A stretch of 64,000 nt of DNA from the IMG/VR virus record IMGVR_UViG_3300025645_000042, positions 32,001 through 96,000 of that record; one strand, written 5' to 3'. Positions 1 through 64,000 of this stretch are shown here, in pieces. Position 1 is the stretch's first letter. Each line of letters starts with the position of its first letter. Source of the DNA: a virus. Under the pieces are notes generated by a model that saw nothing but the letters and a program-made list of their open reading frames with translations, ran no database searches and was not told where the DNA came from. Both the position numbers and the translations under genes were made by a program.

Positions 1-538
1 TCTTTTTTTCTTTTTCTTCTTTTTTTTCCATGTTGGTTTACCAAGTGTTTTACTTCTAAGTCCTTCATCGATTAATTTTTTATCCACGCCAAATTTTTCA
101 GTTAGGATTTCGATATTTATTTTCCATTTAATTTTAGAGCGTTCTTTATGTTCTTGGAAGCAATATCCTACATAAGCTATTACTTCAGCTTTCTTCCATT
201 TATTAACTTTTCCTATATGTGTAAACACTTTTGATTTTAGACCTACTGCCATACTTCTACCTATATGTTTTACTTGATGACATCTAGGGGCACAAACTCA
301 CTAATTCCTTAAGAAGTTGCACACCGTCCTTTTGATAAACCCATATCTCATGACACTCTAATTTATGTCTATAACCTTGATTGGTTCCCACATCACCACA
401 TATTTGACATTTAAAATTTGCCTTTATATATGACTCTTTCCTCAATCTATCCCAGTCTTTTGTTGGTAAAATACTTCTAACGTTTGTATAAAATGATGTT
501 GATGGTATCAATTCTATTGTTAATTTTGGTTTCTTCAT
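1..538 (-). pseudogene. HNH endonuclease, interrupted by a +1 frameshift at CCC-TAG (290-284); runs off the window edge
   Basis: CQIC...LECHE...LVSLCP stops at TAG; removing one C gives LCPRCHQVKHIG and a frame open to position 1, completing the HNH Zn motif. Confidence 0.75.
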
Positions 539-539
539 A

Positions 540-896
540 TTAATAATCTATTTTTTGCATTATCATTAGTGTAGTATCTTCAGTTAGAATAACTTTATGG
601 TCAACTGAATACATGGGTACATCTTCAAGGGTTCTAGCTCTTACAAGTATTTCTTTATTTTTTAGAAAAGTTGGTAATTCAATTATTCTATTATCTGGGA
701 CCATATCATTAAAATATATATGGTTCATATCCACTTCTTCTTCAATAAAATTGGATACTTCATATAGTTTATTAGTTTTATTACCGAAGTCATCAGTTTC
801 AAAACGCCATGATTGTTCAGAAGTTATTTTATTTAAAGCGATTAATATTCTAGTATTATCTACTACGTTTGGTAATTTTAGTTTAAGTTTTTTCAT
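540..896 (-). CDS. hypothetical protein
   Basis: 118 aa ORF tightly packed in a minus-strand operon. Confidence 0.7.
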   Translation of the reverse strand: MKKLKLKLPNVVDNTRILIALNKITSEQSWRFETDDFGNKTNKLYEVSNFIEEEVDMNHIYFNDMVPDNRIIELPTFLKNKEILVRARTLEDVPMYSVDHKVILTEDTTLMIMQKIDY

Positions 897-899
897 ATA

Positions 900-1442
900 T
901 TATTTATTTAACAATTTCATTAATCTTTGATAATCTATTTTTCCTTTTTCGCCTTTTTTAACTATTGTTTTTCTTTGAAGGGTTTTGGAATCATATACTT
1001 TAAAGTTATTTAAGAAGTTATGTCTTGGGATAAGCCACCCTGAAGTTCCAGAATTAGCATCACCTGAGTTTTTAGTTTTATATAATGTTTCTGAATTTTC
1101 TTCTATTAACTTTAATAGGTCTTTGGTTTTAATGTACCAGATTTCGTTAAGGTATTTAAAGTATGTAACGAACCATTCGGCTTCGGTCACTATAATGCCA
1201 GATTTTTTACCTCTACATTCTACTTCTACGAATAAATTTCCTCTATCGGAATGTGGTTCACAGTAGACATCTGTCTTAATTTCGTATTTTATTTTTTCAC
1301 CATTTCTTTCGATAAGAGCGTCATATCGATTATCTTTATTCTGGTGTAACAGGGTTCCCCCAAGTTTTTTAAGGTGTTCTATCACTGTTATTTCACCGTC
1401 TTCACCTTCGATAAGGTCTTCTTTAAATTTATAATATGCCAT
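900..1442 (-). CDS. PD-(D/E)XK nuclease-like protein
   Basis: YDALI...YEIKTD motif; upstream TTGACT-17-TATATT promoter. Confidence 0.6.
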   Translation of the reverse strand: MAYYKFKEDLIEGEDGEITVIEHLKKLGGTLLHQNKDNRYDALIERNGEKIKYEIKTDVYCEPHSDRGNLFVEVECRGKKSGIIVTEAEWFVTYFKYLNEIWYIKTKDLLKLIEENSETLYKTKNSGDANSGTSGWLIPRHNFLNNFKVYDSKTLQRKTIVKKGEKGKIDYQRLMKLLNK

Positions 1443-1516
1443 ATAGATAATTAATATAGAATATACACAATTTTAGAGAAAAGTCAAGCTATTTATAGTG
1501 TAAACATCGAACAAAC

Positions 1517-1792
1517 ATGAAGAGTAAGGAAGATATAATAGCCTTTATATATAAGGCATTAATATTAGGAATAATAACCAGTCAAATTTACATGATTATA
1601 TGTGAGGAAATAAATTTCTTCACATTAGTGTCTGCATTTGTGATGATTATATATTTGGTATTTAGATTTTACTTATTATTCAAGTTATCGAGGGATGCTA
1701 CAAAGATGGGCATACCTTTTTCAGAGTTTTTAAAAACTAGGTGTCTTGGTTGTCGTGAAAAAAGTGAAAATTGTACTTGTAATAAATTATAA
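1517..1792 (+). CDS. small membrane protein, two TM helices, Cys-rich C-terminus
   Basis: two hydrophobic segments then CLGC..CTC. Confidence 0.55.
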   Translation: MKSKEDIIAFIYKALILGIITSQIYMIICEEINFFTLVSAFVMIIYLVFRFYLLFKLSRDATKMGIPFSEFLKTRCLGCREKSENCTCNKL

Positions 1793-2050
1793 CCTAATAT
1801 TGGTTAAATAATTTATAACCAATTCTTTTGCATATTTTTCATCACAAGCAAAAATGTTAATAATAATTTGGATAATATCCGAAGCTATCATAGCTTTATT
1901 GAGGGTTTGTTTAATAGGGTAGTGTTTTCTATCTTTTCTAAGATAACCTTCAGGAATGATGATAGCATTAGCCCACTTATTACGGTGGTCTCTGGTTCTC
2001 TTGATAGGGAATTCAGATTTAATAAAGTCGATTATAATATTTTTGTGCAT
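1787..2050 (-). CDS. hypothetical protein
   Basis: 87 aa ORF with normal composition, convergent with the previous gene. Confidence 0.55.
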   Translation of the reverse strand: MHKNIIIDFIKSEFPIKRTRDHRNKWANAIIIPEGYLRKDRKHYPIKQTLNKAMIASDIIQIIINIFACDEKYAKELVINYLTNIRL

Positions 2051-2091
2051 AACTTTACTAATAAATAGTTGGATTATCTACATAAATTTGT

Positions 2092-2099
2092 TATCTTTG
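2092..2099 (+). promoter_or_regulatory. Bacteroidota-type -7 promoter element TATCTTTG
   Basis: matches TAnnTTTG upstream of thioredoxin. Confidence 0.5.
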
Positions 2100-2148
2100 A
2101 TAATAATAAGCCTTTGCCAAAAAGGCAATTAAAAAAAATTTAAAAAAT

Positions 2149-2463
2149 ATGGCATTAGAAATTACAAGTAAGAATTTTGATTCTCTATTATCGGAAAAAG
2201 AAGTGGTAGTAGTAGATTTTTGGGCACCATGGTGTGGACCCTGTAAAATGATGGGACCAGTCGTAGATGATTTGGCCAAAGAAAACGATAGTGACAGTAC
2301 TATTATTGGAAAAATAAATGTTGATGACAATTCAGATTTAGCGGCTAAATTTGGGATTAGAGGAATACCGACATTAGTATTTTTCAAAGATGGTGAGGCT
2401 GTTGAGCGTGTATCGGGAGTTAAATCAAAAGTGGAGATAGAAGAAATCTTAAAAAATCTTTAA
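2149..2463 (+). CDS. trxA: thioredoxin
   Basis: VVDFWAPWCGPC active site, GIPT cis-Pro motif, 104 aa. Confidence 0.97.
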   Translation: MALEITSKNFDSLLSEKEVVVVDFWAPWCGPCKMMGPVVDDLAKENDSDSTIIGKINVDDNSDLAAKFGIRGIPTLVFFKDGEAVERVSGVKSKVEIEEILKNL

Positions 2464-2469
2464 CGATAT

Positions 2470-2494
2470 AAACCCTCCTAAAAGAGGGTTTTTT
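2470..2494 (+). terminator. intrinsic terminator
   Basis: AAACCCTC-loop-GAGGGTTT followed by a T run. Confidence 0.8.
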
Positions 2495-2518
2495 CATTTA
2501 TAATGTATATTTATTAGT

Positions 2519-2854
2519 ATGAGTAAAAAATTAATCATAAATAAAAGGCAATTAGGTATCATCAGTAACTATGTTAGTGAGAATATGGCTAATGTCAGAT
2601 TGAAAAATAAGATTCACGAATTCTTGGATGTTGACTATGAGCCATCAATGGGAGTTAAGAAGATGGCTAATGAATTTTATAATCAACCATTAATCAATAA
2701 AAAGATTGATGGGTCATCGATTACGCCACAGGCATTAGCTGATTATATTACTCATAAATTTGCTGGAATTAGCAAGTCGGAAATAAATGATTGTATTGAA
2801 GGTTGGTATTATGGTGATTATGATAAAGAGACGGGTATGAGACGGAAAAAATAA
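2519..2854 (+). CDS. hypothetical protein, probably late
   Basis: ORF directly preceded by ATATTTAT (2507-2514). Confidence 0.7.
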   Translation: MSKKLIINKRQLGIISNYVSENMANVRLKNKIHEFLDVDYEPSMGVKKMANEFYNQPLINKKIDGSSITPQALADYITHKFAGISKSEINDCIEGWYYGDYDKETGMRRKK

Positions 2855-2987
2855 GTTAATCAATTAACTATAATCTAGCCTATCATTTATTTATAAACGA
2901 TAGGTTTTTTTTATAAATAAAAGTAAATTTTATTGATGTTTAGGATATTGATTTGATATTTATCTATAACTTAAAAAAGGTAATAGT

Positions 2988-3317
2988 ATGAAATTTAAAA
3001 ATCAAAACCTTACTACCTTGGGAGACAAGTTCTCAGGTAGAATTCACGAAGCTTTTAGAAGCAGTTCCATTAATAAATTATTCACTGATATTGAAATTGA
3101 CCGTATCATAACTTACAATGAAGTCCTTGGGGAGTTTATTGATTTAGGTTATCAACATTTATATGATGAGTTTGAGATTAGAATTTGCGTTGGTGAATGC
3201 CCTAATTTAATATTAGAAGAATTAATCACAAGGGAAGAATCTAAACCCACATTAGGTTATTTATTAGGGCAGATTAGTTATTTTATTGATAAAGACATTA
3301 TGAAATTATTTGACTAA
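2988..3317 (+). CDS. hypothetical protein
   Basis: 109 aa ORF; ATATTTAT at 2956-2963. Confidence 0.65.
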   Translation: MKFKNQNLTTLGDKFSGRIHEAFRSSSINKLFTDIEIDRIITYNEVLGEFIDLGYQHLYDEFEIRICVGECPNLILEELITREESKPTLGYLLGQISYFIDKDIMKLFD

Positions 3318-3320
3318 ACG

Positions 3321-3352
3321 TTTGTTTATTCCGATTTTTTTGTATATATTTG
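3321..3352 (+). promoter_or_regulatory. Bacteroidota-type promoter TTTG-N20-TATATTTG
   Basis: -33 TTTG at 3321-3324 and -7 TATATTTG at 3345-3352. Confidence 0.65.
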
Positions 3353-3373
3353 TAAATTAAAGAGTAAATTGTT

Positions 3374-4819
3374 TTGAGTAAACAAAAAAATCCTATTAAA
3401 CGTATCGAATTTTTGGCTAAGAAATTTGATGTCTTCGATGATGAAGACCTTGATAAATTGGTTAAGAAAGACTTTTACTTGTCAAATAATGAACAGTATG
3501 AACATTTATATAATATAAAGGACACTGGTGAAAACCAGTTATATGCTTTATATACATTTAACCAACGTTTATTAAAAAATACTGGTGCTAAGGTTCCAAA
3601 GAAAATTAGGATTGCTGATTTTGTTTTTATTGATGTTGTTCAAAACGACCCGACTGAACATAAAGAATATGTTCAATGGATGTTGACGACATTTACTAGA
3701 TTGATAAAAGAGAATGAATTAATGCAAGCGTTAATGTTTGTTAGCGAGGATTTATGGTTAGCTTCTGATTATCTTGAGGTATTTCATAAGAATAGACATA
3801 AACCAAAGTTTAAAGCAATGTGCAGACGTAATTTAGCGTTTGCTAATATTACTGACCCATCAGATATTAATCAGTATAGGGATTTATCCCAATTATTTGA
3901 TGCAGTTGACCCTTTTATTGAAAAGGACGTTAGTAAATTGGAAAGGGATATTAGGATTATGGCCAAGTTAAAGCATGGTGCCATTCCTTACGAAGATAGA
4001 TATGTAATAATTTTCAATCCAATTACGATTAAAGCTAGTAGGTTATTTGCAAAATTAACCAATTGGTGTACCACATCTAATAAAGATACTCATAAGAGTT
4101 ATATTAAGAATTATAAAACACCAACGGGAAAAAAGAGTACATTACATGTACTTATTTTTAAAACATATTTGTTAGAAGATGGTAATCCTAATAAAACTGA
4201 TGATATTTATCAATTTCATTTTGAAAGTGGTCAATTTATGAACAGAAAAGATGGAAGAATTAAAGATATTCCATCGTTGATTAGTGGTAATATTGGGTTA
4301 AAAAAATACTTTTACAATTCATTGGTTAAATTGACCATGGAGTGTAAATTTAATAAATTAAATAACAAGTATATAAATGCGTTATTCGAATTTGGATTTG
4401 TTGATGTAATATTTGAGATATATCCAGATGACACTAAACAATTAAGGTTTCATGGATTTAATATATCTGAAACCCCAGATATTAGTAAATTTAGTAACTT
4501 AAAATTATTATATTTAGTTAATTGTAAGTTAGAAAGAATAGACCCAAGTGTGGGAGCATTAAAAGAGTTAACTATGTTAACGTTAACTAATAATAAATTA
4601 AAAACTATACCCAAGACTATTGGTAATTTAAAAAAGTTAAGGGTATTATCTTTAACTGGTAACTCGATAAAGGGTTTACCTGAAGAATTAGGTCAATTAG
4701 ATAAAGCTAACGGTGGTTCACTGGAAATTTTATCAGTTGATAATGAATTGTTTGAAGAGGCTAGTGAATTATTTCCTAGTATAATTGTAAATCAATTCGA
4801 TAAAATAATGAGTAAATAA
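3374..4819 (+). CDS. leucine-rich-repeat protein with an uncharacterised N-terminal phage domain
   Basis: C-terminal LxxLxLxxNxLxxIP repeats (LTMLTLTNNKLKTIP, LRVLSLTGNSIKGLP); N-terminal NWCTT...YQFHFESGQFMN; TTG start. Confidence 0.8.
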   Translation: MSKQKNPIKRIEFLAKKFDVFDDEDLDKLVKKDFYLSNNEQYEHLYNIKDTGENQLYALYTFNQRLLKNTGAKVPKKIRIADFVFIDVVQNDPTEHKEYVQWMLTTFTRLIKENELMQALMFVSEDLWLASDYLEVFHKNRHKPKFKAMCRRNLAFANITDPSDINQYRDLSQLFDAVDPFIEKDVSKLERDIRIMAKLKHGAIPYEDRYVIIFNPITIKASRLFAKLTNWCTTSNKDTHKSYIKNYKTPTGKKSTLHVLIFKTYLLEDGNPNKTDDIYQFHFESGQFMNRKDGRIKDIPSLISGNIGLKKYFYNSLVKLTMECKFNKLNNKYINALFEFGFVDVIFEIYPDDTKQLRFHGFNISETPDISKFSNLKLLYLVNCKLERIDPSVGALKELTMLTLTNNKLKTIPKTIGNLKKLRVLSLTGNSIKGLPEELGQLDKANGGSLEILSVDNELFEEASELFPSIIVNQFDKIMSK

Positions 4820-4876
4820 CTACATACCCTCTTTTGTTTTTATTTATTCATTTAGTTAATTATAAATAAAAAAGAA

Positions 4877-5410
4877 ATGGAATTAAAAGACATGATTTGG
4901 AAGAGGGTACACCACGGTGATATCAAGGAACCATTAGTTGATTATTTAGAAAAAATAATCGATGAGCAACACGAAATAGGTAATAAACTTAAAATCTGTG
5001 TTGGTACGGATTCACAAAAAAATGGTAAAGGGTTTAAATACGCAACTGCTATTATAATTGAAATGAAATCCCCCGTTAATATGGGTGGTGGTAATATTGT
5101 TTATAAAGGTATTGGGGCTAAAGTAATTTCTGGTGTTTTCACTGAAAAACGAAAACCTACTATAAGAGAAAGGATGTTAAAAGAAGTTCAAATGTCTATT
5201 AATGTTTGTTTTCATATACTTGATTTAGTTGAATTATATGATATTGACATGGAAATCCATGCTGATGTTAATCCTAACCCAATGTGGGCATCTAATGTTG
5301 CTCTTACAGAGGTTGTAGGTTTCTGTAAAGGTATGAACTTTACATATAAAATTAAGCCCGACGCATATGCCGCAAGTTCGGGAGCCGACAGGCTCTGTAA
5401 TGGAGGATAA
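4877..5410 (+). CDS. RNase H-like YkuK (DUF458) family protein
   Basis: VGTDSQ, EIHADVN, KPDAYAASSGAD motifs. Confidence 0.8.
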   Translation: MELKDMIWKRVHHGDIKEPLVDYLEKIIDEQHEIGNKLKICVGTDSQKNGKGFKYATAIIIEMKSPVNMGGGNIVYKGIGAKVISGVFTEKRKPTIRERMLKEVQMSINVCFHILDLVELYDIDMEIHADVNPNPMWASNVALTEVVGFCKGMNFTYKIKPDAYAASSGADRLCNGG

Positions 5411-5414
5411 TCAT

Positions 5415-5440
5415 AAAAAGCACCCAATGGGTGCTTTTTT
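5415..5440 (+). terminator. intrinsic terminator
   Basis: AAAAAGCACCC-AAT-GGGTGCTTTTT. Confidence 0.85.
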
Positions 5441-5475
5441 ATTCCCAATTTTAAGGTAAATCAAATTAATTTTTG

Positions 5476-5483
5476 TATATTTG
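5476..5483 (+). promoter_or_regulatory. Bacteroidota-type -7 element TATATTTG upstream of the Gly-rich array
   Basis: TAnnTTTG 18 nt before the first ATG of the array. Confidence 0.6.
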
Positions 5484-5501
5484 TAATAATATAAGAAACA
5501 T

Positions 5502-5708
5502 ATGAATATAAAGATTTCAAAGGGTACTGCTTGTGGTTCTGGTTATGGTTCTGGTAGAGGTAATGGTTCTGGTTATGGTAATGGTTCTGGTACTGCTTCT
5601 GGTTCTGGTTATGGTTGTGGTAATGGTAATGGTAATGGTTGGGGTGATGGTTATGGTAATGGTAGAGGTTCTGGTAATGGTAGAGGTTATGGTTATGGTA
5701 TAGGTTAA
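5502..5708 (+). CDS. Gly-X repeat peptide, array unit 1 (68 aa)
   Basis: MNIKISKG leader then Gly at roughly every second residue. Confidence 0.75.
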   Translation: MNIKISKGTACGSGYGSGRGNGSGYGNGSGTASGSGYGCGNGNGNGWGDGYGNGRGSGNGRGYGYGIG

Positions 5709-5720
5709 AAAATAAAACAT

Positions 5721-5840
5721 ATGAATATAAAGATTTCAAGAGGTTATGGTAGAGGTTCTGGTTATGGTTCTGGTTCTGGTACTGGTACTGGTTGGGGTGA
5801 TGGTTCTTGTGGTTATGGTTATGGTGATGGTAATGGTTAA
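5721..5840 (+). CDS. Gly-X repeat peptide, array unit 2 (39 aa, absent from the ORF track)
   Basis: read by hand: MNIKISRGYGRGSGYGSGSGTGTGWGDGSCGYGYGDGNG-stop. Confidence 0.75.
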   Translation: MNIKISRGYGRGSGYGSGSGTGTGWGDGSCGYGYGDGNG

Positions 5841-5852
5841 AAAATAAAACAT

Positions 5853-6107
5853 ATGAATATAAAGATTTCAAGAGGTGAGGGTAATGGTGATGGTGGTAAT
5901 GGTTGGGGTGATGGTGATGGTGATGGTTCTGGTAATGGTTATGGTGGTTATGGTTATGGTTATGGTAATGGTAATGGTTCTGGTTCTGGTGATGGTTCTG
6001 GTTCTGGTTGGGGTGATGGTAATGGTAATGGTAATGGTTATGGTAGAGGTTCTGGTGATGGTAATGGTTCTGGTGATGGTTCTGGTAATGGTTCTGGTAT
6101 AGGTTAA
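5853..6107 (+). CDS. Gly-X repeat peptide, array unit 3 (84 aa)
   Basis: MNIKISRG leader, Gly-X body. Confidence 0.75.
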   Translation: MNIKISRGEGNGDGGNGWGDGDGDGSGNGYGGYGYGYGNGNGSGSGDGSGSGWGDGNGNGNGYGRGSGDGNGSGDGSGNGSGIG

Positions 6108-6119
6108 AAAATAAAACAT

Positions 6120-6374
6120 ATGAATATAAAGATTTCAAGAGGTAATGGTAATGGTTCTGGTTATGGTTATGGTGCTGGTTCTGGTGATGGTTCTGGTTCT
6201 GGTTGGGGTGATGGTAATGGTTTTGGTTCTTGTGGTTATGGTTATGGTAGAGGTTCTGGTTATGGTGATGGTTCTGGTAATGGTAATGGTTCTGGTTCTG
6301 GTACTGGTTGGGGTAGAGGTGTTGGTGGTTATGGTAATGGTGATGGTAGAGGTTATGGTGATGGTAATGGTTAA
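6120..6374 (+). CDS. Gly-X repeat peptide, array unit 4 (84 aa)
   Basis: MNIKISRG leader, Gly-X body. Confidence 0.75.
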   Translation: MNIKISRGNGNGSGYGYGAGSGDGSGSGWGDGNGFGSCGYGYGRGSGYGDGSGNGNGSGSGTGWGRGVGGYGNGDGRGYGDGNG

Positions 6375-6386
6375 AAAATAAAACAT

Positions 6387-6677
6387 ATGAATATAAAGAT
6401 TTCAAGAGGTAATGGTTCTGGTTATGGTTATGGTTATGGTAATGGTGTTAGTTCTGGTTCTGGTGATGGTTCTGGTTCTGGTTCTGGTGGTTATGGTTAT
6501 GGTAGAGGTTATGGTAGAGGTTCTGGTTATGGTTATGGTAATGGTTCTGGTTATGGTAATGGTGATGGTAATGGTGGTAATGGTTGGGGTGATGGTTATG
6601 GTTATGGTTATGGTTATGGTAATGGTGATGGTTCTGGTAATGGTGATGGTGGTGGTAATGGTTATGGTAATGGTTAA
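6387..6677 (+). CDS. Gly-X repeat peptide, array unit 5 (96 aa)
   Basis: MNIKISRG leader, Gly-X body. Confidence 0.75.
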   Translation: MNIKISRGNGSGYGYGYGNGVSSGSGDGSGSGSGGYGYGRGYGRGSGYGYGNGSGYGNGDGNGGNGWGDGYGYGYGYGNGDGSGNGDGGGNGYGNG

Positions 6678-6740
6678 AAAAATGAAATAAATGTTGTATT
6701 TTATATTATTTATAGATATTTATATTAAAATACTAATGTC

Positions 6741-6953
6741 ATGACAGATAAAAACACAAAAGTAATTAAAATTAACGAGTCAAAACTTGTTGATATGATT
6801 AACGATATTGTTGAAGCAACTATAGTCGAAAGAAATTTAGTTCCAGCTGAAACCAAAAAAGTTTCTAAACCTATTAAGAAAAGAGTAACTGAATCTCAGT
6901 TAAGAGCTTTACAAGCTAAGGGAGCTAAAATCAACAGTATTAAAAAAATATAA
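6741..6953 (+). CDS. small basic protein, probably late/virion
   Basis: ATATTTAT at 6716-6723; KINESKL and RVTESQL motifs. Confidence 0.65.
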   Translation: MTDKNTKVIKINESKLVDMINDIVEATIVERNLVPAETKKVSKPIKKRVTESQLRALQAKGAKINSIKKI

Positions 6954-6973
6954 TCTAATAGATTATAATAATT

Positions 6974-7001
6974 AAAACCGTCTCTTCAGATGGTTTTTTT
7001 T
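6974..7001 (+). terminator. intrinsic terminator
   Basis: AAAACCGTCT-CTTC-AGATGGTTTT plus T run. Confidence 0.8.
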
Positions 7002-7018
7002 ATTTACTTATTTTAAAA

Positions 7019-7813
7019 TTGTTTTATCTTTTTTTCATGAAAGATAAAATTATTCTACCTGTAGGGAAGGCACATCAAAGAGTTATTAGGGAACAAAAAG
7101 AACTAGAAGAAAAACAATCTGGGGAAATACCAATTTGGGAATCCATCAACAGGGATATTTCAAATGCAGTGGTGAAACCAATAGAGCGTTCCTTAGCGAA
7201 GAAAATTGTTGAGGAATATGAATGGTTAGGTTGTATGCCAGCGTTCAGCAAATACCAGTTTGGCATCTTCTATGACGATGTTTGCGCTGGTGTTACAGTA
7301 TTTGGTACTGATTACATTGAAAATTTAGGTCATTGGGATAAATATTATTATACTGGACGTATGCTTTTATTGAGTAGAGGTGTTTGTGTTCATTGGGCAC
7401 ATCCACATTCTGGCAGTAAGTTAATTATGGAAAGTATAAAGCAACTTCCAAAGGAATATGATGTGATAACCGCTACAATTGACCAAGCAGCTGGTGAAAT
7501 TGGTACCATATATCAGGCTTGTAATTTCACATACATTGGTAGTATGCGTGAGAATAATCCAAAGATAAAGAATAAGAATCCAAGAGATAGGTTTGGTGTT
7601 AGAATTAATGGTAAGATTTATGGCCCTAGAGCTATGAGAACTAAAATTGGTAGTCAGAGAAAGGAAGAGATTTTAAAACACTTCCCAGATGCCGAATTCA
7701 TACCACAATTTAATAAACATAGATACTTTTATTTTTTAGGTAGTAAGAATAATAAGAGATTCTTGAAGAAACAGATTGAGCATATGATTAAACCTTATCC
7801 AAAGAGAAGTTAA
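7019..7813 (+). CDS. Mom-like adenine modification enzyme (GNAT fold); likely start ATG 7037
   Basis: IVEEYEWLG...FGIF...GVTVFG and DQAAGEIGTIYQACNFTYIG resemble the Mu Mom family. Confidence 0.7.
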   Translation: MFYLFFMKDKIILPVGKAHQRVIREQKELEEKQSGEIPIWESINRDISNAVVKPIERSLAKKIVEEYEWLGCMPAFSKYQFGIFYDDVCAGVTVFGTDYIENLGHWDKYYYTGRMLLLSRGVCVHWAHPHSGSKLIMESIKQLPKEYDVITATIDQAAGEIGTIYQACNFTYIGSMRENNPKIKNKNPRDRFGVRINGKIYGPRAMRTKIGSQRKEEILKHFPDAEFIPQFNKHRYFYFLGSKNNKRFLKKQIEHMIKPYPKRS

Positions 7814-8082
7814 TTTCCTCCTTCAAATCTAAATATTGTTGCACACCTATTACATCTATGAAACTCGGTCCATGTGTAAGTATCACCCCAATCCGATTGA
7901 AATAATTTCCAATTATAATATCTTGGCCACTTAGAATTATTTACTATGTAAACATCAGAATCATTGAAGGGTTCTCTACATTTAGGACAATCTCCATATA
8001 GTCCTTTAGATTCAATCGATTCTTCTAATAAATCATCAGGTGCTGGCTCTTTATTTGGTGCGTATGCTTCAAAACCATTCAT
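7810..8082 (-). CDS. putative Zn-binding protein
   Basis: CPKC and CNRC pairs. Confidence 0.6.
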   Translation of the reverse strand: MNGFEAYAPNKEPAPDDLLEESIESKGLYGDCPKCREPFNDSDVYIVNNSKWPRYYNWKLFQSDWGDTYTWTEFHRCNRCATIFRFEGGN

Positions 8083-8213
8083 TATTTATATTTTTCAAGA
8101 ATAGCTAAAACTAATTTAAGAGGCACAGTTTTTCTCCATGGATTAGTTTCAGGGTAATCTTCATTTACCATATATATTTGTTCTAAAAATTCTATATCTT
8201 TTTTAATGTCCAT
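8082..8213 (-). CDS. small hypothetical protein (43 aa, not in ORF track)
   Basis: read by hand MDIKKDIEF...ILEKYK; fills the gap with overlapping start/stop codons on both sides. Confidence 0.6.
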   Translation of the reverse strand: MDIKKDIEFLEQIYMVNEDYPETNPWRKTVPLKLVLAILEKYK

Positions 8214-8626
8214 TATATAAATTTTTTAAGTATGTTAAACCATTTATCCATAATTTCTTGGTAGGTATCACTATCCAAATTGTTCCAAACATCATCAAAA
8301 CCACTTCTATCAGTTAAATCGCTAACAATTTCATCGAAGGCATGATAAATATCTTTGTTTGATTTTCTATCAGATGGTGGAACATCTAGATATCTACATT
8401 GATTTATCTCATCCAAAAAATCATTGAAACGTCTTTTAACACACTCTATAACAGTTTCATCTTCATTTTCACGTAAATCTTCACCATCCCATAAAACATG
8501 TTCACCAAATAGAATAGCTTCATAATACCCATTGGTTTCATATTTAAATCCATATAGGTCATCACATTTATCGTTGAAATCGTAATTGATTAATTCTAGT
8601 TCTTTAAGAATTTCTTGCGTTAACAT
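8213..8626 (-). CDS. hypothetical protein
   Basis: 137 aa acidic ORF in operon. Confidence 0.7.
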   Translation of the reverse strand: MLTQEILKELELINYDFNDKCDDLYGFKYETNGYYEAILFGEHVLWDGEDLRENEDETVIECVKRRFNDFLDEINQCRYLDVPPSDRKSNKDIYHAFDEIVSDLTDRSGFDDVWNNLDSDTYQEIMDKWFNILKKFI

Positions 8627-8627
8627 A

Positions 8628-8966
8628 TTAATCTGCTATTAAAACTAAATTATAATCTCTAACGACTTTCCCTAGAATAACTTTTACTTTATCAATTATA
8701 TCATCGATTTGTGTTCCATCGTTTTTACCAGTCATGAAAAATCTTTCCCATAACCAACCTCTAAGTTCACTAAGGTTATCAAAATCACTAATAATTTTTT
8801 TCTGTTTCTTAGGGTTACTAAGTAAAAAATTTGAATAGTTAGAAATGTTAACACTAGGTTGTAATTCAACATAGCTGTATTTTAAGTTGGGTTCATATTC
8901 TGTCTTTACCCATACTTCAACTTCAAATAATGTTTTATTGTCTTTATCTCTTAAGTAAAATATCAT
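8628..8966 (-). CDS. hypothetical protein
   Basis: 112 aa ORF in operon. Confidence 0.7.
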   Translation of the reverse strand: MIFYLRDKDNKTLFEVEVWVKTEYEPNLKYSYVELQPSVNISNYSNFLLSNPKKQKKIISDFDNLSELRGWLWERFFMTGKNDGTQIDDIIDKVKVILGKVVRDYNLVLIAD

Positions 8967-9403
8967 TCTTCTTCTAAAAATTTATCTTGATGTTTCATAA
9001 AATTCAATAATAATTTGATTATATTTTCAGCACCAGATGGATTAGCACTATGTACTGACCACAGTGGTAATTCTTTATTATAATCTAAACAATAATCAAC
9101 TAACCATTTGGCCGCATCCATTCCAGTTTTCTCTTGGAAGTCTTGTTCTTTGGACCAATCATTATAATCACCATATCTCTCTTCTGGAGCGTAGTGTTCA
9201 TCGGCTAAGTCATGGTCAAACGAAATCTTATGTGGTAATCCGTTGTGAATTATCCATTGTTCGAATTCTTCAAAGGTTTTAACCCAAATTACTACATCCA
9301 TATTCATTCTATCGGCAACAAATTCAGGGCAGAATTTATCTAAGAAAGAATTATATTTTGGACTACGATAATCATCGAGCCATAATAGCGTTTTAATCTT
9401 CAT
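8963..9403 (-). CDS. receiver-like domain protein (cyclic-phosphate-processing receiver family)
   Basis: LWLDDYR, ISFDHDL, TGMDAAKWL, VHSANPSG motifs. Confidence 0.7.
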   Translation of the reverse strand: MKIKTLLWLDDYRSPKYNSFLDKFCPEFVADRMNMDVVIWVKTFEEFEQWIIHNGLPHKISFDHDLADEHYAPEERYGDYNDWSKEQDFQEKTGMDAAKWLVDYCLDYNKELPLWSVHSANPSGAENIIKLLLNFMKHQDKFLEEE

Positions 9404-9605
9404 TTACAATCCATCTATTTAATAACTTCCCTTCCATAGTTGGAAAGAAATCTGTTGAACCCATATCAGATATTGGTATTTCAAATGTTACTATCGCACC
9501 ATCATCTAACATAGTTGTATAATAAGCAACTCCAACTCTAATCATAGTTAAATTTGCTATTGGTTTTTGCTTGTATAAAGCTTTTTTAATTTCTGTTGTT
9601 GTCAT
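9393..9605 (-). CDS. hypothetical protein
   Basis: 70 aa ORF in operon. Confidence 0.7.
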   Translation of the reverse strand: MTTTEIKKALYKQKPIANLTMIRVGVAYYTTMLDDGAIVTFEIPISDMGSTDFFPTMEGKLLNRWIVNED

Positions 9606-9606
9606 T

Positions 9607-9796
9607 TTATTTTTTTTTACCTACACATTTAACATATGTTACTTCAGAACTTCCATAATCGTCATAACCATAATAAACAGTACTTACATTGAAGTATACA
9701 TTTTCAATATTATACTTATCACTAAAATGTTTTATAATGATTTTTTCAGCTTCTTTGGGGGGTTAACTCAATTTCTATTTCTTCTTTAATTTTCAT
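9607..9796 (-). pseudogene. small protein broken by one extra C in a C6 run (9757-9762)
   Basis: removing one C gives a 62-aa ORF MKIKEEIEIELTPKEAEKIIIKHF...KCVGKKK that fills the operon gap. Confidence 0.6.
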
Positions 9797-9820
9797 TTTG
9801 TTTTTGGGTTAAATCTTGAC

Positions 9821-9949
9821 TTACCCTCTAATGTATTTCATTTTTGATGGTACACCATCTTGATATTCAGTAAGTTTAATTTTAGAATTATTCTTACGTT
9901 TTAAAGTTTGATACCAATCTAAAGTAATTTCTATTGTTGTTTTATTCAT
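9821..9949 (-). CDS. small hypothetical protein (42 aa, not in ORF track)
   Basis: read by hand MNKTTIEITLDW...KYIRG. Confidence 0.5.
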   Translation of the reverse strand: MNKTTIEITLDWYQTLKRKNNSKIKLTEYQDGVPSKMKYIRG

Positions 9950-9950
9950 A

Positions 9951-10088
9951 TTATTTTATATAATGTCTTACTGCTATGTCGTTATTACCACCATCTTCCC
10001 AAGCAATAATATAAAATCTACTTTTTTCTGTATCGTAGTAAACGTTATTATCTCTATCGGCAATCATTCCTTTTGGTAAATTTTTCAT
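9951..10088 (-). CDS. small hypothetical protein (45 aa, not in ORF track)
   Basis: read by hand MKNLPKG...VRHYIK; ATGA overlap with upstream gene. Confidence 0.55.
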   Translation of the reverse strand: MKNLPKGMIADRDNNVYYDTEKSRFYIIAWEDGGNNDIAVRHYIK

Positions 10089-10267
10089 ATTTCGTCTTCG
10101 TCTTTAATTTCTCTTATTGCTACCATTGCTAAATTAGTCATAGCTTTAGCCATATCAATAATACTGTTTCTTGAGCTATCATAATTTAAAACATACTTAT
10201 CCTTAACCAAACTAGGGTTAGATAATAACCCTTTAATAAGTTCTACAAATACTTTATCTCTGTCCAT
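10085..10267 (-). CDS. hypothetical protein
   Basis: 60 aa ORF; TATGTTTG promoter element at 10290-10283. Confidence 0.65.
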   Translation of the reverse strand: MDRDKVFVELIKGLLSNPSLVKDKYVLNYDSSRNSIIDMAKAMTNLAMVAIREIKDEDEI

Positions 10268-10316
10268 TAATTATATTTAGAACAAACATACAGAAAATAA
10301 TTTAAAAAAACAAGTT

Positions 10317-11723
10317 TTAATGTCCTCTATTTGAAATTAAATAATTGGGGGAGATTCTTTGGAAACCCATCTTGTTCCAGAATTCGATTGATTCTGGTTT
10401 TGGGGCCACGATAATTGAGTTTATTTCATTGAATAGTTGCCATAAACCATTTAAAGCTTCTTTCATTATATGTAGTTCTTCATATCCTTCTTTGAATTTC
10501 ATATCTACAAGTTCCAGTACTTTATCATCTTTAGGTGAAGATGTTACCACGATAATACCAGCATTTCTATCATTAAACTCAACTAATATAGAAATTGTGT
10601 CAGGTGTTTCATCAGTTATCATTAAATCCACCTTTTCTTTAATAAGTTTTTTTATGATTAATTTAGTTTCATCTAAACTCTTTTCCATTTTAGCCAATCC
10701 TTCATAATATTTAGGGTTCTCAAAAATATGGTCTTTAGCTATTTCATAAGCAACATCCTTATCAGATGTATGTTCTAATTCAACCTTAACACCCTTTGTT
10801 ATTGCTTTATTGATTACATCAATTGAAACGTCATGTTTCTTAGCAATATCTTCAACTGATTTAGTGTCAGCTAAACCACCTGGTATTTTATCACTTTTAG
10901 GGTCAAAAACTTTGCTACCATATTTTTTATCACTTTCAGAAATGCCTTTACGCCTATTTAATTCTTTTTTAACTCTTTGAATGGATTCTTCATTCCCTTC
11001 ATATCTTGATAAATTAACAATCATATCAGTTAAAGCATCATTTGAATATTCTTCAAATGATTCGTCTAAATTTTTATTATTCTCATTCATATTTAATACT
11101 TTTATATTTTTTGGGTCGAATACCATTCTAACTGTTGATTTTATTGAGCCACCTTCATAAGAATCCAAGACTCCTACTACATCCACATAATCAAATCCAA
11201 ACCATTCACCCAGAACTGCAACCACATCAGTTTTAAGACCACTGTCAGACTTTTGGTAGTATGCAAATTTTTTAATTGCTTCATCAATATCATTTTGAGA
11301 AATACCTGAGTTTATAAAACCACGTCTAACCTTATCAGTACTAATAAATCTAAATCTATCACCAGTTGCTACAATTGTAACTACATTACCATCAGCAACA
11401 TTAACCTTTAATAATTTTGGTTTTGTATTTTGGTAATCAAAAGCCCTTCTATCATCAGCATATGTTCTAGCTACAGAATTAATATTGGATAGGAAGATTG
11501 GTTTTCTCATGTCAAATTTAGCTTTGAACTTAGACATAATATCCAAATACTTCCAATAAGCCTTATCGTCCCCAGCTTCCCTACTTTGTTTTAATTTAGT
11601 TTGAATATCATAATATCCATCTAAATCATTAATATAATCAACAGAAATATTTCTAGCTGTGAAACCACCTTCTTTTTCCAACTCCCTTACATCGGGTGTT
11701 CCATGATACCAAACACTACTCAT
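10317..11723 (-). CDS. multidomain late protein: ADP-ribosyltransferase-fold N-terminus, DUF5661-like middle, GNAT-like C-terminus
   Basis: WYHGT...IFLS..VARTYA...VFDPKNIK; GVKVELEHT...IAKDHIFENPKYY; C-terminal FWNKMGF. Confidence 0.55.
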   Translation of the reverse strand: MSSVWYHGTPDVRELEKEGGFTARNISVDYINDLDGYYDIQTKLKQSREAGDDKAYWKYLDIMSKFKAKFDMRKPIFLSNINSVARTYADDRRAFDYQNTKPKLLKVNVADGNVVTIVATGDRFRFISTDKVRRGFINSGISQNDIDEAIKKFAYYQKSDSGLKTDVVAVLGEWFGFDYVDVVGVLDSYEGGSIKSTVRMVFDPKNIKVLNMNENNKNLDESFEEYSNDALTDMIVNLSRYEGNEESIQRVKKELNRRKGISESDKKYGSKVFDPKSDKIPGGLADTKSVEDIAKKHDVSIDVINKAITKGVKVELEHTSDKDVAYEIAKDHIFENPKYYEGLAKMEKSLDETKLIIKKLIKEKVDLMITDETPDTISILVEFNDRNAGIIVVTSSPKDDKVLELVDMKFKEGYEELHIMKEALNGLWQLFNEINSIIVAPKPESIEFWNKMGFQRISPNYLISNRGH

Positions 11724-11725
11724 TT

Positions 11726-12430
11726 TTAATATGCTATTTTAGCCCATCTTGCTCTACCACTCATAATACTATCTTCTAGAATAACAAATGGTTGTTCTTT
11801 TAATATAACATCACCGTTACGTGTTTGATTATTGTATGCGCTATTTCCGATAACACCATTTCTAATACTACGTGCTGAATTACCTTTCCAAAGTCCGAAT
11901 TCTCTACTGATTGGTGATATTAACATATTACCATTTGATTCTTCAATTTGTACATACCCAGTATTTTGTAATAAACTTTTTATTTTATCCACCACATTAT
12001 CACTCATACCTTTAATTTTAACATAATCAGTGTATGATTCAATAGTATTTTCTCTCATGGCATATTCCCAAAGGTCATCAGTTTGATTAAGAGTTATTTG
12101 TCTAATTGAGTCGTATTTGGTTTTAAATAATTCTAATTTATTTTTTTCACCTTGAAGGTTTTCTTCTGAGATTTTTAAATCATCAACAAGACCTTCGGCA
12201 ACTATTCTAAGGCTATCAGCTAATACTAATGAAATTTGTTTCTCAACCAAAGCCAATTCCTTAGCTTCTTTTTCTTGTACAGCTTCAGCTTTAGCTGCTA
12301 AGGCATTAAATGATGCGTAAAATGAAACGGCAACTAGTATTGATACAATACCCCATAAGATATTATTTATCATTCTACTTTTTTTAGCATTTCTATTATT
12401 TTCTCTAATTAATTCTTTAATATCGCTCAT
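11726..12430 (-). CDS. membrane-anchored coiled-coil protein
   Basis: N-terminal TM helix then a heptad-rich region. Confidence 0.65.
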   Translation of the reverse strand: MSDIKELIRENNRNAKKSRMINNILWGIVSILVAVSFYASFNALAAKAEAVQEKEAKELALVEKQISLVLADSLRIVAEGLVDDLKISEENLQGEKNKLELFKTKYDSIRQITLNQTDDLWEYAMRENTIESYTDYVKIKGMSDNVVDKIKSLLQNTGYVQIEESNGNMLISPISREFGLWKGNSARSIRNGVIGNSAYNNQTRNGDVILKEQPFVILEDSIMSGRARWAKIAY

Positions 12431-12438
12431 AATAACTT

Positions 12439-12849
12439 TTAAGTATTAATATAAATAGCTAATTCCTCTTCAAGGTCTATTATATCGGTTTCTGAATTAG
12501 GAACAATTGCATGTTCCATTCTTTTTATTGATTTATCAAAAATTCTCAACCCTTGTAATTTCTTTTTGGTTGTTTTAGAATGATTGAAGGATTTTGTTAT
12601 AAATGCAACAGGTAATGTTTCACCAACAATAGTAGCAAGCCTATTAATAGACTCTGACATGTTTTCTAATTCAGTAAGAAAATCAGGTTTTATTATAATG
12701 ATACCAGCCATTAAAATAGCCAATACACCGCCAACAATCATTTGTATTTTTTGATTGCCAATTTGCGCTTCAAGTTCATCTTTATAAAACTCAAGGTCAT
12801 CCTTAAATTCTTCTATTAATATATGTTGTTTTGGTGTTAGGTTTGACAT
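12439..12849 (-). CDS. membrane protein
   Basis: hydrophobic helix IVGGVLAILMAGIIII; late motif at 12886-12879. Confidence 0.65.
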   Translation of the reverse strand: MSNLTPKQHILIEEFKDDLEFYKDELEAQIGNQKIQMIVGGVLAILMAGIIIIKPDFLTELENMSESINRLATIVGETLPVAFITKSFNHSKTTKKKLQGLRIFDKSIKRMEHAIVPNSETDIIDLEEELAIYINT

Positions 12850-12888
12850 ATTTTTAAATCTTATCTGTTCTATATATTATAAATATAG

Positions 12889-12915
12889 AAAAAGCACCTA
12901 AAATTAGGTGCTTTT
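12889..12915. terminator. bidirectional intrinsic terminator after clpC
   Basis: AAAAGCACCTAA-AA-TTAGGTGCTTTT. Confidence 0.85.
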
Positions 12916-12925
12916 AAGATTTTTT

Positions 12926-15412
12926 TTATTTCGGATTGACGACTTTCGTCTTTATCCCATCCTTAGAAGTATAAGAAAGTTTAATAGTACCACCTTCTTT
13001 TAGGTTTCCATCCATTACTTCATCCGTTATCGGGTCTTCGATATATTTTTGAATTGCCCTTTTAAGTGGTCTTGCACCATATTCCTTATCATAACCTTCT
13101 TTAGCGACATAATCCATTGCTGTTTTATTCACTTGAAGTTTAAATTTAAGTTCTAGCATTCTATCCTCAACTTTTTTAATCTCATTTTTAATAATTAAAT
13201 TAATATCTTCTTGATGTAAAGAATTAAATATGAGAGTCTCATCAATTCTATTTAAGAATTCAGGTCTAAATTTATCCTTTAAAGCTTTTTTAATAATTGA
13301 TTTAGCACGATTATCTTCATTAACAATAGAGTTTTTAGTTTCATATCCAATACCTTTACCAAAACTACTTAACTCTTTAACACCAATGTTTGATGTCATT
13401 ATAATTATAGTATTTTTGAAATCAATTTTTCTATCATTACTGTCACTTACATAACCTTCATCTAATATTTGTAATAAAATGTTGAAGATATCTGGGTGAG
13501 CTTTCTCGATTTCATCTAAAAGTACCACAGAATAAGGTCTACGTCTAACTTGTTCAGTTAATTTACCACCTTCACCATAACCCACATATCCTGGTGGTGC
13601 TCCAATTAATTTAGTCATTGAGAATTTTTCCATATATTCTGACATATCTACCCTAATAAGAGCTTCTGAGTCACCAAACACATGTTCAGCAATCACTTTG
13701 GCTAAGAATGTTTTACCAACACCAGTTGGACCTAAGAAGATAAATGAACCAATCGGTTTATCTTTATCTCTAATCCCTAATCTACTTCTTCTAATAGCTT
13801 TAGAAATCTTCTCAACTGCTTGTGGTTGACCGATAACAGAATCTTTCATATCATCTTCAAGGTTCATAAGTGAATTACTTTCAACCGAAGTTAGTTTAGT
13901 TAATGGAATTCCAGTCATTACTGAAATTACTCGTTCTACCATTTCAGTGGTAATTTCAGTAAATTTACTTTCATTATCACCATCCCACTTAGTCATCATT
14001 TCTTCTAACTCATATTCTAAACGTTCTCTATCATTTTTAAGTTTAGCTGCATCCTCAAAGTCTTGTTGAAGGATTACCTGTTTCATGGTAGACCTAATTT
14101 TTTCAATTTTATTTTTAGTTTCTTTTATTTTTTTTGGTAATTTAATATCAATGTTAGTAAATGCACCAGTTTCATCAAGAATATCAATAGCTTTATCAGG
14201 CATTGCTCTATCAGAGATGTATCTATCAGCTAATTTAATCATTAAATCAACTACTTCTTCATTATAACTAACTTTATGGTACTTTTCGTAGTTACCTTTA
14301 ATGTTCATCAATATTGTTTTAGTTTCATTTAAAGATGGTTCTCTAATTAATACTTCTTGAAATCTTCTAGTTAATGCACCATCTTTCTCGATGTTTTCTC
14401 TATATTCATCGAAGGTTGTTGCACCAATTACTTGAATCTCACCCCTTGCAAGGGCTGGTTTGAAGATATTTGATGCATCTAACGAACCAGAGGCACCGCC
14501 AGCACCTACTATGGTATGTAATTCATCGATGAATAAAATAACATCTGGGTTATCTGTTAATTCTTCAAGAATAGCTTTCATTCTTTCTTCGAATTGGCCA
14601 CGATATTTAGTACCAGCTACAATAGATGCCAAATCTAGTGAGAATATTCTTTTTCCTAGTAATGGTCTTGGTGCGTCACCACTGTTAATTAAAAGTGCAA
14701 GTCCTTCAACAATTGATGTTTTACCAACACCAGCTTCACCTATTAATACTGGATTATTTTTCTTTCTCCTTGCAAGAATTGAAGTAACTCTTTTGATTTC
14801 ATCACCTCTCCCAACCACTGGGTCAATTCTTTGTTCAGCGGCAGCCTTAGAAATATCTCTACAAAAATTATCTAGAACTTCAGTTGAAGAACCAGTGCGT
14901 TTTTTTTTGGGATTTTGCTTTCTAGGGTTTAAAGGTATATCATCAAAGTTATTCGGCTCTTCAAATTCATTTTTATTTTCTTCTTTTTCCATCATTTCTT
15001 TAAAATTTATATAATTTAGTTTTAGTCTAGTAAATATTATTTGAGCATCACATTTTGTTTTTAATATCGCTAACATTAAATGTTTTTCATTAATGAAAGC
15101 ATCCTTCATAAGGTCTGATTCCCTTTTCATTTGATTTATCATAAACTTACATTCGTCACTTGGTAGTAATTCAGTATTCGAAGAATAAGCTCTGTTGGAA
15201 TTAATTGCATTATTAGTTAGAAGAGAATCAATCTGTTCATATAATGTATCCATGTCAAAGTTACTTATTTTTAGTATTTTTAAAATATCGTTATCTTCGT
15301 GAAGTATAAAAGATAAAACTACATGTTCTGGTCTTAGTTTATTATCTTCATAATCTTTGGCTTGTTCTTTAGCCTTTTTCATTATTTCACTTAACGTTGT
15401 AGTTAATTTCAT
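12926..15412 (-). CDS. clpC: ClpC/ClpB-family AAA+ ATPase (Hsp100)
   Basis: Clp N repeats, GEAGVGKT and GPTGVGKT Walker A, FIDELH Walker B, UVR-type middle domain, GARPLKR. Confidence 0.93.
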   Translation of the reverse strand: MKLTTTLSEIMKKAKEQAKDYEDNKLRPEHVVLSFILHEDNDILKILKISNFDMDTLYEQIDSLLTNNAINSNRAYSSNTELLPSDECKFMINQMKRESDLMKDAFINEKHLMLAILKTKCDAQIIFTRLKLNYINFKEMMEKEENKNEFEEPNNFDDIPLNPRKQNPKKKRTGSSTEVLDNFCRDISKAAAEQRIDPVVGRGDEIKRVTSILARRKKNNPVLIGEAGVGKTSIVEGLALLINSGDAPRPLLGKRIFSLDLASIVAGTKYRGQFEERMKAILEELTDNPDVILFIDELHTIVGAGGASGSLDASNIFKPALARGEIQVIGATTFDEYRENIEKDGALTRRFQEVLIREPSLNETKTILMNIKGNYEKYHKVSYNEEVVDLMIKLADRYISDRAMPDKAIDILDETGAFTNIDIKLPKKIKETKNKIEKIRSTMKQVILQQDFEDAAKLKNDRERLEYELEEMMTKWDGDNESKFTEITTEMVERVISVMTGIPLTKLTSVESNSLMNLEDDMKDSVIGQPQAVEKISKAIRRSRLGIRDKDKPIGSFIFLGPTGVGKTFLAKVIAEHVFGDSEALIRVDMSEYMEKFSMTKLIGAPPGYVGYGEGGKLTEQVRRRPYSVVLLDEIEKAHPDIFNILLQILDEGYVSDSNDRKIDFKNTIIIMTSNIGVKELSSFGKGIGYETKNSIVNEDNRAKSIIKKALKDKFRPEFLNRIDETLIFNSLHQEDINLIIKNEIKKVEDRMLELKFKLQVNKTAMDYVAKEGYDKEYGARPLKRAIQKYIEDPITDEVMDGNLKEGGTIKLSYTSKDGIKTKVVNPK

Positions 15413-15434
15413 ATAATCTATAATATTCTTACAG

Positions 15435-15496
15435 CAAATATACTATAAAATATTTAATAAACAAGTTGTTTTTTCCTTTTTTTTATAGTATATTTG
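15435..15496. promoter_or_regulatory. divergent pair of Bacteroidota-type promoters
   Basis: TATATTTG on minus (15442-15435) and plus (15489-15496) between divergent genes. Confidence 0.6.
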
Positions 15497-15518
15497 TTGT
15501 AAGATAAAAACAAAAGAT

Positions 15519-15938
15519 ATGTTAATTAGAAAACAAGTAACGAATGAAGCTGTAGTGAGTCACTACAATTCATCAAACCTATTGGTGTCAGAGTACGACC
15601 AGTTAAGTAAAGATTTAATCATCACATTTAAAAATGGTGGTGTGTATAAGTATGATAATGTTTCGGCTAGTGATTACATGAGATTTGAAATGGCTGAAAG
15701 TCAAGGTAAAGTCCTTAATTCATTAATTAAACCAAATTACGCCTTTTCTAGGCTTGAGGATGTTGATAGTGAAATTTTAGCTGAGAAAATCAACGCTATT
15801 AAACAAAATAACTTAAAGGATTTTCAAGGTGAGATTAAAGCTGATGCTTTAAAACTTGGGGAAAGTGAAGGGTTTGATTTGGTTTTATTTAAAAGATTAA
15901 TGGACCAAGGAAAAATTTATTTCGAAAAATTAAACTAA
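15519..15938 (+). CDS. KTSC domain protein
   Basis: SSNL...EYD...LIITFKNGGVYKYDNV...AESQGK pattern. Confidence 0.8.
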   Translation: MLIRKQVTNEAVVSHYNSSNLLVSEYDQLSKDLIITFKNGGVYKYDNVSASDYMRFEMAESQGKVLNSLIKPNYAFSRLEDVDSEILAEKINAIKQNNLKDFQGEIKADALKLGESEGFDLVLFKRLMDQGKIYFEKLN

Positions 15939-16333
15939 TGAATACTTGGCACTACCAGTTTCTGGAAGATGAAAAACTACATTATCTCACCGAACTCCAT
16001 CCTGAAGATGGGGTTCTTGGTGAGTATTTTTATGAAGTACATGAATATGATAAATTATTAAAATTTGTTAATGAAAATAAAATTCCAGTATCATTAGAAC
16101 AACCCGTAATGTCGGAAGTTAAAGACCAAAGTGAATGGTTTGCATCTAAATATAAATTAGCTAATGTAGATTTTCAATGTAAAATTAGAATGTATGAAGG
16201 TGATGATAAACTTTTCAAATCTCAATACAGACTTACATTAGATATGATTGAACAGTTACCAGCTGAATCACTAGGTCACATTCTTAAAGATTTATTAACG
16301 CAATTAAAAAAACACGTAAAAGAACATGAGTAA
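15938..16333 (+). CDS. hypothetical protein
   Basis: 131 aa ORF coupled to neighbours. Confidence 0.7.
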   Translation: MNTWHYQFLEDEKLHYLTELHPEDGVLGEYFYEVHEYDKLLKFVNENKIPVSLEQPVMSEVKDQSEWFASKYKLANVDFQCKIRMYEGDDKLFKSQYRLTLDMIEQLPAESLGHILKDLLTQLKKHVKEHE

Positions 16334-16697
16334 AAATGATTGGAAAAAAGGGAAAGCTGAATCTGCAATGATTGAGCATGAAAAACAACAAATGAAAAAG
16401 TTTGTTGAAGAGTTCAAAAAGAAAAGAGCTGAAGAAAAAGAAATCACTATGGAGACATATGATGATAAAGAGGATGTTAATTGGGCTAAATATAAAATCG
16501 TGGTTCCAACAGAAGCTGATAAAAAAAGTTTAGAATTGGCATTTGAACATCTACATTACACTGACTGTGATACGAATTATGTTCCCGTTAATCAACTTAT
16601 TCACGAATATTTAACTGAGGAAATAACAGGTGACCCAAAAACTAAAAATAATATAATCGTAGACTCAGAATTATATCAAAAATTATATGAGAAATAG
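16326..16697 (+). CDS. hypothetical protein
   Basis: 123 aa ORF overlapping the thyA start. Confidence 0.7.
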   Translation: MSKNDWKKGKAESAMIEHEKQQMKKFVEEFKKKRAEEKEITMETYDDKEDVNWAKYKIVVPTEADKKSLELAFEHLHYTDCDTNYVPVNQLIHEYLTEEITGDPKTKNNIIVDSELYQKLYEK

Positions 16698-17784
16698 TAT
16701 AGATAAAAAATATACAGACCTACAACAAGACATTATAGATAATGGTGTTAGTAAAGGTGATAGAACGGGTACTGGTACCATTTCTGTCTTTGGAAGACAA
16801 TTAAGACATGATATGTCAGAAGGGTTTCCATTATTAACCACAAAGAAGATGGCTTGGAAGTCCATGGTAGTTGAATTACTATGGTTTCTACGTGGTGAAA
16901 CTAACATCAAATGGTTAGTAGACCGTGGTTGTAATATTTGGAATGGGGATGCGTATAAGAGATATGCATCTGAAATGGAACGTGGAAAACATGGTGCATG
17001 GTTTGATAAAAAACGATTCATTGAAGAGATTAAAACCAATGATACGTTTGCTGAACAGTGGGGGGATTTAGGTCCTATCTATGGTAAACAATGGAGAAAT
17101 TGGTTATATTATAGTGAAGGTTTAAAATTTAGTGACACTGATATTGATTATCATGTTGAGTCTGTCGATGGTGAAGATGGTTATGGTGAACTTAGAGTGG
17201 TTGACCAAATCAAAAATTCGATAGAGTTACTAAAAATCGACCCAGATTCAAGAAGAAACATTGTTTCAGCTTGGAATGTAGGTGATTTAGATAAAATGAC
17301 TTTACCACCATGCCATAACTTCTTTCAATTTTGGACTAGAGATTTAACTTATGATGAATTTACAAATTATTATTCACACGAATTGTGGCAAGACATAGCT
17401 TGTTATTGTCCTAAAGGTAAAAGTTTTAATCAATATGCACAAGAAGGTGGGTTTAAAACTAAAGGAATATCTTTAATGTGGAATCAACGTTCAGTAGATA
17501 CATTTTTAGGTTTACCATTTAATATTGCCTCATATGCTTTATTATTGGAAATAATAGCTAAAGAAGTTAACATGGTACCATTAGAAATAATTGGTAATTT
17601 GGGTGATACACATTTATATAACAACCATATTGACCAAGCTAAAGAACAAATAGGAAGGGTGGGTTTTGAATTACCAAAAGTAAATATAAAACCTTTTGAA
17701 ACCATTGAAGAATTGACGTTAGACCACTTTGAATTGATTGGTTATAAATCACACCCAAGAATAAAAGCACCATTATCAAATTAA
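16687..17784 (+). CDS. thyA: thymidylate synthase
   Basis: DRTGTGT, FPLLTTK, LGPIYGKQWR, LPPCH, QRSVD, GLPFNIASY, DTHLY. Confidence 0.97.
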   Translation: MRNSIDKKYTDLQQDIIDNGVSKGDRTGTGTISVFGRQLRHDMSEGFPLLTTKKMAWKSMVVELLWFLRGETNIKWLVDRGCNIWNGDAYKRYASEMERGKHGAWFDKKRFIEEIKTNDTFAEQWGDLGPIYGKQWRNWLYYSEGLKFSDTDIDYHVESVDGEDGYGELRVVDQIKNSIELLKIDPDSRRNIVSAWNVGDLDKMTLPPCHNFFQFWTRDLTYDEFTNYYSHELWQDIACYCPKGKSFNQYAQEGGFKTKGISLMWNQRSVDTFLGLPFNIASYALLLEIIAKEVNMVPLEIIGNLGDTHLYNNHIDQAKEQIGRVGFELPKVNIKPFETIEELTLDHFELIGYKSHPRIKAPLSN

Positions 17785-17851
17785 AAACAAAAACTATGGG
17801 TTGGTATATGAAAGTTAGGTTTTTCATATTTATAATAAAAACAGTTTTATT

Positions 17852-18319
17852 ATGAGCGAATTATTATTAAAAATGCCAATACCTTATGAGCCAAAATTAT
17901 CTAATAGATGGTTAGTTAGGTTTAAGGGTGATTATAAAGGTGTACCAGTTTGGGCTATATCTAAAACATCTAGACCTAAATGGAGTGCTAGTGGAGATAC
18001 AACAAATATAAATAACGCTAATAGTTATTCTATAATGTCAAAAGGTAGATGGGAAAATATTGAGATTAATCTACGTGATATTATAGGTTCACCAACTTCT
18101 AAAATTTTATTTAATGCTTGCAGATTAGCGGGTAAAGGTGGTAAAGCTAAAGTTAAATATGATTTGGAAATATTGGATGCAAGTGGAGTTACAGTTGAAA
18201 AATGGAATATTAAAGGTATTGTTGAAACGTTTGATTTTGGCGATTTAGAATATTCAAATGATTCAATACTTGAAATAAAATTAAATATTAGACCAACAAA
18301 AGTTATATTAGAATACTAA
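17852..18319 (+). CDS. T4 gp19-like tail tube paralog
   Basis: PYEPKLSNRWLVRF, WENIEINLRD, VEKWNIKG, DFGDLEYS pattern; late motif at 17826-17833. Confidence 0.65.
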   Translation: MSELLLKMPIPYEPKLSNRWLVRFKGDYKGVPVWAISKTSRPKWSASGDTTNINNANSYSIMSKGRWENIEINLRDIIGSPTSKILFNACRLAGKGGKAKVKYDLEILDASGVTVEKWNIKGIVETFDFGDLEYSNDSILEIKLNIRPTKVILEY

Positions 18320-18370
18320 TAACGGTTTTTTTATCTTTTTTTATATATTTATATAAGAAAAGGTACAATT

Positions 18371-18592
18371 ATGAATGAAGTGATACATGCAGCATCAAAC
18401 GCTGATTTTACTGGATACACATATATTCAAGTATATGCTAGTTCGGCTGCAACACCTACAATTAATGCGGTTATAGTCTCTATGGCTGCTGGAAGCACAT
18501 TACCTATATTAGTAAAAAATATTAGTGCAACTGCTAATGTTTTTGTATTAGGTAGACAAAAATTAATAGCACCTTCTGTAATAAACGGATAA
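18371..18592 (+). CDS. small late protein
   Basis: 73 aa; ATATTTAT at 18345-18352. Confidence 0.65.
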   Translation: MNEVIHAASNADFTGYTYIQVYASSAATPTINAVIVSMAAGSTLPILVKNISATANVFVLGRQKLIAPSVING

Positions 18593-18609
18593 TTAAACTT
18601 AAAATATAA

Positions 18610-19326
18610 ATGAAAAAATATAATAGCGTTAAGCCAACTGGATTGAAAGGTAATGACCAAGTTAGTAGAATGAGGTCTCTTATGGGAATGGCACCTGTAA
18701 ATGAAAACACAAATAGGTCAGTTGTAGAATTAACTAAAAAGGGTCCTGACGGAAAAGTGTATGGTATTGTTAGAGAAAATCATAAGTATTTTATTAAAAT
18801 ATCTGATAAAACTGAAAATCTTATAGCTGAAGATTTCAATTATATTGGTGGTTTACAAAACAAAACTGATAAATCTTTCGATAGTTATTCTCAAGCTACA
18901 AAACAATTAAACCTTAAATTCATTAGTCTTAATGAAGCATTAGGTAAATCTGATGTTATCAATATCTTAAAAAATGATAACTTATTATCTGAATCATTTG
19001 AGTCTTACTCAGAAAAACCAAAATCTAGTCAACCTGATACTACATTAGGTACTGTTAAGGAAATTGGTAAAAATGATGGTCATGAAGAAGAAATCATCGG
19101 TGATGAGGGTGAAGATGGTAACCCAGATGTGGATACTCCACCAGTAGTAGAAGAAGGTGAAACTGAAACTGTAGATGAAGGTGATGATGTTGAATTGAAT
19201 GAAACTGAAAAAATGATTGACAGAATCATCCGTGAAATTAAAGAAGAAGAAACAAACAAACTTAAGATTACTACCGCAATAGGTAAAATCAAAGAGGGAG
19301 AACAAAGCTCAAAAAAAAAAGTATAA
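18610..19326 (+). CDS. putative head morphogenesis protein, zero-frame product
   Basis: 238 aa, acidic, ends ...SSKKKV over an A10 run. Confidence 0.75.
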   Translation: MKKYNSVKPTGLKGNDQVSRMRSLMGMAPVNENTNRSVVELTKKGPDGKVYGIVRENHKYFIKISDKTENLIAEDFNYIGGLQNKTDKSFDSYSQATKQLNLKFISLNEALGKSDVINILKNDNLLSESFESYSEKPKSSQPDTTLGTVKEIGKNDGHEEEIIGDEGEDGNPDVDTPPVVEEGETETVDEGDDVELNETEKMIDRIIREIKEEETNKLKITTAIGKIKEGEQSSKKKV

Positions 19327-20588
19327 CTGAAACTAAGTTTAAGTTAAAATTAGATGACCCATCTCCTGAACCACAAGCTCAGGATATGGGTTCTTCTGTT
19401 CCTAGTAACGATGAGGGTGGTTTTGATGAACTTCCAGATGCTCAACCAATGGAAGACCCAATGGGTGAACCAGAAAGTGATAAACCATTTAACGATGAAC
19501 CATTTGATGCTGGTGTAGAAGCTAACGAAGAAGACAGTCCTGAAAAATACATACAACAATTATCTGGTAAATTAGGTCAAAGCCTAAGAAAATATACGGA
19601 AGATTTAGGTGCACCTGATTATGACTTAGAAAAGTTTGCAATTAATTCTGTGTTATCTGCAACTAATTCAGGTGAAATGGACCAACAAGACCAAGCTGAT
19701 ATTATTCAAAAGGTAAAATCATCTACAACTGATGGTACTGGTAAAAAAAATGATGAACCAGCAGAGGCTGATGTTGAGGGTGGTGAAGAATTACCAAGTG
19801 ACGAACCATTAGATTTAGATAATATTGATATGGAAGAAAGTGTTTTAGAAAAAAAAAGCACTGACGACTTATTAAACAAGAAGGTTTACGTTACCAACAG
19901 AAAAGAAATGGGTATCGTTAAGAAAATTGACGGGAATGACGTTATTGTTCAAATGCCTAAGACTAAAGAAATGATTAACGTTACTTTAGCTGATGTTAAG
20001 GAAATTACTGAACATAATCCAAATGGTAATGGTAACACTGTATTTCAAGATGCATTTTTAGGTGTTGATGATGAAGGTATGGAAGAAAATAAATATATAA
20101 CTCTTGAATCTGATGAAAATGATAGTATGTTAAATCAAAGAATTAAAGAAATGGTTAAAGAAACATTTATGACAACGGACGTTCAACCAGTGGTTAAACC
20201 ACAAATTAAACCTGTAGTTGAACCGAAAAGGTCTACTAGAAGGTCTAAACCATGGACAATTATTCCAGAACAATTACCAGACCCTAAACCAAAAGCTGAA
20301 GGTGGAGTTCAATTTATAAATAATAGTGAATTTTCTGAAGATGGAAATTTAGTATCATTAGTATTTGATGTTGATGGTGTTAGATTTAATGGGGTTAATT
20401 TTATTAACACTGGTGAGGTGGTTGAAAAACCGTTAGCTTATGATGAACCTTATGTATTTGCATATCAAACTGATATCTTAGATAATGGTAAACAATATTT
20501 AATAAACGTATCTAAATTTGGTAACCCTGAGAATTTTGACGCACCAGTATTTACTGATGGTGATAAACCTGAAATAGAAGAAGTATAA
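19320..20588 (+). CDS. acidic late protein; -1 frame continuation of the upstream gene (first ATG at 19386)
   Basis: -1 frame is open from 19287 across the A10 run and reads SITETKFKLKLDDP... into the listed ORF. Confidence 0.7.
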   Translation, partial: SITETKFKLKLDDPSPEPQAQDMGSSVPSNDEGGFDELPDAQPMEDPMGEPESDKPFNDEPFDAGVEANEEDSPEKYIQQLSGKLGQSLRKYTEDLGAPDYDLEKFAINSVLSATNSGEMDQQDQADIIQKVKSSTTDGTGKKNDEPAEADVEGGEELPSDEPLDLDNIDMEESVLEKKSTDDLLNKKVYVTNRKEMGIVKKIDGNDVIVQMPKTKEMINVTLADVKEITEHNPNGNGNTVFQDAFLGVDDEGMEENKYITLESDENDSMLNQRIKEMVKETFMTTDVQPVVKPQIKPVVEPKRSTRRSKPWTIIPEQLPDPKPKAEGGVQFINNSEFSEDGNLVSLVFDVDGVRFNGVNFINTGEVVEKPLAYDEPYVFAYQTDILDNGKQYLINVSKFGNPENFDAPVFTDGDKPEIEEV

Positions 20589-20995
20589 TGGATAATTTAT
20601 ATTTAATATATGTTCATAAGATTGGTTACAATCACGCTAATAAATATTTTTATGAATTTATTTTTAGTGATACTGTAGACAACGTTGATGGTGAAGGTTG
20701 GGATTCATACCCAGCAAGTAGTAACCCTGAAGCACCATTTGATAACTTAATAGTTCAAGTGGGTAAAATTGAATCGGAATTTGAATTACATGTTGCACAA
20801 GACAATGAACAATTTTCAATGTATGATGCTTTAGATAATATAATTCCATTAGCTTGGGAAAATATAGATGGGTTAGAAGAATACCCAGATAAAAGATTAG
20901 TATTCCCATTCGGGATGGAAATAAAAAAAGTTGCCGACCTTTTATATGAAAAAGATGTGGTAATGGATTATAAAATCGAAATAGAAAATGAATAA
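20588..20995 (+). CDS. hypothetical late protein
   Basis: 135 aa, coupled ORF. Confidence 0.75.
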   Translation: MDNLYLIYVHKIGYNHANKYFYEFIFSDTVDNVDGEGWDSYPASSNPEAPFDNLIVQVGKIESEFELHVAQDNEQFSMYDALDNIIPLAWENIDGLEEYPDKRLVFPFGMEIKKVADLLYEKDVVMDYKIEIENE

Positions 20996-21353
20996 AAAGG
21001 TAGTAACTAAAGAAAAATTACGTAAATTAATTTCTGAAAATGAAGAGTCAATGACTTATTCAGTAACAGCTGATGACCAAAATGCGGTAGATAAAGCAAA
21101 ACAAGCCTCTAAAACTGATGGTGTTGATTCAACAATTGAGTTGACTACTGAAGGTGGTGAAGATGATTTACCAGAAATTCCAGATGAAGAAAAAATGGAA
21201 AGGGGTGAAGAATATGGAGTTTATGGCGAAGATTTTGATAAGTTAATGGAAGAATTAAAAAATTCTAAATCACCTAAAATTAAATTAGGTGAAAATATTA
21301 AACCTAGAATTAAGAAAAATGATTTAATTAATTACATTAAAAATAAAAAATAA
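20988..21353 (+). CDS. hypothetical late protein
   Basis: 121 aa acidic, coupled ORF. Confidence 0.75.
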   Translation: MNKKVVTKEKLRKLISENEESMTYSVTADDQNAVDKAKQASKTDGVDSTIELTTEGGEDDLPEIPDEEKMERGEEYGVYGEDFDKLMEELKNSKSPKIKLGENIKPRIKKNDLINYIKNKK

Positions 21354-22591
21354 TGGACGATAATAAAATTAAAAAGTTAGCACTTAAAGCCTTACAGGAA
21401 TTAAAAAAACCGAAAAGATTAAGTGAAAGTAGAATTAAGTATGATGATAATCATGCTGAAAGGATGGACCCTACTTTGGCTAAACAATTAAGAGAGCGTT
21501 CACATTCATTAGGCGCACATCCAGCTTTTCCTGAAGATGATGATATGCATTTTGAAGAAAGATTAATGTCTAAAAGATTTGGTGATGTTGTAAAAAACTA
21601 TAAAAGGCATCATGGTGAAGAAAGTATTGATGTTAATGAAATTATACAAAAGCAAGCCGCTTGTATGAGAAAAGTAATTGAACTTGAGGAAAAACATAAA
21701 GATGAATTGATTGAGATGGTTAAACAATTAATTATGGAAGAGTTCGATATCACTGAAGAAGATTTATTACTTGATGGTACGTTAACAACTGAAATGTCAT
21801 TAAATGTAGATAAGAGTAAACTTAGAATGGAATCAGAATCCACTGTTGAGTTTGATGACCATAACGAATTAGTTAACGCTAATAAAGAAGTTTACAAACG
21901 TAGAATGCTTAACGCATTAATTCAAGGTGCTGCTAAGAAAACAAATCATATGTTTCATTTATTAGATGAACAATTAGTAGAATTAAATCCATTGTTACCT
22001 AACCTATATTCTAAATTAATGACTGGTGCTGATTATATGTATATGGTTACTGATGATGTGAAAGGTAAGAATTCTAGAATGATTGGTGGTCTAGTTAATG
22101 TAGAATTTCCTAAAACAGAAGGTGATGTTCCAAAGATAATTGCAGAAGCTGTTTGTTTACCTGTTTTAATCCACGAGATGGTTAAAGGAGTGATGGAGGT
22201 ACTTTCATATCATGGTTTACCAAAAGACCCTAAAACAGCTCAATTCGTAATGGAAAAAGCTGATTTTATGGAAGCTGAAAGTTGGGACATGAGACTTGGC
22301 CCACCAATATGGGAAAAATTTTTAAATTGTATTCCAGCTGAAGACTACGGTTTGAAACATCATGTATATACTGAATTAGTAGAATTACCAGCTGATGAGT
22401 TTCACGAATCCTTTAGGGAAGTGCTTATGGGTTCTAGAAAAGGTAAAGCACTTATAAATGAATTTCTTACTGAGATTAAAGACGAATTAAGAAACGATGA
22501 ATTTGACAATGTAGTTGATAGAATTAGTGACGATGATTATTTAGGCCCAGAAGATTTAGATAATTTAGACACTGAAAATTGGTTCTTATAA
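21353..22591 (+). CDS. hypothetical late protein preceding terminase
   Basis: 412 aa ORF. Confidence 0.8.
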   Translation: MDDNKIKKLALKALQELKKPKRLSESRIKYDDNHAERMDPTLAKQLRERSHSLGAHPAFPEDDDMHFEERLMSKRFGDVVKNYKRHHGEESIDVNEIIQKQAACMRKVIELEEKHKDELIEMVKQLIMEEFDITEEDLLLDGTLTTEMSLNVDKSKLRMESESTVEFDDHNELVNANKEVYKRRMLNALIQGAAKKTNHMFHLLDEQLVELNPLLPNLYSKLMTGADYMYMVTDDVKGKNSRMIGGLVNVEFPKTEGDVPKIIAEAVCLPVLIHEMVKGVMEVLSYHGLPKDPKTAQFVMEKADFMEAESWDMRLGPPIWEKFLNCIPAEDYGLKHHVYTELVELPADEFHESFREVLMGSRKGKALINEFLTEIKDELRNDEFDNVVDRISDDDYLGPEDLDNLDTENWFL

Positions 22592-22610
22592 AAACATTTT
22601 AATTTACTTT

Positions 22611-22638
22611 AAAGGCCCGTCATATGACGGGCCTTTTT
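22611..22638 (+). terminator. intrinsic terminator
   Basis: palindrome AAAGGCCCGTCA-TA-TGACGGGCCTTT plus T run. Confidence 0.9.
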
Positions 22639-22687
22639 ATTTATTGCACTTTATTGGCTGTTTTAGTATATTTATATAGAAAAAAGG

Positions 22688-24547
22688 ATGTTAACAGGTT
22701 CAGAAATATTACATGAATATACCGAGTGTTTATTAGACCCAGTATATGCAATTTGCACATATCTTAAAACTTTCGATAAAACACAAGAAGGTTTTGTGCA
22801 GTTTAAATTGTTTCCAAAACAAATACAAATCGTAGAAGCGTATAGAAAATATAGGTTTACTATGATTACAAAGCCGAGACAGGCTGGTGTATCCACAACT
22901 TCCGCTGCATATGCAGCAACCAAAGCAGTATTTGCTGACCCTAACAACCCAGAAGCTATTTTGATTGTTGCAAACAAACAGGAAATGGCGTTTGAATTCT
23001 TAGATAAAATTAAAGATTTCATTTCTCAATTTCCAAGATGGGTTTGGGGTGATGAATATTATGGTACGTCAGAAAAAGAAGGTAAGAGTATATATTCAGT
23101 TGAATCTAAAAAAGAAATAAAATTACCTAATGGTAGTAGAATTAAAGCGGTTGCAACATCTAAAGATGCGCTTAGGGGATTCACACCAACATGGTTAATA
23201 ATGGATGAAGCAGCCTTTATTGATGATGGTGCTATTGTATTTGGTGCCGCATTAACTGCTTTAGGTACTGGTGGTAGAGCTACATTAATTTCTACCCCAA
23301 ATGGTATGGATGCTTTATATCATAAAACATATGAACAATCTAAAAAGGGTAAAAATGATTTCCATATTATTGAGATGAAATGGTATCAAGACCCTAGATA
23401 TACAACCAATCAACAAACCAAAGTAAGAGACCTTATTTGGATTCATGAAGAGAATAATGATGATGTTATTGAAGAAATTAGATATATTAATTTCGGAGAT
23501 TCTGAAGAAAGTATATTGGAGGTTTATACCCATTACGAAAATATGGTGAATAAAGGTTATAAACCTAGTTCAAGTTGGTATAGAGAAATGTGTCGTGGTA
23601 TGAACAACGACAAAAAAATGATTGCTCAAGAACTTGATGTATCATTTATTGGTTCTGGTGGTAATGTAATTGACGATAAATACATTATTATGCAAGAAAG
23701 ACAAAATGTATCTGAACCATTATACACAGCTGGTGATAAAGACGAAATTTGGATTTGGGAAGAACCTATTGAAGGTCATGAATATATTTTATCGGCTGAC
23801 GTTGCTAGAGGTGATGGTGGAGATAATTCAACAATTGTTGTGATTGATTTCACAACTATGACACAAGTAATGGAATATGAAGGTCAATTACAACCCGATT
23901 TATTAGGTACATTGGTTGATGAATATGCTAGAATATATGACGCATTAGTAGTAGTTGATGTAACTGGTGGTTGGGGAGTTGGTACTATAACACAATGCCA
24001 GTACTTAGGTACACCAAATTTGTATTATGATGAAACATCAACAAAACCAATGGAAAGGGCAACAAATAAAGCACCTAAAGAAAGTAACATTGGTAAATAT
24101 CCTGGGTTTAATTGTACTGCGGGTAGGAGAGCACCAATAATTAGAAATTTAGAAAAGATGGTAAGGTTAAATGCAATTAAAATACGCTCTAAAAGGATGA
24201 CATCTGAGATGAGAACATTTGTATTTAAGAATGGAAAAGCTGACCACATGGAAGGGTATCACGATGATTTACTTATGCCATTGGCGTATGCTTTATGGGT
24301 TATGGAAACATCATTTAAAAAATTGAAAGAGGCTAAGGCTAAAACTAAAGCTATGTTGGCTGGATGGGTTAGAAATGATGGTAGAGTTGGAGTTACAGAT
24401 GACGATTTAAAGCGTAATGGATTTATATCTAAAGCTGATAGAAAAAAGAAAGTAACTGCTAAGAAACCAAACTTTAGTCCACAGGTATCTAAAAATATGC
24501 AAGACCCAAAAGGTAATTACATGTGGTTATTTAGCGGTACTAAATAA
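22688..24547 (+). CDS. terminase large subunit (T4 gp17-like)
   Basis: KPRQAGVST Walker A, LIMDEAAF Walker B, LISTPNG, SADVARG nuclease, HDDL. Confidence 0.95.
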   Translation: MLTGSEILHEYTECLLDPVYAICTYLKTFDKTQEGFVQFKLFPKQIQIVEAYRKYRFTMITKPRQAGVSTTSAAYAATKAVFADPNNPEAILIVANKQEMAFEFLDKIKDFISQFPRWVWGDEYYGTSEKEGKSIYSVESKKEIKLPNGSRIKAVATSKDALRGFTPTWLIMDEAAFIDDGAIVFGAALTALGTGGRATLISTPNGMDALYHKTYEQSKKGKNDFHIIEMKWYQDPRYTTNQQTKVRDLIWIHEENNDDVIEEIRYINFGDSEESILEVYTHYENMVNKGYKPSSSWYREMCRGMNNDKKMIAQELDVSFIGSGGNVIDDKYIIMQERQNVSEPLYTAGDKDEIWIWEEPIEGHEYILSADVARGDGGDNSTIVVIDFTTMTQVMEYEGQLQPDLLGTLVDEYARIYDALVVVDVTGGWGVGTITQCQYLGTPNLYYDETSTKPMERATNKAPKESNIGKYPGFNCTAGRRAPIIRNLEKMVRLNAIKIRSKRMTSEMRTFVFKNGKADHMEGYHDDLLMPLAYALWVMETSFKKLKEAKAKTKAMLAGWVRNDGRVGVTDDDLKRNGFISKADRKKKVTAKKPNFSPQVSKNMQDPKGNYMWLFSGTK

Positions 24548-24602
24548 TAAAAATACATTGATTTATTTAAAAAATATAGTATAATTAATAAAAAGAATTA
24601 AG

Positions 24603-27600
24603 ATGGCAAAAAAACAAACAGTTTTCCAAAGATTAAGTAACACTTTTGGGAAAGAAGGTTTAAACCCAAATGTTGAAAAAAGGAGTAATAAATATTCTCT
24701 TGGTAACAGTAAAGAAATATTACGAACTCAATCTAAACAAGAGTTCGATGTAGCTAAACTACAAGCGCAACAAGATAAGTACTTAGCTGGTATGTGGTCT
24801 AGAGTTGATGGTGAGTTATATCAACAAGCTATTCATTATGAAACTACAAGAGTTGGTTCCTATTCAGATTTTGAAACAATGGAATTTTATCCAGAAATTG
24901 CTGCTACATTAGATGTATTTAGTGAAGAATCAACAACACCAAATGATAAAGGTGATGTTATTAACGTTTACTCTGGTAGTAAAAGGGTTAAAAGAATTCT
25001 TGAAGACTTATTCATAAATAGATTAGATATTCACACATCATTACAAATGTGGGCCAGAAATTTACCAATAAGGAAAGATAGTGTAATTCCATTATTAAAT
25101 GGGACTAATAAAACAATTATTGAGATTTCAAAGGAATTAAAAGAAACTCCAGATAAAGAAATCTGGACTTATTCAATTCAAGATGGAACTAAAAATATTT
25201 TACCAAGTAAAATTGTTTGGTGTGATTTGACTAGAAAAAATAGTGAGTTATATAGAATAACGTTAGATAATGGTACTCATATTGATACCACCCCAGACCA
25301 TGAATTTTTACTAAGAGATGGTTCATATTTACGTGCTGATAAATTAACTGAGGGTCTTAGTCTAATGCCATTCTATACTAAAATTAGTGAAAATGAACGT
25401 GTATCTGGTTATGAGAAAGTTTACAACCCAAATACAAACCACTATAAATTCACACATGGATTAATTGGTCGTGAAATGCATAGAGATTTGAAATATGAAA
25501 ATAGTGTTGATGAAAAGTTTGTTACCCATCACATAGATTTCAATAAATTCAATAACTCACCGTCTAATTTAGTTAGAATGAGTGTTAGTGAACATAATAA
25601 ATATCATGGTAGTTTAGCTGATTTTCACTTGAAGAGTCCTGAAGTCACTGAAAAAAGAATGATTGGTATTAATAAATGGCTTCGTTCTGATGAACGTAGA
25701 GAAATGTTATCTAATAAGATGAAGGGTACATACCCTGACCCATTTAAAAAATATAATTCAAGTTCTTTACATGAAACTCACAATGACATTAGAAGTGATG
25801 TTATGAAAAATTTATGGGGTGATGATGAATATAAATCTAACACATCAAAAAAAATGCGTTATAAATTGAGTGGTAAAGCTATCAACATGATAGAGGTACT
25901 TATTAAAGAGACTCCAAATTATATGTCATTAGATACTTTATGTGGTAAATTAAAGAATGAACCAAAATTCACCAAAGAATTCATTACATTTAATAAACAC
26001 ATTAAGCGTGATGCGATTAAAGGTATAAATAGGAGAACTATAAATGAACTTTTAAAAAGGACGTTTGAAATTGATTATTTAACTTTCGTTGAAGGTTTAA
26101 AGCCTAATATGGTAAATGATAACACTTATATTAGAGCTAAAAATATATCTGAAACTAAAAAAAATAAGACAATTCTTAATCATAAAGTAGTTAGTGTTGA
26201 ATTATTGAGTGAGGGTGATGATGTTTATTGTATGGAAGTGTTAGGACCAAATGGTGAAGGTGATAGACATAATTTCCCAGTTTGTACCAAAGATGATGAA
26301 GGTAATTTTAAACGTGATGGTGTTTTTGTATCCAACTGTAAATATGGTGATAATTTTGTACAATTAAATATTAGTTCTAAAGGTGGCGTTACTGGAGTTA
26401 GACAATTACCTAACTTTGAGATTGAAAGAAGAGAGAATGATATCAATGGAATTATTTCACCATCTCAATTAGAAGCTATTAATCAAGATGAAACTAGAAA
26501 TAAAACAGTATTCTACTGGAAAGGTAGAGATATTAGTTTTGAATCGTGGCAAATTGCTCACTTTAGACTTTTAGGTGATGATAGAAAATTACCTTACGGT
26601 ACTTCATTTTTAGAAAAAGCAAGACGTATTTGGAAGCAATTAATTTTAGCTGAAGATGCTATGCTTGTTTATCGTGTAACAAGAGCACCAGAAAGAAGAG
26701 TTTATAAGATATTTGTTGGTAATATTGATAATGAAGATGTTGGTGCATACGTGGATGACATAGCTAATAGATTTAAACGTACTCCACTTGTTGACCCACA
26801 AACAGGTCAAATGGATGTTAGATATAATCAATTAGGTATTGACCAAGATATTTTTATTCCAGTAAGAGATGAAAATGCACAAACACCTATTGATACTTTA
26901 CCAGGTGCGCAGAACTTAGACCAAATTGCTGATATTGAATATTTACAAAGAAAATTATTTACTGCGTTAAGAGTTCCTAAAGCTTTCTTAGGTTTTGAAG
27001 AACCTCAAGGTGAAGGTAAAAACCTTGCATTACAAGATATTAGATTCTCAAGAACAATAAATAGAATTCAACAGGCATTATTACATGAACTTAATAAGGT
27101 TGCTATTATTCACTTACACTTATTAGGATTCGCTGATGATTTAGATAATTTTACAATTACTTTAAACAATCCTTCAACACAAGCAGAAATGCTTAAAATT
27201 GAGCAGACAGCCGCTAAAGTTTCTTTATATAAAGATGCGGTTGCTGATGCTGGTAATGGATTTGGTTCTATGTCTATGACTAGAGCTAAAAGAGAAATTT
27301 TAGGTTGGAGTGATGATGAAATCAAACAAGATTTACTTGAACAAAGAATCGAGAAAGCAGCTGCTATGGAATTAGAAAATACTGCGAATGTTATTAAAAA
27401 TACTGGTATCTATGATAGAGTAGATAGAGTTTATGGTGATATGGATATGGCCAAAAAAGGCGGTCAAGTTCCTGAAGATGGTGAAGGTGGTGCCGCTGGA
27501 GGCGGTGGTGCTGGAGGCGGTGGAGGTTTCGGTGGAGGGTTTGATGATGCTGGTTTAGATTTAGAAGGTGACATTGAAGATGCTGAAGCTACTGAAGATA

Positions 27601-27893
27601 TAGGTGGTGACGAAGGTTTCGGTGGTGAAGATTTAGGTGGTGACGAAGGTTTCGGTGATGAAGAACCTACTGAAGAAAATAGACGTTTAAAAAATAAACC
27701 GTTATTAAAAGAAATTAAGAACGCATCAACTAAGGAGTATATGTCCATGTTAAATGGTAAAACAAGTAATGAAGAAAAACTTAGAACTGAAGCTACTAAA
27801 ATCTATGATAAATCAATAATGTTTAATAAAACCATGGATAATATGATAAATGAAATCGATGAAAAACTAGACTCTGATAATGAAACCAAATAA
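24603..27893 (+). CDS. portal protein (T4 gp20-like) with an intein
   Basis: EDAMLVYRVTRAPERRVYKI, DIEYLQRKLFTALRVP, QDIRFSRTINRIQ; 424-aa insertion at WARNL|CKYGD. Confidence 0.93.
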   Translation: MAKKQTVFQRLSNTFGKEGLNPNVEKRSNKYSLGNSKEILRTQSKQEFDVAKLQAQQDKYLAGMWSRVDGELYQQAIHYETTRVGSYSDFETMEFYPEIAATLDVFSEESTTPNDKGDVINVYSGSKRVKRILEDLFINRLDIHTSLQMWARNLPIRKDSVIPLLNGTNKTIIEISKELKETPDKEIWTYSIQDGTKNILPSKIVWCDLTRKNSELYRITLDNGTHIDTTPDHEFLLRDGSYLRADKLTEGLSLMPFYTKISENERVSGYEKVYNPNTNHYKFTHGLIGREMHRDLKYENSVDEKFVTHHIDFNKFNNSPSNLVRMSVSEHNKYHGSLADFHLKSPEVTEKRMIGINKWLRSDERREMLSNKMKGTYPDPFKKYNSSSLHETHNDIRSDVMKNLWGDDEYKSNTSKKMRYKLSGKAINMIEVLIKETPNYMSLDTLCGKLKNEPKFTKEFITFNKHIKRDAIKGINRRTINELLKRTFEIDYLTFVEGLKPNMVNDNTYIRAKNISETKKNKTILNHKVVSVELLSEGDDVYCMEVLGPNGEGDRHNFPVCTKDDEGNFKRDGVFVSNCKYGDNFVQLNISSKGGVTGVRQLPNFEIERRENDINGIISPSQLEAINQDETRNKTVFYWKGRDISFESWQIAHFRLLGDDRKLPYGTSFLEKARRIWKQLILAEDAMLVYRVTRAPERRVYKIFVGNIDNEDVGAYVDDIANRFKRTPLVDPQTGQMDVRYNQLGIDQDIFIPVRDENAQTPIDTLPGAQNLDQIADIEYLQRKLFTALRVPKAFLGFEEPQGEGKNLALQDIRFSRTINRIQQALLHELNKVAIIHLHLLGFADDLDNFTITLNNPSTQAEMLKIEQTAAKVSLYKDAVADAGNGFGSMSMTRAKREILGWSDDEIKQDLLEQRIEKAAAMELENTANVIKNTGIYDRVDRVYGDMDMAKKGGQVPEDGEGGAAGGGGAGGGGGFGGGFDDAGLDLEGDIEDAEATEDIGGDEGFGGEDLGGDEGFGDEEPTEENRRLKNKPLLKEIKNASTKEYMSMLNGKTSNEEKLRTEATKIYDKSIMFNKTMDNMINEIDEKLDSDNETK
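25065..26336 (+). mobile_element. intein with HNH homing endonuclease domain, atypical (Pro1, Cys at F4)
   Basis: starts PIRKDSVIPLLNG, block B TTPDHEF, HHIDFNKFNNSPSNL, block F VYCMEV, ends VFVSN followed by Cys. Confidence 0.88.
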
Positions 27894-27942
27894 TAAACGG
27901 ATTTTATAATTAAAAAGACATATTTATTTAAAAACAAGAACA

Positions 27943-28713
27943 ATGCAAAATTTTGGACAAATACATGAAACTTTCAAGGACATTCTAGCGAATGGTATCG
28001 TAGAAGGAAATAATGAATATAAAAAAATATTCAAAACATATGCTAAAGCATTGAAAGAGAATTCTACTCTTAAAAAACAATTTCAAGTGTTTGATAAACT
28101 TGAGAACAAAGTTGTTGTTGAAAATGAAGGTGAAAAGCAAAGATTTTTGGTAGACGAATGTATATCAATGTTAGCGGGATTAAAAGTTAATGAAGCTAAT
28201 CAGAAATTAGTAAACTACCTTAATAAAAAAGGGTTTGAATTATTGGAAGATTACGATAATAAAGAATTATATGAACATATCCATAATTTAGCATTTACAA
28301 AAAAGACAGCAAAAAATATTGATTTAATTATTGAATCAAAATTATTTGTTACAAAACACTCTAAAGTAATTTCTGAATCAAAAGAAATAGTTGAGCCATA
28401 CATGAATAAATTTATGGGACCAGCAATGGTTGAGAAATTTAATTCTAAGTATATGGAGAAATTATCTGAAACAGAGCAAAAAGCTTTTAAGATTATTTCT
28501 AACGGTACTAATGAAGAAAAAGAAAATTTATATAAAGGCACGCTAATTGAGTGTATTGATTTAATTAACGGTAAATTAAATGAAGAATCAAATATAGATG
28601 AAAAGGACACATATTTAAGAGTTAAAGATAAATTGTTAAGGTATAATTTTTCTCCAGATAAATTTATATCAGAAATTAGCGAAATAGCATATTTAAAGGA
28701 TACATTAAAATAA
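27943..28713 (+). CDS. hypothetical late protein in head module
   Basis: 256 aa; ATATTTAT at 27920-27927. Confidence 0.8.
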   Translation: MQNFGQIHETFKDILANGIVEGNNEYKKIFKTYAKALKENSTLKKQFQVFDKLENKVVVENEGEKQRFLVDECISMLAGLKVNEANQKLVNYLNKKGFELLEDYDNKELYEHIHNLAFTKKTAKNIDLIIESKLFVTKHSKVISESKEIVEPYMNKFMGPAMVEKFNSKYMEKLSETEQKAFKIISNGTNEEKENLYKGTLIECIDLINGKLNEESNIDEKDTYLRVKDKLLRYNFSPDKFISEISEIAYLKDTLK

Positions 28714-28714
28714 T

Positions 28715-29011
28715 ATGTTTAATTTTAATATATTACAAACATCACCAAGCTTAGTTGATTGGTTGGTACAGCAAGCACCAGTGGTAGTAGTGATGGGTGC
28801 TGCTATATATTGGTTATCTAAAAAATTAAACAAAGCCGAAGGTGATAAGGATGAAATGGCTAAGGATGTTATTAAACTAACAGCACTTTGGGAAGAAAAA
28901 AGTGATAAGTTAGATGTTAAGAATGAAAAAATGGATGAGCGAAACATCAAAGTTAATGAACAAATTCTTGAATTACTTCGGGAGATAAAATTAATTGTTA
29001 GTAGAAAATAA
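28715..29011 (+). CDS. single-TM protein, possible holin
   Basis: N-terminal TM (APVVVVMGAAIYWL), charged coiled-coil tail. Confidence 0.45.
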   Translation: MFNFNILQTSPSLVDWLVQQAPVVVVMGAAIYWLSKKLNKAEGDKDEMAKDVIKLTALWEEKSDKLDVKNEKMDERNIKVNEQILELLREIKLIVSRK

Positions 29012-29511
29012 TGAAATCGATATTAGATAAATTTTTTCCTGAGAAAAATGAAAATTATAATAAAGCCAAAACTAGTTTAATGGAAATTAAAAAAAGATTT
29101 GATAGTTTTGTAATTTCATTTCCTGATGTTACACCAAATGAAATAATAATAATTAAAGAACAGTGGGAAAAATTACCACAGAAAATTTCAAAAGGTGTCG
29201 AAGTCATGGGAATAAAAGCTGTTAAAGAATATAAATCTCTTATTTTAGCTTACAAACCAAATTCTTATATTATGCCACACGTACATAATAATTTATATGA
29301 ATATGGGAAAATATTAAAAGGTTCCATTAAAGATAAGTTAACTGGTAAAATATATAAAACTGGTGAGACTTATAAGTTCAACCCTAATCAACCACATTAT
29401 TTAAACACCAACGGAAGTAGTTGTATGGTCTATTCTATATTGACCGAGGATTCGAATTTTAATATGAAACCTTTACCAAAAAAATTGAGAGAGACTCTAA
29501 ATCTGACGTAA
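29011..29511 (+). CDS. cupin-domain protein
   Basis: MPHVH...YEYGKILKG...FNPNQPH motif. Confidence 0.75.
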   Translation: MKSILDKFFPEKNENYNKAKTSLMEIKKRFDSFVISFPDVTPNEIIIIKEQWEKLPQKISKGVEVMGIKAVKEYKSLILAYKPNSYIMPHVHNNLYEYGKILKGSIKDKLTGKIYKTGETYKFNPNQPHYLNTNGSSCMVYSILTEDSNFNMKPLPKKLRETLNLT

Positions 29512-29590
29512 TTAGGACCTTTCAATAATTCTAAAAATTAAAATACCAGGGTTTACGATACTTACCAGGTCTTGACTTTTAATATATTTT

Positions 29591-30076
29591 ATGTATATTT
29601 TATACATGGAAAAAATAAGAGGAACAGAATTTACAATAGATATTAATAATAATATTAATGTTATGTTTGGGTCAGTTGATAAGAACAACCCTAAAACCGT
29701 TTATATAAAATTTAGTGGTTGGGGGAATACTATCGACTTTGACGAAGATTTAGAATATAAAACAATAATTAGAAAAATTACTAAAGAAATTAAGAGGTAT
29801 ATTTATTTTAATATAAAACCAAATTTATTCAATAGAGAAATGACCATGGTAGATATGGATATGCGGGAATCTGGAATATCTTCAGAAAAATCTAGTTTTA
29901 TGAGTTGTGAAATCACTTTATTTCAAATGAATAACTTTCTATTGGATAGTGACATCTTAAAAGATGAAATGATAAGATTAATTAAACATGTGTGTGAAGA
30001 GATATTAAATAAAGATTTATATTTTAAATTTTATAAACATAAAAAACAAGCAAAAAAGAAATTACTAGAAGCCTAA
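29591..30076 (+). CDS. hypothetical protein
   Basis: 161 aa ORF. Confidence 0.75.
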   Translation: MYILYMEKIRGTEFTIDINNNINVMFGSVDKNNPKTVYIKFSGWGNTIDFDEDLEYKTIIRKITKEIKRYIYFNIKPNLFNREMTMVDMDMRESGISSEKSSFMSCEITLFQMNNFLLDSDILKDEMIRLIKHVCEEILNKDLYFKFYKHKKQAKKKLLEA

Positions 30077-30101
30077 ACAATTAAAAAGTTTAGGCTTTTT
30101 T
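30069..30101 (+). terminator. intrinsic terminator
   Basis: AAGCCTAAAC-loop-GTTTAGGCTT plus T run. Confidence 0.8.
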
Positions 30102-30138
30102 GTTTGTTTGAGCATATTTATTGAGAAAGACGGTAAAT

Positions 30139-30831
30139 ATGACAAATGATTTTAAAGTAATTAGAGGCGGTAAGACTGGAACTGGGTTATTAATTGAAGG
30201 TGACGCTGGTTTCATTGAACCTAGAGACCTACGAAATAAACCGTTTATTAGTGAAGCTAACAAAATAGGTTCGGGTCCAGTTATGTTTGAACCTCTTGAA
30301 CTATTCGTAGTACTACAAAAATACGGCATAGAAAATAGAAACGGTAGAATATACCCAGAAGAAATTTTAAAAAGAGAAGCTAGAAGGTATCAAGAACTTA
30401 TTGATATGAGATTAGCCATAGGTGAGTCTGACCATCCTGAGAGTAGTGTTATTTCAAACAGTAGAGTTTCGCACGAGATTAAAAAAATCTGGTGGGAAGG
30501 TCAAACATTGGTTGGAACTATTGAAATAATAATGTCACCTGGTTTTGTTAATCAAGGGATAATTTCTTGCGAAGGAGACCAAATTGCAAACATGCTTAGA
30601 AAAGGAATTAGAGTTGGTGTTTCATCAAGAGGTGTTGGTTCATTAAATGAGGTTGGTGGAAAATTATTAGTTCAAGATGATTTTGAAATTATCTGTTGGG
30701 ATATTGTAACTTCACCAAGTACACCAGGTTCTTATATGTTTAATAATATAGCTGAAGCTCAGCCATTTATGGAATCTGTTGGTAAAAAAGATAACTTGTT
30801 AATTGATAAATTAAATAAGTTTTTACTGTAA
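30139..30831 (+). CDS. prohead core protease (T4 gp21-like); start moved from TTG 30121 to ATG 30139
   Basis: NRNGRIYP, GESDHP, GVSSRGVG, WDIVTSPS; the late motif overlaps the listed TTG. Confidence 0.92.
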   Translation: MTNDFKVIRGGKTGTGLLIEGDAGFIEPRDLRNKPFISEANKIGSGPVMFEPLELFVVLQKYGIENRNGRIYPEEILKREARRYQELIDMRLAIGESDHPESSVISNSRVSHEIKKIWWEGQTLVGTIEIIMSPGFVNQGIISCEGDQIANMLRKGIRVGVSSRGVGSLNEVGGKLLVQDDFEIICWDIVTSPSTPGSYMFNNIAEAQPFMESVGKKDNLLIDKLNKFLL

Positions 30832-30966
30832 AAAACAAGGGTTAAAAATAAAAATCATAATTTTTTTTAATGAAATGGCGTATTTTGGTAAAATGAGACA
30901 TATTTATTAAGTAACTGTGCAACAGTAGTTGCATGATAATCTAAATTACAAAAATTTACAAAACAA

Positions 30967-32640
30967 ATGAAAGACGAAAAAAAGTCTGTAATAGAAGAAG
31001 CCTTAGCGGAATTTACTCTTATTCAAGAGAATTTAAATTCGAATACTAAAGAAATACTTCGTTCGGTAGCGAAAGAAGAAATTACCAGTACGCTAAAAGA
31101 GTCCTTATATGAGGATGATTATGATATCGAAGATATCGAAGACGTTGATGCAGAACCAGAAATGGGAGCTGATGTTGACGCATTACCAGTTGATGACGCA
31201 CCTGAAGCGGGACTAGAACCAGAAATGGGGATGGAACCAGAAGGTGGTTCTGAAGAACTTGGAATTGATGACATAGGTATGGACACTGCGGATGGAGACT
31301 TAGGTCTTGGAGCAGAAGAAGGTGGCGAAGACTACGGAATGGACATGACAGGAGCATCAGACGAGGAAGTTATCTCAGTTTATAAAAAATTAAGCGGAGA
31401 AGACGAAATAGAAGTTGTATCACCTAACGAAGTAATTATTAAAGACCCAAATTCAGGGGCAGAATACAATGTAAAAATGGGTGGTGGTAGTCTTATCGAC
31501 CAAGGTGAAATGTCAGCAGACGATTTAGGTTCAGAAATGGATTTAGGTATAGATGCAGAAATGGACGTTGAACCAGAGATAGGAGTAGAACCAGAAATGG
31601 ATACGGAAGTAGGTCCAGAAATGGATTCTGAAGAATCAGAAGAAGAAGTGCCAGCTCCAGCAATGGGTGGTGAAGAATCAGAAGAATCTGAAGGTGAATC
31701 TGAAGAAGAAGAAGAAGAAGAAATGGAAGAGTCTGTAGTTTATGAGATTGAATTATCGGAAGATGAGGCGATTGAAGAAGGAATTGAAAATGACCTTAAA
31801 ATAAACAAGGATAGTAAAATTGGTGCAACCGCTGACGGTAAGCCAAGAACAGCTACAAGTGACGTTACATCAAAAGGTGGTTCATTACCAACTGGAGATA
31901 TAGAAGGTCAAAACGCTCCAAACGATTCTGATTCAGGGGATAACCTTGATGGTGGTTTCACAGAAGACCACAATGGTAGCGGTGATGCACATGCACCACA
32001 CGTTATGGAAAGTGAAGAAGTTGTTGAAACTGAAACAATTGAAGAAACTGACGAAGTAACTGAAGAAGTTGTTGAGGAAGAAGATACAATTGAAGAACAC
32101 ATTCCAAAAGGACAAGGTGAAGCGCACAGAATGCCAGCTAAAGCTGACATCGGACAACCAGTTGCACCAGGTGCAAAAGGAGTTAAGGGCGTGAAAGGTG
32201 AGAATGTTGAGTCTAAGAAATTAGTGGAAGCTATTTCTAAGTACAATACATTATTATCTGAAGCTAAAGAACTAAAGAAAGAAAATGACATGTTCAGAAA
32301 CTCTCTTAAAGACTTTAGAAAATCAATTACTGAGACTGCTGTATTCAATACTAATTTAACACACGCTACTAAGTTATTTTTAGAGCACTCTACTACATCA
32401 GTAGAAAAGCAAAATATCTTAAGTAGATTCGATGAAGAAGTTAGTACTATTGAAGAGTCTAAAAAACTGTATAAAGCAATTAGTTCTGAATTAGGAAATA
32501 AAACTCCTATCACAGAAGGAATTGAAAATAAACTCGTGTCTGATAAAACTTCAAGTCAGTCTGCTCAATTAAATGAGACGACAGCTTACGTTGACCCAGC
32601 ACAAAAAAGGGTTCTTGATTTAATTAGAAGAACTAGATAA
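30967..32640 (+). CDS. prohead scaffold/core protein
   Basis: very acidic, between protease and capsid, C-terminal coiled coil. Confidence 0.75.
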   Translation: MKDEKKSVIEEALAEFTLIQENLNSNTKEILRSVAKEEITSTLKESLYEDDYDIEDIEDVDAEPEMGADVDALPVDDAPEAGLEPEMGMEPEGGSEELGIDDIGMDTADGDLGLGAEEGGEDYGMDMTGASDEEVISVYKKLSGEDEIEVVSPNEVIIKDPNSGAEYNVKMGGGSLIDQGEMSADDLGSEMDLGIDAEMDVEPEIGVEPEMDTEVGPEMDSEESEEEVPAPAMGGEESEESEGESEEEEEEEMEESVVYEIELSEDEAIEEGIENDLKINKDSKIGATADGKPRTATSDVTSKGGSLPTGDIEGQNAPNDSDSGDNLDGGFTEDHNGSGDAHAPHVMESEEVVETETIEETDEVTEEVVEEEDTIEEHIPKGQGEAHRMPAKADIGQPVAPGAKGVKGVKGENVESKKLVEAISKYNTLLSEAKELKKENDMFRNSLKDFRKSITETAVFNTNLTHATKLFLEHSTTSVEKQNILSRFDEEVSTIEESKKLYKAISSELGNKTPITEGIENKLVSDKTSSQSAQLNETTAYVDPAQKRVLDLIRRTR

Positions 32641-32670
32641 TAAAACAAATAAATTTTAAATAAACAAATT

Positions 32671-34467
32671 ATGTCAAATTTTTTAAATTCAGGTAAAGTT
32701 GGTAATATCGGCTTAAACCACATGAAAACAATACGTGAGAACACTATCAACAAATGGGATTCATTAGGATTCTTAGATGGTCTTAAAGGTCACGTAAAAG
32801 AGAACATCGCTCAATTATATGAAAACGAAGCTTCTCACTTATTAAACGAATCAACTGATGCTTCTAGCTCAGGTTCTTTCGAAACCGTAGTATTCCCTAT
32901 TGTTAGGAGAGTATTCTCAAAATTATTAGCTAATGACATTGTGTCTGTACAAGCTATGAATATGCCAATTGGTAAATTATTCTTCTTTGTACCACAAACG
33001 TCATCTAGATATGATGCTACTGGTGATGCTTATGGTGACCCTCATAAAGATGGTCCTCAATATTCTGCACACACTTCAATGGGTTCAGATGGTTTACCAA
33101 TCGTAAGAGGTGTAGACCCTTCATATGCTCCTACTCAGTACTTGAGTAAGAACTTATATGATATTTACTATAATGATGGATTATTTGATGCATCAAAAGG
33201 TGAAATATCAATTATTACTGGTACTGGTACGTTAAAAACGTTAGGTGCGGGTGGTACTTTCACTACAGCTGCTGATTTTGCTGCTCTTCCAACTGCTACT
33301 GATGGTTCTTTAAGAACTGCAATTTTAGCTGTATCTGGATTTAGCTCAATCAATAAAGGTAGATTAAGTGGACCAGATGGTAATCCAATGGATACTGAAT
33401 CTTTCTTAGCGTCTTTAAAAGTTGTTACTAATGGTATCGCTTTAACTGACCAAGATAGTAATGTAATTGTTGCTGATGCAACTGAAGTTCCATTTAGATT
33501 GGTAACTCAAAAATACGGTAAAGGTATCGTATCATACGATGATATTTGTGATGATGCTGGTGTTATTTACTTAGAATTAGATATGACTCACCCTGTAGAT
33601 GCTGCTGGTACTTCAACATACGATGGTTACATCGGTGCTGACTTAACATTAGCTTCAGGATTCACATCTTCAGATTTCTCAGTATCTTGGGCAGAATATG
33701 CTACATTAGAACTTGAGACTGAAATGGGAGAAGTATCTTTCAAATTAGACGAAGTAGTTGTTTCTGTAGAAGAAAGAAAATTAAGGGCTACATGGTCTCC
33801 AGAATTAGCGCAAGATGTTAGTGCATTCCACAACATTGATGCTGAAGCTGAATTGACTGCTATGTTATCTGAGCAAGTTGCTGCTGAAATCGATAGAGAA
33901 ATCTTAAGAGATATCAGAAAAGCTGCTGCATGGCAATTGAGATGGGATTGGAACGGATGGAGAAAAGCTTCATTAGCTGCTAATGCTTATACTCAAAAAG
34001 ACTGGAATCAAACTTTAATTACTAAAGTTAACCAAATTTCAGCACAAATCCATAAGTCTACTCTTAGAGGTGGTGCTAACTTTGTTGTTGTATCTTCAGA
34101 AATTTCTGCTGTATTCGATGATTTAGAGTACTTCCACGTATCTGACGCAAGTCCAGAGCAAGACCAATATAATATGGGTATCGAGAAAATCGGTTCATTA
34201 AGTGGACGTTACCAAGTGTACCGTGACCCTTATGCTCCATCTTGGTCACTTATTATGGGACACAAAGGTAAGTCTTTATTAGACACAGGTTACATCTACG
34301 CACCTTACGTGCCAATGCAACTTACGCCTACAATGTATAACCCATTCAACTTTGCACCAGTGAAAGGTATAATGACACGTTATGCTAAAAAGGTCGTGAA
34401 CAATAGGTTCTACGGAGCTATTAGAGTTGACGGATTACAAACATTCAACGTAAACGAATTAAGATAA
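32671..34467 (+). CDS. major capsid protein (T4 gp23-like)
   Basis: IVSVQAM, RKLRATWSPELAQD, DAEAEL...EIDREI, YAPYVP, GIMTRY. Confidence 0.96.
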   Translation: MSNFLNSGKVGNIGLNHMKTIRENTINKWDSLGFLDGLKGHVKENIAQLYENEASHLLNESTDASSSGSFETVVFPIVRRVFSKLLANDIVSVQAMNMPIGKLFFFVPQTSSRYDATGDAYGDPHKDGPQYSAHTSMGSDGLPIVRGVDPSYAPTQYLSKNLYDIYYNDGLFDASKGEISIITGTGTLKTLGAGGTFTTAADFAALPTATDGSLRTAILAVSGFSSINKGRLSGPDGNPMDTESFLASLKVVTNGIALTDQDSNVIVADATEVPFRLVTQKYGKGIVSYDDICDDAGVIYLELDMTHPVDAAGTSTYDGYIGADLTLASGFTSSDFSVSWAEYATLELETEMGEVSFKLDEVVVSVEERKLRATWSPELAQDVSAFHNIDAEAELTAMLSEQVAAEIDREILRDIRKAAAWQLRWDWNGWRKASLAANAYTQKDWNQTLITKVNQISAQIHKSTLRGGANFVVVSSEISAVFDDLEYFHVSDASPEQDQYNMGIEKIGSLSGRYQVYRDPYAPSWSLIMGHKGKSLLDTGYIYAPYVPMQLTPTMYNPFNFAPVKGIMTRYAKKVVNNRFYGAIRVDGLQTFNVNELR

Positions 34468-34470
34468 TAT
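34402..34470 (+). repeat. 69-bp direct repeat copy 1 (capsid gene 3' end)
   Basis: 65/69 identical to 35613-35681. Confidence 0.95.
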
Positions 34471-34500
34471 AACTTCTTACTCGTTTCGAGATAATAACCA

Positions 34501-34532
34501 AAAAGGTCTAGATTTTTCTAGACCTTTTTTTT
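34501..34532 (+). terminator. intrinsic terminator after capsid gene
   Basis: AAAAGGTCTAGA-loop-TCTAGACCTTTT plus T run. Confidence 0.88.
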
Positions 34533-34601
34533 ATTTATATAAAGAACCATAAATTCTATTATTTACTTGTATTTTACAATATTTATTAGTATACTTGCAT
34601 T

Positions 34602-35279
34602 ATGAAAAAAATAGAATTTATAAAAGAAGATATTAAAGAAATTATTAGGTTGTATAACGAAGAAATGTTAGGTACTCCATCAATTGGTGAAATATTTAAT
34701 GTTGGTAAGAAGGTTATTAATCGAACCCTTAAAGAAAATGGTGTTGTAATGGGACCATCTGGTAGGAAATTTACTGGCGGTAAAAGTGTGGCCGATAAAC
34801 GTTACAGCGAAAAAAATAAAGAAAAATTAACTGAATACCACAAAGTTTGGTCTAAAAATAATAGAAGTAAATTAAGAGATTATCATTCAGAGTGGCGTGA
34901 AGAAAATAAAGAACATATAAATGAATATAAACGCAATTATGAGCGAATGAAGTGTGCGGCTGACCCAAGGTATAAAATATCTAAAAGAACTCGCACAGCG
35001 GTTTATACATGTCTTAAAGAAGCTAACATATCAAAGTATCGTTCTACGTTTAGTATAATAGGTTATGGTATTGATGAATTAATGGAACATTTGGAGAAAC
35101 AATTTGTTGATGGAATGACTTGGGATAATTATGGTGAGTGGCATGTTGACCATATAAAACCAATGTCATCATTCTCATTTAAGAGCGTTGATGACATTGA
35201 GTTTAAGGAGTGTTGGAAATTGGATAATCTTCAACCGCTTTGGGGTGAGGATAATTTATTAAAAGGGTCATTTTATTAA
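34602..35279 (+). CDS. free-standing HNH homing endonuclease
   Basis: WHVDHIKP...NLQPLWGEDNLLKG; basic helical middle; late motif at 34579-34586. Confidence 0.85.
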   Translation: MKKIEFIKEDIKEIIRLYNEEMLGTPSIGEIFNVGKKVINRTLKENGVVMGPSGRKFTGGKSVADKRYSEKNKEKLTEYHKVWSKNNRSKLRDYHSEWREENKEHINEYKRNYERMKCAADPRYKISKRTRTAVYTCLKEANISKYRSTFSIIGYGIDELMEHLEKQFVDGMTWDNYGEWHVDHIKPMSSFSFKSVDDIEFKECWKLDNLQPLWGEDNLLKGSFY

Positions 35280-35421
35280 GAATTCAATAAAAATTTAAAA
35301 ATAATCATATTTTTATTAAAACTTTTTAAAATTTGGGACTATTCTATATATGTAGACTTTATAAAAAGTCATGATGTATTACATACTTTGTAATATAAAT
35401 AACAATTAATAATTTTTTTAT

Positions 35422-35613
35422 ATGAAACAATTTTATGAAGGTGATTTATGTAAACATAAATCACAAAATATACTATTTGTTGTTGAAATTGAAGACCATC
35501 CTGATTATACCATAAGTCATGTTAACAAATATGGTGACCTACATCGATTCACAACAAAATTTCATTGTTTGGAACCTGTTAATAAGGGTAATGGGTTGAA
35601 GTTACATACTTAA
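35422..35613 (+). CDS. small hypothetical protein
   Basis: 63 aa; stop codon abuts the second repeat copy. Confidence 0.5.
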   Translation: MKQFYEGDLCKHKSQNILFVVEIEDHPDYTISHVNKYGDLHRFTTKFHCLEPVNKGNGLKLHT

Positions 35614-35681
35614 ATAGGTTCTACGGAGCAATTAGAGTTGACGGATTACAAACATTCAACATTAACGAGTTAAGATAATAT
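35613..35681 (+). repeat. 69-bp direct repeat copy 2: orphaned capsid C-terminus NRFYGAIRVDGLQTFNINELR-stop
   Basis: same peptide as the capsid C-terminus except V to I; own terminator follows. Confidence 0.95.
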
Positions 35682-35702
35682 CTTAATATCGTAGAGATAG
35701 AT

Positions 35703-35730
35703 AAAAGCCTAGCTAATGCTAGGCTTTTTT
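35703..35730. terminator. bidirectional intrinsic terminator
   Basis: AAAAGCCTAGC-TAAT-GCTAGGCTTTT; overlaps the recombinase stop. Confidence 0.88.
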
Positions 35731-36297
35731 ATTTAATTTTTTTACTTTTTGAACCGTCCCTGAAGATTTATTTGTTAATGACATCACTTTTCTTATTGAA
35801 TATCCCATATTTAAAAAGGCTGTAACTTTTTCATTTTCTTTTAAAAAATGCAAATCACTTTTTTTGGACCCTCTTTTACGACCTAATTTACCACCTTTTT
35901 TTATATAAAGTTCTCTACCAGCGTTTAACCTTTTTTTAATTCTTTCTGTTTCTAAAGCAGAATCTTCTATTTGCTTTTTTAAGCTATCGTTTTTATCATT
36001 GAAAGCACAAATTATTTTCACATCTAAAATCTTACAATTATCAATAAAATATTTCAAATATCTTTCTTTTCTAGAAACCCTATTTAATTCAGTTACCAAA
36101 ACAATTTTGATGTTTTTCGTATCTAAAAAATCAATATACTTTTCTACATCAATAAAATTTTTAAAACCACTACAATAAGATTCAAATATTTTGACTATAT
36201 TATATTCAGAATATTTATCAACCAAATGATTTATTTGATAATTTGTATCTTGTTTAACTGTACTACATCTAGCAATTATTATTGCGTTATTTATCAT
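35719..36297 (-). CDS. small serine recombinase (resolvase/invertase family)
   Basis: ARCST catalytic Ser, SG, ELNRVSR, GGKLGR, C-terminal HTH. Confidence 0.88.
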   Translation of the reverse strand: MINNAIIIARCSTVKQDTNYQINHLVDKYSEYNIVKIFESYCSGFKNFIDVEKYIDFLDTKNIKIVLVTELNRVSRKERYLKYFIDNCKILDVKIICAFNDKNDSLKKQIEDSALETERIKKRLNAGRELYIKKGGKLGRKRGSKKSDLHFLKENEKVTAFLNMGYSIRKVMSLTNKSSGTVQKVKKLNKKA

Positions 36298-36603
36298 TTA
36301 GCCAAATTTTATTTCAGCTTGTTCATCTGTTAATTTATTATCCTCATAAAAAATGGTGTAAAAAGTTTGACCATTTTCTTGAACCCAATATAATTCATAA
36401 CCATCAACGATTTCAACTAATTGAGCTGATTCATAACCGTATAAATCATCATCCTCATATGATGAATATTCTAAACTTCCATCAGAATCATAGGGATAAT
36501 ACTCGTCATTTAATTTAAATTCGAAGTATTCAGCTTCATCAATCCCAAAAGCGTCTACAAGGGCCTCTCTAGCTTCTTTATAAGCGTCTATAATATCTTT
36601 CAT
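36298..36603 (-). CDS. hypothetical acidic protein
   Basis: 101 aa ORF in operon. Confidence 0.7.
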   Translation of the reverse strand: MKDIIDAYKEAREALVDAFGIDEAEYFEFKLNDEYYPYDSDGSLEYSSYEDDDLYGYESAQLVEIVDGYELYWVQENGQTFYTIFYEDNKLTDEQAEIKFG

Positions 36604-36830
36604 TATTGTGGCTTTTCTACTAAAACATATTTAGCATATGAAATTTCATCACCAAATTTATTGGTTCCATTTTCAATTTTGGTGTCAATCTTATAACCTT
36701 TTTGCTTTAACTTATGAATTGTTGCAGCTAATCTAGTTTCACCTAAATGATTGAATGCATAGAATGGACTGATTGAACCATGATTCACTAATGCATCCAC
36801 TACCCTTTGTTTTTTCGTTACTTTACTCAT
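36603..36830 (-). CDS. winged HTH protein
   Basis: GSISPFYAF...RLAATIHKLKQKGYKI pattern. Confidence 0.7.
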   Translation of the reverse strand: MSKVTKKQRVVDALVNHGSISPFYAFNHLGETRLAATIHKLKQKGYKIDTKIENGTNKFGDEISYAKYVLVEKPQ

Positions 36831-37029
36831 CTTTTTTAAATTTATGTTTATTTATTCTTCGATTAAGGATGTTAAATAATTTATCATCCAATAATTTTTC
36901 TTCTTTTAAGTTTAATGTCATGTACCAGTCATTAAACCCTTCACTTTCCTTATATAAAAAGTCTGTTATTTCATGTACACATTTTCTTAACTCTCGCCCA
37001 CTAACTTTATCTAAATCTGAAATACACAT
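36823..37029 (-). CDS. hypothetical protein
   Basis: 68 aa ORF coupled to neighbours. Confidence 0.55.
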   Translation of the reverse strand: MCISDLDKVSGRELRKCVHEITDFLYKESEGFNDWYMTLNLKEEKLLDDKLFNILNRRINKHKFKKDE

Positions 37030-37181
37030 TATTTTAAATTTTTATTAATTAATTCTAATTTTCTATTTTCCATTTTATTAATCAAATCTAATGACTTTCG
37101 TATTGGATTCGTTTCAACCCAGAATTTAGCCCTCTTTAATTCAAGGGTTACTTCTTCCAATGACATTTCATTAATTTTCAT
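37029..37181 (-). CDS. small hypothetical protein (50 aa, not in ORF track)
   Basis: read by hand MKINEMSLEEV...NKNLK; fills the gap. Confidence 0.55.
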   Translation of the reverse strand: MKINEMSLEEVTLELKRAKFWVETNPIRKSLDLINKMENRKLELINKNLK

Positions 37182-37389
37182 TTAAAAATTTTTTAATAAA
37201 TTCATCTTTAAAACTATCTACATATAATGAAACAAACTCACCCTTTAAATCAGTTGTTAAATAATGTTTCATTTCATCACTTATATAAAATCTAAAATCG
37301 AAAACTTCTAAAATTTCAAAAATATCACCATCATTTACTGTTATTTTATCTAATTCCGTTATTTTTGGTCTAAATTTCTTTGTTCCCAT
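37171..37389 (-). CDS. hypothetical protein
   Basis: 72 aa ORF. Confidence 0.6.
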   Translation of the reverse strand: MGTKKFRPKITELDKITVNDGDIFEILEVFDFRFYISDEMKHYLTTDLKGEFVSLYVDSFKDEFIKKFLNEN

Positions 37390-37393
37390 TTAT

Positions 37394-38455
37394 TTATTTT
37401 TTGTAATTCTTAATATTTCCTTTATACTTTATTACGTAATATTTTATTGTTTCTAATATACCTTCCTCAAAATTCTTTTCTGGTTTCCAATTAAGGTTTG
37501 TTTGTAGGTAATTAGAATTGACGGCATATCTTAAATCATGACCCTTTCTATCAGTAACATATTGAATAGGGAATGGTGGTAAATGTGTGATTGGTGATTC
37601 TGCGTAAGTATACGTATTATAAAATAATTCACATATTTTATGAATTATATCAATATTGGTCATTTCATTATCACCACCAACATTGTAAGTGTGACCTTTT
37701 TTACCATTATGAAATATTTCGTCAATGGCTTTTACATGGTCACCAACCCATAACCAATCTCTTACATTTTCACCAGTACCATAAACTGGTATCTTTTCAC
37801 CATTAACAAGTTTTCTAATAACCGTAGGGATTAGTTTTTCATCGTGCTGATGTGGCCCATAATTGTTAGAACAGTTAGATATTACACAATTCATCCCGTA
37901 TGTACGTGCGTATGCCCTCACAAAATGGTCTGAGGCTGCTTTAGAGGCACTATAAGGTGAAGAAGGGTTGTAGGGAGTCTGTTCTGTAAATGGTGCGTCT
38001 CCGAGCTTTAAATCACCATAAACTTCATCGGTTGAAATATGGTAGAATCTATTGGGTGAATTCTCACCCCAAACGTTCTTTGCAACATTTAATAAGTTAA
38101 GAGTCCCAAGTACATTTGTTTGAGCAAATATATTAGGGTTATTAATTGAATTATCTACATGGGATTCAGCTGCTAAGTGAATTATATCGGTTATTTTAAA
38201 ATAATTAAAAACTTCATTAATTAAATTTTCTTTTCTAATATCAACTTTAACAAACTCTACTCGTTCATTAAACCAGAAGCGAGGTCCACCATGAACACCC
38301 ATTTCCAAACCGTTCACGTTGTCATAATTTGATGCATAGGTTAATGAATCCATTACAACTATTCTATAGTTAGGGTATTTATCCATAAAATGATTCACAA
38401 CGTGTGAACCTATAAATCCAGCACCACCAGTAATCAATATATTATTCTCTTTCAT
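37394..38455 (-). CDS. rfbB: dTDP-glucose 4,6-dehydratase
   Basis: GGAGFIG, HLAAESHVD, STDEVYG, YSASK, CSNNYGP, RDWLWV. Confidence 0.95.
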   Translation of the reverse strand: MKENNILITGGAGFIGSHVVNHFMDKYPNYRIVVMDSLTYASNYDNVNGLEMGVHGGPRFWFNERVEFVKVDIRKENLINEVFNYFKITDIIHLAAESHVDNSINNPNIFAQTNVLGTLNLLNVAKNVWGENSPNRFYHISTDEVYGDLKLGDAPFTEQTPYNPSSPYSASKAASDHFVRAYARTYGMNCVISNCSNNYGPHQHDEKLIPTVIRKLVNGEKIPVYGTGENVRDWLWVGDHVKAIDEIFHNGKKGHTYNVGGDNEMTNIDIIHKICELFYNTYTYAESPITHLPPFPIQYVTDRKGHDLRYAVNSNYLQTNLNWKPEKNFEEGILETIKYYVIKYKGNIKNYKK

Positions 38456-38771
38456 ATTTCATTTTGATAATTAAACCCCTCCTAAAAGTACTATTAGGGA
38501 TTTCAGGTGTTAAAATTAAATTAGATACAATTAATTTAAGAATATTCCTTTCTGTTCTTTCTTTAGCACGATGTAATAACCATTGTAATTCAAAAAGAAT
38601 TTCAGCTATTGAATATTCCTCAGTACCTACATCTATAGAACATCTCAACTTATGTGTTGTACCAGAAATATCATCATTGATTTCCACAAAGGGAATAGCC
38701 TTAATGAAATAATTAAAATTTTCATTTATTTTATCAATAAATTTTTCTTCTTCAGATGTTATTTTATCCAT
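38442..38771 (-). CDS. hypothetical protein; start moved to ATG 38771
   Basis: TTTG-N20-TACATTTG promoter (38807-38776) lies inside the longer listed ORF. Confidence 0.6.
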   Translation of the reverse strand: MDKITSEEEKFIDKINENFNYFIKAIPFVEINDDISGTTHKLRCSIDVGTEEYSIAEILFELQWLLHRAKERTERNILKLIVSNLILTPEIPNSTFRRGLIIKMKYERE

Positions 38772-38843
38772 GTAGCAAATGTACAAAAAAAAATGGGAAA
38801 AAACAAATTTTCCCATTTAAATTTCTAATAATTAATTAATTAA

Positions 38844-39515
38844 TTAGATATTATCATCTACTTCCACATCTTCTTCAACAGAATCTGAAACTAATCCACG
38901 AGTTTTCGCCTCCCCTTCCATTACACTTGAAAAGTACATTTGTTTGGAAAAATTTCTACTTACATTTGCAATTTCAGTTCCTTCGGCTGAATCGGTATAG
39001 GTTAAAGTGTTTGATGCTGCAACACCCCAAGATTGGGCAGCTTTAACGGCCTCTTCTGTTGTGCCCATAAAAGTAACACCCCATTTTTTCTTATCGACTT
39101 TCTTTAGTAATTTTTTAATATCTTTTTGAGTAAACTCTTTAGAAGAATTTTCCTCACCATCAGTTAAGATACTAACAAATACCCCATCTTGTTTTTTACC
39201 TACCATTGCAAAAGATTTACCGATAGCATCAAATAATGCCGTACCACCATTTGCTTTATAACTTTCAACACAATCAAGAGTTACATTTTTTCTTTTCTTA
39301 GTATCTAATAATACTTCAAACCAACCTTCGTTTATTGACCAACCTTGGCTAGAGAATTGGACTAGAATTGTTCTTATTTTAGCTTCATCTTTATTCTCTT
39401 TCATATCCTTACGAATATCTTGAAGAATTTCAGTTAAACCATCTTTAACTTGTTTTGTTTTTGAATGCATACTTCCTGATGCATCTACAATAATTACATT
39501 TGTGATTTTTTTCAT
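38844..39515 (-). CDS. von Willebrand factor A domain protein
   Basis: MIDAS DASGS, GGTALFDAIG, LTDGEEN. Confidence 0.9.
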   Translation of the reverse strand: MKKITNVIIVDASGSMHSKTKQVKDGLTEILQDIRKDMKENKDEAKIRTILVQFSSQGWSINEGWFEVLLDTKKRKNVTLDCVESYKANGGTALFDAIGKSFAMVGKKQDGVFVSILTDGEENSSKEFTQKDIKKLLKKVDKKKWGVTFMGTTEEAVKAAQSWGVAASNTLTYTDSAEGTEIANVSRNFSKQMYFSSVMEGEAKTRGLVSDSVEEDVEVDDNI

Positions 39516-39602
39516 TTTATAAAATTTTTAAGGTTTAATATTCCCTGTTAATATACTATTTTTTTTTAATTAAACAAGACAATATTGAATTAGTTATTAA
39601 AT

Positions 39603-39616
39603 ACGTGATTAAACTA
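39603..39616 (+). repeat. 14-bp inverted repeat, left arm ACGTGATTAAACTA
   Basis: exact reverse complement of 40628-40641. Confidence 0.9.
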
Positions 39617-39624
39617 ATAGTTAT

Positions 39625-40536
39625 TTATTGCTTTGCTCCACAGTATGAACAAAACTTTGTTTTACATTTAGCACCACAACCACCACAATACTTTGTGTAG
39701 TAATCTTTAGCACTTAATTGTTGTTCCGATTTAGGAAATAATTTATACCTTAATACATGAAATGATGTTAATTCAAATTCACCTGTACCTTCACATAATT
39801 TTTGGTCTGATTTTGAACCTTTCTCAACCCTACCAGTTTCGATAGTTGTCGGAGTTTTAGATTTACTCTTTAAGGATTTATTTAATTTACCTTGCAATTT
39901 AGATTCATCTAATTTTGCACCCCTAAGTGATTGACTTGTATTTGTTGTTCCTATCCCAACACCCCCCGTTGTTGTAAGTGTTGTTTCACTTCTAGACGGA
40001 ATAAACATATCTTCATTAATATTTAAATTCGAGTAGGCATTATAGTTACCCGTTGATGAATCAACAAAATTAGCGTTAGTTGTTGTTAAATTGCCATTAA
40101 TATTATAATCCCCCGATGTCCAATCTAAAGTCACAGTTCCTGAACCACCCATTAAAAAATCTGGTTCTGGTATTACTATTTCTTTAAAGAATGCGATTTC
40201 CACATCACCGTTAGGTTCAATAGCTTTCTTAGCAGACTTGGTATTATCTACTTTATAGGTATCGAATAGAAACTTTTTATTTGAATCTAAGAACCTATCA
40301 AGGAATACACGTTCACCTGGTCTTAAAATTAAGCCACCTGAAATTGGTTTATTATTTAATTTGATTGTTGTAAGTACTTTATCCTGAGTTGGATTGTACA
40401 ATTCGATTTGGAATTCACTCCCTTTTTCTAGATAGTATGAAGGAATACTCTTGTTCTTCCCATACTTTTTAATCCTACTTTTATTAATAGCAAGATTAGC
40501 TGTCGGATTTTTATCCGAAGTTTTTTTAATTGTCAT
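39625..40536 (-). CDS. hypothetical protein with C-terminal Zn ribbon
   Basis: 303 aa; ends CGGC...CSYC; late motif at 40653-40646. Confidence 0.8.
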   Translation of the reverse strand: MTIKKTSDKNPTANLAINKSRIKKYGKNKSIPSYYLEKGSEFQIELYNPTQDKVLTTIKLNNKPISGGLILRPGERVFLDRFLDSNKKFLFDTYKVDNTKSAKKAIEPNGDVEIAFFKEIVIPEPDFLMGGSGTVTLDWTSGDYNINGNLTTTNANFVDSSTGNYNAYSNLNINEDMFIPSRSETTLTTTGGVGIGTTNTSQSLRGAKLDESKLQGKLNKSLKSKSKTPTTIETGRVEKGSKSDQKLCEGTGEFELTSFHVLRYKLFPKSEQQLSAKDYYTKYCGGCGAKCKTKFCSYCGAKQ

Positions 40537-40560
40537 TACTTTTTAATTTTAATAATTAAT

Positions 40561-40623
40561 GTGCTAATATTTTTGTTACCATCTGATAACTCAAAAGTCG
40601 TAAATCGACTCAAGACTAACACG
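40561..40623 (-). ncRNA. candidate structured 5' leader RNA (three-way junction)
   Basis: P1 GUGUUAGU/AUUAGCAC, P2 GAGUCG/CGACUU, P3 GUUAUC/GGUAAC paired by eye. Confidence 0.5.
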
Positions 40624-40627
40624 TAAA

Positions 40628-40641
40628 TAGTTTAATCACGT
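40628..40641 (-). repeat. 14-bp inverted repeat, right arm
   Basis: TAGTTTAATCACGT, exact reverse complement of 39603-39616. Confidence 0.9.
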
Positions 40642-40710
40642 TAATATAAATATACGGAAAATATAAAAAATGTCAAGTTTTTTAAAAGAAATAACTATAT
40701 TTATAGTATA

Positions 40711-41365
40711 ATGAAGAATATAGTAAAAAAATTATTAAGGGAAAGTTTAATGAATGAGAAGTCTATTTTAGATGTTTCATTGATGGATTTTAATATCAAA
40801 GAAATTATAGATTCTTGGTTAATGAGTTCAAGTGAAACCCCAGTTATGATGTTTAAATATGAAATGCAAGATGAGTATAATTTAAGTCCTGAAGAAAAAG
40901 AACATATTATGGATATGGATGAAGATGAAATTCTTGAAAGTGATAGATTTAAAAAATGGTTAAAATATGAAGCTGAATACAAAATAGAAAATTTTATTAG
41001 TGAAATTCAAGATTATTTTAATGGAGATACTATTACTATTTGGCGTGAAATGACGGTTCCAATGGATTGGGTTAAAGGTTTATCTAAAGGGGGGTAAACG
41101 ATTAGGTAAATTTTGGTCATTTGAGGAAGATGCAGCGGAAGCTCATTGGGGTGGTAAAGGTGAAAAAATTAAAATACAAACATCTATCAGAGAAGAATAT
41201 ATAGATTGGAATCAAACTATTGAAGCTAATATAAATCCACAAATAGGAGAAGATGAAAAAGAAATTACCCTATTCAAGAATACTCCATTAAAAATTGAGC
41301 GGTTGGTTGTTAATGATAAAGATATTGATATATTACCAATTAAAGATAAGGTTTTTAAAGCTTAA
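40711..41365 (+). pseudogene. putative R-S-ExE ADP-ribosyltransferase, split by a +1 frameshift at GGG-GGG-TAA (41089-41097)
   Basis: removing one G joins IWREM... to RLGKFWSFEEDAAEAHWG...GEDEKEITL...KVFKA-stop (217 aa). Confidence 0.6.
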
Positions 41366-42783
41366 CCTTTTCTTTCATCTACCTGAGAAGTGATAGAAAA
41401 ACTAATCACATTTTTGGTAGTTTTAACTTCCGAATTTGAAGTTGCTTTAATATCTAAAAAGTATTCAGAAGGTAATAAACTTTCTGTATCTAAAAGAAAA
41501 TAATTATAATTGAATGCTTTATTAACTGGTTGATAATCAACAACTGAATATTCAGCTTGACCTTCTTTAACATATAATCTATATTCTAAAGAATTAAGAA
41601 CTTCTTGGTCATTAGTTGTGTAAGGTACTTTTGCATTTATTCTAATTTTCCTAACATCACCACGTTTAATTCTTTCACCATTTTTAATTCCAGACACATT
41701 AAATTTATAATCTTTTGGTGTTGAAGCATCGGCACCAATGTTGTAGTATTCGTTTGAATCTTTCAATTCAAATTCTAATTCAATATCTGGACGAGTTACA
41801 CCCTTAATTACTATACCAGACCAAACGTCTTCGTATAATACACAACCCACATCAGTTGTTGGCACTAATAATTCTATTGAATATACACCAGAAGCCTCAT
41901 GGGTAATATCTGAAGATGTATAGGCTGAGAATGTTTCACCTAAATTATCTAATATATTTACACTCATACCTGAAAATGTATCAACATCACAAGGTACACC
42001 ACCCACGTTTATATATAAATAAAGTTTATTTAATTTATCTAAATAGAAATCAGCCCTATCATCTTGAATTGAACTTTCATAAACACTTTCAACGTATGGT
42101 TCGTAGAATGTTTGTGTATGTCTAGTAAAAAACCCAACATACTTTAAATTATCTTTGATTGAATCTTCAAGGGTTTCATCAAATGCCAATCCTAAGCCAT
42201 AATTTGTATCACCAGTTAAGTAACCATTAACGATATCAGTAATGTTCATTTCAAGATTTTCAGTTCCATCTTCAAAACTTTGAGTTTTAAGAATTGTTGT
42301 TCCAGTCCATGCGCTAAATATACCAGCACCTTCACTCCAACTATCACCAGTTCTAGCTTCTAACCAGTTTGATGGGTTAGTACTAATTACGGTTGCATCA
42401 CTAGATGAAAAGAATTTTTGACCAGCGAAGTCGTAACCAATACCTTCATCCCAATCTTGGTTAACTGGGAATAAATTTAAATCAAATGATGAAGTTCTAT
42501 CTTTACCATCACCAGTTTGTTGCCCTAACAATGATGCATCGAATGTACCAGTATTGGTCATTCTTAAAGTATGTTTTAATTTACTTAAATCAGGGTACAT
42601 ACCCTTAGCTCTTAAATCGATTATTCTTTGTACATCGAATTGAAATATATATCTTGTGAATAAAGGTGTATTAGCCTCATAACTACCACCATAGAATAAT
42701 TCAGCAACAGGGTTTTTACCCGTGTTTTCGGCTCTATTATAGACAATAGTGTTATTTCGGTCAAAGTAGGTTCTGATTACCAT
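41362..42783 (-). CDS. putative virion structural protein
   Basis: 473 aa beta-rich; late motif at 42807-42800; next to baseplate-like genes. Confidence 0.65.
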   Translation of the reverse strand: MVIRTYFDRNNTIVYNRAENTGKNPVAELFYGGSYEANTPLFTRYIFQFDVQRIIDLRAKGMYPDLSKLKHTLRMTNTGTFDASLLGQQTGDGKDRTSSFDLNLFPVNQDWDEGIGYDFAGQKFFSSSDATVISTNPSNWLEARTGDSWSEGAGIFSAWTGTTILKTQSFEDGTENLEMNITDIVNGYLTGDTNYGLGLAFDETLEDSIKDNLKYVGFFTRHTQTFYEPYVESVYESSIQDDRADFYLDKLNKLYLYINVGGVPCDVDTFSGMSVNILDNLGETFSAYTSSDITHEASGVYSIELLVPTTDVGCVLYEDVWSGIVIKGVTRPDIELEFELKDSNEYYNIGADASTPKDYKFNVSGIKNGERIKRGDVRKIRINAKVPYTTNDQEVLNSLEYRLYVKEGQAEYSVVDYQPVNKAFNYNYFLLDTESLLPSEYFLDIKATSNSEVKTTKNVISFSITSQVDERKG

Positions 42784-42815
42784 GGTATTTGTTTTATTTA
42801 TAAATATCTATTTTT

Positions 42816-43757
42816 TTAGTTAATTTTGATATTTTTAGATAAGAATGATTGTAAATCATATTCTAATAATCTATCAATATCATTGGCACCAGAAGCGTCT
42901 TGTGGTTTAAGACCTGGATAAGCATGTATGTGATTTATAAATGCTTCAATTAAAACTTGTAAGAATTCTATTAATTCATCACCAAACACCAAAGGGTGAG
43001 CATCTTTAACTATCTTTTGAATTTCTGTATCTGTTATCGTATCATTTTGATTATTCAATACGAATCTAGGACTACCGTTTTTATGTGTTAGTAAATTAAT
43101 TTTATTACTAACAAGATTAATTACACCACCGATTTCAGCACTTGTAGATTCGGTTGCTGGTTTTAAAGTAACATCATGTTTTATTTGAATATATGATGGA
43201 TTAACCTTATTAAATTTAGGAATTTCACCTTTTGATACACTACTATCAAATTGACCAGCTCTAATTAGAACTTGTTTTTCTTTAAGAATGATATCAGAAT
43301 TATCTCTACCTTGTAACGCAATATCTTCAATATTAGGGTATACACCTTTATTTTCAGGTATTGTAAATGGAGATGGTTGTGCTTCTCTAATACCACTACC
43401 TAATGTTGATTTGGCAGAAAATATTTCACTATCTTTATATATAAATTGTGGTTGTGAAATAATAGGACCCATATACATTCTATCAATGTTAGGGTTTTTA
43501 ACGTCAGGAAGGAATATTAATACTGTTTCATTAACCTTTGGTATAACATGTAATAGTTTTTGAACCATTGGGAATGCGTATGGAAGGTCATTTAAAGCCA
43601 CGGCATCATCAACACCAATAATTCTAACTTTAATCCTACTAGCACCTAATTCATCTTGATTAGATACAACCTTAGCATAATAAAATACTGTGGTTTCTAA
43701 CCTACGGCCAGCACCTCTATTATATATACTTGTTCCACCAAATGCGTATTTACTCAT
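42816..43757 (-). CDS. baseplate hub/central spike-like protein (gp5/VgrG OB-fold N-terminus)
   Basis: YAKVVSNQDELGASRIKVRI; C-terminal HPLVFGD...HIH. Confidence 0.6.
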   Translation of the reverse strand: MSKYAFGGTSIYNRGAGRRLETTVFYYAKVVSNQDELGASRIKVRIIGVDDAVALNDLPYAFPMVQKLLHVIPKVNETVLIFLPDVKNPNIDRMYMGPIISQPQFIYKDSEIFSAKSTLGSGIREAQPSPFTIPENKGVYPNIEDIALQGRDNSDIILKEKQVLIRAGQFDSSVSKGEIPKFNKVNPSYIQIKHDVTLKPATESTSAEIGGVINLVSNKINLLTHKNGSPRFVLNNQNDTITDTEIQKIVKDAHPLVFGDELIEFLQVLIEAFINHIHAYPGLKPQDASGANDIDRLLEYDLQSFLSKNIKIN

Positions 43758-43951
43758 TACCTATAGCTTAATCTTGCGTTTAATACTTTTTTAGATTCAA
43801 GATATTGAATATCCATTTCATCTAATTCTTTCATTAACTTTTCAATTCTAGTTGAAAGTGCAGCGATTTCATTTTTGGTTGCTTCATACTTTTCATTCAT
43901 TTCGATTTGAGCGTTAATGATTTCGTTATTTGTTTTTTCTTCCCAATTCAT
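43757..43951 (-). CDS. small coiled-coil protein
   Basis: 64 aa, heptad pattern. Confidence 0.6.
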   Translation of the reverse strand: MNWEEKTNNEIINAQIEMNEKYEATKNEIAALSTRIEKLMKELDEMDIQYLESKKVLNARLSYR

Positions 43952-43953
43952 AA

Positions 43954-44358
43954 TTATCTTATTACTCCATTACCAGATGCAATATTACTTGTCACACCTT
44001 GACTTATAATAGGCCCACCTAAATTACCAACCCCAGTTGTTATTACCTGAACACCAGGTGGAATTGCTATTTCTATTTTAGCTTCTAATTGTAATGCACT
44101 TATAATTTCTTCAGCCATGATAACCATCATTGATTCCATAATATTACTATTTTCAGAAAAAATGTCACCCGCTGGTGCACCAGCTTCAGTTTGTCTAGCA
44201 ATAACCCTAGATGCTATATTCCTAGCACTTAAACCAGGTCTTAAATTAGCACCAACCACTAATAATTGTGGTGGTAATTGAGTAATTGGAGTTCTAGGAA
44301 CATTAAAAGCCGCTTTAAGGCTATTAATTACTTTTGTCATTGAACTTACATTTGCCAT
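43954..44358 (-). CDS. hypothetical protein, baseplate region
   Basis: 134 aa ORF. Confidence 0.7.
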   Translation of the reverse strand: MANVSSMTKVINSLKAAFNVPRTPITQLPPQLLVVGANLRPGLSARNIASRVIARQTEAGAPAGDIFSENSNIMESMMVIMAEEIISALQLEAKIEIAIPPGVQVITTGVGNLGGPIISQGVTSNIASGNGVIR

Positions 44359-44364
44359 ATTATT

Positions 44365-45807
44365 TTATATTAATCCAGATACACCTCTTAATATATCTGT
44401 TGATGAACCAACAAGACTCGCTAATTGAGCTTTCTGACCTTTCACCCTTTCTATTTGAGTTTTTATTATATTTTCAGAAACTAATGTTCTAACTTCTCTT
44501 AAAACTCTTTCTAAAATTATTGATACCACCGCTTCACGGACACTTTTTAAGACTGTTGTTAACAATATCTTATTCTTTTTCATAAAGTCTTCAACATTAT
44601 CAAATGTTGACCCATAAATAATGGTATGATTTAATGCTAAAATAGCAATCAATTTTGGTGATAAAATAACACCTACGATTGCATTCATAATAGTCTTCAA
44701 CATACTTTCAATAAAGTTTAATTGAATACTAAATTTATCACCATTACTAACGTTATTGGCTGATTCATTAGATAATGAATCTAGAGCGTTCCTAACTATT
44801 GTTGTTTTTTGCTCAATTAATTCTGGTGTATTTATTTGGTCATTGAATGAATTTAAATTTTCATCAACTTCCGCTAACGATTCAAATGAAATACTTGACT
44901 CTATATTATCACATGTAGTCACAATCATTATACCTTTTCTTCTCATTTCACTTTTAAATTCTATCTCAGAAATTTCTTGATTACTAAATCGGAAATAACT
45001 GTCATCTAAAATTATATCATCATCAGCATTAATTATTCTATCAATTATTTCTTGTATTTTAATTTCGTTTTCAATGGTGCGCTTATTTTTATTTACTTTT
45101 AAAGAAATTGTACCAAATATTGATTCAATGATAGAGTTTATTAATTTATTAGTGTTTAATAGTTTAATACTATCAATATAATCATTGTTGAAGTCTGTTA
45201 ATTTATTAGAAGCATAAGCTGAATTAGGTTTTAGATTAACGATGTTATTTGGTAAATTAACATCGGTAGCTTCTTGATTAAATTTAACATCTAATATACT
45301 TGTACTTAAAGTTTGGGTACCCCAAGAACTAGTTCCACCATTATCTTGAATGACTTCAAATAAAAATGTATTAAAATCTGTACTGTTTGTACCTGTGTTA
45401 ACATCATTATAAAGAAGTTTACCAGCATCCGATATTGGATTAACTTTAAACATATCAAGTAAATCTATTTTACTTAATTCTAAATCAATACCATCATCTA
45501 TAAATGATTGAGGTAGAGATGGGTTAATACCACAACTCACGAGCTGTTTTAAGGCCAATTTAAGAGCTTTTTTAATCTCAAGCTCTATATCATCCAGATT
45601 ATGGGTTAAAACGTCTACAAGCGTCTCTTTTAACGATTCAAATCCAATAAGAGCTTTAGCCAAATCCACTAAAAAATTTAGACTATTTGGTGATTGAGAT
45701 ATTGAAGGTAACGAATTAGAAATAGAAAATTTAGGGAATCCTTCTGAAGAAACCCTTAAAGCGGCTATTTGACCAAATACTTCAGATTTTTCTTTAGTAA
45801 TATCCAT
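44365..45807 (-). CDS. hypothetical protein, probably structural
   Basis: 480 aa ORF in late operon. Confidence 0.75.
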   Translation of the reverse strand: MDITKEKSEVFGQIAALRVSSEGFPKFSISNSLPSISQSPNSLNFLVDLAKALIGFESLKETLVDVLTHNLDDIELEIKKALKLALKQLVSCGINPSLPQSFIDDGIDLELSKIDLLDMFKVNPISDAGKLLYNDVNTGTNSTDFNTFLFEVIQDNGGTSSWGTQTLSTSILDVKFNQEATDVNLPNNIVNLKPNSAYASNKLTDFNNDYIDSIKLLNTNKLINSIIESIFGTISLKVNKNKRTIENEIKIQEIIDRIINADDDIILDDSYFRFSNQEISEIEFKSEMRRKGIMIVTTCDNIESSISFESLAEVDENLNSFNDQINTPELIEQKTTIVRNALDSLSNESANNVSNGDKFSIQLNFIESMLKTIMNAIVGVILSPKLIAILALNHTIIYGSTFDNVEDFMKKNKILLTTVLKSVREAVVSIILERVLREVRTLVSENIIKTQIERVKGQKAQLASLVGSSTDILRGVSGLI

Positions 45808-45813
45808 TTATTT

Positions 45814-46179
45814 TTATTTATTGTCTCTTTCTTTTAACAATTCTCTAATTTTAGCAAAGCTTTGGTTATTAACAACTTCTGGATTTTCTTTAATCGCTGA
45901 AGATATACTACCATTATGTTTTATAATTTCATTTTGTAGTTTACCAATATCTAATTTGGTTTTGATTGCAGAATCTTTAAGTTTTAGCGCATCAGTTTTA
46001 GCTTTTGCTACTTTTACCCAATCATCAATATCTTCTGGGTCTGAACCAGCAGATACTTCATTAACTACTTTTTGAGCGTCATTAATTTGAGTGCACGTAT
46101 TATTATAAACTTCTTGTAATAACCCTTGTAAAGAATCATTACTATTAATTTCTATTGATTGTTTTTTTTTCCTTGGCAT
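45814..46179 (-). CDS. hypothetical protein
   Basis: 121 aa helical ORF. Confidence 0.7.
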   Translation of the reverse strand: MPRKKKQSIEINSNDSLQGLLQEVYNNTCTQINDAQKVVNEVSAGSDPEDIDDWVKVAKAKTDALKLKDSAIKTKLDIGKLQNEIIKHNGSISSAIKENPEVVNNQSFAKIRELLKERDNK

Positions 46180-46245
46180 AACTTATGTTTTATAATAAAT
46201 AGGTAAAAATAGAGTTTTAGTTATAATAAGAAAATTGATAAGGGT

Positions 46246-46986
46246 TTATAAGTAGCCCTTATCAATTTTATCTGTTTTGGTTAGTTCATATATGGTTTTA
46301 TACCTTCTCATAGCAATTCTAATATCTTTAGTTACTAATCCAGTATATTCTCTAATGGTACCAAGAATACTATTCTTGTTAAATTTGGAACTCTTATTAA
46401 GAGTTGCAAATAAAGTTTCCCAATCACCTAAGATATATAATAACGCTTCACCAACTTTACGTTCATTTTCTGTCATCTTCTTTTTCTCTATACCTTCTAA
46501 CTCTAATTCGTTTTGAATTTCCCCACACATAGTATCAATTAAATCGCTTAAACCATAATCGGTTTCTGATAAATGGTATACATACTCATCTTTTTCATGT
46601 ACCTTACCTAAAGATTTTTGGAAATCTACAGTTTGGTTAATGTATTTATCATCTTTGATTAATAAACCTAAAATGTAATGTTTACATATAGTCCCATAAT
46701 AAGAAAACGCTCTTTTACCTTTTTCTGGTTTGAATTTATCTGCTTTAAGGATAAGATAAGAGAGAGTATCGCTGTGTAAATTCTCAAAAGAGTAGTCTTT
46801 TCTATATAATTTATAACGTCTAATAATAGACTCAATCATTATATTAAAGGCATGTCTAAGATGTTTATTATAAATTCGATTTCTTTCTATTTCATCACCT
46901 TCATTTAAAAATCTAACCACAGCTGCTTCTTGTTCGGGGCCGAAATATAAACCATTTGTTCTTTTTCGTCCTCTTTTTTTAGTCAT
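46246..46986 (-). CDS. sigma-factor-like protein (T4 gp55-like late sigma candidate)
   Basis: region-2-like KADKFKPEKGKRAFSYYGTICKHYI. Confidence 0.55.
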   Translation of the reverse strand: MTKKRGRKRTNGLYFGPEQEAAVVRFLNEGDEIERNRIYNKHLRHAFNIMIESIIRRYKLYRKDYSFENLHSDTLSYLILKADKFKPEKGKRAFSYYGTICKHYILGLLIKDDKYINQTVDFQKSLGKVHEKDEYVYHLSETDYGLSDLIDTMCGEIQNELELEGIEKKKMTENERKVGEALLYILGDWETLFATLNKSSKFNKNSILGTIREYTGLVTKDIRIAMRRYKTIYELTKTDKIDKGYL

Positions 46987-47789
46987 TAAGATTTGTCTAT
47001 TTTTTCATAAGAAATATTTCTATCATTTACATGAAAATATTCTTTTTTTGCTAAAGATAACCACCATCTAGATTCATCTATTGATAATTCTTTTTTGTAT
47101 TGGTCAAATAGGCTACCTTCCCTGTTATTAATATGTTTATACCCTAATTTAGGAATAACCATAACTTTACATGATTTAAATGTGAATCTTAATAAGAATT
47201 CATTTATGAAACTTAGTTTTATACTTTCTTTCATACCACCATATTCCTTATAAGCATCTTTTAACATTGCCATACCATCAATATTAAAATTTTGATATCT
47301 TAATAATGCAGCATTATCTAGAACCCCCATTTCATCTGAGAATTGTGAAGCCCATACAGCTTCATTAGTAAACCCTAAAAAATTACCAACTGGGTCAACA
47401 TCTAGAATCATAGGTAAGAAAATTTGAACATTTGGATAGGCTTCTTTATACTTAATAACATTACTAATCCAAATATCACCCAATTCATCATCTTGTTCTA
47501 AGAAAACAAACCATTTGGTTTTACAATTTTTAACTCCAATGTTTAATTGTGATGCAAAATCGGTTGAAGACTTATGAGTGACAATATCAAAGATTAACCC
47601 ATCTTCTTGATTTATTATTTTAGTTAATAAATCTTGGTCATCTTTTCTATCTCCAACCACAAACATTACTGAATCTGGTTTTACTCGTTGTCTAGCTATT
47701 GATTTTATGGCGTTTATTAATAATCCCTCATCTATATCATAAATAGGGATTATTACCGTAATATCTGTTTTTTCTTTTTTATTGCTCAT
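46986..47789 (-). CDS. GT-A (GT2-like) glycosyltransferase
   Basis: ITVIIP, FLEQDDE DxD-like motif. Confidence 0.8.
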   Translation of the reverse strand: MSNKKEKTDITVIIPIYDIDEGLLINAIKSIARQRVKPDSVMFVVGDRKDDQDLLTKIINQEDGLIFDIVTHKSSTDFASQLNIGVKNCKTKWFVFLEQDDELGDIWISNVIKYKEAYPNVQIFLPMILDVDPVGNFLGFTNEAVWASQFSDEMGVLDNAALLRYQNFNIDGMAMLKDAYKEYGGMKESIKLSFINEFLLRFTFKSCKVMVIPKLGYKHINNREGSLFDQYKKELSIDESRWWLSLAKKEYFHVNDRNISYEKIDKS

Positions 47790-48888
47790 TTTTAATTTCT
47801 TTTTCTTCTTTTATTTTTAACAATGCTTCAAATTCTGACCTTCTATTAGCAATTAATTGAGTATAAACATCTTCAATTACTTTATTTTGCTTTTCTTCAG
47901 TGTATTGGCCCTTAGAAGAATTTGCACCATCGATTAATCCTTGTGGTACATTATCTTCCAACCATACTCTCATAAATTCTGAGATTAAATTAGGGATTGC
48001 TAATTCATTATTTGTCCAAACACCATTATCTTTTAATTGAATTTGTTGTTGGGTTGAATTTTCAGATTCCATCCATTCAGGAATCATAGTTGGAATTTTA
48101 CCAATTACTGGTGTTTCACATTGAATAGCTTCTAATGGGAAAGTACCGAAACTTGATTCATCATCAACCCAAACTGCTAAACATGATTCACCTAACGTTT
48201 CTGCAAACGTCTTTCTTGGTAAACCCCTAAGCTCTCTAAATGTAATCCATTTATACATTGGGAATTGTAAATAAAAAGACTTAACAATTTTAAGTGCCGT
48301 CTTTTGGTCTCTAGTTAAAATAGAAATAATTGGTTTTTTTATTTTAGTAGTTGGTTTAAAATAATCTGGGATTGATATTGGCACTATGTGTGTATCAATA
48401 TTTGGGAATAAATCTTTAATATAATCCACTTGTTTTTGTGATGTGGTGATAACATCCCTAAAACCAAAACTTAAATCCCATCTATTGCCAATTCCTAATA
48501 ATTCTAAAATATAACTATATGATTGGCACATGACAATTTTCTTAGAATTGAATTCTTTAACTTGTTCCATAACATTAGCAAAAATCTCAGGAATTATAAT
48601 ATAATCAATTGCAGTGAGATTTAGGTTTTGTGCCTCAATTGAAACGTGGGGTAGTTTTGTATATTCCTCCCCTAACCATTCACCAACACCGTGATAATCA
48701 TTTTTCTCATGCATGATATACGCTTTAAATCCTAAATCATTTAAGACCTTAACGTGTTGGTATATGTTTGCTACACCAGCGGTTGCATTACCTTTAGTAT
48801 CTAGTACAAAAAAGTATAGCCCAAAATCTTTATTATCAATTTTCTCTATAAACTCTACTACTTTAACTTGTTTTTCTTTATTTTCCAT
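47779..48888 (-). CDS. GT-B glycosyltransferase
   Basis: GGVxxIYQH-like N-terminus; ESSFGTFPLEAIQCETPVIG donor motif. Confidence 0.75.
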   Translation of the reverse strand: MENKEKQVKVVEFIEKIDNKDFGLYFFVLDTKGNATAGVANIYQHVKVLNDLGFKAYIMHEKNDYHGVGEWLGEEYTKLPHVSIEAQNLNLTAIDYIIIPEIFANVMEQVKEFNSKKIVMCQSYSYILELLGIGNRWDLSFGFRDVITTSQKQVDYIKDLFPNIDTHIVPISIPDYFKPTTKIKKPIISILTRDQKTALKIVKSFYLQFPMYKWITFRELRGLPRKTFAETLGESCLAVWVDDESSFGTFPLEAIQCETPVIGKIPTMIPEWMESENSTQQQIQLKDNGVWTNNELAIPNLISEFMRVWLEDNVPQGLIDGANSSKGQYTEEKQNKVIEDVYTQLIANRRSEFEALLKIKEEKEIKNEQ

Positions 48889-48890
48889 TT

Positions 48891-49259
48891 TTAATCAACT
48901 TTTCTTAATATATTATAAAAAACTAACGTGTTGAATGCTAGTTTAAATCTTAGTGACATTTTTTTTAAATTCCTAGAACCTAATGCACTATCAAAATCCT
49001 CTGAATTAAGTTCAGATGCCTGTCCTAAATCCTCAATAAAATTCCTGATGATTTCAAACTTAACACCGTTAACTTCTAGTTGTTTGATATTATCACTTGT
49101 AATAATTTCTGTTGAAATTACTTTACCTTTAGCGTCTAATGTTTCAGTAACACTTTTTAACTTTTCAATTTTATCTTTACCAATTTTTTTATCTATGATT
49201 AAAAAGTCATCTAATACTTCAAAATCAATATAATATAAATCACCGAATATTTCAATCAT
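48891..49259 (-). CDS. hypothetical protein
   Basis: 122 aa ORF. Confidence 0.7.
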   Translation of the reverse strand: MIEIFGDLYYIDFEVLDDFLIIDKKIGKDKIEKLKSVTETLDAKGKVISTEIITSDNIKQLEVNGVKFEIIRNFIEDLGQASELNSEDFDSALGSRNLKKMSLRFKLAFNTLVFYNILRKVD

Positions 49260-49830
49260 GCTTTATTATTTCATTAAATTTATTTTCGTCTTCTATAAAT
49301 TCCAAGATTGTATCTAATTCAAAATCAGCCTCAATCTTTTTATTATAACTGGCGTTTATTTTAACTGAAATTTTACCTTCAGGTTTACTTTCCAATGCTA
49401 TTGGATTTGCCGTTACCAATAAATCTACATTATCCCACATCTTAGTGGTATCACTCAAGAATTTAATTGAATCACCTGTGAACCCTAACTTTGAAAGAAA
49501 GAATAATGTTGATGGTCTACTCTTATGCGCATCTCGACTTAAAATAATAATCTCATGTTCTTCATAATCATTAATATCTGAAATAAAACGATTAAGTTTC
49601 GGGATAATATTATTGTGTAATTGGTCTGCGTGTGCGAAAATCTCCATAGGAGATTCGCTGTATAAAAATTCATTTAGTTTTTTTTCACTATCGAATTTAA
49701 AGTACTTAACTAAATCAAAATCTTCTATATCTACACCTTCCATGTTCTCACCATAGTATTTTGTGTAGACATATTTTAATTGCCCAATAAAGTCTCTTAT
49801 CACTTCATCTAATGTTATTCCTATTCTCAT
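49252..49830 (-). CDS. HAD-family 5'(3')-deoxyribonucleotidase-like protein
   Basis: IGITLDEVIRD (variant of DxDxV), N-terminal HAD fold pattern. Confidence 0.55.
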   Translation of the reverse strand: MRIGITLDEVIRDFIGQLKYVYTKYYGENMEGVDIEDFDLVKYFKFDSEKKLNEFLYSESPMEIFAHADQLHNNIIPKLNRFISDINDYEEHEIIILSRDAHKSRPSTLFFLSKLGFTGDSIKFLSDTTKMWDNVDLLVTANPIALESKPEGKISVKINASYNKKIEADFELDTILEFIEDENKFNEIIKHD

Positions 49831-49878
49831 AATATAATTTTACATAAATTAAATTTAAAGTAAATAAAAAAGTGAAGA

Positions 49879-50619
49879 TTATTCCTTTTCATTTAAATCA
49901 TCACCTCTTTTATAGTTATTAACGATTTTTGTAATCAAAGGATTACGAACAATATCATTCTCATCAAATTCAAAGAAGCCTATTTCGGAAATATTATTAT
50001 GTCTATTCATAGCATCATATAAACCACTTTGTCGGCTATCACGATATTTATCAGATTGGTCCATATCACCAGAAACAACATACTTAGAATTATACCCAAT
50101 TCTAGTTAATAGCGTTTTCATTTGAGAAGGTGACATGTTTTGTGCCTCTTCCATTAGTAATACTGAATTGTCGATTGATTTCCCTCTTATGAAACCTAAA
50201 GGTTCCACCATTAATTCTTCTGACTCTTCTAATTGAAGTCTATTCTCTTTACCGATAATTTTATCCACTATATCAATAGATGATGCCATATAAGGTGCCA
50301 TCTTTTCTTTTAAATCACCTGGTAAAAATCCTAGATTCTCTTCAGCCTCAATGGCTGGTTTCACGATTAAGATTTTATTATAAGAATTATTTGAGTCTTG
50401 TAGTAATTGTAAAGCTACCGCAATAGCTACATAAGATTTTCCAACGCCAGCTGGACCAGCACAAAAAGTGATTTCTTTTTTTCTAATTAAGTTAGCAAAT
50501 TCTTTTTGTTTAGGGTTTTTACATTTTAAGGATACTTTTCTAGGTAGTATTTGATTTACTGACCTAGTTTTAATCGCAACACTTTTAGTCGTAGTTGCTT
50601 TTTGTTGTCTTTTTGCCAT
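49879..50619 (-). CDS. phoH: PhoH-family ATPase
   Basis: GPAGVGKS, GFLPGDLKEK, RGKSI, EEAQN, LTRIG, GDMDQSD. Confidence 0.95.
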   Translation of the reverse strand: MAKRQQKATTTKSVAIKTRSVNQILPRKVSLKCKNPKQKEFANLIRKKEITFCAGPAGVGKSYVAIAVALQLLQDSNNSYNKILIVKPAIEAEENLGFLPGDLKEKMAPYMASSIDIVDKIIGKENRLQLEESEELMVEPLGFIRGKSIDNSVLLMEEAQNMSPSQMKTLLTRIGYNSKYVVSGDMDQSDKYRDSRQSGLYDAMNRHNNISEIGFFEFDENDIVRNPLITKIVNNYKRGDDLNEKE

Positions 50620-50654
50620 AAAAAAATGTGAGCCTGTTTGATAAGCTCACATTT
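50620..50654 (-). terminator. intrinsic terminator ending at the phoH start codon
   Basis: AAATGTGAGC/GCTCACATTT stem then T7 immediately before ATG. Confidence 0.7.
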
Positions 50655-50682
50655 AATATAATCACAAAAAATAAAAATTAAA

Positions 50683-51717
50683 CTATTTAATCAAATTTTT
50701 AGGTGCTTTATTTTTATATTTTTTTTCTAAATCTTCTAAGCGATAATCTTCCATCATAAATTTACCATTTATAATTGGTGTCGCCATAAATTTTAAAACG
50801 TAGTGTCCATTGAATTCCACCACTTTATGGAAATTTTTAACTTCATAAATATATTCCATTCCATTTGCAGCACCAATTGTTTTATTGGTTATAAACCCCA
50901 CTTTTTCGATGTCTAAAATATCAGATGCCCTAGGATTTTTATTAATTTTCTTAATTTCACTAATTAATAACCTACTTTTCCGATTGAATTCATCTGGGTA
51001 CATCGTGATATAGAACTCTAGTAATTTAGTTTCACCATCTACATCTCTAACAACTAATTTATTACAGTATTGTTCGATTTCAAATTTAGGCCTTATACTT
51101 CTATGTATCATGATATTTTTATCATTCTTCATACTAGCTACCATATCATCAAAACTAAGTTTAGCTAACGTTCTACCATCTTCTTTTCCTATTTCCACTT
51201 CAATATCTTCTCCAAATTCATTAGTTTCATATCTTACATTAATTAAATCAAACATTTCATTAGTTTCATCGAAAGTTTCAATTTCTTCATCGGTATGAAC
51301 TTTTAATTTTTCATTACCAAAAGCCTCTGAAGTTGATTTAACGACCTCATTATTACTAACCACAAGTTCAACTGGATGTGGGTCACCTTTATCAACATTT
51401 ACCTTCCTAAGAATTTGTTTCTCATGTTCAGTAGTTTCAGTTATTGGTAAGTTATCCTCATCATATCCAATGATTTTGGTTTTAAGACTATCCGCAGCAT
51501 TCAATACCTTATACATCCTCCATCTCATTTCCTTAACTTCCATTGTGAGAACACCCTTTAACATGTTATCAGCCATAGAACCTTGTTCCATTGTTTCATT
51601 TGAAGCACCTTCTTTACCTAAAGCGTCTGAGGCTTGATTTAATGATGATTTCTCAACTCTTGATAATGCTAATGAAAGCATTGCCATTTTTCTTTTTAGA
51701 TAAGTTGTTATATCCAT
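50683..51717 (-). CDS. hypothetical protein
   Basis: 344 aa ORF. Confidence 0.75.
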   Translation of the reverse strand: MDITTYLKRKMAMLSLALSRVEKSSLNQASDALGKEGASNETMEQGSMADNMLKGVLTMEVKEMRWRMYKVLNAADSLKTKIIGYDEDNLPITETTEHEKQILRKVNVDKGDPHPVELVVSNNEVVKSTSEAFGNEKLKVHTDEEIETFDETNEMFDLINVRYETNEFGEDIEVEIGKEDGRTLAKLSFDDMVASMKNDKNIMIHRSIRPKFEIEQYCNKLVVRDVDGETKLLEFYITMYPDEFNRKSRLLISEIKKINKNPRASDILDIEKVGFITNKTIGAANGMEYIYEVKNFHKVVEFNGHYVLKFMATPIINGKFMMEDYRLEDLEKKYKNKAPKNLIK

Positions 51718-52385
51718 TTTTCTAATTTATTTAAATCCATTGTAACATTTTCTGGTACATATGGTGGTCTTAACGTTCCTAATATATTAGGTTTAGTTTC
51801 TTTAGCTAAATTCAACATGGTTTTAGCCTTCGTACCAACATTTATTATTCCTATGGCACCTTTATTGATTAATTTAATAATTAACTCAGAAATGACATCC
51901 ACGTAATCTGCATTCGTATAATAATTGCCCCACGCTTTTTCATAGGGAAATGGTTTTGCTTTATGACTACATCTACATATTAAATAATCATTAGAATTTA
52001 ACATAATTAATTCATCTGCCAATACTTTTGAATATGCATACCATGAATTATCACACCTAGGAATATCTTCTTCCTTCGCAAAAAAGTTATTATTAGCATA
52101 TACAAAATCACTTGATATGTGAATCAATTTAATATTGTGTTTATTACAATATTTTATTAAATCTCTAACAAAACGAACATTAACATCCATATGAGTGTCA
52201 CGTTCTTTTGAATAAGAGTCTGTATGTGCGATACAGTTTACTATTACATTATAACCTTTAGAAATTAAATGTAAATTATTTATATCAAAATTACCCCACT
52301 TACGTGAGACAAAATCCCAATCAGTTTGTTTAACCAATTCGGAACCTAATAAACCATCACCTAAAACTAAAACTTTATAATTCAT
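51708..52385 (-). CDS. rfbD: dTDP-4-dehydrorhamnose reductase-like SDR
   Basis: LGDGLLG, NCIAHTD, HISSDFVY, YAYSK. Confidence 0.8.
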   Translation of the reverse strand: MNYKVLVLGDGLLGSELVKQTDWDFVSRKWGNFDINNLHLISKGYNVIVNCIAHTDSYSKERDTHMDVNVRFVRDLIKYCNKHNIKLIHISSDFVYANNNFFAKEEDIPRCDNSWYAYSKVLADELIMLNSNDYLICRCSHKAKPFPYEKAWGNYYTNADYVDVISELIIKLINKGAIGIINVGTKAKTMLNLAKETKPNILGTLRPPYVPENVTMDLNKLEKWI

Positions 52386-53388
52386 TATTAAGTAAAATAT
52401 TACAAATGTATTTAGAAGCTAATCCATCACCATATGGGCAAATACCTTCTTCTATCTCATAATTTTTAATGTGTTCATTGAATGCATCTTTTAATGATGA
52501 ATAATGTGAAATTAAAAAACTGGATAAACCTAAAGCTTCTGGCCTTTCAGTTGTTTCTCTACAAACTAAACATTTTTTATTAAAAAAAGAACACTCTTCT
52601 TGGAGTCCTCCACTATCAGTAATAACTAATTTAGATTTAATTAACAACTTCATTAAATTATCGTGTGGTAAAGGGTTAGTTACCGTTAGATTTGTTAATA
52701 AATGTCTATATTTTTGAACCTTTGGATTTGGGTGAATTGGAATTATAAAACTTAATTCTGGATGTTCCCCAGCTAAGTCATTAATTTCTCTAAACCAATT
52801 CGCAATATTATGATGATTCTCACGCCTATGCATTGTAACTAAAACAATGTTTTCATATTGACATATTTCTTTATAATGTATTAGATTATCTAAAACAGTA
52901 TTACCAACTACAAACACTTTTTTATGTATATTTTCTTTGGCTAAATTAATTTTACTTTGTTCTGTTGGACAAAAATGAATATCAGTTATAGTTGAGACCA
53001 TTCTCCTATTATTTTCTTCAGGAAATGGATTTAACTTATCATAAGTTCTTAAACCAGCTTCTAAATGTATAATTTTAATCTGTCTATTCATTGCTGAAAT
53101 TGCTAACCCAAGAACTGAAGTTGTGTCTCCTTGAACTAGAATGTGAGTTACACCATCAAACACATATTCAGGAATTGATAAACAATTCTTTAAAATAGCA
53201 TTTAATCTATTTTCATCTTCAGATTCAAGCATTCTCCAAACATAATTAGCATTTTTAGGTGCTATATCTTCATGTTGACCAGTGAATAATATTTTATGTG
53301 GAATTAAATTCATTTTCATTTCCTCAATCAATGGTTTAATTTTTATATATTCGGGTCTGGTTCCGTATGTGACTAATATATTCATCAT
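52375..53388 (-). CDS. wecB: UDP-N-acetylglucosamine 2-epimerase
   Basis: GTRPEYIK, VQGDTT, HLEAGLR, PFPEE, HRREN, TDSGGLQEE. Confidence 0.95.
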   Translation of the reverse strand: MMNILVTYGTRPEYIKIKPLIEEMKMNLIPHKILFTGQHEDIAPKNANYVWRMLESEDENRLNAILKNCLSIPEYVFDGVTHILVQGDTTSVLGLAISAMNRQIKIIHLEAGLRTYDKLNPFPEENNRRMVSTITDIHFCPTEQSKINLAKENIHKKVFVVGNTVLDNLIHYKEICQYENIVLVTMHRRENHHNIANWFREINDLAGEHPELSFIIPIHPNPKVQKYRHLLTNLTVTNPLPHDNLMKLLIKSKLVITDSGGLQEECSFFNKKCLVCRETTERPEALGLSSFLISHYSSLKDAFNEHIKNYEIEEGICPYGDGLASKYICNILLNNEL

Positions 53389-54068
53389 TCCACAAATTTT
53401 CTTAAATATTCTACATCCTCATTTGATAATCTTTTCCCTGTGATTTCGGATATGTACCATGTTGGTCTTAATTTACCCCCCACTCTATATAAGTGACCCA
53501 AATCCATCACATGTTTATGTTTTGTCCCAAGTATTATCTTACCATCATTTTTCGCCACATCCCTTAATTCCCATTGCCAAGGACTTAAACCTAATTCAAA
53601 ATGTTTCATAAAATATGATGTTCTCCACATACCATACGAAATAGATAATCTGTAATCGGCATCTTGCCTTGTTTTAATCAAATTATCAGTATAATGACCA
53701 CCTTTATAATAATCTTTACAGTATGGTGTCATTTTAATATTAACCACATCTTTATTTTCATCCATTACTGTTTTAAATTCTTCTATCAAATCTAAATTAA
53801 TCTCATCCAACGTTACTACGTCATCACTACCATATATAAAATATTCATCTTTGAAGTCTTTAAAAAATTTATATATGTCATTGGTAAAAGATTGCGGTCC
53901 TGTATCAACCCCTAAGCTTATAAATTTCCAAGAACCCATATCAAATGTTGGTTGTTTAAAACCGAGTACTGTTACGTCTAAATCTTTACCACCGAATTTA
54001 TCCATGGTAAATTTATTTGCTTGAATTAATTTAAGATATTTATCACAAGTAGGGATTATTATTCTCAT
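53385..54068 (-). CDS. putative glycosyltransferase-like protein
   Basis: IIIPTCD N-terminus, SDD, SPWQWE; inside glycan locus. Confidence 0.5.
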   Translation of the reverse strand: MRIIIPTCDKYLKLIQANKFTMDKFGGKDLDVTVLGFKQPTFDMGSWKFISLGVDTGPQSFTNDIYKFFKDFKDEYFIYGSDDVVTLDEINLDLIEEFKTVMDENKDVVNIKMTPYCKDYYKGGHYTDNLIKTRQDADYRLSISYGMWRTSYFMKHFELGLSPWQWELRDVAKNDGKIILGTKHKHVMDLGHLYRVGGKLRPTWYISEITGKRLSNEDVEYLRKFVE

Positions 54069-55063
54069 TATCTAAGTGATTCTTTTTTATTTAAAATATC
54101 CATCCAATGGTCTACCATTTCATGTAACATCGATTCAAATGTGTATGTCGGTTTCCATCCCAGATTTTCTCTAATTTTTGTAGAATCTCCCTTTAAATAA
54201 GGTAATTCTTCTGGTCTTAAAAATTTAGGGTTTTGAACTACGTAATTTTTATAATCCATATCTAAATAAGAAAAAACAATATCACACATCTCTCTAACCG
54301 AATGGGTTTCCATTGTAGAAACTACATAATCATCTGGTTTTTCAGCATTCATAATCATATGCATTGCCCTAACATAATCTTTAGAATGACCCCAATCCCT
54401 ATATGAATCCATATTACCTAATTCTAATTTGTCTTGTAAACCTAATTTTATTTTACAGGCAGCTTTAACAACTTTATTTGTTACGAAATTACTACCTCTT
54501 CTAGGGGATTCATGATTAAATAGGATACCATTAACTGCATGTAATCCATACGCTCTTCTATAATGTCTAACTATATTATAGCCAAATATTTTAGAGCATC
54601 CATATGGGGATACTGGATTCATTATAGTATTTTCTCTTTGGAACCCGTCATCCTCAACGGTTAAACCAAACATTTCCGAAGATGATGCTTGATAAAATTT
54701 AGCATTAGGGCAAATTCTTTTATAAGCCTCTAATATATTTATAACTCCAACTGCGTTTGTTTGTACAGTAAATTGTGGGATATCAAAACTAACTCTAACA
54801 TGACTTTGAGCAGCAATATTATAAATTTCATCTGGCATAATTTCAGTTAGTAACCTTTCTATAGATGTCTGGTCTAATAAGTCTCCATAATGAGTTTCAA
54901 TTCTAGGGATTGATTCAAACGCCTTAACCAACCTAGCTGATTGATTCTCTGATGTAGAATTTCTTCTAACCATTCCATGAACTTTATAACCCAAAGATAG
55001 TAAGTATTCGCTAAGATAAGAACCATCTTGCCCATTAATGCCTGTTATAAATGCTGTTTTCAT
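54068..55063 (-). CDS. gmd: GDP-mannose 4,6-dehydratase
   Basis: ITGINGQDGSYL, AAQSHV, QASSSE, SPYGCSK, FNHESPRRG, RDWGH. Confidence 0.96.
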   Translation of the reverse strand: MKTAFITGINGQDGSYLSEYLLSLGYKVHGMVRRNSTSENQSARLVKAFESIPRIETHYGDLLDQTSIERLLTEIMPDEIYNIAAQSHVRVSFDIPQFTVQTNAVGVINILEAYKRICPNAKFYQASSSEMFGLTVEDDGFQRENTIMNPVSPYGCSKIFGYNIVRHYRRAYGLHAVNGILFNHESPRRGSNFVTNKVVKAACKIKLGLQDKLELGNMDSYRDWGHSKDYVRAMHMIMNAEKPDDYVVSTMETHSVREMCDIVFSYLDMDYKNYVVQNPKFLRPEELPYLKGDSTKIRENLGWKPTYTFESMLHEMVDHWMDILNKKESLR

Positions 55064-55650
55064 TTTTTAAAAATTTTCATTTCTGTTAAATCTGGCCAAT
55101 CATTAATAACCCATTTTTTGGGTGATGTTCTAATTGCTTCATCTAATTTATTTAATCCATTTTGTGCAGTTTCTGGTGTCATATAATAATGATAACCCAT
55201 AATGTCAATATTTTGCTCCCTCCAAGGAACATCAGGTAATCTACCATCATATGACATTTTTTTAAGAGTTTCGGCAGCTCTTTTATCGTTGGTTAAAATT
55301 ATCCCACCCCTACCTAAACTTAAATGTTTTCTAAATTGAAAGCTTACACACATAAATGTAGAGTCAATATATGAATCTTTTTTCCAAAGTACAGCGGCAT
55401 CAATTATATTTTTAGTTAAATAATAATAATCTTCCCAATTTTCATCTTTCCACGCTAAATCAATATTTAATTTGTTGGCCAAAAAAGGTATCGATATATA
55501 TGTACGTTTTGGTACTTCAATTTTTTCAATTTTTTCATATCTTAAACATAATTCAATTCCATGAGTACAACAATCAACAGCTATAGCATATTTAGAACCG
55601 AAAAATTTAGCTATTTTATTCTCAAAATTTTCAATTACATTAAAACTCAT
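55060..55650 (-). CDS. short DegT/DnrJ/EryC1/StrS PLP aminotransferase
   Basis: AIAVDCCT, IDAA, SFQFRKHLSLGRGG, GYHYYM; 196 aa. Confidence 0.8.
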   Translation of the reverse strand: MSFNVIENFENKIAKFFGSKYAIAVDCCTHGIELCLRYEKIEKIEVPKRTYISIPFLANKLNIDLAWKDENWEDYYYLTKNIIDAAVLWKKDSYIDSTFMCVSFQFRKHLSLGRGGIILTNDKRAAETLKKMSYDGRLPDVPWREQNIDIMGYHYYMTPETAQNGLNKLDEAIRTSPKKWVINDWPDLTEMKIFKK

Positions 55651-56176
55651 AACCTAATTTTTTAGCATTTTCAAGTATAATATCTTTTTCTCTTAATTTT
55701 ACTGGTTTAGCTGGGCTACCCACATAAATTGTCCAAGGTTCAGTATCTTTAGTTAATAAAGAATTTGCTCCTAATACGGAACCTTCAGCCATTCTGACAC
55801 CTGGCATAATAGTACAATTAACTCCACAACCAGCAAATCTTTCTATTGTTATAGTTGAATAGGTGATAACTCTAAGTTCTTTAGGTATTGTTGGTCCAAT
55901 TAATCCTTTGCCAGTAAAATCTTCACTACCACATACTATTTTACTTCCAGCCCCTATAAAACTAAAATCTTCAAGAATTAAGAATGATTCAACACCACCT
56001 ATTATAGTTACATTTGGTGCTATATGGATATAATCTTTCATTTTCATTGAGGTTGAAATTGTTACCCAATTATCAATGGCATTGTGGGACCCTATATCAC
56101 ATTTATGTGGGCGTTTAATTATCGCTGTGTCGTGGATAAAAACATCTTCCCCAATACTTTTATAATCTTTATTCAT
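55640..56176 (-). CDS. hexapeptide-repeat (left-handed beta-helix) acyltransferase
   Basis: IGEDVFI, HIAPNVTI, GCGVNCTIMPGV, GSPAK. Confidence 0.88.
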   Translation of the reverse strand: MNKDYKSIGEDVFIHDTAIIKRPHKCDIGSHNAIDNWVTISTSMKMKDYIHIAPNVTIIGGVESFLILEDFSFIGAGSKIVCGSEDFTGKGLIGPTIPKELRVITYSTITIERFAGCGVNCTIMPGVRMAEGSVLGANSLLTKDTEPWTIYVGSPAKPVKLREKDIILENAKKLGYEF

Positions 56177-57729
56177 TATTTATTTTTTTTAATTAATATC
56201 CCATAATCATAGAAATATAGATAATCGATATTCGTGCCGAGAAAACAATTTATTGCATTTTCAGGTGTTTCAACTATAGGTTCTCTATCATTAAAACTAG
56301 TGTTAAGTAATATTGGAACGTTAGTTTTATTATACCATAGTTTTATAAAATTATAATACCATTTATTATTGTTTTCAGTAACAGTTTGTAATCTACCCGT
56401 ACCATCATAATGACATACTGCGGCAACCTTAGATTTCATCTCATCTTTAAATTTTATTACAAATGACATGTAAGGACTATCAACATCTCTAACAAACCAA
56501 TCCTTAACATATTCTTTAAGAATTGACGGAGCAAATGGTCTAAACCACTGTCTATGCTTAACTTTTTCATTAATGATATCTTTCATAGTTTCACTTCTAG
56601 GGTCTGCCAATATACTTCGATTACCTAAAGCTCTTCTACCAGATTCAGAACCACCACCAAAAACAGAAATTATTTTTTGTTCATTTAAATATTCTATTAC
56701 ATCAGCGTCATTAACATATGATACTTCACACTCATCTTTATGATTATTAATGGCTTCTAATACATCATTTTTACTATATATTTTACCTAAATAGGAACTT
56801 GATTGGTCCTCCCATTTTATTCTAGGGTTATCTAAAATATGATGCCAGACATATCTAGCACTCCCTAAAGATAATCCACCATCATAAGGTACTGGGTCAC
56901 AATATATGTCTTCTATTTCTGGAAACCAATCGAATACTTTACCCATCATAACACAATTAAGGGAAACCCCACCAGAAAAACATAATTTTTTAGGTTTATA
57001 TTTTTCAATAAATGGTATTAAAGTACTACGAACAATATCTTCAGTATATTTTTGTAAAGAAGCTGCAACGTTAAATCTTTCTTGTTCAGATTTATTAGCT
57101 ATATCTCTTAATTTGCTATAATTTTTAGTTTTTATATCTGTAACATATTTTGGTTCACCTAAAGTGGCCATCCCCATCACAGTACCAGCTTGATTACCAA
57201 TAGGGTGTCCTATTGATAACTCAAATATTTTTTCAGTACACTCAACCCATAAACAACCTAAACAAAGACTATACGGTAAAAGTTCTATTGAGGTTACTTT
57301 ATTATCTTTCCCTTCCCAAATAGTAAAAGCTGAAGGTCTAGAATAATCGTCCCATCCACCACCATCTATAGTGATAATTAAAGCTTCGTCAAAATTACTA
57401 GAAAAAAAAGCGTTAGATGCGTGTGATTGATGATGTCCGATTTCATAATATTTTCCACCATTTTTTGCCGCCATAACATTCATTTTATCTTGATATTTTT
57501 GAATACCACAAATACTTTTCCATCTACCGCCACTTCCACCAAAATTACCTAATGTGAAATACTTAATATCACCCATATCTGGATTTTGGTCAAAAAACAT
57601 TTTTAGACCATCACCTAAAGGTTCTTTTAATCTTATAATTCGTTCTAACTCTTCATGTATTAAAGGTACACCATTTTCCAATATTGTATAAGAAACGTCA
57701 TGACCTGATTGAAACCCTACTATTTTCAT
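56176..57729 (-). CDS. NodU/CmcH-family O-carbamoyltransferase
   Basis: HEELER, HHQSHAS, IDGGG, GGVSLN, ESGRRALGNRSILADP, RQWFRPFAP, LNTSFN. Confidence 0.93.
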   Translation of the reverse strand: MKIVGFQSGHDVSYTILENGVPLIHEELERIIRLKEPLGDGLKMFFDQNPDMGDIKYFTLGNFGGSGGRWKSICGIQKYQDKMNVMAAKNGGKYYEIGHHQSHASNAFFSSNFDEALIITIDGGGWDDYSRPSAFTIWEGKDNKVTSIELLPYSLCLGCLWVECTEKIFELSIGHPIGNQAGTVMGMATLGEPKYVTDIKTKNYSKLRDIANKSEQERFNVAASLQKYTEDIVRSTLIPFIEKYKPKKLCFSGGVSLNCVMMGKVFDWFPEIEDIYCDPVPYDGGLSLGSARYVWHHILDNPRIKWEDQSSSYLGKIYSKNDVLEAINNHKDECEVSYVNDADVIEYLNEQKIISVFGGGSESGRRALGNRSILADPRSETMKDIINEKVKHRQWFRPFAPSILKEYVKDWFVRDVDSPYMSFVIKFKDEMKSKVAAVCHYDGTGRLQTVTENNNKWYYNFIKLWYNKTNVPILLNTSFNDREPIVETPENAINCFLGTNIDYLYFYDYGILIKKNK

Positions 57730-58139
57730 TCTATAAATTTTTTATCTAAGTTTTGACCTTCATATGGCCCAGTTTTATATTCATACACAATTGTATCATC
57801 TTCCAATATTTCATAAGTATGACCACCATATAAAGTGAAACTAGCATCTCCCTCACCCAATATAGGGGTTGCTATTATTGTATCGTCAATATCATAAAAT
57901 ATACATTTCACCCTACCTTTAATTACTACCCATGATTCTTGAGCTATTTGTTCTTTATATGTCCTTTCTTTCTTTATATGTTTATGGGGTTTAAATGTAG
58001 TTCCCTTTTCCATTCTAAGTGTTGCACATTGAATGAATTCTTTATCATCTACAATATTAGTTCTACCCTCTATTTCAGGTTTACGAACTACCATATGTAA
58101 TAATAATTCTGGTTTTATTTTAGAATATATTTTCTCCAT
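57726..58139 (-). CDS. cupin-fold protein (WbuC-like)
   Basis: PHKH...QESWVVIKG...GGHTYE. Confidence 0.8.
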   Translation of the reverse strand: MEKIYSKIKPELLLHMVVRKPEIEGRTNIVDDKEFIQCATLRMEKGTTFKPHKHIKKERTYKEQIAQESWVVIKGRVKCIFYDIDDTIIATPILGEGDASFTLYGGHTYEILEDDTIVYEYKTGPYEGQNLDKKFIE

Positions 58140-58142
58140 TTT

Positions 58143-58865
58143 TTATAATCCCCCATCTATTTTTAAATTAGTACCAGCCACGTACTCATTATCAATAATA
58201 TAATTTATTGTATTATATAATTCTTCGGCAGTACCAAACCTCTTTAATCCTACTTTATCTTTAGCCATTTGAATATATTTTTCATCTACTCTATATGCCA
58301 TTCCACCATCCCAATAACCTAATTGTATTGTATTACATGTAATGCCGAATCTTACATTTTCTTTATTAGCAGTCCCCATCAATCTATCTACGAATGCCTT
58401 TGACGCACAGTATATTGAATTCTTAGGTACGTTCATTTTAGAAAAAACAGATGAAATTGCAATCACTCTACCATACTTATTTTCAATCATTCTTGGTAAA
58501 CATCCAGCTAATATATTAACATTACCCATCATATTTACATTCATCATTTCAGAAATACTCTCCACATCACTTTCACTAATTTTACTTAAAAAGGTATCAT
58601 ATTTCTTTCCACTCATATTAAGTACGATGTCTATCTCATTATCCTTAAAATATTGTTTCATTTGTACCAAATTGGTAATATCTACATCTGAACTACTTAG
58701 GGAAATTACATTATATTTTTCTTTTAATAAGGGAGTAAGTTTTTGTCCTAATCCACCACTTCCACCAAATACTACGATTGTTTTCATATCCTTTATTTTT
58801 GACCATCCTTTACCAATATCTTCTTGAGTTAAAATAACTCTATTATCTACTATTGATTTTGCCAT
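58143..58865 (-). CDS. FabG-like short-chain dehydrogenase/reductase
   Basis: GGSGGLG, YCASK, GTNLKIDGG. Confidence 0.85.
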   Translation of the reverse strand: MAKSIVDNRVILTQEDIGKGWSKIKDMKTIVVFGGSGGLGQKLTPLLKEKYNVISLSSSDVDITNLVQMKQYFKDNEIDIVLNMSGKKYDTFLSKISESDVESISEMMNVNMMGNVNILAGCLPRMIENKYGRVIAISSVFSKMNVPKNSIYCASKAFVDRLMGTANKENVRFGITCNTIQLGYWDGGMAYRVDEKYIQMAKDKVGLKRFGTAEELYNTINYIIDNEYVAGTNLKIDGGL

Positions 58866-59810
58866 TTAATCTTCATAATTTATTATCATAGACCCCCAAG
58901 CCCATCCAGAACCAACTGCCGAAAATAGTATTTTATCACCTTTCTTAATTTCATTATTTTCAAATGCATCATGTAGAGCTATTGGTATCGATGCGCCAGC
59001 AATATTTCCATATTTGTGTTGCACTGCTTTTACATTATCCATTGACATTCCAAGTTTTTTGGCAACATATTTTAATATATTGATACTTGGTTGATGAGGG
59101 ACTAGCATTTTAATATCTGATACCTCAAGACCACTTTCTTCCATTACTATTTTAATAGATTCTGGTAATACTTTAATTGCTTGGTCCCAAACTTCTCTTC
59201 CAATCATTGTAAATGGTTCTGATAATGGCATTCTGAAACCAGTCATTCCAGAGCCGTTACCATTTGACGCTATATTACTTATCGCCCAACCTTTTTTAGA
59301 TGTACCTAAAACTAACCCACCAGCACCATCACCGAAAAATACACAATTTCTATCATTTATATGGGTATGCTTTGAATATGTTTCACTAGCAACAATTAAT
59401 ATTTTTTTATAAATACCACTACTAATTAATGTTGATGCGAATGACATTGCATAAACAAACCCAGCACAAACTGCATTGATATCAAATGAAGGGACATCTC
59501 TTTTAATATCTAACATAGCGTGTAGTGTACATGCGGTTGATGGTGATATTTGGTCAGGACTTGATGTTACAACCATGATTAAATCTAATTCCTCTTTATC
59601 TACCTTAGCATTGGCTAATATTTTTATCGCAGCTTTATATGCTAAATCACCTGTAGTTTCATCTACGGTGATTCTACGTTCTAATATACCTAACTTATCT
59701 TCAACCCATTCTGGAGTTGTATCTATGTGTTTACATAATTCTTCGTTACTTACCACGTTACTTGGTAGATAAGACCCAGTACCTAATATTGTTACATTAT
59801 TATTTCTCAC
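58866..59810 (-). CDS. fabH: 3-oxoacyl-ACP synthase III
   Basis: GTGSYLP, DINAVCAGF (Cys), FGDGAG, PHQPS (His), GNIAGAS (Asn). Confidence 0.93.
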   Translation of the reverse strand: MRNNNVTILGTGSYLPSNVVSNEELCKHIDTTPEWVEDKLGILERRITVDETTGDLAYKAAIKILANAKVDKEELDLIMVVTSSPDQISPSTACTLHAMLDIKRDVPSFDINAVCAGFVYAMSFASTLISSGIYKKILIVASETYSKHTHINDRNCVFFGDGAGGLVLGTSKKGWAISNIASNGNGSGMTGFRMPLSEPFTMIGREVWDQAIKVLPESIKIVMEESGLEVSDIKMLVPHQPSINILKYVAKKLGMSMDNVKAVQHKYGNIAGASIPIALHDAFENNEIKKGDKILFSAVGSGWAWGSMIINYED

Positions 59811-60454
59811 AATTTTTTATTTTTATATGTTATTTCAAAATGTGTTTTAATACCATTCCCTATTGAATTAATTTCATTATGAGTTTTCTCTATTAACCTT
59901 CTTAATTCTTTCATTTTATCATCACCTAAATGTAAGTGAATTTCAATTGCAATATAATCAATATTACTCAAATCACAATTAATTAAAAAACCATATTCCC
60001 CACCTTCACAATCTATTTTTAAATAATTTATTTTATCAATATTAAACGTCTTATAAATATCTTCTAAAGATATCGTTTCAACTTCTTCGTAGGTATCAAA
60101 ATCATAATGTTTAGCTGTAATATCACCCTTTAAGGTTGTTGCATTTCCAGAAACATTTCCATTTATAAATGGAAACAATTTAATTATTTCACCACTTTTA
60201 TTTGATACCGCATATCTATATACTGAAACATTTTCAAAATCACTTGTATTTTTAACGCATTTATCATACGTTTCTTTAGCTGGTTCTATAGATATAATTT
60301 TATCAAATACTTTATGATTTACGTATGAAAATGCTCCAACATTAGCACCTATATCTACCGCAATCCCACCAACTCCTTTTGGAATTATGTATGCTCTTCT
60401 AACGCCATTAATACGCTCATTAAACCAATTATTACCATCTTCAAATTTTAACAT
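59807..60454 (-). CDS. FkbM-family SAM methyltransferase
   Basis: VDIGANVG, LKIDCEGGE. Confidence 0.9.
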   Translation of the reverse strand: MLKFEDGNNWFNERINGVRRAYIIPKGVGGIAVDIGANVGAFSYVNHKVFDKIISIEPAKETYDKCVKNTSDFENVSVYRYAVSNKSGEIIKLFPFINGNVSGNATTLKGDITAKHYDFDTYEEVETISLEDIYKTFNIDKINYLKIDCEGGEYGFLINCDLSNIDYIAIEIHLHLGDDKMKELRRLIEKTHNEINSIGNGIKTHFEITYKNKKL

Positions 60455-60458
60455 ATTT

Positions 60459-61100
60459 TTATATTTTTTTATATTTTTTAAACACTGTAAATTCAGTCAA
60501 ATCTCTATATCCGTTTTCTTCGTGTAAATCAGAAACGTGATTAGGATAATTTTGCATTAATGCTATACCATGAGCTGCTATTTGTGGGGTCATATACATA
60601 TTCCACCCTAACATTGTTATATCATCTTCATGATATAATTTTTCGTTTCTACCCTCATATCTAGCTTGTTTAAACCATTTAACAGCTTCTTCATCATCAC
60701 AAAGAATCATACCACCTTTACCAAGTTGTAAATGTTTTTTTATATGAAATGATAAACACATGAAACTACCCTTTATATACATGTTAGATGTAAATCTTTT
60801 AGCTGCATCATAAATAGGTAAAGGTTCTAATTGATATATGCCATTCCAAATATCTTTACTAGAATCAAATACTGGTTGAAAACCAGCATGTATTATTGAT
60901 TGAGGCACAGATAAATAAGTTTTACATGGTACTTTTATTTCTTTTATGTCTTTATTTTTTTCATTAAAATATTTTAAACATAAAAATAATGCGTTTGTAC
61001 AATTATCAACTGATACTGCGTATTTAGCCCCAGTATATTCAGCAACTGTTTCTTCAAATGAACGAACAATGCTATATGCGTTTTTTCTATTATTTCTCAT
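60459..61100 (-). CDS. second short DegT-family PLP aminotransferase
   Basis: AVSVDNCT, YDAA, SFHIKKHLQLGKGG, GWNMYM; 213 aa. Confidence 0.8.
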   Translation of the reverse strand: MRNNRKNAYSIVRSFEETVAEYTGAKYAVSVDNCTNALFLCLKYFNEKNKDIKEIKVPCKTYLSVPQSIIHAGFQPVFDSSKDIWNGIYQLEPLPIYDAAKRFTSNMYIKGSFMCLSFHIKKHLQLGKGGMILCDDEEAVKWFKQARYEGRNEKLYHEDDITMLGWNMYMTPQIAAHGIALMQNYPNHVSDLHEENGYRDLTEFTVFKKYKKI

Positions 61101-61105
61101 TTTTT

Positions 61106-61867
61106 TTAATTTATTTCATCTAACCAACCATGTAATGTTACCATAAATTTTTGTGGCCTAAACCCTACACTCATATGAGATTTAGTTACCGAAAAATTAT
61201 CCATTAAAACATTATGTTCCTCCCAATCAAAATTATTGGCTATGCCCCATTCTAAGGCAATAATATCTATATCAGGGAATAAACCTTTTCTTCTGTGATT
61301 TGGGCTTACAGCACCTATTACTCCAGCGGCATATGTTTTATCTTCTTCAATAAATTTTTTATATGCTATATAACCAGCAACTTCATCATCTTTAGAAGCA
61401 ACAAATATTTTACTTGCCACATTATCATTAATACATGAATTATAAGCCCAATCCACATATGCATTTAAACTATCTTTAGAATCTAATCTTTTATCTGCAC
61501 CGTAGTGACCATAATTTTTAAATGATTGTTTTGTTATATCAACAATCATATCAGTATCAGAATCTTTAAATTCTCTTAAAATATAACCATCATTCCTTTC
61601 AACTTTTTTAAATACGTAATTACCATCTCTATCTGTAAAGGTATTACGAAGTGTACATTGAGTGTCTTTAATTGTGAAACCACGTTTCTCAAGAGAATTT
61701 ATTATATCTAATCGTGAGAAATCTATTCTTGCGAATATTAATTCATAATTAAATTGTTTGAAATACTCTATTGAATCTTCAACACTGATATCATCAAAGA
61801 AGTTATCATCTATTTTACCAATTTTAAATCCAAATCTATTACTATTTATTTCACTATATATACTCAT
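61106..61867 (-). CDS. GNAT acyltransferase (WecD/RffC-like); likely start ATG 61867
   Basis: IGAVSPNHRRKGL acyl-CoA motif, SVGF C-terminus. Confidence 0.75.
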   Translation of the reverse strand: MSIYSEINSNRFGFKIGKIDDNFFDDISVEDSIEYFKQFNYELIFARIDFSRLDIINSLEKRGFTIKDTQCTLRNTFTDRDGNYVFKKVERNDGYILREFKDSDTDMIVDITKQSFKNYGHYGADKRLDSKDSLNAYVDWAYNSCINDNVASKIFVASKDDEVAGYIAYKKFIEEDKTYAAGVIGAVSPNHRRKGLFPDIDIIALEWGIANNFDWEEHNVLMDNFSVTKSHMSVGFRPQKFMVTLHGWLDEIN

Positions 61868-61871
61868 ATAA

Positions 61872-62624
61872 TTACCAAATACAAATTTTATGATTACCAT
61901 GTTTTAAATAACCCCTATTAGTGTCAACTCCTAAGAATAAATTTAACCCAGTTCCTATATCAAAATATGTGTTTTCTTTTTCTTCTAAAAATAGTTTATG
62001 GATTAAAACTTCACTTAATGATGAGGCTGAAAATAAAAATACATGGTCTTTAATATTATTATCTTTTACCCATTTAATGATTTCATCAGATATGTCAAAA
62101 TTGTTAATCATACAATTATTACCAACTCTAAAATCTTTTTCAACTTTAAAAGGTAATTTTTCCAAATTTAAAGTCTCGTTACCAATAAAAACAATTTTTT
62201 TATCATTAAATAATGGAACTATTTCATTTGTAAACCTATTAAAATTACCATTTATAAAAAGGTTGGCCCAAGTTAAATGTTCATCGTCACCACCTCTAAG
62301 ATTTACTTGCCAATCAAAAGCCTCTTGACCTACACAACACCTACAACTAAGCCCCACAAAATAATTCTCATCTTTATATTTAAACGCATCTTTTAAAGCA
62401 TCATAAAAAAAATGATGTTTACTAGAATCAACTTCTTTATAATTTATTGGGTCATAAGAACCACTATTTCTTACCCCATCAATCTCATACCATCCATTCC
62501 CCAATTTAGTGGTTTTATCCATAAGGAGATACATTTCCCCATCAGAAAATCTACCATATGCGAAATTTTCATTAGCTTTTAATTTTTCTAAAAATAAATT
62601 GAAATGTCCTTCAAATGTTTTCAT
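61872..62624 (-). CDS. putative GT-D-fold glycosyltransferase-like protein
   Basis: YGRFSDGE motif, FDIGTGL; inside glycan locus. Confidence 0.55.
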   Translation of the reverse strand: MKTFEGHFNLFLEKLKANENFAYGRFSDGEMYLLMDKTTKLGNGWYEIDGVRNSGSYDPINYKEVDSSKHHFFYDALKDAFKYKDENYFVGLSCRCCVGQEAFDWQVNLRGGDDEHLTWANLFINGNFNRFTNEIVPLFNDKKIVFIGNETLNLEKLPFKVEKDFRVGNNCMINNFDISDEIIKWVKDNNIKDHVFLFSASSLSEVLIHKLFLEEKENTYFDIGTGLNLFLGVDTNRGYLKHGNHKICIW

Positions 62625-63388
62625 TTTCTTACTTTTTTAACTGTTTGCCAATCTTTATCTATTAATTGAGAAACGATACTATTTCTTAATCCAATATGAT
62701 TTGAATGAGTTAAAGAATGTGCGTTTTTATCGTAACCCCAATTATTATCCCTTGCTGGTACGTTTGACCAACTTTCAATATCATTTGGATTATGTGCTGG
62801 TACATAAGTTTTTAACCCCATATACTTTTGAGCCGCATAAGAGAAAAACATATCTTCACCATTATCCCAACTAGGTGGTTTTTCCATCCACATTACCTTA
62901 GCTGTTTCTTGTTTGAAGAACCAAGCATGACCCACTAAATCTACATATGTCTTTCCATCGTTATGTTGACCATTCCAACCGACTACTGTATTTGGTCTAT
63001 ATGCTTTATTATGAACTATAATTCCACTACCACCTAAAATTCCATCTTCTTCATTAATACAATTCATACAGTTTCTTAACCAATCTTTACCACATACCAC
63101 ATCATCATCAAACATCGCTATATATGGTGTTTTACATAAAAGAGGTAATGTAAATCTACCCCAGAATTTTGTATTATGACTGCAATGATAAAATTTAACA
63201 CCTTTACTCATATATTCAGCAATGACTTTCATCAAAGTTAATGAGTCTTCCATATCACTTTCACCTTCAACTTTATTAACCCAAATATGGATATCTTCAG
63301 GTAATACCAACCCTGTAGCTAATACAGCTTCAATTTGGGATTCCAATGTGTAAGGTCTTTTATAAACGTTTAAAATTACTGATATCAT
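62621..63388 (-). CDS. GT-A (GT2-like) glycosyltransferase
   Basis: ISVILN, AMFDDD, GEDMFFS. Confidence 0.8.
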   Translation of the reverse strand: MISVILNVYKRPYTLESQIEAVLATGLVLPEDIHIWVNKVEGESDMEDSLTLMKVIAEYMSKGVKFYHCSHNTKFWGRFTLPLLCKTPYIAMFDDDVVCGKDWLRNCMNCINEEDGILGGSGIIVHNKAYRPNTVVGWNGQHNDGKTYVDLVGHAWFFKQETAKVMWMEKPPSWDNGEDMFFSYAAQKYMGLKTYVPAHNPNDIESWSNVPARDNNWGYDKNAHSLTHSNHIGLRNSIVSQLIDKDWQTVKKVRK

Positions 63389-63999
63389 TCTGGTATATAT
63401 TTTCTCATTTTTTTAATATTCATCTTATTTCCAGCTCTTAAGAAGTTAATCATCTCCTTACCTTTCAAACCAAAATAATCTTCAGCTGCCGCACCATAGT
63501 TATTAAGGTTATTATTCACACTACTTGGTCCAACATAAGTTGTCAAAACATCTAATCCTAAACATTTAGCTTCAACAATAATTCTACAATACGTTTCTCT
63601 GGCCGCTGGAAAGAACACCAATTTAGAATACTTAGACATATCAGTTAAAAAACCTTCACGACCAGTACCATTTTGAATAAACCCGTAAGGGATTTCATTC
63701 TTCGTACAGTAATCAATAGCACCTTGAGAATTCTTAATCCAGTTGTTGGTGTTGTAAATACAAGCTTTACCATTCTTTTCCAAATTCTCATCATATAACC
63801 TTTCCATAAGTTTAAGGTCATCTTCAGACCATATGTTGGTCCTCATATTAATGAAATTTGCTTCAACCCCATTTTTCTTATAAACGTTTAAATGGTCGGC
63901 TGATTTAACAAAAACAGCTTTAGCATTTTTATATAAATCATAATTTTGTCTTAATTCCTTTGGGATGATATCATTTGGGTATCTCCATGGATGTCTTGA
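63385..63999 (-). CDS. GT-B glycosyltransferase-like protein, 5' truncated by the window edge
   Basis: frame open from the window end through the listed ATG 63846; RETYCRIIVEAKCLG donor motif. Confidence 0.65.
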   Translation of the reverse strand, partial: SRHPWRYPNDIIPKELRQNYDLYKNAKAVFVKSADHLNVYKKNGVEANFINMRTNIWSEDDLKLMERLYDENLEKNGKACIYNTNNWIKNSQGAIDYCTKNEIPYGFIQNGTGREGFLTDMSKYSKLVFFPAARETYCRIIVEAKCLGLDVLTTYVGPSSVNNNLNNYGAAAEDYFGLKGKEMINFLRAGNKMNIKKMRKYIPE

Positions 64000-64000
64000 T

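Follow-up and report, generated by a model that had tools for sequence, protein, structure and literature searches.

An array of five small genes in an uncultured phage genome encodes floppy proteins in which glycine alternates with serine, tyrosine, asparagine and aspartate after a conserved eight-residue N-terminus. By their architecture, the genes are members of a widespread phage gene family that usually adjoins a small gene for an Sm-like (RNA-chaperone-fold) protein, and a literature search found no published description of this family. In the reading that best explains the observations as a whole, which is assigned a probability of about 0.45, the units would be disordered, multivalent microproteins that are made early and probably work together with RNA and an Sm-like partner in takeover of the host. 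The source is an uncultured T4-like marine jumbo phage of Bacteroidota with a genome of approximately 350 kb. It is represented by a record of 119 kb (about 33 % complete), of which a stretch of 64,000 nucleotides, referred to here as the window, was analysed.

All five units are encoded on the plus strand. Unit 1 (5502..5708) has 68 amino acids (aa) and a net charge of +4, unit 2 (5721..5840) has 39 aa, unit 3 (5853..6107) has 84 aa and a net charge of -6, unit 4 (6120..6374) has 84 aa, and unit 5 (6387..6677) has 96 aa. The leader is MNIKISKG in unit 1 and MNIKISRG in units 2 to 5, and is followed by a (G-X)n body. Lengths and leaders agree with a preliminary description of the locus, in which the array was started at 5476; this position belongs to a promoter-like box described below, and the first ATG is at 5502. 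Every unit ends in glycine, as described previously, and has TAA as its stop codon. The four junctions (5706..5744, 5838-5876, 6105-6143 and 6372-6410, plus strand) are 100 % identical over 39 nt, comprising TAA, the A-rich 12-nt spacer AAAATAAAACAT and the 24 nt of the leader. No Shine-Dalgarno sequence was present at the unit junctions; initiation regions in Bacteroidota are A-rich. The bodies contain 331 codons, 165 of which are GGT, and the main codons at X are TCT (38), TAT (36), AAT (35), GAT (21), AGA (10) and TGG (7), giving a composition of 50 % G, 12 % S, 11 % Y, 11 % N, 6 % D, 3 % R and 2 % W. Cysteine makes up 1.2 % of the units, and neither a signal peptide nor a hydrophobic segment was found in them. 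The motif GWGDG occurs in all five, and G-D follows W in six of seven cases (P = 4e-5 against the local background). The Gly-X class was defined by an X that is mostly Ser, Tyr, Asp or Asn and a total length under about 150 aa, and each of the five units has the short non-repeat N-terminus, the (Gly-X)n body and a length within this limit.

All unit starts share a single reading frame with one TAA between neighbours, from which a read-through polyprotein had been considered. That the locus acts through stop-codon read-through, or as a DNA or RNA element (a G-rich repeat, a DGR variable region or a CRISPR-like array) and not as five proteins, would fit the 29 of 30 MNIKIS-subfamily junctions that are in frame and the 94 % of body codons that have T as their third base, but is extremely unlikely. 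In TARA relatives an additional in-frame TAA lies within the 12-nt spacers, a spacer of 4 nt and, among the relatives, an out-of-frame junction each occur once, and frames are random in the sister lineage L043, so that shifts of the stop codon by substitution are likelier than selection for read-through. No reverse transcriptase (PF00078) is encoded in the 119-kb record, and the unit lengths differ, unlike those of a DGR. A search against Rfam gave nothing at the gathering score, with sub-threshold matches over the terminator only, and the leader is conserved at the protein level.

Upstream of the array is an RNaseH-like gene (PF04308; 4877..5410, plus strand; Pfam E = 9e-27), which also adjoins the arrays of the relatives L009 and L010, where it has 88-90 % aa identity to the window copy. 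It is followed on the same strand by its intrinsic terminator (5415..5445) consisting of an 11-bp hairpin (5415-5439; fold -14.6 kcal/mol, z = -4.15) and a U run. The same stem is present without change in L009 and L010, and the second array of L009 is also preceded by a copy. The motif TTTGTATATTTG (5472..5483, plus strand), 18 nt upstream of the first ATG, holds the -7 box TATATTTG at 5476-5483, which is of the Bacteroidota type (TAnnTTTG), and the motif is interpreted as a candidate promoter. Its -33 element is weak, it precedes a different gene in L034, and it was not found as a repeated class in the window. Box and hairpin are both kept in L010 and in two copies in L009, in agreement with the earlier suggestion that the cassette sits behind a terminator with its own promoter. 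No terminator was found between the array and a Lys-rich 70-aa ORF (6741..6953, plus strand; no family match in Pfam or PHROG), which is probably co-transcribed with it, and a terminator-like hairpin and T run at 6974..7005 (plus strand) is the probable end of the transcription unit. The structural module, at 15.5-35 kb, is far from the array. A 314-aa ORF on the minus strand (5461..6405), rich in His, Asn, Gln and Tyr, is not a gene, because the CNN-NAC frame of (GGT NNT)n is stop-free by construction and cannot hold a stop; it is broken in TARA relatives. The +2 'MVLV' ORFs were rejected as genes in the same way, as a mechanical outcome of (GGT NNT)n.

Arrays with the same leader, of 3 to 16 units each, are present in at least five further uncultured marine phage lineages. 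The arrays of one relative sit among tRNA-Ser, tRNA-Arg and tRNA-Met genes. When 31 distinct units from six sources and at least four lineages were compared, the leader M-N-I-K-x-S-x-G was found to be kept through synonymous changes (AAT/AAC, AAG/AAA, ATT/ATA, TCA/TCG and GGT/GGA/GGC). In TARA relatives about 77 % of glycines are GGT, together with GGA and GGC, and serine is encoded by both AGT and TCT. The preliminary description had proposed that a neutral microsatellite would be recognized by loss of the ATG, leader and frame in homologous loci. That refutation fails because divergent relatives preserve all three, and a neutral microsatellite is ruled out by the same-leader arrays elsewhere, the synonymous leader codons and the three glycine codons of the relatives. 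The constant leader joined to fast-changing low-complexity bodies is therefore borne out as a property of real small genes.

In the window all 165 glycine codons are GGT and 38 of the 39 serine codons are TCT, compared with 67 % and 30 %, respectively, in the phage background (39 long ORFs), and the codon pattern of the bodies is far beyond chance because this usage is so distant from that of the phage itself. The restriction to one codon per residue points to a recent amplification of hexamers in the window. Supply of tRNA was rejected as the cause of the pattern, the 119-kb record being without tRNA genes. The unit bodies of the window cannot be aligned with those of L009 and L010, even though the neighbouring RNaseH-like gene is so similar. 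The recombinational change that had been proposed is visible in natural relatives, where unequal recombination between units alters their number and makes chimeras: a comparison of L040 with L042 showed one chimeric unit and the loss of three units, and array 2, with 8 units in both L041 and L042, has only 4 in L040. L009 and L010 diverge abruptly inside unit 1; strains may truly differ here, or the assembly may break where a contig ends, and this divergence was for that reason left out of the evidence. Evolution of the bodies proceeds via hexamer slippage and unequal recombination among units, and within an array leader and junction are held uniform.

One unit is frameshifted in one of two assemblies of a relative (in L034, compared with L035), so single copies may be dispensable, and units of L041 carry in-frame deletions. 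Such tolerance would be expected under neutral amplification, in which one Gly-X gene is functional, slippage out of control and unequal crossing-over have produced the additional copies and hexamers, and number and diversity are unselected; the single codon per residue would then mark a very recent expansion at the DNA level, and the spread of unit lengths from 28 to 103 aa would also fit. This account is distinctly unlikely, since about 60 copies across lineages keep the ATG, the leader and an open frame, bar the one frameshifted copy, and since every related lineage still has arrays, the longest of 16 units. The synonymous substitutions in the leader moreover signify purifying selection on many copies.

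The bodies diverge much faster than the flanking genes, and near-identical contigs vary in copy number and contain chimeras. Together with the early-type promoter, the unit charges of +4 to -6 and the 119-kb record lacking a partner gene, this would suit arms-race effectors or decoys acting without an Sm-like partner, that is, highly variable small proteins made early, which bind to a host factor (for example a protease, a chaperone or a sensor of defence), saturate it or misdirect it, with the array supplying the variants. This explanation is considered unlikely, as no defence or anti-defence family was matched in Pfam or PHROG, specific recognition is less likely from low-complexity sequence, and the recurrent DUF6948 neighbourhood in other phages, described below, is left unexplained.

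The units are predicted to be intrinsically disordered. An AlphaFold2 model built from a 26-sequence alignment had a pLDDT of 29.4 and no secondary structure, and the ESM Atlas model had a pLDDT of 0.37, with all 30 of its nearest clusters unnamed and viral. No family match to the units was obtained with Pfam, NCBIfam or PHROG, and Megablast and tblastn searches against cultured phages (low-complexity filter on) gave no match for the locus or a unit. A word-based protein search returned a single weak match. The leader pattern gave only chance single matches, lacking glycine tails, in 185,579 prokaryote genomes, and L012, which came from a metagenome scan, was discarded as a chance match. A profile search of 1.8 billion representatives yielded 247 matches, mostly compositional, with P0035 as the only clear member, and a profile search of PDB sequences matched only linkers, poly-GR and RGG tails. 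The fused forms P0003, P0007 and P0096 have a C-terminal domain for which no relative was found in Pfam, PHROG or the PDB, and which is unrelated to the 238-aa gene that adjoins DUF6948 in L001.

The strict alternation of glycine recalls the (G-X)n of silk fibroin, and the homologue in Ralstonia phage NK-7 (XCO36015) has been named 'fibroin heavy chain-like protein' by NCBI annotators. The phage is T4-like and the samples are marine, and T4-type gp38 adhesins carry glycine-rich motifs (PMC3157838). On these grounds an ordered glycine fold (polyglycine-II as in gp38 adhesins and snow-flea antifreeze, or a silk-like beta-sheet) could act as part of the virion, as an adhesive or in ice binding. 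Against this, the polyglycine-II or ice-binding surface suggested in the preliminary description is disfavoured by the predicted structure (pLDDT 29) and its absence of secondary structure, there was no match to gp38 or any other Pfam family, X is mostly bulky or charged and not Ala or Ser only, and the array follows an early-type promoter at a distance from the structural module. The N-terminal attachment domain and the ordered fold, built from conserved glycine-rich motifs, that define the T4-type gp38 class were not found in these units of 39-96 aa. The snow-flea antifreeze repeat also has a period of three, not two, and an ordered fold is very unlikely.

RiPP-like precursors, comparable to that of microcin B17, had also been proposed. 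Precursors of such modified peptides or of bacteriocin-like products (microcin B17-like or glycine-rich antimicrobial peptides), released at lysis, would have in common with the units an invariant N-terminus and cores that contain Gly, Ser and Cys, and among RiPPs precursors encoded in tandem copies are known. The microcin B17 precursor McbA is likewise a small, ribosomally made Gly/Ser/Cys-rich peptide following a leader, but it depends on a leader of 26 aa and on McbBCD, a synthetase of the YcaO type, and the phage array has neither. RiPP and double-glycine classes were defined by a leader that spans about 15-30 aa and carries a motif for recognition or GG cleavage, whereas the leader of the units has 8 aa; the units also contain little cysteine and have no signal peptide. 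YcaO (PF02624) and radical SAM (PF04055) proteins were absent from the 119-kb record in searches with positive controls, as was the C39 export peptidase (PF03412), and NCBIfam precursor families gave no match at E <= 1. No modifying enzyme adjoins the array, as had been observed, and no RiPP-type genes lie beside the arrays of relatives. The proposal is therefore highly improbable. The [G/S]Y[G/S]-type low-complexity alternative fared better, as it fits both the composition of the units and the absence of a predicted fold. Overall, the observations of the preliminary description stood in every detail and its interpretation only in part.

The main contextual clue, absent from that description, is a gene for an Sm-like protein, DUF6948, that is linked to arrays in relatives. 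In L003 and L040-42, DUF6948 is flanked by arrays that have exactly the leader of the window, and a Gly-X gene lies directly 3' of it in L036, L047 and L048 and in three cultured phages, namely Ralstonia phage NK-7, Pectobacterium phage Pappous and Iodobacter phage PhiPLPE; in two of eight sampled lineages (L045 and L046) no Gly-X gene was found within 3 kb of DUF6948. The assignment of DUF6948 as Sm-like is based on its predicted structure, which had a pLDDT of 93.6 and whose best 50 PDB matches were all Sm/LSm proteins. The paired genes (XCO36016/XCO36015 in NK-7, CDS0033/0032 in Pappous, and gp84 with an unannotated ORF in PhiPLPE) are, like the units, small phage genes without a family. 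The partners also resemble the units in having a short non-repeat N-terminus that ends in S-x-G or similar, followed by (G-X)n in which X is mostly Ser, Tyr, Asp or Asn. Their N-terminal motifs (MAGINSSG, ...KIHNSSG and ...NIEVNSG) resemble the array leader. The MNIKIS units may be homologous to these partners on the basis of architecture and the short motif I-x-x-S-x-G, profile matches being dominated by composition. Apart from the fibroin-like name in NK-7 the pair is annotated as hypothetical only, and no paper on it was found in a literature search. The Gly-X gene of PhiPLPE is unannotated, and wrong-frame calls (MEMDMEM...) overlie that of L047 and L048. Because gene-calling software and filters for low complexity skip Gly-X genes or read them in the wrong frame, their number in phage annotations is systematically too low.

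The window array differs from the pair in its five copies, its own terminator and promoter, and its position after the RNaseH-like gene. No DUF6948 was detected in the 119-kb record, itself about one third of the genome, with a Pfam HMM (positive control, L001-L003), phmmer or a custom profile, and the link to this partner is indirect for the window because the record is without it. In the preferred reading, the Gly-X gene would have been amplified here to five copies that lie apart from the DUF6948 partner within the sequenced third of the genome. The five ORFs would be separately initiated cistrons of one transcription unit with its own promoter and A-rich 12-nt spacers, each giving a product with the N-terminal M-N-I-K-x-S-x-G and a (Gly-X)n chain rich in Ser, Tyr, Asn, Asp, Arg and Trp. 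Early expression is suggested by the host-type -7 box at the array and by a sigma-70-family gene that precedes the arrays in L003 and L011, where the array begins 9-12 nt after it. The products would be multivalent 'sticker-and-spacer' chains, in which a glycine backbone carries Tyr, Trp, Arg and Asp as stickers. Docking would be through the short leader, with the Sm-like protein or RNA as the most likely partner, and the docked chains would assemble or adjust complexes of RNA and protein while the host is taken over; multiple copies would provide dose and a spread of charge from +4 to -6.

Glycine-rich tails are carried by several Sm, LSm and Hfq proteins, including the Arg-Gly repeats of SmD1 and SmD3, the tail of LSm4 and the GGFGGQ-repeat C-terminal domain of Acinetobacter Hfq. 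As here, an Sm-fold protein is paired with a disordered glycine-based repeat, but in the phages the repeat is one or more separate polypeptides rich in Tyr, Ser, Asp and Asn instead of Arg or Gln, and its RNA role is presumptive. A more specific proposal, which is speculative and rather improbable, is that the low-complexity 'tails' present in cis on eukaryotic Sm/LSm proteins are encoded by phages as separate genes that can be amplified freely. The MNIKIS leader would dock on a DUF6948 ring, and the glycine chains with Tyr, Arg and Asp would drive RNA-protein condensates within the infected bacterium, a viral counterpart of P-body-type assembly tuned by differently charged variants reshuffled by recombination, the array of the window being an independent early operon.

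Further points of comparison for the bodies are the prion-like domains of FUS and of hnRNPA1/A2 and, in plants, the glycine-rich domains of GRP7 and GRP2 (PMC5927716, PMC11239674, PMC13261584). Like these, the bodies combine Gly with Ser, Tyr, Asn, Asp and Arg, contain [G/S]Y[G/S] motifs, are predicted to be disordered and have a sticker-and-spacer layout; they differ in a strict two-residue period, a length of 39-96 aa, and being free-standing, phage-encoded and without an RNA-binding domain. In composition (aromatic and Arg stickers) and predicted disorder the window bodies fall among prion-like low-complexity sequences, which are a functional class and not a homologous family. Animals have tandem arrays of small Gly/Tyr-rich proteins, the high-glycine-tyrosine keratin-associated proteins (KRTAP) and the C. 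elegans NLP/CNC peptides. These resemble the units in size, composition, tandem multi-copy arrangement and fast gain and loss of repeats; they are non-homologous, and are secreted or structural, whereas the phage units have no signal peptide. One viral cluster in the ESM Atlas carries the KRTAP name on 16 % of its members.

If the preferred reading is true, the units would represent a class of phage effectors that is widespread and has so far escaped description, free-standing dipeptide-repeat proteins tied to an Sm-fold protein in phages of Bacteroidota, Pseudomonadota and Chlorobi, among others. They would provide a simple bacterial system for the study of low-complexity glycine/tyrosine chains in cells, and would show hexamer-repeat genes evolving by slippage and unequal recombination under selection. 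Even with a mundane function, the array is a clear natural case of concerted evolution of junctions beside hypervariable bodies.

The array lies on the plus strand at 5502 to 6677 and consists of five Gly-X open reading frames (ORFs), in which glycine alternates with another residue, of 68, 39, 84, 84 and 96 amino acids. Unit 1 starts with MNIKISKG and units 2 to 5 with MNIKISRG, all five end in glycine and contain GWGDG, and Gly-Asp follows 6 of the 7 tryptophans (P = 4e-5). A 39-nt junction block, made up of TAA, the spacer AAAATAAAACAT and the 24-nt leader, is identical in 4/4 junctions. At the 3' end of the upstream RNaseH-like gene (PF04308) is a strong hairpin followed by a U run (-14.6 kcal/mol, z = -4.15), and a sequence match to a Bacteroidota-type -7 box, TATATTTG, is located at 5476 to 5483. 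The preliminary description of the ORFs, their lengths, leaders, spacers, glycine ends and GWGDG motif, and of the terminator and promoter box, was checked and is correct throughout. A 70-amino-acid ORF (6741 to 6953) 3' of the array is probably on the same transcript, because the next terminator-like site comes after it. Nearby genes encode a thioredoxin 5' of the array (2149 to 2463), a 481-amino-acid protein with C-terminal leucine-rich repeats (LRR_8, LRR_4, LRR_14) two genes 5' of it (3374 to 4819), which is unusual content for a phage early region, and a Mom-like DNA modification protein (PF25680, E = 2e-25; 7019 to 7813) just 3' of its transcription unit.

The window is AT-rich (GC ~30 %), spans positions 32001 to 96000 of the 119-kb IMG/VR record, and its T4-like large terminase has ~30 % identity to that of Flavobacterium phage immuto; with the record estimated by CheckV at 33 % completeness, this identifies it as part of an uncultured jumbo phage genome of about 350 kb, the host of which most likely belongs to the Bacteroidota. 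Very large proteins of 2361, 918 and >631 amino acids are encoded outside the window (G000:C1:104896-119104) and share a repeated domain of ~45 amino acids (...RYSLTGHTH...) with a 1218-amino-acid protein of a related contig (L011:3099-6755), the gene for which adjoins a sigma factor gene; these proteins are probably tail-fibre-like.

A (GGT NNT)n repeat leaves three frames open by construction (Gly-X; +2, GTN NNG, 'MVLV'; minus-strand, CNN NAC), so an open frame alone is no proof of a gene and relatives must decide. A 314-amino-acid His/Asn/Gln ORF was rejected as being this minus-strand frame, held open by the repeat itself. Relatives were found by leader pattern scans and a profile match, and comprise IMG/VR contigs from a single phage whose array has six units (L001-L003, L013, L015), the marine TARA contigs L009 and L010, which are syntenic with the window (ten neighbouring genes at 62-92 % amino acid identity), TARA contigs L011 and L014, and the 342,785-bp TARA scaffold L034, reached through protein P0035 and carrying two arrays of three units each. 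Among 31 distinct units compared, the leader consensus is M-N-I-K-x-S-x-G, codons vary synonymously (AAT/AAC, AAG/AAA, ATT/ATA, TCA/TCG, GGT/GGA/GGC) and replacements cluster at positions 5 and 7. Glycine in the TARA arrays is encoded by GGT (~77 %), GGA and GGC, and serine by AGT and TCT; despite imperfect two-residue periodicity and a broken minus-strand frame, the ATG, the leader and an open Gly-rich frame are retained in every unit. The synonymous leader changes and the kept frames amount to protein-level constraint on the units, and the gene reality of the five is regarded as near certain. A neutral microsatellite, raised earlier as an alternative, fails on the same preservation of ATG, leader and frame. 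The leader pattern search, which covered 185,579 prokaryote genomes, found the family in no cellular genome. Public annotation misses or mis-frames such genes, as in Iodobacter phage PhiPLPE, where an unannotated Gly-X ORF of ~85 amino acids follows gp84 (L049:1170-1440), and in two other phages (L047:3382-3483 and L048:3559-3822), where a Gly-X gene has been called in the wrong frame, as 'MEMDMEMEM...'.

Junctions are in frame in 29 of 30 cases in the MNIKIS subfamily, with spacers of 6, 9 or 12 nt. The read-through polyprotein considered in the preliminary description is not favored by this, because in the TARA relatives the 12-nt spacers hold a second in-frame TAA (e.g. TAA ATA TAA GGT ATT ATG), one spacer is 4 nt, and unit frames are random in the sister lineage L043 (leaders MIIDSxG, MKIESFG and MIKESKG). 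The double TAA would be the expected remnant of a nonsense substitution 5' of the old stop codon. Spacers of 4-12 nt are A-rich and have no Shine-Dalgarno sequence, which fits independent or re-initiated translation in Bacteroidota.

The bodies, the unit parts after the leader, comprise 331 codons in the window, of which 165 are GGT and the others mainly TCT, TAT, AAT and GAT, then AGA and TGG. Glycine is GGT in 165/165 cases and serine TCT in 38/39, against 67 % and 30 %, respectively, across 39 long ORFs from this phage, which rules out general codon bias as the source; Tyr, Asn and Asp are always TAT, AAT and GAT. Such use of one codon per amino acid indicates that a few hexamers, single bases apart, were amplified recently in the window. 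The RNaseH-like proteins of the window and L009/L010 are 88-90 % identical, but the bodies are not alignable. The main rivals to the role proposed below are neutral over-amplification of the array and a function of the units as hypervariable decoys. Junctions are uniform within each array. In three nearly identical contigs, the second array has eight units in L041 and L042 and four in L040, where a chimeric unit matches unit d over its first 171 nt (95 %) and unit g over nt 56-300 (97 %), the two units between d and g are deleted and one further unit is missing; unit g of L041 has an in-frame deletion of 53 codons. These differences show that unit number, length and sequence change through slippage combined with unequal recombination of paralogous units, and this mode of evolution is considered near certain. 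A DGR was rejected, as no reverse transcriptase was found in the 119-kb record and unit lengths vary. One unit is intact in L034 (5709-5991, 93 amino acids) and frameshifted in L035 (5710-5991, 47 amino acids); either the repeat was missequenced or a broken copy is tolerated. L009 has a second array that comes after two genes unrelated to it (125 and 134 amino acids), and with this array a duplicate of the full control region, comprising the terminator hairpin, the TTTTGTATATTTGT box and the leader (1960-2045); terminator, promoter and units can thus spread together as one block.

The units have no family match in Pfam, NCBIfam or PHROG, and no known RNA family was detected at threshold. AlphaFold2 (26-sequence alignment) gave a pLDDT of 29 without secondary structure, an ESM Atlas model of a relative had a pLDDT of 0.37, and the 30 nearest ESM Atlas clusters (57-107 members each) are all unnamed and viral. 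With family match and predicted structure both absent, the polyglycine-II or ice-binding surface suggested earlier was set aside, as was a gp38-type or other ordered glycine fold. RiPP-like or bacteriocin precursors, the former also suggested earlier, were rejected since YcaO, radical SAM and C39 peptidase are absent from the 119-kb record and the leader is only 8 amino acids. Window bodies contain 50 % G, 12 % S, 11 % Y, 11 % N, 6 % D, 3 % R and 2 % W, net charge spans +4 to -6, and no hydrophobic segment, hence no export signal, is present. The composition resembles the prion-like low-complexity domains of FUS, hnRNPA1 and plant GRP7, from which the bodies differ in their strict period of two.

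The small gene DUF6948 lies beside Gly-X genes in other phages. In L003 and L011 the array begins 9-12 nt 3' of a sigma-70-family gene, and in L003 it is followed by DUF6948. The order in L040-L042 is sigma-70, 8 units, DUF6948, a 241-amino-acid gene, an 80-amino-acid gene and 4-8 more units, and in L043 ~15 variant-leader units surround DUF6948. The gene immediately 3' of DUF6948 is a Gly-X gene in L047 (26 amino acids, ...KIHNSSG...), L048 (84 amino acids, MAGINSSG...), Ralstonia phage NK-7 (137 amino acids, annotated 'fibroin heavy chain-like protein'), Pectobacterium phage Pappous (53 amino acids) and PhiPLPE (unannotated); two sampled DUF6948 lineages (L045, L046) have none within 3 kb. 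These neighbourhoods in jumbo-phage relatives and other phages make the pairing real and wide, though not universal. The L003 DUF6948 protein was modelled (32 homologues) at pLDDT 93.6, and Sm/LSm proteins account for all of its 50 best PDB matches (Foldseek E ~2e-3, probability 1.00, target TM-score up to 0.78). Profile-matched phage proteins P0003, P0007, P0034 and P0096 have an N-terminal '...NIEVNSG'-type motif, (G-X)n and a C-terminal domain (...IDDIP...CFIAK..N.FAHG.T.KEA...WH..LTGSC..GR..F) without relatives in Pfam, PHROG or PDB; the P0007 gene is directly behind DUF6948. In these fused forms (e.g. at L036:5001-5915) the leader is helix-like, (G-X)n spans 60-120 amino acids and the conserved C-terminal domain ~170. 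Two further conserved genes lacking assigned function accompany DUF6948 in the jumbo-phage lineages and encode proteins of 80 (...STNTH...VIKITQQEYNPIL...FD) and 234-241 amino acids (...CWCTST..EHWLW...IKHIIRQGDVFLFEM), at L040:5001-6303, L043:5001-5621, L045 and L046:3001-4274, and L001:1287-2573.

DUF6948 was absent from the 119-kb, 33 % complete record by Pfam model (positive control worked), phmmer and our own profile, and in the window, L009 and L010 the array comes after the RNaseH-like gene. The two L034 arrays (MNIKIS-type; 1692-6650), also not beside DUF6948, lie within a phage tRNA cluster (Ser-GCT, Arg-TCT, Met, Ser-GGA, Met, Arg-CCT, Arg-ACG) that decodes Ser and Arg codons used in the arrays and lacks tRNA-Gly; the gene called for the first unit extends into tRNA-Ser. 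Particular to the window array are its free-standing promoter-to-terminator operon, the lack of a nearby partner and the extreme single-codon bodies. No paper mentioning DUF6948 or such Gly-X arrays was found in the literature.

The five-gene array for Gly-X microproteins, predicted to be disordered, is genuine, and its architecture and same-leader relatives assign it to an undescribed phage family usually tied to a predicted Sm-like protein. The most likely reading, given a probability of about 45 % as a whole, is that early in infection the units serve RNA-protein assemblies as multivalent low-complexity partners, a role in which they would bind a partner and may form condensates.

Follow-up and report, generated by a model that had tools for sequence, protein, structure and literature searches.

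The window, a stretch of 64,000 nt of viral DNA (IMG/VR record IMGVR_UViG_3300025645_000042, positions 32,001 to 96,000), carries a gp23-like major capsid gene on the plus strand (32671–34467, 598 aa; Pfam PF07068, E 1e-70; PHROG 138). Over its full length the protein shares 86–93% of its amino acids with those of the relatives L001–L007. The last 21 codons of the gene and its stop form the first copy of a repeat (copy 1, 34402–34470, plus strand), which recurs at a spacing of 1211 as copy 2 (35613–35681, plus strand). As the earlier note had described, the copies match at 65 of 69 nt and differ in GCT/GCA, GTA/ATT and GAA/GAG, that is, in two synonymous codons and one V/I exchange. Each ends in its own TAA stop, and the spacers and terminator hairpins beyond the two stops are different. 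Terminator 1 (34500–34529) is a two-way hairpin of 13 pairs with a T-run and a stem like that of L003, and terminator 2 (35703–35728, plus strand) has 11 pairs and resembles the capsid terminator of L001; three terminator-like sites were found with 0.7 expected. Copy 1 is the functional capsid tail and has a spacer of the L005 type. Copy 2 (NRFYGAIRVDGLQTFNINELR and stop) is a displaced, non-translated capsid tail with no capsid body 5′ of it, and its spacer is of the type seen in L001, L003 and L006. With the exception of a glycine-repeat gene array, no other dispersed high-identity repeat (at least 40 nt, within 6 kb) was found in the window.

The two copies enclose an intact gene for a 225-aa HNH-type nuclease (34602–35279, plus strand) and a 63-codon ORF, orf63 (35422–35613, plus strand), the stop codon of which touches copy 2. 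For orf63 there was no PHROG or Pfam match and no phage match by tblastn; its sole match in IMG/VR, L162, is an unrelated high-GC contig, and an exact search of IMG/VR for the junction of orf63 and copy 2 found nothing. It may be a truncated donor gene or no gene at all. Downstream and convergent with the capsid gene lies a 192-aa serine recombinase of the resolvase/invertase type (35719–36297, minus strand; Pfam PF00239, E 2e-10; PHROG 125). The recombinase gene was present in 0 of 242 fetched loci and had no relatives in IMG/VR, and for this reason the predicted recipient type was not found there. The earlier note had also assigned a late promoter motif to the nuclease gene. The T4-type 8-mer TATAAATA occurs here at 34532–34539 (minus strand) and 35394–35401 (plus strand), but the window as a whole has no excess of it (26 found, 21.3 ± 4.7 expected), and the assignment is not supported. 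An intron with copy 2 as second exon was considered as well and rejected, since the unspliced capsid gene is already complete. Between 34200 and 35900, no group I or II intron or other RNA family scored above threshold, and only terminator look-alikes were seen below it.

The nuclease is a free-standing enzyme with an N-terminal three-helix HTH, a helical linker and a C-terminal H-x-D-H...N...N domain of HNH-like type. It was assigned to PHROG 1035 (‘endonuclease VII’, E 1e-11), and its homologues are annotated as HNH or endonuclease VII. The core of HNH or His-Me finger nucleases is a beta-beta-alpha-metal fold in which the catalytic His is frequently part of a D-H pair and Asn or His bind the metal. 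In an alignment with 34 homologues, 36 columns were invariant, including H181, D183, H184, N209 and N218. The AF2 model has a pLDDT of 85, and its N-terminal part gave a fold match to HTH proteins with Z 7.9. For the C-terminal domain a strand-strand-helix pattern was predicted; in VIA-align its matches were weak (Z 2.0–3.1), and 11 of 18 were HNH-type nucleases. Pfam searches with the nuclease and the 34 homologues returned no HNH or Endonuclease_7 match, sequence and profile searches of the PDB returned nothing relevant, and Foldseek with the whole model or the C-terminal domain returned the N-terminal HTH alone or nothing.

When the nuclease alone was used as query, it lay directly 3′ of a gp23-like gene in 137 of 137 contigs, with the capsid gene end at most 400 nt upstream. 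The family is probably confined to this slot in a large clade of uncultured T4-like phages. Its usual position is intergenic, past the capsid terminator, and a second tail is kept at only about 5% of the loci. On the capsid tree, the nuclease switches between presence and absence 27 times or more. L077, which lacks the HNH gene, and L136, which has it, agree at 99.7% as far as 59 nt beyond the capsid gene, after which they are unrelated. In L001 the nuclease is decayed, and L003 has an empty promoter region. The nuclease is transferred together with its flank: between L105 and L170 a block of 905 nt (−119 to +785) is 100% identical and comprises the last ~39 capsid codons, the terminator and the whole HNH gene, with the second tail outside it. 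The capsid bodies of these two contigs are ~90% identical, and nothing is alike past the HNH stop. Further pairs with an identical HNH block and divergent capsids were sought, and L105/L170 was the only one found. The reading of the earlier note is supported in that the ORF belongs to a free-standing nuclease family with a common slot at the capsid 3′ flank, a patchy occurrence and joint movement with capsid tail and terminator.

The left boundary of the repeat (V|NN, 34398/34399) coincides with the codons for NNRFYG(A) (34399–34419, plus strand), which are a putative recognition or cleavage region. In 84 pairs with near-identical capsids and different downstream DNA, many of them non-independent, the mismatch density was 0.222 per site at the NNRFYG codons and 0.018–0.020 in the capsid body. 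This synonymous peak is ~11-fold above the background and is located exactly where the repeat starts. Where the downstream DNA did not differ (15 pairs), the density was ~0. Independent pairs pointed in the same direction (5.2 vs 0.2, median p 0.06). Synonymous sites linked to HNH presence were restricted to the last ~90 nt of the capsid gene, and the link was strongest at 34398 (p 3e-9). Such a synonymous hypervariable spot is expected of a homing target and agrees with the protective variation that the earlier note had postulated. We infer that the cut site lies at or beside the NNRFYG codons; the placement draws on three indirect signals, namely, the hot spot, the shared breakpoints of the duplications and a target-like motif.

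A second capsid tail with the same breakpoint is also carried by five other contigs (L010, L086, L105, L170 and L177), and all six duplications, including that of the window, break within a few nt of V|NN. Between the copies of the six loci, 52 codon differences are synonymous and 3 are non-synonymous. The shared breakpoint and the almost exclusively synonymous differences in five more contigs indicate that both tails were once working capsid ends of different genomes. The spacers and terminators differ between the copies in most of the duplicated loci; in L010 the two terminators are nearly identical and the tails are different, which is the opposite of the window.

The target-like motif is located before the nuclease gene. 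At 34547–34563 (minus strand) lies the 17-mer AATAATAGAATTTATGG, which agrees at 16 of 17 positions with the degenerate capsid pattern AAYAAYMGNTTYTAYGG and is its sole other match with at most one mismatch in 64 kb (0.15 expected). A sequence of this kind (14–17 of 17 positions) precedes the start codon of the nuclease by 31–76 nt; most relatives have it on the plus strand, and in the window and a few others it is inverted. The mean score was 14.5/17 in intergenic regions with the HNH gene, 11.75 in those lacking it and 12.0 in shuffles; scores of at least 15/17 were reached by 35 of 68, 1 of 55 and 3 of 1360, respectively. By its distribution, the 17-mer is a feature of the cassette that stands upstream of most HNH genes. 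It is a candidate operator and probably lets the nuclease bind its own promoter region, by analogy with I-TevI; another possibility is that it was left behind by an earlier duplication of the tail. Over the six degenerate positions, motif and capsid of the same genome match on average 1.73 times, compared to 2.30 ± 0.13 in shuffled pairings. This might mean that the operator mimics the preferred sequence of the enzyme while the accompanying capsid allele has been recoded away from it, a tentative reading that we consider rather doubtful. If it were true, the sequences of hundreds of uncultured phages could show directly how specific each nuclease allele is and how its arms race with the capsid gene stands, and the occasional second tail would make an intergenic element intron-like, with both homology arms inside the conserved capsid gene.

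Taken as a whole, 34540–35612 is probably a free-standing homing-endonuclease cassette composed of target-like motif, promoter region, nuclease and small ORF, which would spread by replacing the capsid tail. In a mixed infection, the nuclease would break the capsid gene of a rival at or next to the NNRFYG codons, ~70 nt before the stop, and the broken end would be repaired from the nuclease-bearing genome. Through co-conversion, the donor's capsid tail, stop and terminator would be copied in first, followed by the nuclease gene. On the right side of the capsid gene, where the DNA is hypervariable and its transcription convergent, the broken end would often find nothing homologous to pair with. 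In the smaller part of such events the newly copied strand may be joined straight to this end, and the old tail, with all that lies between the break and the resident terminator, would be left downstream as an untranslated second copy. In the window, the capsid gene would then be a hybrid with copy 1 as its end, and copy 2 and terminator 2 would be orphans. The first 47 nt of the two copies are nearly identical and include two variants found in none of the five aligned close relatives, which suggests a later gene conversion between copies 1 and 2. Some observations count against this model. In L105 and L170, the genes between HNH and the second tail differ despite the identical HNH block, a pattern not predicted by a simple model with a single step, and L010 has the duplication without the HNH family of the window. 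The reversed pattern of terminators and tails in L010, the ambiguous polarity at the locus of the window and the lack of Pfam HNH and PDB sequence matches for the protein also speak against it. Excision by recombination between copies 1 and 2, as suggested earlier, is plausible. Integrative elements that regenerate the 3′ ends of tRNA genes use an integrase and site-specific recombination at an attachment site. The comparison with them made in the earlier note holds in so far as the incoming element would supply a 3′ end and the gene stays functional, but no logic of an attachment site is seen here and the evidence points to break repair and gene conversion.

The polarity of the event was considered separately. 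The earlier note took copy 1 as the import with a replacement 3′ end and copy 2 as the original. A replacement 3′ end is in agreement with the L105/L170 block, in which the family moves with capsid tail and terminator. The assignment of the two copies, however, is ambiguous for this genome, as copy 1 resembles L005, which has no HNH gene (61/66 in the tail, 56/59 in the spacer), and the spacer of copy 2 resembles L001 and L006 (47/52). Both spacer types occur in relatives as single capsid ends. The spacers of the two copies thus match different natural alleles. The relatives are fine-scale mosaics, and for this reason sliding-window identity of the capsid gene does not assign donor and recipient. 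In the reverse polarity, copy 1 and terminator 1 would be resident and the cassette would have brought copy 2, terminator 2 and perhaps the recombinase on its right side, copy 2 being either a right homology arm that the cassette already possessed or sequence taken along from the donor's former host. We regard this as unlikely, though several features fit it besides the similarity of copy 1 to L005. In L005, window position 34539 adjoins 36303, and the extra DNA of the window (34540–36302) includes copy 2, terminator 2 and the recombinase. The nearest relatives with HNH sequence (L234, intact, 90% nt identity; L001, a remnant, 95%) have no second tail, orf63 or recombinase, and L234 has the same downstream genes (orf101, wHTH). 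On the other hand, L105/L170, the only pair with a directly readable block, carries tail 1 without tail 2, and the tail 2 copies of the two contigs differ. The variable middle of the window's capsid gene is nearest to L001 and L002, whose spacer type is that of copy 2, and HNH, orf63 and tail were found as a travelling unit in no fetched locus. The analogy with L105/L170 favours a native downstream copy and a foreign upstream one.

An ordinary local duplication of the capsid end by slippage or unequal crossing-over, independent of the nuclease and followed by drift, would account for the first 47 nt of the copies, which differ at one base and share two variants found in 0 of 5 aligned close relatives (L001, L003, L005–L007), and for the nearly equal terminators of L010. 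We deem the local duplication very improbable: the spacers and terminators past the two stops in the window are unrelated (23/60 ungapped) and each matches another natural allele, the excess of synonymous differences is unlike the drift of a dead copy, and one breakpoint is common to six loci. We hold it to be just as improbable that an assembly artefact stitched co-occurring strains with and without HNH together via the shared tail. The metagenomic origin of the contig, the shortness of the repeat and the frequency of strain mixtures would fit an artefact; yet exact identity between the copies extends over 30 nt at most and the same architecture appears in five other contigs from different samples. 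In addition, the left junction of copy 2, where the orf63 stop passes into the tail, is not part of the shared sequence and must therefore exist in reads. HK97-like phages have HNH proteins beside their terminase genes, and in the same manner the nuclease could be a housekeeping helper of morphogenesis or packaging, with the repeat being incidental. It is always beside a head gene, and its ORF is intact and conserved at all loci examined. This explanation is nevertheless extremely improbable, given the fact that the nuclease is missing from many close relatives whose capsids are near-identical, as well as from Flavobacterium phage immuto, a cultured relative, changes state so often on the tree, was transferred as a discrete identical block and is decayed or deleted in L001 and L003.

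The favoured reading, a cassette that replaces the capsid tail, resembles known systems. In fungal mitochondria, mORFs (atp6 of Allomyces macrogynus; atp6, atp9, cox2 and nad3 of Glomus) supply a foreign C-terminus to a gene and displace the native one (PMC3630166). As there, an endonuclease ORF lies between two 3′ ends of a host gene, the upstream one in frame and translated and the downstream one an orphan, and the copies differ mainly at synonymous sites, pointing to different source genomes (PMC3630166). In contrast to the mORFs, the host is a lytic phage, the gene encodes a capsid protein and the enzyme is of HNH type rather than LAGLIDADG or GIY-YIG; the imported capsid tail brings along a stop and a terminator and in no case forms a fusion with the nuclease ORF, and the phage family is usually intergenic without a second tail (~95% of loci) (PMC3630166). 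The free-standing endonucleases of T4 (SegB–SegG, MobE) are known for intronless homing, co-conversion, distant cleavage and marker exclusion (PMC2988022). Like them, the nuclease gene stands alone between conserved genes, is patchy among relatives and travels with flanking sequence, and the gene that is probably cut is a conserved neighbour, at a distance from the point of insertion (PMC2988022). It differs from them in that there is no sequence relationship at Pfam level, the slot 3′ of gp23 is not among the T4 examples of the review, and leftover tail and synonymous hot spot are known here from metagenomes and not from crosses (PMC2988022). I-TevI, and putatively I-TevII and I-TevIII, repress their own expression via an operator resembling the homing site, which is paralleled by the target-like site in the putative promoter region of the nuclease; the 17-mer, by contrast, is a candidate operator that may be a mere relic, and it is inverted in the window and a few relatives (PMC2988022). 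In phage T6, SegB drives segmental amplification (PMC13096335). In both cases a break by a homing endonuclease in a phage genome would lead to a local duplication, although T6 amplifies a segment in tandem under selection by host defence and the window has a single displaced foreign gene end (PMC13096335). The cassette would be a phage counterpart of the C-terminus-replacing endonuclease ORFs of fungal mitochondria; no description of a phage endonuclease that replaces or displaces the C-terminal end of a gene was found in the literature.

Much of the genome mosaicism of lytic phages is commonly attributed to homing endonucleases and, to our knowledge, the mechanism of phage homing has been studied nearly entirely in T4 crosses. 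The loci described here are a natural record of homing at population scale in uncultured phages, with the slot, the moving unit, a sharply delimited synonymous hot spot at the likely target and, now and then, ‘scars’ of repair in which the former gene end is preserved. The moving unit is the nuclease together with about 40 codons of an essential structural gene. Because the capsid tail moves with the nuclease, a capsid gene that serves as phylogenetic marker can have a chimeric 3′ end. The data also provide a testable candidate recognition sequence and a candidate operator of a new nuclease family, and through the displaced tail they connect the biology of phages with the mORFs of fungal mitochondria.

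The window belongs to a 119-kb IMG/VR viral record. Its major capsid protein gene of the gp23 type (32671-34467, 598 aa; Pfam PF07068, E 1e-70; PHROG 138) is preceded by an acidic scaffold-like ORF, and the duplication of the capsid 3' end described in an earlier note was confirmed. Copy 1 (34402-34470) comprises the last 66 nt of the gene and 3 nt past the stop; copy 2 (35613-35681) starts 1211 nt further on and matches it at 65/69 positions. Of the codons affected by the four mismatches, two are changed synonymously and one is GTA/ATT (V/I). Both copies end in TAA and have their own terminator hairpins (34500-34529 and 35703-35728), and the downstream spacers and hairpins are unrelated (23/60 ungapped). 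No further dispersed repeat of such quality within 6 kb spacing was found across the entire window. Between the copies lie a 225-aa nuclease ORF (34602-35279) and orf63 (63 codons, 35422-35613), whose stop codon abuts copy 2. A 101-aa ORF (orf101) and a winged-helix gene follow downstream on the strand opposite to the capsid gene. Directly behind terminator 2, this seemingly lytic T4-like phage encodes a serine recombinase of the resolvase/invertase type (192 aa, 35719-36297, minus strand), which was absent from 242/242 fetched relatives and for which no relative was found in IMG/VR.

The 225-aa ORF matched PHROG 1035 'endonuclease VII' (E 1e-11) and, in tblastn, phage genes annotated as HNH or endonuclease VII. 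An alignment of 34 homologues contained 36 invariant columns, H181, D183, H184, N209 and N218 among them. In the AlphaFold model (pLDDT 85), residues 1 to ~50 are predicted to form a three-helix HTH resembling the DNA-binding domains of GcrA, Tc3 and resolvase (Z 7.9, rmsd 1.6, 47 aligned). The C-terminal 85 residues modelled alone (pLDDT 79) gave fold matches with Z up to 3.1, and 11 of 18 were HNH-type nucleases. The protein is considered an HNH-type nuclease with the reservation that these fold matches are weak and that Pfam and PDB sequence searches gave no match. In several of the fetched loci of uncultured T4-like phages (L104, L111, L114 (471 aa) and L177:1532-2989 (485 aa)), the nuclease ORF continues into a fused C-terminal part of ~250 residues; the long ORF of L177 reaches as far as the second capsid tail. 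Many cassettes (L017, L022, L025, L027, L086 and others) contain TAnnTTTG ~10 nt before the nuclease ATG and TTG ~20 nt further up; the window reads TATACTTG at this position. We take this to be a Bacteroidota-type promoter pattern, which would fit a Flavobacteriia-like host and early expression by the host polymerase.

Many of 80 capsid relatives from IMG/VR carried a nuclease homologue 100-150 nt past the capsid stop. Close relatives L003-L007 were devoid of it, and L001 has only a remnant of 41 residues. When IMG/VR and JGI metagenomes were sampled with the nuclease alone as query, the capsid gene was directly upstream in 137/137 loci with enough upstream sequence. On the capsid-gene tree, nuclease presence/absence changes at least 27 times. 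L077 (without nuclease) and L136 (with nuclease) are 99.7% identical through the capsid gene and 59 nt past it and unrelated thereafter, and in the cultured relative Flavobacterium phage immuto the capsid gene is not followed by a nuclease gene of this kind. This pattern is that of an element which is mobile and dispensable but keeps to a single home; a housekeeping role of the nuclease is contradicted by its patchiness. Two segments, L001:6865-6987 and L003:5850-5956, look like decay stages of the cassette. The L001 remnant corresponds to nuclease residues 183-223 with 95% nucleotide identity to the window and is joined to the middle of the motif upstream of the nuclease; L003 retained a hairpin like terminator 1, the inverted motif and the promoter region, and has no nuclease gene.

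The cassette does not travel alone. Between L105 and L170, every base from -119 to +785 agrees (100% identity; 0 being the last base of the capsid stop). This block starts ~39 codons before the capsid end and takes in the terminator, the promoter region and the complete nuclease ORF through to its stop. Upstream of it, ~1 base in 10 differs between the capsid genes, and past the nuclease stop nothing aligns. Because the block is identical and the upstream capsid diverged, a capsid 3' end and terminator to replace the resident ones are part of the mobile unit, which bears out that part of the earlier note. Free-standing T4 endonucleases are known to cut a conserved neighbouring gene away from their own insertion point and co-transfer the sequence between (PMC2988022).

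Six loci have an additional capsid tail and accompanying terminator beyond the cassette: the window, L086, L105, L170, L177 and L010. The nuclease is present in the first five; L010 carries a GNAT-domain ORF in its place and a GIY-YIG-like ORF further on. An assembly artefact is unlikely, as the six contigs come from different samples and have the same architecture, and the left junction of copy 2 lies outside shared sequence. An intron found no support, there being no RNA family match and the capsid gene being complete without splicing. In the window, L010, L086, L105 and L170, the tails begin to match at most a few bases from the boundary between a Val codon and the near-invariant residues NNRFYG (V|NN); the L177 copy is decaying, with an in-frame stop and homology clear only from the Tyr-Gly codons onward. 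Synonymous and non-synonymous codon differences between the tails numbered 2 and 1 in the window, 11 and 0 in L010, 10 and 0 in L086, 12 and 0 in L105, 9 and 0 in L170, and 8 and 2 in L177. A dead local duplicate is expected to gain mostly non-synonymous changes. The total of 52 synonymous and 3 non-synonymous differences therefore indicates that the copies diverged as working capsid ends in different genomes. Among non-redundant nuclease loci followed by 1.5 kb or more of sequence, 4/82 retained the second tail, which is thus an occasional by-product, not the normal state of the nuclease family.

Further peculiarities were observed at these loci. Between nuclease and second tail, L086 has two minus-strand ORFs (4652-5263 and 5369-5968) with repeated DUF723/treble-clef zinc-finger units, domains known as DNA-binding modules of T5orf172-type homing endonucleases (PMC10448857); the slot behind the capsid gene therefore accumulates several endonuclease-related genes. 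In L103, a 46-nt segment just past the nuclease gene (~4687-4732) recurs ~1.1 kb on (~5845-5890), flanking another insert, and the segment is single in L031; a second, nested insertion that duplicated its target may explain this. In the L140 capsid tail (...TFD*QELR), a TAA in frame stands in place of the TTA of its twin L141, five codons ahead of the usual end; this is a sequencing error or the L140 capsid is five residues shorter.

The probable target of the nuclease was located by comparing 84 locus pairs with capsid bodies at least 96% identical and different downstream DNA. Mismatches per site, with positions relative to the last stop base, were 0.018-0.020 from -480 to -180, 0.044 from -180 to -130, 0.071 from -130 to -100, 0.091 from -100 to -70, 0.222 from -70 to -48, 0.086 from -48 to -24 and 0.052 from -24 to 0; many of the pairs are non-independent, and the pattern was seen again in more than 12 unrelated groups. 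Fifteen control pairs sharing downstream DNA had ~0 mismatches in all bins. The peak bin coincides exactly with the NNRFYG codons (window 34399-34419), where the protein sequence is almost invariant, and this synonymous hot spot likely marks the nuclease target. In an independent comparison of 68 non-redundant loci with and 55 without the nuclease, nucleotides were associated with its presence in the last ~90 capsid nt only, most strongly at the third base of the Val codon before NN. T was found there in 32/55 loci without and 5/68 loci with the nuclease (p 3e-9); among phylogenetically independent pairs, an average of 5.2 had T opposed to the nuclease and 0.2 had the two together (median p 0.06, with limited power).

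A target-like motif also precedes the nuclease gene. Scored against the degenerate capsid pattern AAYAAYMGNTTYTAYGG (maximum 17), the region from capsid stop to nuclease start reached a mean of 14.5 in nuclease-bearing loci (≥15 in 35/68), compared with 11.75 in the first 115 nt past the stop of nuclease-less loci (≥15 in 1/55) and 12.0 in shuffled controls (≥15 in 3/1360). The distance from motif to nuclease ATG is 31-76 nt, and 41/47 motifs are on the plus strand. The window motif is inverted (34547-34563); apart from it and the capsid site, no position of the 64 kb matches with one mismatch or fewer (0.15 expected). Nuclease alleles whose proteins are only ~50% identical still have the motif, an argument for a functional element and not a decaying relic. 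At the six degenerate positions, the motif agreed less well with the capsid allele of its own genome than in shuffled pairings (1.73 versus 2.30 ± 0.13 matches, uncorrected for phylogeny); no permutation was lower. By analogy with the I-TevI operator, a homing-site look-alike that overlaps the promoter of I-TevI itself and the closest precedent, the motif is a candidate operator of the nuclease.

Alignment with relatives, suggested in the earlier note for finding the ancestral copy, identified both ends as natural alleles and gave evidence in both directions as to which is resident. The post-stop spacer of copy 1 matches nuclease-less L005 (56/59), and spacer and terminator of copy 2 match L001 and L006/L007 (47/52); since each end matches the capsid end of a relative, both are natural capsid 3' ends. 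Copy 2 is probably the original, a reading favoured by the variable middle of the capsid gene, which is closest to L001/L002, and by analogy with L105/L170. Against it, all of 34540-36302 is extra compared with L005, copy 2 and recombinase included, and neither L234 nor the L001 remnant, the nearest nuclease relatives, is accompanied by a second tail. Mosaicism among the relatives reaches down to tens of bases: terminator 1 is similar to that of L003, and the nuclease upstream region is common to L001 and L003. At the hot spot the copies do not differ from each other, and ATT and GAC stand in both where the five aligned relatives (L001, L003, L005-L007) have GTN and GAT, so that later gene conversion between them is likely.

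To the right of the capsid gene, the DNA is hypervariable and transcribed towards the capsid. An orf101 homologue follows directly after the terminator in L005, a small lipoprotein-like ORF in L003, three small ORFs in L006, three paralogous ORFs in L001 and two other ORFs in L234. The L001 paralogues (6999-9586, minus strand; 199, 304 and 259 aa) have repeated 'W(K/R)KANP..Y' starts, and one examined had no Pfam match; a 112-aa ORF of L234 is related to them. A break at V|NN would meet perfect homology on the left (capsid body) and often none on the right. Repair synthesis would run through donor tail, terminator and nuclease gene, and the new strand would be joined without homology to the broken right end, which starts with NNRFYG, yielding the second tail. 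Endonuclease-triggered local duplications have been shown by experiment for SegB in phage T6 (PMC13096335). ORFs entering such a junction end there because the Asn-Asn-Arg codons hold stops in other frames, and orf63 and orf133 (L105) would fit truncated donor genes. Two findings are left unexplained by this repair route: the nuclease blocks of L105 and L170 are identical, yet the genes between nuclease and second tail differ, and the two terminators of L010 are nearly the same. Cargo ORFs by the capsid gene (L010:6860-7633, L105:4687-5088 and L105:6320-7078) have a common 15-residue N-terminus, MKxLIxKxLRExLNN, with 11/15 identity between the first two; the L010 ORF also has the GNAT domain. 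This leader, with its L-x-E, may be akin to those that direct T4 internal head proteins into the capsid and are cleaved off by a protease.

The interpretation in the earlier note was largely right in kind: the element would be a free-standing, mobile homing-endonuclease cassette of HNH type carrying a replacement capsid 3' end, but the late promoter proposed for it found no support. Mobile endonuclease ORFs of fungal mitochondria (Allomyces atp6; Glomus atp6, atp9, cox2 and nad3) have the same architecture of endonuclease ORF and displaced gene end, the inserted C-terminus being foreign and the native one displaced (PMC3630166); no description of it in a phage was found in the literature searched on this theme. 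As far as sequence can tell, the second tail was left here by the cassette and was once functional, and the window cassette would be a variant both of T4-type intronless homing and of C-terminus replacement of the mitochondrial mORF type.
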